A stretch of DNA of 18,547 nt from Opitutia bacterium (lineage in GTDB: Bacteria > Verrucomicrobiota > Verrucomicrobiia > Opitutales > T3Sed10-336). The position numbers and the translations under genes are program-made. The notes beneath the pieces are model-generated. The model was not told where the DNA came from, did not search any database, and saw only the letters and a list, made by a program, of their open reading frames with translations. Shown here piece by piece: positions 1-18,547 of the stretch (its first letter is position 1; each line of letters starts with the position of its first letter). The stretch spans positions 1-18,547 of the forward strand of contig JBJHCF010000062.1 of the NCBI GenBank assembly GCA_050506795.1, written 5' to 3'.

Positions 1-115
1 GACTTCTTTCACGCTGAGTCCCTCATGGTACCCGCCTTGTCTTTCACTACGGTTGTTGCCACTTTTCCCGATCATTTCTTTTCATATGACTAGTTCATGC
101 CCATGCCGGGCACAC

Positions 116-257
116 GAGGGCCATGCTCCCGCATGGCCGCGGGCATCCTGCCCGCACAACGGCGGCGCGGGAGCGCCGCCCTCCAGGAAAGAGAAGCGTG
201 ATCTCGTCTCGATTAGGTTGAATCAAACGATCCACCGCCCTAACCGAGTGCCATTCG
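116..257 (-). repeat. Composite intergenic repeat: ~60-nt hairpin (200-257) followed by an inverted GGAG-type REP doublet (116-184)
   Basis: Palindromes GAGGGCCATGCTCCCGCATGGCCGC (116-140), GCGGGCATCCTGCCCGC (139-155) and GGCGGCGCGGGAGCGCCGCCCTCC (161-184). The reverse complement aligns with 7759-7967. Confidence 0.85.
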
Positions 258-268
258 ATCCAGTTTTT

Positions 269-1108
269 TCAATCCTCGATCAGCGCGGTCACGGGCCTCG
301 GAACGCGGACGTTTACGGCCACTTCGTCGATCTCAATTCCAATGTCCATTCTCTCGACTACCAATGCGGCGTCGTCCCATATCCTACCTGCGATGTGCTC
401 GTTCACCTTCAACAGCATCGGGCCGGAAGAATGGTCGCCCCAATCATCAACTTGAATCCCGTCCACAATCACCCCTGCAACCGCGAGTCGAACGTTTCCG
501 TCCGTCCGGGAATCGACGATTCCAACCAACTGCTCGCGCAAAAACACCAGGCCGAAATCGGATCCGAATTCAAGGTCACGGTCTTCGAAAAACCGCGAAA
601 GGCTTCGATTCAAGCGCTCAACCTGTTCGTTTTCCGCAAGTATCTCGGCAACGGTGAATGCTGCGATCTGGTTGCGCACCGCCGAATCAACGATTGAATC
701 AAGGCGCCATTCGGCCGTCCTTGCGTCCCCCAACGTTTCACGAAAACGAACCGGATCGCTTACGCTCCAGAACGCGCTCACCTCGACTTCTATCCGCTGT
801 CGATCACTGGTGATCGTCGATATCGGCTCACCCTCCCAAAACCGACGTCCTTCCTTCGCTCCGTCCAGATCTAACTGGTCGTGTGACAGAATCCGAACGG
901 TGTAGCCCGGGCGTTTGAAATGCCACCCGGGATCGCTCACCGGCTCACCAACGATTTCACCGCCAGCCATGAGGATACCGGTTTCACCCTCCTTCAAGTG
1001 GTATAGGGATGAAACCGCCGCTCCGAAAAGAATCAGCACGATCAGCACAACGACCACCGCAATGGCGATACGAACTCCATCGCGCGTGTACGCTACTGAT
1101 TCGTTCAT
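269..1108 (-). CDS. SPFH/band-7 domain membrane protein, HflC-like, without the C-terminal coiled coil
   Basis: N-terminal TM helix. HflC-like motifs VGEPVSDPGWHFKRP, WEGEP..TSDRQRIEV...W.VSDP.RF, RLDSIVDSAVRN and GIEIDEV; the protein stops shortly after the SPFH domain. Confidence 0.75.
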   Translation of the reverse strand: MNESVAYTRDGVRIAIAVVVVLIVLILFGAAVSSLYHLKEGETGILMAGGEIVGEPVSDPGWHFKRPGYTVRILSHDQLDLDGAKEGRRFWEGEPISTITSDRQRIEVEVSAFWSVSDPVRFRETLGDARTAEWRLDSIVDSAVRNQIAAFTVAEILAENEQVERLNRSLSRFFEDRDLEFGSDFGLVFLREQLVGIVDSRTDGNVRLAVAGVIVDGIQVDDWGDHSSGPMLLKVNEHIAGRIWDDAALVVERMDIGIEIDEVAVNVRVPRPVTALIED

Positions 1109-1117
1109 GGCGTGAGC

Positions 1118-1411
1118 TTAACTCCCCTGGTCACTGTGGCCCAGGTTTTTTTCCGGGTCGACGATGTCGCGGACGCGTTGTTTCAGCAGTTTGATCTCGG
1201 GGAAGCCGCCGTCGGTTTTGCGATCCCAGACGGTGGTTTCACCCACCCGGACACAGAACCGGCCGGGGACATCGTGATCGGGCCTCAGCGCCACTTCCGC
1301 CAGACGGTCCCCGAAGGTCTCCAGCAGTTCCTGCGCGTACCAGGCCGAGCGCAGCAGCCAGCGGCACTTGGGGCAGTAGTGGATCTCGATACGATGACGG
1401 GAGGATTCCAT
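1118..1411 (-). CDS. SelT/SelW/SelH (Rdx family) protein, Cys form
   Basis: IHYCPKCRWLLRSAWYAQELL, WDRK..GGFP and KQRVRD...P.K.LGHSD. The ATG at 1411 avoids overlap with the upstream gene. Confidence 0.92.
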   Translation of the reverse strand: MESSRHRIEIHYCPKCRWLLRSAWYAQELLETFGDRLAEVALRPDHDVPGRFCVRVGETTVWDRKTDGGFPEIKLLKQRVRDIVDPEKNLGHSDQGS

Positions 1412-1443
1412 GGATAATGCCGCGGATTGGAGGGAGTTTTGTT

Positions 1444-2892
1444 TCAGGATTTGCTGAGAACGTGCCGATTGGCCATGGAAATCCCGCTGAGCATGGCGCC
1501 GGTAATTCCGAGGAATCCCTGATCGGTGCCGCACAGGAACAGGTTCCCGTAGGGAGTGCGGCCGTCTTTTATCTTCCGGGTGGCGCCGTAAACCGCGCCG
1601 TTGAGGTGACCGGTGTAACCGGCGATGGTGCGGGGTGTAAACATGTCGCGCGCCACCACGGAGCGCTGCAGCAAGGCGTCGTCGACCTCCGGAAGGAAGC
1701 GGCGAGCGGAAGCGTTAACCTGGTCGAACCAGCGCTCCTTGGCCCGGCGGTACTCGGGCTCGGGAAGTTTCGCCCAGCGGGCGTAGTTCGCCAGGCAGGT
1801 CACGCGAAGAAAACCTTCCGGCAGGATGCGGTCGCCGTAATCGAAATTATTGGGGAAACAGATCACCCCGCTGCGCGGGTCGACCAGGTCGTCCGGAACC
1901 GCGTAATGAAAGCGGTCGGAGTCGTTAAAAAAGACGATCGTATCCTTCCACCCCAGGTCGGCCGGTTGACAGGACAGGACACTGATTGTCTCCACAAAAC
2001 TGAGACGCCCGGTATCGGCCTCCCAGTCGGGAGGGGCAGAGTTCGCGGCCTCCGCGCGGCACAGCCGCAAAGTCTCCACCGAACCGGCGGAGGAAAGGAC
2101 GACATCAGCCGTCACGGTGCCCCCGTTGTCCAGCACCACCGCGTCCACCCCACCCGGGCCGATTCGCAATTCGCGCACCCCGCAGCCCATGCGCCGTTCC
2201 ACGCCGGCCTCGCGCAACTTGCGCAACAGCACCCCGGTCAAGCGGCGCACCCCTTCCAAAGGCCGGGCGAAACCTTCCATGAAAATGGACCGGAACATGA
2301 TGGCGAACTGGGACAAATCCATATCCCCTTCCCGGGCGCTGCCGTAGTACATCAGCGGACAGAGCAACATATCCTCCAGCAGGCGATCGCCAATGTGACG
2401 GCGGATAAATTCCCGGGCCGAGGTTTCCTCGGCTTCGCCCGCCAGATCCTCCAATCCGGTGACCTCTTTGGCCAGCGACCGGAACCCGTCAATTTCGGGG
2501 GGAAACACGCGGGCCACCTCCGATTCCAAAACGGAGAAATCGTTGGTGAACCTGAGTTCGGCGTCCGGAAAACACACCCGCGACCCCTTCTGCCGGCAGA
2601 GGGCCAATTCCTCGCGGTGAATCCGCAGCTGCCGGAGCAACTTCACCAGAGGCGTTCCGCGCACCCCGCGGGGGACGAAGTTGGTGACAGCGTGCAGGCC
2701 GACATCATATTTGCGGCCGTCGATCTTATAAAAACTGTTGAGGCCCCCGATTACGGTATGCCGTTCCAGCAGGCAAACGGACTTTCCGAAATGCGCCAGG
2801 CGAATGGCCGCGGCCATACCGGCCATGCCGGCGCCGATTATGACGACGTCGTAATGGGGCCGTTCGGGGCCTCTGAGTGCGACTTCCGCCAT
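1444..2892 (-). CDS. FAD-dependent oxidoreductase, phytoene desaturase (CrtI-like) superfamily, lipid-cluster type
   Basis: Rossmann motif YDVVIIGAGMAG, GGLNSFY, YDVGLHA, TPRTI..YTGH.NGAVYG and LCGTDQGFLGITGAMLSG. Lies directly downstream of ACP and fabF. Confidence 0.88.
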   Translation of the reverse strand: MAEVALRGPERPHYDVVIIGAGMAGMAAAIRLAHFGKSVCLLERHTVIGGLNSFYKIDGRKYDVGLHAVTNFVPRGVRGTPLVKLLRQLRIHREELALCRQKGSRVCFPDAELRFTNDFSVLESEVARVFPPEIDGFRSLAKEVTGLEDLAGEAEETSAREFIRRHIGDRLLEDMLLCPLMYYGSAREGDMDLSQFAIMFRSIFMEGFARPLEGVRRLTGVLLRKLREAGVERRMGCGVRELRIGPGGVDAVVLDNGGTVTADVVLSSAGSVETLRLCRAEAANSAPPDWEADTGRLSFVETISVLSCQPADLGWKDTIVFFNDSDRFHYAVPDDLVDPRSGVICFPNNFDYGDRILPEGFLRVTCLANYARWAKLPEPEYRRAKERWFDQVNASARRFLPEVDDALLQRSVVARDMFTPRTIAGYTGHLNGAVYGATRKIKDGRTPYGNLFLCGTDQGFLGITGAMLSGISMANRHVLSKS

Positions 2893-2911
2893 TGCGGCGA
2901 AATGGTTCAGG

Positions 2912-3172
2912 TTAGGCCGACTGCTTCTGCTTGAACTTGGGCGTCAGGTACTCGGCGCAGCTGTCGAGTGAAGCCAGCTTCGGGTAGTCCTCTTCCGGCA
3001 CCTCAATACCGTATTGCTTGCGGAGTTCCATCACGATATCCAGGAAATCCATGGAATCGAGATCGAGTTGGTCGCGCAGGCGCACGTCATCCTTGACATC
3101 GCTCAGGTCCTCGTCGGGAGCGATATCTTCGATAATCTTCAGAACGATCTTCTTACACTCTTCTTCGGTCAT
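2912..3172 (-). CDS. acpP: Acyl carrier protein
   Basis: 86 aa, acidic, with phosphopantetheine site LDLDSMDFLDIVMELRK. Confidence 0.93.
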   Translation of the reverse strand: MTEEECKKIVLKIIEDIAPDEDLSDVKDDVRLRDQLDLDSMDFLDIVMELRKQYGIEVPEEDYPKLASLDSCAEYLTPKFKQKQSA

Positions 3173-3193
3173 AGAATCAAAAAAGGAATCATT

Positions 3194-4429
3194 TTAATCC
3201 ACGTAACGGCGGACAATCAAGACAGAATTAATCCCGAGCATCCCGAAGGAGTTGTTCAGAATCACATCGACCCGCTGGTTTTCAAGCGGCTCATTCAGAA
3301 CCAGATTCGGCACCTCGCATTTTGGGTCGAGGTGCTCCACGTTGAGACAGTGGTGAATTTTGCCGTCGTCGAACGAAGGCAGGTTGCCGGCCAGTTCCAG
3401 GGCGCCGGCCGCTCCCATGGCGTGTCCGATGAACCCTTTGGTGTTGTTGACGCGGGTCTCGGGACAATCCGCGAACACTTCCCGCAGGGCGATACACTCC
3501 TGCTCGTCTCCCAGCGGGGTCGCGGTGGCGTGGGTGTTGACCAGGTCGATGTCCCTCGGGCTTAACCCGGCACGTTTCAGCGCCAGGCGCATGCAGGCGG
3601 CCTGGCCGCCGGAATGGGGCAGCACATAATCCCTGGCGTCGGAATTGAGCGCGTAACCGACGATCTCACCGTAGATTTTGGCTCCGCGGGCGAGAGCGTC
3701 CTCCAGGCGCTCCACGGTGTAAACGCACCCTCCCTCGCTGACCACGATCCCGTTGCGGTCGCGATCGAATGGCCGGCTGGCCCGGGCGGGGTCTTCGTGC
3801 TTTGCCAGGGCGCCCTGGCTTTTGAACGCGGCAAAGATGCCAAAGGTGTGAATGCTCTCGCTCACTCCGCCCGCCAGGGCGAAATCCACCTCCCCCAGCC
3901 GCAACATCTGCAGGGCCTGAATCAACCCGGCGTTGCCCGCCGCGCAGGCCGCCCCGATGGTGTAGTGCGGGCCGGAAATGGCCATGTTAATGGTGACCTC
4001 ACCCGCGGGGTTGTTGGCCACGGTTCTGGGGTTGTGATGGTGAGTCCAGTAGCGGGTGTCGTAATCAAATTGAGAAATATTGTAGATCTCGTTCTCGGTT
4101 TCCACGTTCCCGTGTTCCGTCACCCCGAGGTACACCCCGACCCGGTCCTTCTCCACCCCTTCCCAATCCACCCCGCTGTCGGCAACCGCCTCGCGGGAGC
4201 AGTAAATGGCGACACTGCCGGCACGGGTGCCGATACGCAGCGCCTTTTTCTTTTGATGCCGCAACGGATCGAAATGACAAACCCCGGCGTGCACCGTGCC
4301 CATGTAGCGCGTCTCGATATTCTCGATCCCCGCCACCCCGGCCAGAAGGTTCCGGCGGAACTCGGGAAGGGTGTCGCCATTGGGCGCGGTCAGGCCGATG
4401 CCTGTAATAACTATCCTGCTGTCGATCAT
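3194..4429 (-). CDS. fabF: Beta-ketoacyl-ACP synthase (FabF/FabB family)
   Basis: RIVITGIG start, ASRPFDRDRNG and NNSFG. Intact Cys-His-His triad in GAACAAG, NTHATATP and GHAMGAAG. Confidence 0.92.
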   Translation of the reverse strand: MIDSRIVITGIGLTAPNGDTLPEFRRNLLAGVAGIENIETRYMGTVHAGVCHFDPLRHQKKKALRIGTRAGSVAIYCSREAVADSGVDWEGVEKDRVGVYLGVTEHGNVETENEIYNISQFDYDTRYWTHHHNPRTVANNPAGEVTINMAISGPHYTIGAACAAGNAGLIQALQMLRLGEVDFALAGGVSESIHTFGIFAAFKSQGALAKHEDPARASRPFDRDRNGIVVSEGGCVYTVERLEDALARGAKIYGEIVGYALNSDARDYVLPHSGGQAACMRLALKRAGLSPRDIDLVNTHATATPLGDEQECIALREVFADCPETRVNNTKGFIGHAMGAAGALELAGNLPSFDDGKIHHCLNVEHLDPKCEVPNLVLNEPLENQRVDVILNNSFGMLGINSVLIVRRYVD

Positions 4430-4900
4430 GAAAGAAAAATACTTCTTCTATCGAAAGCCGCCAAAGCGCCGGGGTCAAGTCAGTGCGAAGGATATCCGGG
4501 TTGTTGGCGAATTTACTTTGAAATTAACAAAAGGCACCCTGTGTCGATTCCCGGAACCCGAGTGTTAATGCCTCCTAATTCGTACCATCAAAGCCCGGTT
4601 GAGCGCCCGCTTCAGGGTGATTTCAGGTTAAATCGGCCTGGAATGAAAATCATCTTTAACCCCTGATGAAAAGGTTTTTATAACACATTTCACATATAGG
4701 AGAGGTACACGAAAAGGGTCCACTGGCCGTCGGCTCAGGGGTGATGTCCGGGAACCGGCGTCGAAACCCCGGTATCACCCCGGACCCACCCAATCTAAAT
4801 CCAGATCCGGGTCGCCCGGTCCGAGTCCAAAGTCGACTTTTTTTGACCGGACCCCTTTTCCTTACGAACGATCGGGTTGCAGAATCCCTGGTGCCGGCCA

Positions 4901-5145
4901 CTAGGAGTCTGTCGGCCTTCGCCGACAGACTCCTAAAAGAGGAAATATCATGACAAAAAAAAGCTGGGGGATTTTGAAGAAAAACCAGGAATTCGGGCAC
5001 GAAACGAACGAGATTCGAGCCTAATGAGGCCTTTGCATACGATCTCATGAGTTTTTTCATCCCTGTTCCACTCTCTCGTCATGGTATTTCCTCCATTAGC
5101 AGCCTGCCGGACTTAGGCGGTAGCCTAAGTCCGGCAGGCTGCTAG
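4901..5145. repeat. Mirror-symmetric element: two perfect hairpins flanking a pair of 21-nt inverted repeats (MITE-like)
   Basis: 15-bp stem TAGGAGTCTGTCGGC at 4902-4935 and 22-bp stem TAGCAGCCTGCCGGACTTAGGC at 5097-5144. Inner inverted repeats at 4934-4954 and 5078-5098 match at 18/21. Confidence 0.85.
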
Positions 5146-5186
5146 GTTCGCTTGCTCTTCAGGGATTTTGTGTTTATGAATCTCAC

Positions 5187-6239
5187 ATGACGCAACCGGC
5201 ACTCTTTGCACTATTTCAAAAGCGTATCCCAGGCGACGACTCCCTGTTGACGCTGGCCCAGCGGCGCTTTCAAGAGTGCGGTCTGCTCCCCGAGATTCAC
5301 GCTGGAAACGCCGAGGAATGCCGCGCCATGCTGGAGTTTCATCCGTTTCCCGAGCGCGAAGCCATGGTCCACCTCCCCCGCGACCTGGACCTGCTGAACA
5401 CCGAGGTTCGCGACGGCATCGTCACTCTGGCTGCCAAAGGCCCAAAAACGATCCGCGGCCTGGTGGTTCACGATCAACAGGCCGCCCGGGACGAATTTGA
5501 GACCTACCTCGACGCCCTGCGCGATCTGGACCGAAAGTTGCGACGGAAAAAGTCCCCGGTGCTGGTTTTTGTGGAATACGCGGTCGGACTGGAGCCCGAT
5601 CAATTCTGCCGCGTCATCGAAGCCGCGGCCGACCTCCCGTCGATCAGCGCCTGCATAGACATCGGACACGTCGGCATCCGCCGAGCCCGGCAGGTGTACG
5701 AACACGGTTTTCCCGGACACCACCTCACGGCTCACGAGGCGGGAGATCCGGAAACTTTCGAGCACCTCGCCGAGGTGGAGGACGCCGTGCTTTCCGCCAT
5801 GGCCGTCACCCTGGACATGATACGCCGCCTTTCAGTCCTGAATAAGCCGCTGCATTTCCACCTGCACGACGGTCATCCGCTGGTGGAAAACCACTACCAC
5901 GTCCCCGACCACCGGAGTTTCCTCGATCGGCCCATGCTCACCGCCCCCGACGATTCCCGCATCGAACTGGACACCCTGTACGGTCCGGAAGGATTGCATG
6001 CCGTGGTGGAAACGGCGCGCCAGCATCTTGACCAGGAGAAGCTGACCTTCACTCTGGAGATCCACGAAACCCTGGAAGCCCTCCAACTGGACCCCCAGGC
6101 GGAATTCCTTTTTGCTCACTGGGCCGACCGGACCAACGCCGAAAGAACAAACCACTGGCTGGACCTGCTGAAACGCAACGCCAACCTGTTCCAGAAAATC
6201 TGGTCCAGCCGCCAACCCGAGGCCGGAGTAATCCGCTGA
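5187..6239 (+). CDS. Xylose isomerase/AP endonuclease 2-like TIM-barrel metalloprotein, function unknown
   Basis: Metal-ligand pattern FVEY, CIDIGH, HFHLHDG and TLEIH. Confidence 0.7.
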   Translation: MTQPALFALFQKRIPGDDSLLTLAQRRFQECGLLPEIHAGNAEECRAMLEFHPFPEREAMVHLPRDLDLLNTEVRDGIVTLAAKGPKTIRGLVVHDQQAARDEFETYLDALRDLDRKLRRKKSPVLVFVEYAVGLEPDQFCRVIEAAADLPSISACIDIGHVGIRRARQVYEHGFPGHHLTAHEAGDPETFEHLAEVEDAVLSAMAVTLDMIRRLSVLNKPLHFHLHDGHPLVENHYHVPDHRSFLDRPMLTAPDDSRIELDTLYGPEGLHAVVETARQHLDQEKLTFTLEIHETLEALQLDPQAEFLFAHWADRTNAERTNHWLDLLKRNANLFQKIWSSRQPEAGVIR

Positions 6240-6323
6240 GTCCAGACGATCCAATCGTTCGCGCCCCTTATCTTCCCCGCCCCTACAAATATATATAATC
6301 ACGCTAAATCTCTATCATAAACC

Positions 6324-6354
6324 TTGACAGTGCGGGCCAATGCGCCTCATCAAT
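6324..6354 (+). promoter_or_regulatory. Putative sigma70-type promoter of the BSP gene
   Basis: Perfect TTGACA at 6324-6329 after an AT-rich tract. The -10 element is weak (CATCAAT region). This placement favours the ATG at 6361. Confidence 0.35.
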
Positions 6355-6360
6355 CAAATT

Positions 6361-7740
6361 ATGAGTGCTTCCCTATTCCGTCGTCTCGCACTTGTCCTGA
6401 TCGCCCCCGCCGCCCTGGTAACCGCCCTGGCCGACGACAACGGCGATATCCAGGTGATCGCCGATTTCAGCGCCGGCGGACGGGATTTCCAGTTCGAACG
6501 GGTGCCCCTTCCGGCCGTTAACGATGCCGCGACGGAAGCCGAGTTCACCCTGATCGGAGGTTCCGCGGACCCGAATGGAGCCCCGATTGCCGTGCTACAC
6601 AACGGTCGCGTCCCGCGGGAACCGGACGAGCCGTCGGCCAACTTCTTCCTGGCCGCCGGAACCGACGGCGGCCGCGTGCTCATCGACCTCCACGAGGCGA
6701 TAACCGTGCAGGAGGTGCGCAGTTATTCCTGGCACCCCGGATCCCGGGGACCTCAGGTTTACACGCTTTACGGCTCGGATGGCACTGCGGACCAGTTCGC
6801 CCCCAATCCGGAAGCCGAAGTGAATCCGGGCGAAGCCGGATGGAAGCGCCTGGTCCGGGTGGACACCCGAATGGAAGGGACCGACGGCGGCGGACAACAC
6901 GGGGTGGCCGTACGACGCGATGATTTGGAACCGTTGGGATCTTTCCGTTACCTGCTACTCGATATCGAAAGGGCGGGACCGCCACCGTTCGGCAACACCT
7001 TTTACAGCGAGATCGACGTCATTGGCGCCGACAGCGAGGACCTGGTTTTCGTGGAACCCCCCGAATCAAAGATTTACACCTTCGAGGACCAGGACGGCCG
7101 GTACCGCTACACCGTGGACGCCACCCAGGCTCCCGACCTAACCGATTGGGTGCACGAAAAGATGATGCCCATGGTCAAGGAATGGTACCCGAAGCTGGTG
7201 GCCATGCTGCCGAGCGACGGCTTCACCGCCCGCGATGACGTGGTGCTGGAGTTCCGTTCCGGCATCAACGTCCCCGCCTACGCCGGCGGAAACCGGGTGA
7301 CGCTCAACGTGGAATGGTTCCGGCGCGAACTCGAGCGCGAGGCGCTAGGCTGCGTGGTGCACGAGTTGGTGCACATCGTTCAGGATTACGGCCAGGGCCG
7401 CCGCAACAATCCCAACGCGACCCGCAACCCGGGTTGGATCGTTGAAGGCATCCCGGACTACATCCGCTGGTTCCTCTACGAACCCGAGGTCCGCGGCGCG
7501 GAAATCACCGCCCGCAATATCGGCAACGCCCGTTACGATGCCAGTTACCGCACCTCCGCCAACTTCCTCAACTGGGTGGTGAACGAACGGTATTCCGACT
7601 TGGTTCCCGAGCTCAACGCCGCCGCCCGCGAGGGTCGCTACTCCGAGGATCTGTGGGTCGAATGGACCGGAAAATCGGTGAGCGAACTGGGCGACGCCTG
7701 GATCGAACACCATCGCGCCCGACTCGACGGAACCGATTAG
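6361..7740 (+). CDS. Secreted basic secretory protein (BSP)-family zinc peptidase with an N-terminal beta-sandwich (discoidin-like) domain
   Basis: Signal peptide ending ALA. C-terminal VHELVHIVQDY, PGWIVEGIPDYIRW and YDASYRTSANFL. Alternative start at 6340. Confidence 0.8.
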   Translation: MSASLFRRLALVLIAPAALVTALADDNGDIQVIADFSAGGRDFQFERVPLPAVNDAATEAEFTLIGGSADPNGAPIAVLHNGRVPREPDEPSANFFLAAGTDGGRVLIDLHEAITVQEVRSYSWHPGSRGPQVYTLYGSDGTADQFAPNPEAEVNPGEAGWKRLVRVDTRMEGTDGGGQHGVAVRRDDLEPLGSFRYLLLDIERAGPPPFGNTFYSEIDVIGADSEDLVFVEPPESKIYTFEDQDGRYRYTVDATQAPDLTDWVHEKMMPMVKEWYPKLVAMLPSDGFTARDDVVLEFRSGINVPAYAGGNRVTLNVEWFRRELEREALGCVVHELVHIVQDYGQGRRNNPNATRNPGWIVEGIPDYIRWFLYEPEVRGAEITARNIGNARYDASYRTSANFLNWVVNERYSDLVPELNAAAREGRYSEDLWVEWTGKSVSELGDAWIEHHRARLDGTD

Positions 7741-7758
7741 GAATCTTTCGGACTAAAG

Positions 7759-7967
7759 CGAATGCTACTCGGTTAGGGCGGTTCATCGTCAGATGTATCC
7801 GAATCGAGATTGCGATTCCGCTCCCTGAAGGGCGGCGCTCCCGCGCCGCCGGTGCGGGTAGTGTGCCCGCGCTCCCAATCCCAGATCAGCACCAGAGTGA
7901 TACAGGCATTCCTGCCTGTCGATCACAAGAACCTCACGCGGCCATGCGGGAGCATGGCCCTCCAGGG
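7759..7967 (+). repeat. Second copy of the composite hairpin plus REP cluster, with an extra REP-like palindrome
   Basis: 7759-7810 matches the reverse complement of 206-257 at about 41/52. REP palindromes at 7831-7850, 7854-7870, 7902-7919 and 7938-7963. Confidence 0.85.
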
Positions 7968-8094
7968 GAATCGCCTATGCGACTTGGATTTAATTTCGGC
8001 GGGAGAAGGAACTGAGACGATCAACGGCTTGGTAATGCGAATCCGGGATTGTTTTCCTTCGTCATACCCCTAATATCCCCCACTCAAAGGACCT

Positions 8095-8895
8095 ATGGAT
8101 AAACTTGCCGAAATAATGGCGTGGAAGCGCAAAGAAATCGCCGAGCTGATTCGCCCGGTGAATGAGGAGGAATTCGTCACCATCAGCCAGAAAAACTCCC
8201 ATCAGCCCTCCTTCGCTCAAGCGATCAAAGGACGGGAGTCGCTGGCCGTGATTGCCGAGATCAAACGGCGGTCGCCGTCCGCCGGCGACATCGCCGAAAT
8301 TCCCTCCGCGCTCAAACAGGCGGAACGTTACCTTCGGGCGGGTGCGAACGCCCTTTCGGTTCTGACCGATGTGAAGTACTTCGGCGGAAAGCTGGAGGAC
8401 CTGCGTTCGGTGACCCACGGCTTTTCCGCCTCGCCTTCGCCTCTGCCCTGCCTGCGCAAGGATTTCATGGTCCACCCTTACCAGGTCCTGGAAGCCGCGG
8501 TGGCGGGTGCGGCCGCCATCCTTATCATCGTCCGCGCCCTGGAGGACCAGGAGATTCGCGCGCTCAAAGAGGCCGCCGACGCGGCCGGGCTGGATGCCCT
8601 CTTCGAAGTGCACCAGGAATCCGAAATCGAACGGGCGCTGGCTGCCGGCGCGACAATCATCGGCGTCAATAATCGCGACCTGGCCCGATTCAAGACCGAT
8701 CTGGCCCTCACCGAAACCCTCCTGCCAAAGATTCCGGATTCCGTGATCAAGGTCAGCGAGAGCGGCATCGGCACCGCCGAAGACGCGGCGCGGGTCCGCG
8801 CCGCCGGCGCCCACGCCATCCTGGTGGGCGAAGCCCTGATGAAGGCCCCCGATCCCGCGGCACTGGTGAAAGCTTTCAAGGGAAACAGGCATTAA
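8095..8895 (+). CDS. trpC: Indole-3-glycerol phosphate synthase
   Basis: VIAEIKRRSPSAG, LSVLTD..YFGG, LRKDF, IIGVNNRDL, VSESGI and LVGEALM. Confidence 0.97.
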   Translation: MDKLAEIMAWKRKEIAELIRPVNEEEFVTISQKNSHQPSFAQAIKGRESLAVIAEIKRRSPSAGDIAEIPSALKQAERYLRAGANALSVLTDVKYFGGKLEDLRSVTHGFSASPSPLPCLRKDFMVHPYQVLEAAVAGAAAILIIVRALEDQEIRALKEAADAAGLDALFEVHQESEIERALAAGATIIGVNNRDLARFKTDLALTETLLPKIPDSVIKVSESGIGTAEDAARVRAAGAHAILVGEALMKAPDPAALVKAFKGNRH

Positions 8896-8938
8896 CGAGG
8901 GAATTCCAAACCACACGGACCGAAACCCAAAGCCGGCC

Positions 8939-9769
8939 ATGTCGCTGCGCGAGACCCGGCGATTGCTGGAATCACGGCGTATTCGTCCCAGCCGCCGGTT
9001 GGGACAGAATTTCCTGATCGACGGCAACATCGTGGCCAAATCGTTGCAACTGGCCCGGATTGCGCCGGGCGACACCGTGGTCGAGATCGGTCCCGGGCTG
9101 GGAACCTTGACCCGAGCACTGCTGGAAGCGGGATGCCGGGTTTACGCGGTGGAAAAGGATGTCCATCTCTTTACCTACTTGCGCGACGAACTGGCCGATC
9201 AATATCCGGAGCGGTTGTTCCTCATGCAGGGCGACGCCGTGGACTCCCCCCTGGCGGACCTCCCCGGCAACCTGGAGACACCCTTCAAGATTGTCGCCAA
9301 TCTGCCCTACGCGATTTCCACTCCCTGGCTGGACGGCGTGCTGTCGAATGGTCGCCTTCCGGAACGCATGGTCCTGATGCTGCAACGCGAGACCGCCGAT
9401 CGCTTCACCGCCGAACCCGGCGGCAAAGCCATGGGCGCGATCACCGTTTTCCTGCGATCCGCCTATACCACCGAACGCGGCCACCGCGTACCGCGGCAGT
9501 GTTTTCACCCGGTTCCGGAGGTGGACTCCTACCTGCTCAACCTCATTAGAAAAGAAAGTCCCCACCTGTTCCCACCCGCGACCAAAGCCCTGATACGCCA
9601 GTGCTTCGGGCAACGCCGCAAGCAGATCGGGTCGCTCCTCAAAAAATTCGCCTCACCCGCCACCGGCGAAGCCTGGCTCCAGCGACTCGCCGCGGAAGGC
9701 CATTCTCCCCGGTCCCGCCCAGAAGAAATCCCCCTCGCCCTCTGGGCCGACCTCGACCCCATCGAATAG
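8939..9769 (+). CDS. rsmA: 16S rRNA m6,2A dimethyltransferase KsgA
   Basis: LGQNFLID, VVEIGPGLGTLT, IVANLPYAIS, F.PVPEVDS and FGQRRKQ. Confidence 0.97.
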   Translation: MSLRETRRLLESRRIRPSRRLGQNFLIDGNIVAKSLQLARIAPGDTVVEIGPGLGTLTRALLEAGCRVYAVEKDVHLFTYLRDELADQYPERLFLMQGDAVDSPLADLPGNLETPFKIVANLPYAISTPWLDGVLSNGRLPERMVLMLQRETADRFTAEPGGKAMGAITVFLRSAYTTERGHRVPRQCFHPVPEVDSYLLNLIRKESPHLFPPATKALIRQCFGQRRKQIGSLLKKFASPATGEAWLQRLAAEGHSPRSRPEEIPLALWADLDPIE

Positions 9770-9777
9770 GCCATGCC

Positions 9778-9838
9778 CGAATGGCGCTTGGTTAAGGCTG
9801 TGGATCGAAGTGGCTTTGGCTTAACCGAATCGCATCGG
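9778..9838 (+). repeat. Third copy of the ~60-nt hairpin, without REP doublet; lies between convergent genes and may also act as a terminator
   Basis: CGAATGGCGCTTGGTTAAGGCTGTGGATCG matches the copy at 228-257 (minus strand) at 26/30. Stem TTGGTTAAG/CTTAACCGA. Confidence 0.75.
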
Positions 9839-9855
9839 CTGTTCCCCTGGAACAC

Positions 9856-10305
9856 TTAGAACCCGTCCTCTTCCAGGGCGAAGCGGATGGCCTCGATGCC
9901 GGCGGCGGAGCAGGCATCCAGCACCCGCACCACCATCTGATGCGGAGCCTCCCCGGCCGGCGCCAGCGTGACCGCGGCATCGACGCGGCTGGCCTCACTG
10001 GTCTGGCGAAAACGGGCCAGCATAGCGGTAAGCTCCACCAAACGGGTCGCCTCGGGGTGATCGAAAACATGATCGTTCACGATCACCCGACCGGCAGCAT
10101 CGATTTCGATGATCTGCTCATCAGGCATTTCCAGGCTGGAAGCCTGCTGTACGGTCGCCGGCAGCCGAAACGAGACGTCGGCCTCCTGCCTCTCCAAGGT
10201 CGTGCTTACCATAAAGTAGATCAGCATCAGAAACACCACATCGATCATGGGAGCAATTTGCATGGCCGGTCCGGCCGCCTTTTTTCGCTTGCGTAACTTG
10301 GCCAC
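9856..10305 (-). CDS. exbD: ExbD/TolR family biopolymer transporter
   Basis: IAPMIDVVFLMLIYFMV TM motif and VVRVLDACSAAGI. GTG start at 10305 inferred. Confidence 0.9.
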   Translation of the reverse strand: MAKLRKRKKAAGPAMQIAPMIDVVFLMLIYFMVSTTLERQEADVSFRLPATVQQASSLEMPDEQIIEIDAAGRVIVNDHVFDHPEATRLVELTAMLARFRQTSEASRVDAAVTLAPAGEAPHQMVVRVLDACSAAGIEAIRFALEEDGF

Positions 10306-10318
10306 GACTTCGGATTTC

Positions 10319-10732
10319 CTAGTTCGCCTGGTAGGTGGCGTAAATGACTTCCACCGCGCCCGCCTCGGCACAGGCGGACAGTACCCGGCGGATTTTTTCA
10401 AACGGCGTCCCGCGGTCCGCTCTCAGTTGAACCTTCAGATTCGCATCCAAGCGCAGAGCCTCCCGCAGACGCTCCTCCACGGTGGCCAGATCCACCTCAT
10501 TACCACCCATAAAAAGCGTCCCATCGTAACGCACCGACACCGTGCCCCGCCCGGAAAGGTCCTCCGGCACCTGACTTTCGGTCGATTCCGGCAAATCCAG
10601 CTCGACCATCAAACGGTCGGCCTGGGCCAGTGAACTGACGCACATAAAAAAGACCAACAGGAGAAACACCATGTCGATCATCGGAGCCATCTGAAAATCC
10701 TCAGCGGCGCGTGCTTTACGGGGTAGACGCAT
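10319..10732 (-). CDS. exbD: ExbD/TolR family biopolymer transporter
   Basis: MAPMIDMVFLLLVFFM, LDLPES and VQLRADRGTPF. ATG start at 10732. Confidence 0.92.
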   Translation of the reverse strand: MRLPRKARAAEDFQMAPMIDMVFLLLVFFMCVSSLAQADRLMVELDLPESTESQVPEDLSGRGTVSVRYDGTLFMGGNEVDLATVEERLREALRLDANLKVQLRADRGTPFEKIRRVLSACAEAGAVEVIYATYQAN

Positions 10733-10912
10733 AAAACCGGATTGAAAGCGTTTCCGGGATCCGGGCAAGAAAAAAGAAGCGTCGGCGTGAGGCGATACGC
10801 ATGGTCCGTCCGGACCCCAAACCCGGCCGGCCCCCCGCCAAGCTCCGACTAGGGTCCTAAAACACAGAAGTTACTGTAGTTGAGTCACGTTTTGCGAATC
10901 AGGTTGAAAGAA

Positions 10913-10961
10913 GTAGATCACGCTTCCAGCGTGAGTTTCGCACGCAGGATGCGTGCACTAC
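10913..10961. repeat. Compact inverted GTAG-type REP doublet
   Basis: GTAG-A-TCACGCT.TCC.AGCGTGA-GTTTC-GCACGCA.GGA.TGCGTGC-A-CTAC. Confidence 0.75.
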
Positions 10962-11047
10962 TGCTGGTCCGAGGCTTCGCCTCACCAGAATTCCCCCATT
11001 TCCAAACTCCGTTGCTTTTCCGGAAAAATCTTCCACAGTGAAAGTCA

Positions 11048-12502
11048 ATGGCAAGAGACTGGCTTAAAGGTGTCGCGGATTATTACGATGTGATCGTCAT
11101 CGGCAGTGGACTCGGAGGACTGACCGGGGCCAACTGCCTGGCCAAAGCTGGATACTCCGTCCTGCTGCTGGAGCACCACTACCAGTTGGGCGGGCTGGCG
11201 ACCTGGTTCCGGCGGCCGGGCGGGCATATTTTCGACATCTCCCTGCACGGCTTTCCGGTCGGCATGATCAAATCCTGCCGCAAGTACTGGAGCCGGGAGA
11301 TCGCGGATTCCATCGTTCAGCTCAAGAACGTCCGTTTCATCAACCCGCAGTTCAACGTCTGGACCACCTTCGACCGCAAAGACTTCACCCGCATCCTGCG
11401 GGAGGATTTCGGAATCTCCGCGGAGACCGTGGAGAACTTTTTCCGCACCCTGCGGCAAATGAATTTCTACGATGACGACCAACGGACCACGGGTGAACTC
11501 TTCGAGGAGTTCTTTCCGGGCCGCGACGACGTCAAACGGCTGCTCATGGAGCCGATCGCCTACGCCAACGGCTCGACCCTCGGGGATCCGGCCATCACCT
11601 ATGGCATCGTGTTCTCCAACTTCATGAGCAAAGGGGTCTACACCTTTCAGGGCGGCACCGACGACCTGATCAAGAAGATGGTCGGCGTCCTCCGCGGCAA
11701 CGGCGTGGACCTGCGTCGCAACGCCCTGGTGGAGAAACTCCTGGTCGAGGACGGGGGCAATGGCAAAGAGGTGGCCGGGGTGATCGCCAACGGACGCAAA
11801 ATCCGCTGCGGCGCGGTGCTGTCCAACGCCAATCTCAAAAACACCATCCTCAAACTCGGCGGCGAGGAGAACTTCTCGGCCGAATTTGTCGATGAGGTCA
11901 AGAAGGTCCGCCTCAACAGCAGTTCCTCCCAGGTGTACATGGGAATCCGCAAAGGAGAATCGATTCCCAACATCGGCGACCTGGTGTTTACCTCGGGATC
12001 CGAGACGTTTTCCAGCGACGAACTCGTCGGCCGGAACACCAAGAGCCGAACTTTTTCCGTCTACTACCCCGAGACCCGTCCCGGCAGCGACCGCTACACC
12101 ATCGTCGCCTCACTCAACGCCCGCTACGAGGACTGGATGAACCTTTCCGACGCGGAATACGAAAGCGAAAAACAGCGCATGATCGAAGAATCCCTCGATG
12201 TCCTGGAGACCTACATCCCCGGCATCCGCGACAAAATCGACCACCTTGAAGCCGCCACACCCCGCACCATCCAACGCTACACCCGGCACATGGGAGGCAC
12301 GTCCTTCGGCACCAAGTTCGAAGGCCTCAAATGCTCCATGGAATTGCCCGATCGGCTCCCCGGCCTCTATCACGCCGGCTCGGTCGGAATCATAATGTCC
12401 GGCTGGCTCGGAACCATCAACTACGGCGTGATCGTAGCCAACAAAGTCGACAAACACCTCGCCGCCAAATCCGGAAAAACCGCCGTTCCCGCAAACACGT
12501 GA
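11048..12502 (+). CDS. Second FAD-dependent oxidoreductase of the phytoene desaturase superfamily, lipid-cluster type
   Basis: [37 protein letters not shown] and [15 protein letters not shown]. Confidence 0.88.
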
Positions 12503-12505
12503 ACT

Positions 12506-12642
12506 GATTTTGGATTGCGGATTTTCCAGTAGCTCGCTCCGCGAGCCCTAATCTTTATTGCCCGGAGACAAGGTCTCTCCTCTCAAATGTCGCGCGAAGC
12601 GCAGGACATAAATCCAAAATCGCAAACCCAAAATCCAAAATT
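12506..12642. repeat. Inverted arrays of degenerate heptamer repeats (AATCCAA/AATCGCA)
   Basis: GATTTTGGATTGCGGATTTT at 12506-12525 faces AATCCAA-AATCGCA-AACCCAA-AATCCAA at 12611-12638. Confidence 0.7.
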
Positions 12643-12649
12643 CCTCCCA

Positions 12650-14074
12650 ATGCCCTCCCGTGACCCATTGCTGGTATGGTTTCGCCTCGACCTAAGACTC
12701 GATGATAATCCAGCGCTGACCAGGGCGGCGGAGACGGGGCGGCCATTGATCCCGGTATTCATTTGGTCGCCGGACGACGAAAAACCGTGGGCAGCCGGGG
12801 GCGCCTCGCGCTGGTGGCTGCACCGTTCGCTGGCGTCGCTGGACAAATCCCTGCGCGGACGCGGTTCACGCCTGATCCTCAGAATCGGCCCCACCGCGCG
12901 AGAACTGGACGCGCTGCTCGAAGAAACCGGCGCGACCGCGGTGTACTGGAACCGGCGATACGAACCGGCGATAGTGACGCGCGACGCAAAAATCAAAAAA
13001 AACCTCATCGACCGCGGAATCGAGGTCAAGAGCCACAACGGCCTGCTCTTGTTCGAACCCCACGCCGTCCGCAACAAATCCGGCAACCCGTTCCAGGTCT
13101 TCACGCCATTCTGGAAACACTGCCTCACCCTGGATGCGCCCCCGCCTTGCGAGCTTGAGACGTCAAACCACGGGATCCGCCCTCCCCGTTCCTGGCCGCG
13201 GTCGGAACCGCTCATAACGCTCAAACTGAATCCTACCCTGCCGTGGGCCGGCGAATTTCCAGACTGGTGGACACCGGGCGAAGCCGGCGCCCGCAGGCGT
13301 TTGCGCGAGTTCCTGGATGGCCCGGTGCGGCGGTACCGAAAAATGCGCGATTTTCCGGCTCACGACGGCGTTTCGCGCCTTTCCCCCCACCTGCACTTCG
13401 GCGAGATCGGCCCGCGGCGGATATGGCGGGAAGCCGGCGAGGGCGCGGAAGCCTTCCTGCGCGAGGTCGGATGGCGCGAATTCGCCCACCACCTGTTGTA
13501 CCATTTCCCACGGACCACCGACGAACCCCTGAGACCAGAGTTTGCGGCGTTTCCCTGGAACACCGACGAATACGGATGGCAGGAGTGGACCCAGGGCCGG
13601 ACCGGTTATCCTATCGTTGACGCCGGACTCCGGCAGCTCTGGCGTACCGGGTGGATGCACAACCGGGTGCGCATGATCGCGGGATCGTTCCTGGTCAAAG
13701 ATCTACTGATCCCCTGGCAGTACGGCGCCCGCTGGTTCTGGGATACGCTGGTCGACGCCGACCTGGCGAACAACACGCTCGGCTGGCAGTGGGTAGCCGG
13801 CTGCGGCGCCGACGCCGCGCCCTACTTTCGCGTATTCAACCCCGTTCTCCAGGGAAAGAAATTCGACCCGGACGGCGCCTACGTCCGGCAATGGGTTCCC
13901 GAACTGACCAAACTGCCCGACCAGTGGATCCACGCTCCCTGGGAAGCGCCGGCCGAGGTCCTGTCAAATGCCGGAGTCAACCTGGGCAAAGATTATCCCC
14001 GGCCCGTCGTCGATCACTCCGAGGCGCGCCAGAGAGCGCTGCGCGCCTACGATACCATCAAGAAGAACGGATAA
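12650..14074 (+). CDS. phrB: Deoxyribodipyrimidine (CPD) photolyase
   Basis: VWFRLDLRLDDNPAL, SRLSPHLHFGEI, TGYPIVDAG.RQLW.TGWMHNRVRM and GWQWVAGCG.DAAPYFRVFNP. The start at 12650 excludes repeat-derived codons. Confidence 0.96.
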   Translation: MPSRDPLLVWFRLDLRLDDNPALTRAAETGRPLIPVFIWSPDDEKPWAAGGASRWWLHRSLASLDKSLRGRGSRLILRIGPTARELDALLEETGATAVYWNRRYEPAIVTRDAKIKKNLIDRGIEVKSHNGLLLFEPHAVRNKSGNPFQVFTPFWKHCLTLDAPPPCELETSNHGIRPPRSWPRSEPLITLKLNPTLPWAGEFPDWWTPGEAGARRRLREFLDGPVRRYRKMRDFPAHDGVSRLSPHLHFGEIGPRRIWREAGEGAEAFLREVGWREFAHHLLYHFPRTTDEPLRPEFAAFPWNTDEYGWQEWTQGRTGYPIVDAGLRQLWRTGWMHNRVRMIAGSFLVKDLLIPWQYGARWFWDTLVDADLANNTLGWQWVAGCGADAAPYFRVFNPVLQGKKFDPDGAYVRQWVPELTKLPDQWIHAPWEAPAEVLSNAGVNLGKDYPRPVVDHSEARQRALRAYDTIKKNG

Positions 14075-14114
14075 AAAAAGGCCAGGTTTAGCTTTTGCTG
14101 AACTGGCGAAGATT

Positions 14115-14436
14115 CTCACAAGGAGCAACGGAGATTAGTCCAGTTGAATTCTCCGTGGCTTTGTGGCTCCGTGTGAGTCCCATTGTTTTTTTCAGACGTC
14201 TCAGTCCGAACCCAACAACAACCTGCTCATGCCGTGTCAAATTTCAAAACAAATCATTTCCTCACACGGAGCCACAAAGCCACAAAGGCAAAACTGCGGG
14301 ATCCGCGTGAAGGCGAAGGAGCGGGAGTGCTTGCGAAGGAAACTGGGACAATCAAAGCAACCCTCGTAAGACGGGTCATAAGATTTAACTCCCCCTCCGT
14401 GCCTTTGTGGCTCAGTGTGAGCCCCATTGTTTTTTT
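14115..14436. repeat. Two units bounded by CTCACACGGAGCCACAAAG-type inverted repeats, each ending in a T-tract
   Basis: 42-bp direct repeat at 14151-14192 and 14395-14436. Inverted copies at 14115-14133 and 14261-14287. Confidence 0.8.
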
Positions 14437-14451
14437 CGGGGGAATCCGTTG

Positions 14452-14958
14452 GGGTCAGGCCCGCATACTTCAAAAGAAAGCGGCACGCCAGCGCTCGCAA
14501 CGGCGATTTGCGCCGCCTCTCCCCAAACGCCCCTGCCTCGACCCGCTGCCCCTCGGCCACTGCTTCCAACACCTCGCCGGGCTCAAGCGGCGCTCCCTTT
14601 CACCAACTTCGCCTTGAATCGACCGTCCAAGAGATGCCCATGCCGCCGGTGACGCCGGTTATAATATACCGTGTAAGCCGTGCTCAGCTTCTGCATGAAA
14701 CGCGAAAGATTACCTTCCGGTGTTTCCAACACCAAATGGTAATGATTCGCCATCAGGCAAAACAAATACAACCGGACATGGCACTCTTCGACCCCCTCGC
14801 CCAGCCGCTCCAAAAAGCGCCGGTAATCCCTGGCATCCCGGAAAAGCCGCAACCGTTCATCCCGCCAGCTCCCCACCATTCGGCTGGTCACGTGATAAAT
14901 TGCTCCTGGATATGGTAGATGTCGCTTCGCTCGGTACCAACCGCAACGGACGTGCCAT
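14452..14958 (-). pseudogene. Decayed REP-associated tyrosine transposase (RAYT, Y1/HUH)
   Basis: MARPLRL start is frameshifted from YPGAIYHVTSR. HUH motif MANHYHL and GHLLDGRFKAKLV are present. The catalytic Y..NP region is deleted, and a C-terminal helical fragment in another frame is cut at CTGACCCC. Confidence 0.88.
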
Positions 14959-14998
14959 ATTTCAGATACTCTGCACATGAACGAAAAAAGTAAAGTTT

Positions 14999-15062
14999 TA
15001 TTTTAAGGGCTGACCCCAACGGTTTTCCCCTATTTTAAGGGCTGACCCCAACGGTTTCCCCC
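14999..15062 (+). repeat. 32-bp tandem duplication containing the CTGACCCC terminal motif
   Basis: TATTTTAAGGGCTGACCCCAACGGTTT(T/C)CCCC occurs twice. An inverted counterpart lies at about 14439-14462. Confidence 0.92.
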
Positions 15063-15252
15063 AGCCCACTGGCTCGGCTCCCGGATTGTGGTGATTACGG
15101 AGCTCAATAGCCCGCCTGCGCTTTCCCCTGTCAATACTTCCCCACTCCCTTGCGGGTCGTCGAGGCATGACTCAGGGCCAGCATGGCTCGCTACACCTTT
15201 ACTGTAAGACTCTTTCATTCTCTACTCTCCGCCGATTTTAATCGGCGCTTTC
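15063..15252 (-). mobile_element. 5' fragment (part of domain I) of a group II intron, with no RT ORF
   Basis: The minus strand reads GCGCCGATTAAAATCGGCG...AGGTGTAGCGAGCCAT...GAGTCATGC...TTGACAGGGG...GCAGGCGGGCTATTGAGC. I recognise this as the 5' region of bacterial group II introns, often mis-annotated as an MKESY..GVASH.GPESC ORF. Confidence 0.7.
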
Positions 15253-15370
15253 GGGCTGACCCCTTCCGCCTCCTCATCGGAACTGCCGGTCCCAGCTGAG
15301 GGCGGTGGAACAACAAAACTCTACGAGGAGCCCTTTTCCATAAACACTATTAGCTCCTCTTCGGGAGCAA

Positions 15371-15922
15371 TTACTCCAACAAACGTCCACGGCGCTTGAA
15401 ACGCACCCAGATAGACGGATCTCTATGCCACAATCGCCCATTGTGATCGACTCCATAAAACACGTCGTCTCCACTTCCACACTCATCAAAACCATTTTGA
15501 CCGACAGACCACACTGCAAAACGGAAGCGATGTCGCAAGCGATCAAGACATCTGTCTTCAATTGCTTCAGTCCCGTCGCCAAGGTAATAAATCCTTAGGG
15601 GACGACCGTTCAAATCGATCATCCTTCCTTCAATGTCAAATTGAAGTACTGAAAACGATTCTAAAGTATATTGATCTGACTCTTCAAGCCAGCGTCTAAA
15701 CAAAAGCTCTTCGTTCAATTCCCGCCCAGGAACGACTTCGGGCTCCGGTCCGATCGTTTGTTCATAAATCCTATCCATGTAAATGGCTACCCGCGACATC
15801 TCGACCATCTCAAACACATCAATTCCTCGATGGTAACGCGCAATGTGCGCACGCCACTGGTATATCAGTAGCAACGCGACCACGACAAATATACAGACAG
15901 CGATCTTGAAAGCCTGTCTCAT
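15371..15922 (-). CDS. Putative immunity protein: membrane-anchored, with a GspG/pseudopilin-like C-terminal motif
   Basis: ATGA overlap with the RHS stop codon, N-terminal TM helix, IDLNGRPLRIYY...VWSVGQNG....GSGDDV, and AT-richer composition. Confidence 0.65.
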   Translation of the reverse strand: MRQAFKIAVCIFVVVALLLIYQWRAHIARYHRGIDVFEMVEMSRVAIYMDRIYEQTIGPEPEVVPGRELNEELLFRRWLEESDQYTLESFSVLQFDIEGRMIDLNGRPLRIYYLGDGTEAIEDRCLDRLRHRFRFAVWSVGQNGFDECGSGDDVFYGVDHNGRLWHRDPSIWVRFKRRGRLLE

Positions 15923-18108
15923 GGATCAGTTGCACCAAGTGCAAGGCCGTCACGTCGGTAGATGAATTCGCAAGCCCGAAGATCAGCATTGATTCGATAG
16001 CCATTATTTCTTTCAATTATTTCTCTAGCTCGATCCGCACCAAACAATAGATCATAGGTTCTTGCATCCTCATGATGCCCCCTGCCCGGAAGGTCAGCAA
16101 CCGTATCATCAGTTCTCCCTATCAGATGTGTCACCTCATGAAAAAAAGCGACTGCGCGTGAATGACTCGATTCCTTCGTTTCAAAAAACAGGTCGGTTAT
16201 GTAAAGGTTTCCAAAACCACTTACCAAAGCTTTTCCAGTGGCATCAAATGCAATGGACTTACGCACAACCTGTTTCTTTTTAGATCGCAATGCCGCAATC
16301 GTTTGATCAACCGTATCAAGCATATACTTGATTTGATAAAGAAGTATACCTCGACCTCTTGTATCGCAATACAGGTCTGGAGCAAGATCAAGATATTCCT
16401 GCAAATCAGGTTGCACAATCATCAGTGCTTCAAGCCATGCACGATCTTGAGCCCACAACACCATCTCCTCTTCTTCTGGTGTCCAATAATCTGTGTATGA
16501 TGAGTATCCGTTAATTGCGAGGTTGAGTTGATCCCAAACATGATTTGGACCAAAAACAAATTTAAGCTCATATAGCCCCAAAAAGTCTACACGATTTATC
16601 GCATCATTTGTCGCGAATGCATACAGGTTTGGACCGCCCCGCTCGTTGATCGGATCCCTGTTCAGGAAACGGCCCGTAACTGGATTCTGGTAACGGAGGC
16701 CGTAATAAAGGAGATCGGTCTCCGCGTCTTCGTATTTCGTGCTGAAGCCAAACGGCATTTCCTTCGCGACGCCGGTTTGAACCACCGGTTCGCCGAAGGG
16801 GTTGTAATCTGCCCGGCCAGCCACGGCTAGTGTTGCGGTGTTCGTCCACGCAACGATGTTTCCGTTCGCGTCGCTGCTTGCGGCAAACGTCTGCGTTGGT
16901 GTTTGCGTCCAGAGCAAGCCACCGACTCCACCGGCTCCTTGCATCGACCCGCTCATGTCCGGCCCCCAGACGTGCTTGCGAACCATGGCATCACCGTCGA
17001 GCGCGTCGCGTTCTTCGATCAAGTTCCAGCCATCGTAGACAAAGCGCAAATCCTTGGTGGTCAGCCAACCGGAGGAACCGGTGTCCCAGTCCTTGACCAC
17101 CTTTTGAATGCGTCGTCCCTGGAAGTCGTACGAAAACTCAAGGCGTTGTTTCAAAGCGGGAAAGGCGGTGGCGACACTCGCCCGAGTTTCCATCGCTTTC
17201 AAGCGATTTTCAGCGTCCCACTCGTAGGTCCAGCGGCCGTCGGACTCCAGGTTGCCGTCAGCGTCATGGACGAAGGCTTCTGGGGTCTTGGCCAGGAAGG
17301 CTTGACGGGTTTCGTCCACGGTTTGACTATCAAATACGGCTTCCACTTCAATACTACTGTAAACCGCAGTTGCGGAATTTGCCACCGAAATTTCTCTTCT
17401 AAAATCGCGTCCGGTCCGCTGGGTCGATTGGCTGTCCACCGTCACTGTAGCTGTGGCGTGCGCTTCACCCAACACCTCGATGTAGCCGGGAACGGTGCGA
17501 TCATCATACTCATTGAGGAGATTCGGCGTGTAGGTGGCCGTCCGGCTATTGCGGGTGGCGGTTTCGCGATTTCCGATCTCGTCGAAGGTGAAACCATAGC
17601 TGTAGCCGGGCAGGATGGCGGATTGCGGATCGGCGGAGAGGCGTTTATGGGCGGATGTCACTTGGCCAAGTGAGTCATACCCGTAGTGCCAGGCGCGCCC
17701 GTCTTCGTGCTCGACGATGGTGCGCTGGTTGGCATCGTTGTGGGTGTAGTCGCGGCGGACGACGGTTGCGCCATCAACAATGGTTTCCACCCACGCGATG
17801 CGCCCGATATTGTCGATGGAGCGTTCATGCCGGAGGCGGGGCACGCCGACGCGGCGAACGGTGACACTGTCGAGTATCTCCGTGCCGGTCTCGTACCCGA
17901 AGTCGGCGTGATGATGATCTTCAGCGATACGGCTCAACCTTCCGGCCGTGTCGAAGAGGTAGGTCGCTTCGTAACCAGCTTCGGTCGCAAGCACGTTGAG
18001 GCGTTGGTGCGCATCGTACCCGCGGTCGATGCTGACGCCGCTCAACAGCCCGGAACCGGTATAATCCTCATACTCCAGCGCCCCGGCGGCGGTATAGCCG
18101 CGGCCCCG
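15919..18108 (-). pseudogene. 5'-truncated RHS/YD-repeat polymorphic toxin with a C-terminal HExxH metallopeptidase domain
   Basis: YD repeats and RHS core FGFSTKY.D.ETDLLYYGLRY..P.TGRFLNRDPI.E.GG.NLYAF. Cleavage motif DFLGL, then a 217-aa tip containing HEVTH. RHS-like sequence stops at the GGGGTCAG motif and no native start is visible. Confidence 0.88.
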
Positions 18109-18171
18109 TAAGGGGTCAGGCCTAAGTAGATAGGTATTGACTGGATTCGAACGGTTTGGGAGAAAGGCGTG

Positions 18172-18547
18172 ATGCCGAGGACTTTGAGAGTGGAGTATGA
18201 AGGTGCGCGCTACCACGTGTTGAACCGGGGCAATTACCGGCAGGCCCTGTTTGCGGTTCATCGAACAGGGGAGGCGTTTCGCGAGATGCTGTATCAGACG
18301 TGCCGGAGGTTTGGGTGGATCTTGCACGGGTATGTGGTGATGAGTAATCACTATCACCTGGCGCTGGAGACGCCTGTGGGGAATCTCTCGGCAGGGATGC
18401 AGTATTTGCAGTCGGTTTTTTCGAACCGCTTCAACAAGTTTGTCGGGGAGCGTGGGCATGTGTTCCAAGGTCGTTACAAGGCTTTGCTTCTGGAGGATTC
18501 GACCGCGTTGCTCCAGGTGGTGGATTACATCCATCTGAATCCGGTGA
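18172..18547 (+). mobile_element. REP-associated tyrosine transposase (RAYT, Y1/HUH); runs off the window and is absent from the ORF track
   Basis: Manual translation gives MPRTLRVEYEGARYHVLNRGN...MSNHYHLALETP.GNLS.GMQ...GHVFQGRYKALL...VVDYIHLNPV. HUH motif and catalytic Tyr are present. GGGGTCAGGCC lies 60 nt upstream. Confidence 0.93.

Follow-up and report, generated by a model that had tools for sequence, protein, structure and literature searches.

TIRtron ends around an orphan RHS tip-immunity module suggest one-ended joining by HUH transposases

Between positions 14438 and 18547 of the window, a stretch of 18,547 nucleotides that is the entire contig C62 and whose end cuts the gene RAYT2, two transposase genes, a group II intron fragment and a truncated RHS gene with its downstream neighbour form a mosaic (Table 1). 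Sequence comparison indicates that TIRtron HUH transposases likely built up the mosaic by joining element ends to nearby DNA without a fixed sequence. The sequences show the ends and their families, the offset of their junctions, and that ends are enriched behind RHS-immunity pairs in a preferred orientation. It appears probable on balance that one-ended transposon activity creates orphan modules and rearranges them as a side effect, feeding homologous recombination and not replacing it.

Table 1. Features between 14438 and 18547 of the window.
Feature	Position	Strand	Basis or character
Hybrid right end of RAYT1 element	14438..14458	+	14-nt outer leader and GGGTCAG core
RAYT1, dead TIRYT gene	14459..14958	-	Pfam Y1_Tnp, alignment, translation
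RAYT1 element left end, twice	14999..15062	-	32-nt tandem duplication (97%); motifs at 15042 and 15010
Group II intron 5′ stub, ~190 nt	15063..15252	-	Rfam RF02005; starts directly inside the 15256 end
Solo TIRtron end, motif 15256	15253..15275	-	Purine-rich leader; end-profile score 18.1
Predicted immunity gene, 183 aa	15371..15922	-	ORF list; function suggested by position only
Predicted toxin tip, 218 aa	15919..16575	-	HEXXH motif; GC 0.43
RHS core 3′ third with YD repeats	16576..18099	-	TIGR03696, 72 bits; own start codon absent
RAYT2 TIRtron left end, motif 18112	18100..18137	+	Putative 13-nt leader; core 56 nt ahead of start codon
RAYT2, TIRYT gene cut by contig end	18169..18547	+	Pfam Y1_Tnp; NHYH, FQ and YIHLNP motifs

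TIRtron ends and the modules they adjoin

The motif GGGGTCAG occurs in the window at 14451(+), 15010(-), 15042(-), 15256(-) and 18112(+). Shuffled sequence held 0.81 copies on average and none of 200 shuffles reached five, so the repetition reported in the earlier note is real. Genome-wide, the bare 8-mer was not enriched (166 observed, against 184 expected under the highest-order Markov model and 130 under order 3). The motif had been taken for the end of an HUH (Y1) transposase element, and it does agree with the published TIR consensus (PMC3733652). All five copies match the GGGGWSAS end motif of TIRtrons (TIRYT, TnpA-Y1 subclass 2.1), and they belong to differing end types: a RAYT2 left end, a duplicated RAYT1 left end, a hybrid RAYT1 right end and a solo end.

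TIRtrons and TIRYTs were described in 2013 (Di Nocera, De Gregorio, Rocco, PMC3733652). TIRYTs correspond to TnpA-Y1 subclass 2.1 (Quentin et al. 2018, PMC6006769) and to RAYT Group 1 (Bertels et al. 2017, PMC5581495), and are the second-largest TnpA-Y1 subclass, found in 14.9% of strains (PMC6006769). The elements studied here resemble them in having a Y1 HUH gene of ~320-350 aa with NH[YF]H, FQ and Y[IV]HLNP motifs inside inverted repeats with a GGGG[AT][CG]A[CG] core, in their solo, dimeric, grouped and dispersed ends, and in being more IS-like than other RAYT groups. RAYT2 has all three protein motifs, and RAYT1 has NHYH with the Tyr motif lost. Inverted repeats with the GGGGWSAS core flank the gene: the RAYT2 left end and the right ends on contigs C39, C43 and C69 have 11 of 18 inner bases in common, and near-perfect inverted pairs surround the TIRYT copies on C35 and 13 elements of genome G048. 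These 13 intact pairs are 919-1087 bp long and have differing flanks, with no target-site duplication obvious by eye. In loci selected for the transposase, the motif faced inward at 46 of 85 TIRYT starts and 29 of 40 TIRYT ends. The core-to-start spacing at the RAYT2 left end is typical, being shared by 33 of 46 left ends.

The complete, 318-aa C35 relative was modelled with AlphaFold (pLDDT 89.9); its model matched TnpA-REP 4er8 best and ended in three helices (269-317), the C-terminal tail of RAYT2 itself lying outside the window; as for a C-terminal HTH, Pfam HTH_23 was detected in 1 of 40 relatives (E 0.005). A canonical RAYT/REPtron was rejected, as the truncated RAYT2 scored 57.5 bits and the complete C35 copy 66.4 bits with NF047646 against a cut-off of 80, and the ends are TIRs, not GTAG REP hairpins. 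Seven ends examined for a REP-type hairpin folded no better than shuffles (z -1.0 to 0.85), and a promoter check reported no sigma-70 promoter at TIRtron ends.

The RHS core, the tip and the downstream gene together qualify as a putative orphan RHS tip-immunity module with predicted toxin and immunity functions: the RHS core (TIGR03696, YD repeats) is truncated at its 5′ end, the tip is low in GC, and the next ORF overlaps the toxin stop by 4 nt. The core corresponds to residues 1568-2080 of the full-length RHS on C55 and is cut at the leader of the RAYT2 left end. Its homology to full-length RHS begins 5-10 codons from the 18112 copy, which upholds the truncation placed there by the earlier note; the 98% identity of this left end to C68 starts at 18107. 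The predicted tip is likely an M35/aspzincin-like zinc peptidase, as a lead only: an Atlas feature search returned two unnamed clusters (0.95) and then an Aspzincin_M35 cluster (0.94), whose recognition of 2157 is under the 2300 mark. The tip had no match in Pfam, NCBIfam, PDB or a homologue search of longer proteins, and its single-sequence fold model (pLDDT 36) was too low for use. The predicted immunity gene has a hydrophobic N-terminus and a GC of 0.47; it fell into no Pfam or NCBIfam family and had no second copy in the genome, where no parent of the tip or the immunity gene was found elsewhere.

The group II intron fragment recognised earlier is genuine (RF02005, 15038-15213, 83.8 bits against a cut-off of 49) and was aligned with two full introns. 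It is a remnant and not a full intron (domains I-IV, RT, V-VI), as only the 5′ stub is present and contig C62 holds no RT. The solo end at 15256, 108 nt beyond the predicted immunity gene, is the likely landing site of the intron; the same end-plus-intron fusion occurs in other genomes, one of them with a complete intron. The outer copy of the RAYT1 left end truncates the stub, and the intron homologue runs on past this junction. Solo left ends of the RAYT1 type are found elsewhere in the genome on C3 (two), C5, C14 and C48.

RAYT1 matches its homologue P0001 only at residues 7-115 (87%) and 245-299 (78%). The HUH motif is kept, the catalytic Tyr region and the middle are deleted, and the C-terminal helices end at the motif. 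As had been pointed out, the 14451 copy sits on the G-L-T codons of RAYT1, where the match to intact homologues, which read ...YAGLTQREVA here, ends. Because the core coincides with these codons, the true right end of RAYT1 has probably collapsed onto an internal look-alike. The leader of this end mirrors those of 15010 and 15042, and the neighbouring repeat diverges from its sister copy at 14437. Two other RAYT1 lesions, the loss of the region matching homologue residues 116-244 and the out-of-frame first codons, have no motif. Thus, the motif lies at module seams, and the claim of the earlier note that it marks every junction goes too far.

The same note described inverted copies bracketing the toxin block. 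Their match at 13 of 15 positions is correct, but it is mostly the generic end consensus. The inner 18 nt of 15256 and 18112 agree at only 7 positions, so the two do not belong together as cognate ends; 17 of 18 positions agree when 18112 is set against its real sister copy on C68. A cognate inverted pair around the toxin block was rejected on this ground, as was a composite transposon with cargo between two cognate ends in the window; such cargo was found only at G012:C61. The genome probably contains three to four RAYT2 copies. A sister copy lies on C68, the C-terminus and right ends are on C39, C43 and C69, and unitig depth was 50 at RAYT2 against 12-15 on the flank.

Junction scars at TIRtron ends

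Where a parent sequence is available, the joint between an end and foreign DNA lies about 10-13 nt beyond GGGTCA, and its site varies. Of 30 G048 junction rows, 9 lost identity to the parent 10-13 nt short of the core (five of these following a stretch of 109-411 identical bases); of 8 G000 rows, 4 did so at 9-13 nt. The remaining 21 G048 rows had other offsets (3, or 15-26), by eye mostly a mismatch or a doubled leader. Within the RHS arrays of G048, 29 of 312 duplication ends lay on the outer side of an end at a distance of 8-16 nt, where random placement gave 2.6 on average and at most 11 in 2000 rounds; the inner-side control gave 1. Outward identity between copies of one end peaked at 13 nt (16 of 132 pairs), 3 nt (19) and 0 nt (18), and the C62 and C68 copies, though 98% identical, have differing leaders; therefore the cut site is not a single one. 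The junction at 14451 is at the core itself and might have arisen by simple deletion between microhomologies.

Tandem repetition of leaders and element tails is seen at 15010/15042, on C39 and C43, and in G048. Host DNA between ends has been duplicated on C35, where 0.8 kb (94.5%) is repeated from an end-like motif to 13 nt short of another. A copy of the 3′ end of the window's photolyase gene (87%) adjoins the RAYT2 right end on C69. The single alternative joint that public data gave close to the mosaic, from 14177 to 14597, probably reflects this C69 paralogue. Neither a circle nor an empty site was seen in the contigs, and the public data showed no such joints on C35. The stop offsets and the duplicated host DNA on C35 are scars that would fit one-ended, IS91/ISCR-like movement.

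Could the scars have been left by host recombination or slippage and not by the transposase, the TIRtrons being ordinary insertion sequences piled up in a dispensable zone? An insertion followed by any deletion of its far side would give the same picture, and the two motif-free lesions of RAYT1 agree with such a history. We consider it unlikely, though to be taken seriously, since truncated TIRYT genes and host copies repeatedly stop 10-13 nt before an end, and RecA or slippage would not be so targeted.

TIRYT ends behind RHS-immunity pairs

The layout of the window, an RHS gene cut at an outward end followed by an immunity gene and a further end, recurs at G000 C35 and G012 C61, which supports part of the interpretation in the earlier note, and the RHS core is cut at a differing position in each of the three loci. 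Ends co-oriented with RHS and at most 2.5 kb behind it numbered 20 against 2.0 expected, with 4 opposite, in 15 of 56 loci, an excess that is partly geometric, because an element behind RHS always presents its near end first and a large number of contigs stop within one. A second set gave 5 against 1.2 expected, with 0 opposite, in 4 of 39 loci, and was not significant at a stricter score (1 against 0.4). The P values of these enrichments overstate, the genomes being related, and the end-motif background was drawn largely from coding DNA. RHS cores were located by HMM, as a regular-expression finder had missed many. TIRYT gene pieces near an RHS core had the same orientation in 33 of 36 cases, against 24 of 36 for any upstream ORF. 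A replication-strand check of the orientation bias gave a weak skew signal (25 of 37 loci positive; G048 pieces uninformative).

Other mobile genes (IS110, IS3, IS4-like, IS1380-like, IS66, IS21, IS630-like, YhgA and intron RT) lay at most 3.5 kb behind RHS in 11 loci and Y1_Tnp ORFs in 3 (280 of 341 ORFs scanned), a control without genome-wide normalisation that gives presence and not relative enrichment. Such neighbours speak for a passive accumulation of insertion sequences, as do the interspersed transposase genes described in orphan cdi arrays (PMC4927057). Against it are the mixed orientation of these other IS genes and the ends of the G048 array, which nearly all face one way and lack partners.

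The earlier note had proposed a toxin-specific cassette system, in which TIRYT, recruited in integron-like fashion, captures or swaps tip-immunity cassettes at the end motif and replaces RHS-core recombination. Outward-end geometry is common to C62, C35, G012:C61 and probably L332, both ends are of one type at G012:C61, and two tandem TIRtrons on C35 are followed by differing cargo, all of which speaks for such a system. It would also suit G048, where an array downstream of a full-length RHS has orphans alternating with immunity-like genes and TIRYT pieces, its ends pointing nearly all in one direction, and where 6 of 44 elements are at most 10 kb from an RHS core (0.81 expected, rotation P 0.006). 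The other 38 elements lie away from RHS, many among genes with metabolic-looking N-termini (by eye), and RHS was found in only 7 of 49 and 2 of 79 TIRYT loci (9 of 128 in total). The largest orphan arrays lack ends, and the arrays of G279, G066, G118 and G070 have none; G279 (66 RHS cores, 140 kb) and G066 (18) contain neither the end motif nor a TIRYT gene. Orphan modules with motif-free boundaries were the first observation that the earlier note itself named as counting against its proposal, and with G279 and G066 this is the case for most orphans. RHS break points vary, and no matching site was found in RHS reading frames, where end-like motifs occur at background rate (2 same-strand and 4 opposite in 203 kb); the fixed site on each cassette and the receptor site of an integron-like system, as would be needed for in-frame exchange of tips with full-length RHS genes, were not found. 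Moreover, the two bracketing ends in the window differ in type, and no RHS cassette bounded by ends turned up in identical form at a second site. These results speak against the proposal, and a dedicated system is improbable.

A simple insertion would place the missing RHS 5′ part beyond RAYT2; it was not found behind the right ends on C39, C43 and C69, all three of which are in the assembly and among which the one belonging to C62 cannot be phased. An RHS-like middle piece, with no end motif, lies near the end of C9. Stitching of the mosaic at short repeats during assembly, suggested by a genome in 82 contigs with many breaks at TIRtrons, is extremely improbable: unitigs of run X1, which may be the source sample and so gives a second assembly and not independent biology, cross each junction without differences (14250-14640, 14678-16504, 16477-18159), and the single-contig genomes G048 and G042 show the same geometry.

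Proposed course of events and related systems

One-ended transposon activity could have produced the mosaic as follows. Whole TIRtron elements would insert, and single ends would then re-join neighbouring sites, deleting or duplicating the flanks. One such join may have removed the RHS 5′ part, leaving the tip and immunity gene between two outward ends. Lying between ends, the tip-immunity unit would be able to travel as cargo and to serve as template in ordinary RHS-core recombination, and the transposase would have no fixed site at which to graft a tip in frame. The group II intron probably then entered the 15256 end, and the RAYT1 end would have cut it short.

IS91 and ISCR are HUH elements with one fixed and one variable end, which duplicate neighbouring host DNA and build complex arrays. 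The scars described here would fit a similar mode, with one fixed end, a variable other end and duplication of adjacent host DNA. IS91/ISCR enzymes are Y2 and their elements have no terminal inverted repeats, whereas the elements here have an inverted repeat at each end, and joining seems possible from either. Recombinase-associated immunity arrays offer a comparison for orphan tip-immunity arrays; the loci here yielded neither a site-specific recombinase nor a fixed cassette site. It is conceivable, if doubtful, that TIRYTs are HUH transposases working from one end, as ISCR does, and that they assemble and remodel orphan toxin-immunity arrays in some Verrucomicrobiota, cutting ~13 nt outside GGGTCA, taking up tip-immunity modules as circles and depositing them co-oriented behind full-length RHS, with an intron lineage specialised on the ends.

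TnpA-REP cleaves at several positions on the 5′ or 3′ side of its repeat and also joins strands (Corneloup et al. 2021, PMC8266576), behaviour that fits variable junctions near a fixed motif. With TnpA-REP/REP-BIME and IS200/IS605 the elements here would share HUH chemistry on single strands. They differ in that there is no GTAG-tagged hairpin and the whole element seems to move, giving near-identical copies. Orphan rhs-CT/rhsI and cdiA-CT/cdiI arrays likewise hold tandem co-oriented tip-immunity pairs behind a full gene with interspersed transposases; they are used via homologous recombination, and two models of their origin are given (PMC4927057). Some orphans here differ in beginning exactly at a transposon end.

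The end motif itself was known already (PMC3733652). A terminus 10-13 nt beyond the core, the proposed one-ended joins, cargo between outward ends and an intron in an end go beyond the TIRtron literature examined. The term 'rhs' occurs 0 times in each of the main texts of PMC3733652, PMC6006769 and PMC5581495, whose figures and supplements may list neighbours, and the TIRYT papers examined report no TIRYT mechanism. No report linking RAYT/TIRYT to RHS orphans or introns was found in the literature searched, which takes in few subscription papers; the only preprint there with both terms (10.1101/2024.07.17.603846) handles them separately.

Two points that can be put to the test follow from the junction scars: a cut 10-13 nt outside the core, and one-ended joining as the reaction. 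Were the passive reading true, the locus would be an ordinary graveyard of insertion sequences behind a toxin gene. If TIRYT ends make and carry orphan RHS modules in some lineages, they would provide a concrete and assayable route for the origin of these modules.

Identity of the ends

All five copies of the GGGTCA(G) word lie where the earlier note had placed them; in 200 shuffles the mean was 0.81 and five were never reached. Over the whole genome the 8-mer is not enriched (166 copies against 184 expected from the highest-order Markov model or 130 from order 3). As five copies beat the shuffles while the genome-wide count is ordinary, the local cluster is genuine and its reading needs context. 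The motif matches GGGGWSAS, the core word in the terminal inverted repeats that bound TIRtrons (main text of PMC3733652), small transposons with a gene for TIRYT, a Y1 HUH transposase. TIRtrons have been equated with TnpA-Y1 subclass 2.1 (main text of PMC6006769), whose NHYH, FQ and YIHLNP motifs are all present in RAYT2, the TIRYT gene cut by the contig end. At transposase-selected loci, 46 of 85 gene starts have an inward-facing motif no more than 260 nt away, with a spacing of 51-69 nt in 33 of the 46 (56 nt at RAYT2), and 29 of 40 gene ends have one nearby that likewise faces inward. The structure model of a complete relative on contig C35 (pLDDT 89.9) best matched TnpA-REP 4er8 (E 1.9e-6). 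The cut-off of NF047646, the canonical RAYT model, was not reached, and no hairpin fold of the ends was found. For the C-terminal helix-turn-helix, Pfam HTH_23 matched 1 of 40 relatives (E 0.005). On sequence grounds, the window motifs are identified as known TIRtron ends of several types.

The elements move as units: a 98% copy of RAYT2 lies in a different flank on C68, further RAYT2 right ends occur on C39, C43 and C69, its depth in unitigs is about four-fold, and in genome G048 13 inverted pairs are intact, each 919-1087 bp long.

The motif had been claimed to mark every junction of the mosaic. All five copies are TIRtron ends or end-like seams, and to this extent the claim stands; the frameshift at the start of RAYT1 and its internal deletion are without the motif. 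RAYT1 is judged dead from its sequence, because it lacks the part matching homologue residues 116-244, catalytic Tyr included, and begins out of frame. Its left-end type occurs solo on C3, C5, C14 and C48. Intact homologues continue with TQREVA after G-L-T, and GLTQR is present in 15 of 120 homologues; at 14451 the outer leader (the stretch outside an end core) appears to have become joined to a look-alike inside RAYT1. The inverted match of 13/15 around the toxin block is correct. The copies at 15256 and 18112 are not a cognate bracketing pair, their inner 18 nt agreeing at only 7 positions; 17 agree between 18112 and the sister copy on C68.

Features of the window and of related loci
Location	Strand	Feature
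Window 18112		RAYT2 left end
Window 15042, 15010		RAYT1 left end, 32-nt tandem duplication
Window 14451		Outer leader, probably joined to internal look-alike, RAYT1's own G-L-T codons
Window 15256		Solo end, group II intron 5' stub directly after
Window 15063-15275	-	End-intron fusion; also at loci L434, L435, L287, L441, L439
Window 14151-14437		Dispersed palindromic repeat copies (D3, I8, I9), many relatives genome-wide; REP-like, unrelated to GGGTCAG ends
Window 15919-18546	-	Open RAYT2 antisense frame, in frame with truncated RHS; 875 codons without stop
Window 116-264, 7752-7962		Second dispersed inverted repeat pair (I1, I2, I5)
Window 5097-5144		Perfect 22-bp hairpin (I10)
Window 1444-4429, 11048-12502		Fatty-acid-synthase-like ketosynthase and acyl carrier genes, two phytoene-dehydrogenase-like oxidoreductases (ORF list reading); perhaps an unusual lipid pathway
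G000 (own genome) C10 25904-27055 (L004)		Two outward ends flanking a 222-aa DUF6036/AbiEii-like nucleotidyltransferase gene: non-RHS cargo, same geometry
G000 C69 15033-15752 (L008)		Copy of photolyase 3' end and repeat; a join of C62 to C69 would place RHS block and RAYT2 within a direct duplication
G057 L210 4851-4929, 8548-8608; L212 9964-10024		~65-nt mini-elements, each a facing pair of TIRtron ends, lying between RHS orphans; genome without RAYT2-like match
G048 1403453-1410469, 2662001-2791134		Second end type, GGGACACC-led, ~250-nt paired unit, splitting the 3' part of many TIRYT copies

Junctions of the ends with other DNA

Junctions were compared in G048 at 30 ends having a parent sequence among the regions fetched. 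Identity ends 10-13 nt before GGGTCA in nine, in five of these after 109-411 identical bases; the other 21 rows stop at 3 or 15-26 nt, and most of these, judged by eye, break at a mismatch or a doubled leader. An offset of 9-13 nt was seen in 4 of 8 rows from the own genome. When copies of one end were compared in 132 pairs, 51 shared 9-14 nt of outward identity; the distribution peaks at 13, and also at 0 and 3. Of 312 duplication ends in the G048 RHS arrays, 29 fall 8-16 nt to the outer side of an end, against a mean of 2.6 and a maximum of 11 in 2000 random trials and 1 in the inner-side control; in part the figure simply reflects the limits of the repeated ends. The neighbouring repeat in the window breaks off at 14437, 14 nt before the core. 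On C35, 0.8 kb of host DNA is duplicated (94.5%); the piece starts about 10 nt ahead of one end-like motif and stops 13 nt ahead of another. On C69, an 87% copy of the window photolyase 3' end, together with the repeat, has a RAYT1-type fragment on one side and a RAYT2 right end on the other. No fixed target or target duplication was evident at the junctions compared. These alignments show a junction offset near 13 nt from the core. TnpA-REP cuts at several sites round its repeat and joins strands (main text of PMC8266576), and we infer that the present joins are made by the TIRYT enzyme.

Of 401 genomes, 12 carry fusions of an end with a group II intron, 16 in all, against 1 for a control pattern. 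In G408 the intron is complete, has an RT and directly follows the end core, the fusion lies again behind an RHS gene in G091 and G444, and a similar stub occurs in two G048 RHS arrays (90517, 3986873). Upstream of related introns in G198 and G337 the sequence is different. The fused intron, which in about ten genomes lies immediately within TIRtron ends, has a 5' end without the usual GUGYG start. An intron lineage is probably homing into TIRtron ends.

Association of the ends with RHS genes

The window plan recurs on C35, in the order TIRtron, RHS cut at an end, predicted immunity gene, end, second TIRtron; at G012:C61 an orphan lies between two outward ends of one type. RHS homology begins 5-10 codons from the end at C62, C35 and G012:C61, and the break positions differ (1376 and 1350 of the G042 protein at C62 and C35; ~200 residues before the core end in G012). 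TIRtrons also lie behind full-length or long RHS genes on C68 and in G042, G048, G101, G278 and G153. In the window, the immunity gene is predicted by its position. The toxin tip carries HEXXH; in the Atlas it matched two clusters without a name at 0.95 and one Aspzincin_M35 cluster at 0.94. As recognition is below the Atlas's own mark, Aspzincin_M35 is taken only as a lead. Pfam, NCBIfam, PDB and homologue searches with the tip were blank. The open antisense frame of RAYT2 is probably incidental; it could supply a start codon for RHS.

An end profile built from transposase-flanking ends only was applied to loci selected for RHS alone. In the first set (60 hand-picked loci, 4 dropped for want of an HMM core match, leaving 56 from 21 genomes), 20 co-oriented matches within 2.5 kb downstream were found against 2.0 expected, with 4 opposite, at 15 loci in 10 genomes; two genomes for which no RAYT2-like match was listed supplied seven of the 20. 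The second set (40 loci, one chosen for its motif and left out, leaving 39 from 23 genomes) gave 5 co-oriented matches against 1.2 expected and none opposite, at 4 loci (1 against 0.4 at a stricter score), and TIRYT genes in 3 loci. Of the 44 elements listed for G048, 6 have an RHS core within 10 kb against 0.81 expected (rotation P 0.006; 48 weaker matches unlisted). Where TIRYT and RHS occur together, at 22 loci, 33 of 36 TIRYT pieces have the orientation of RHS, compared with 24 of 36 for any upstream ORF. Relatedness among the genomes limits their independence, and contig breaks make a near end more likely to be seen; so read, the ends are shown by these scans to be enriched and co-oriented behind RHS in part of the phylum.

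Insertion sequences might simply pile up passively behind RHS genes, which we regard as unlikely. Orphan toxin-immunity pairs with transposase genes interspersed, and the use of such pairs via homologous recombination, are both described in the main text of PMC4927057. The 3.5 kb behind RHS hold other mobile genes at 11 loci and Y1_Tnp ORFs at 3, an unnormalised count from a scan of 280 of the 341 ORFs that excludes G279.

A dedicated cassette system is less probable still. RHS is present at 7 of 49 TIRYT loci in the genome collection and at 2 of 79 in metagenomes. Orphan RHS modules were expected to carry the motif at their boundaries; it is absent from the largest arrays, in G279 (66 cores in 140 kb), G066 (18 cores), G118 and G070, which have neither end nor TIRYT. 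The G279 arrays (L249-L255) are very long, with cores ~1.5 kb apart and no TIRtron trace. End-like matches in RHS reading frames are at background (6 in 203 kb), and therefore these frames hold no receptor site for in-frame tip exchange. The same end-bounded RHS cassette was not found at two unrelated sites. Systems compared were IS91/ISCR, integrons and recombinase-associated immunity arrays. Simple insertion, with the RHS 5' part just past RAYT2, is not seen, as none of the three RAYT2 right ends leads into that part. An assembly artefact is hardly credible as the source of the mosaic: in this genome of 4.94 Mb in 82 contigs, of which the window is all of C62, unitigs of the public run X1, which may be the source sample, cover 14250-14640, 14678-16504 and 16477-18159 with zero differences.

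The literature searches brought up no paper that links TIRYT to RHS orphans, and none is made in the main text of the cited papers on TIRYT. We consider it reasonably probable that TIRYT joins single ends to other DNA, and that this one-ended joining trims and duplicates toxin-immunity modules and may carry them.
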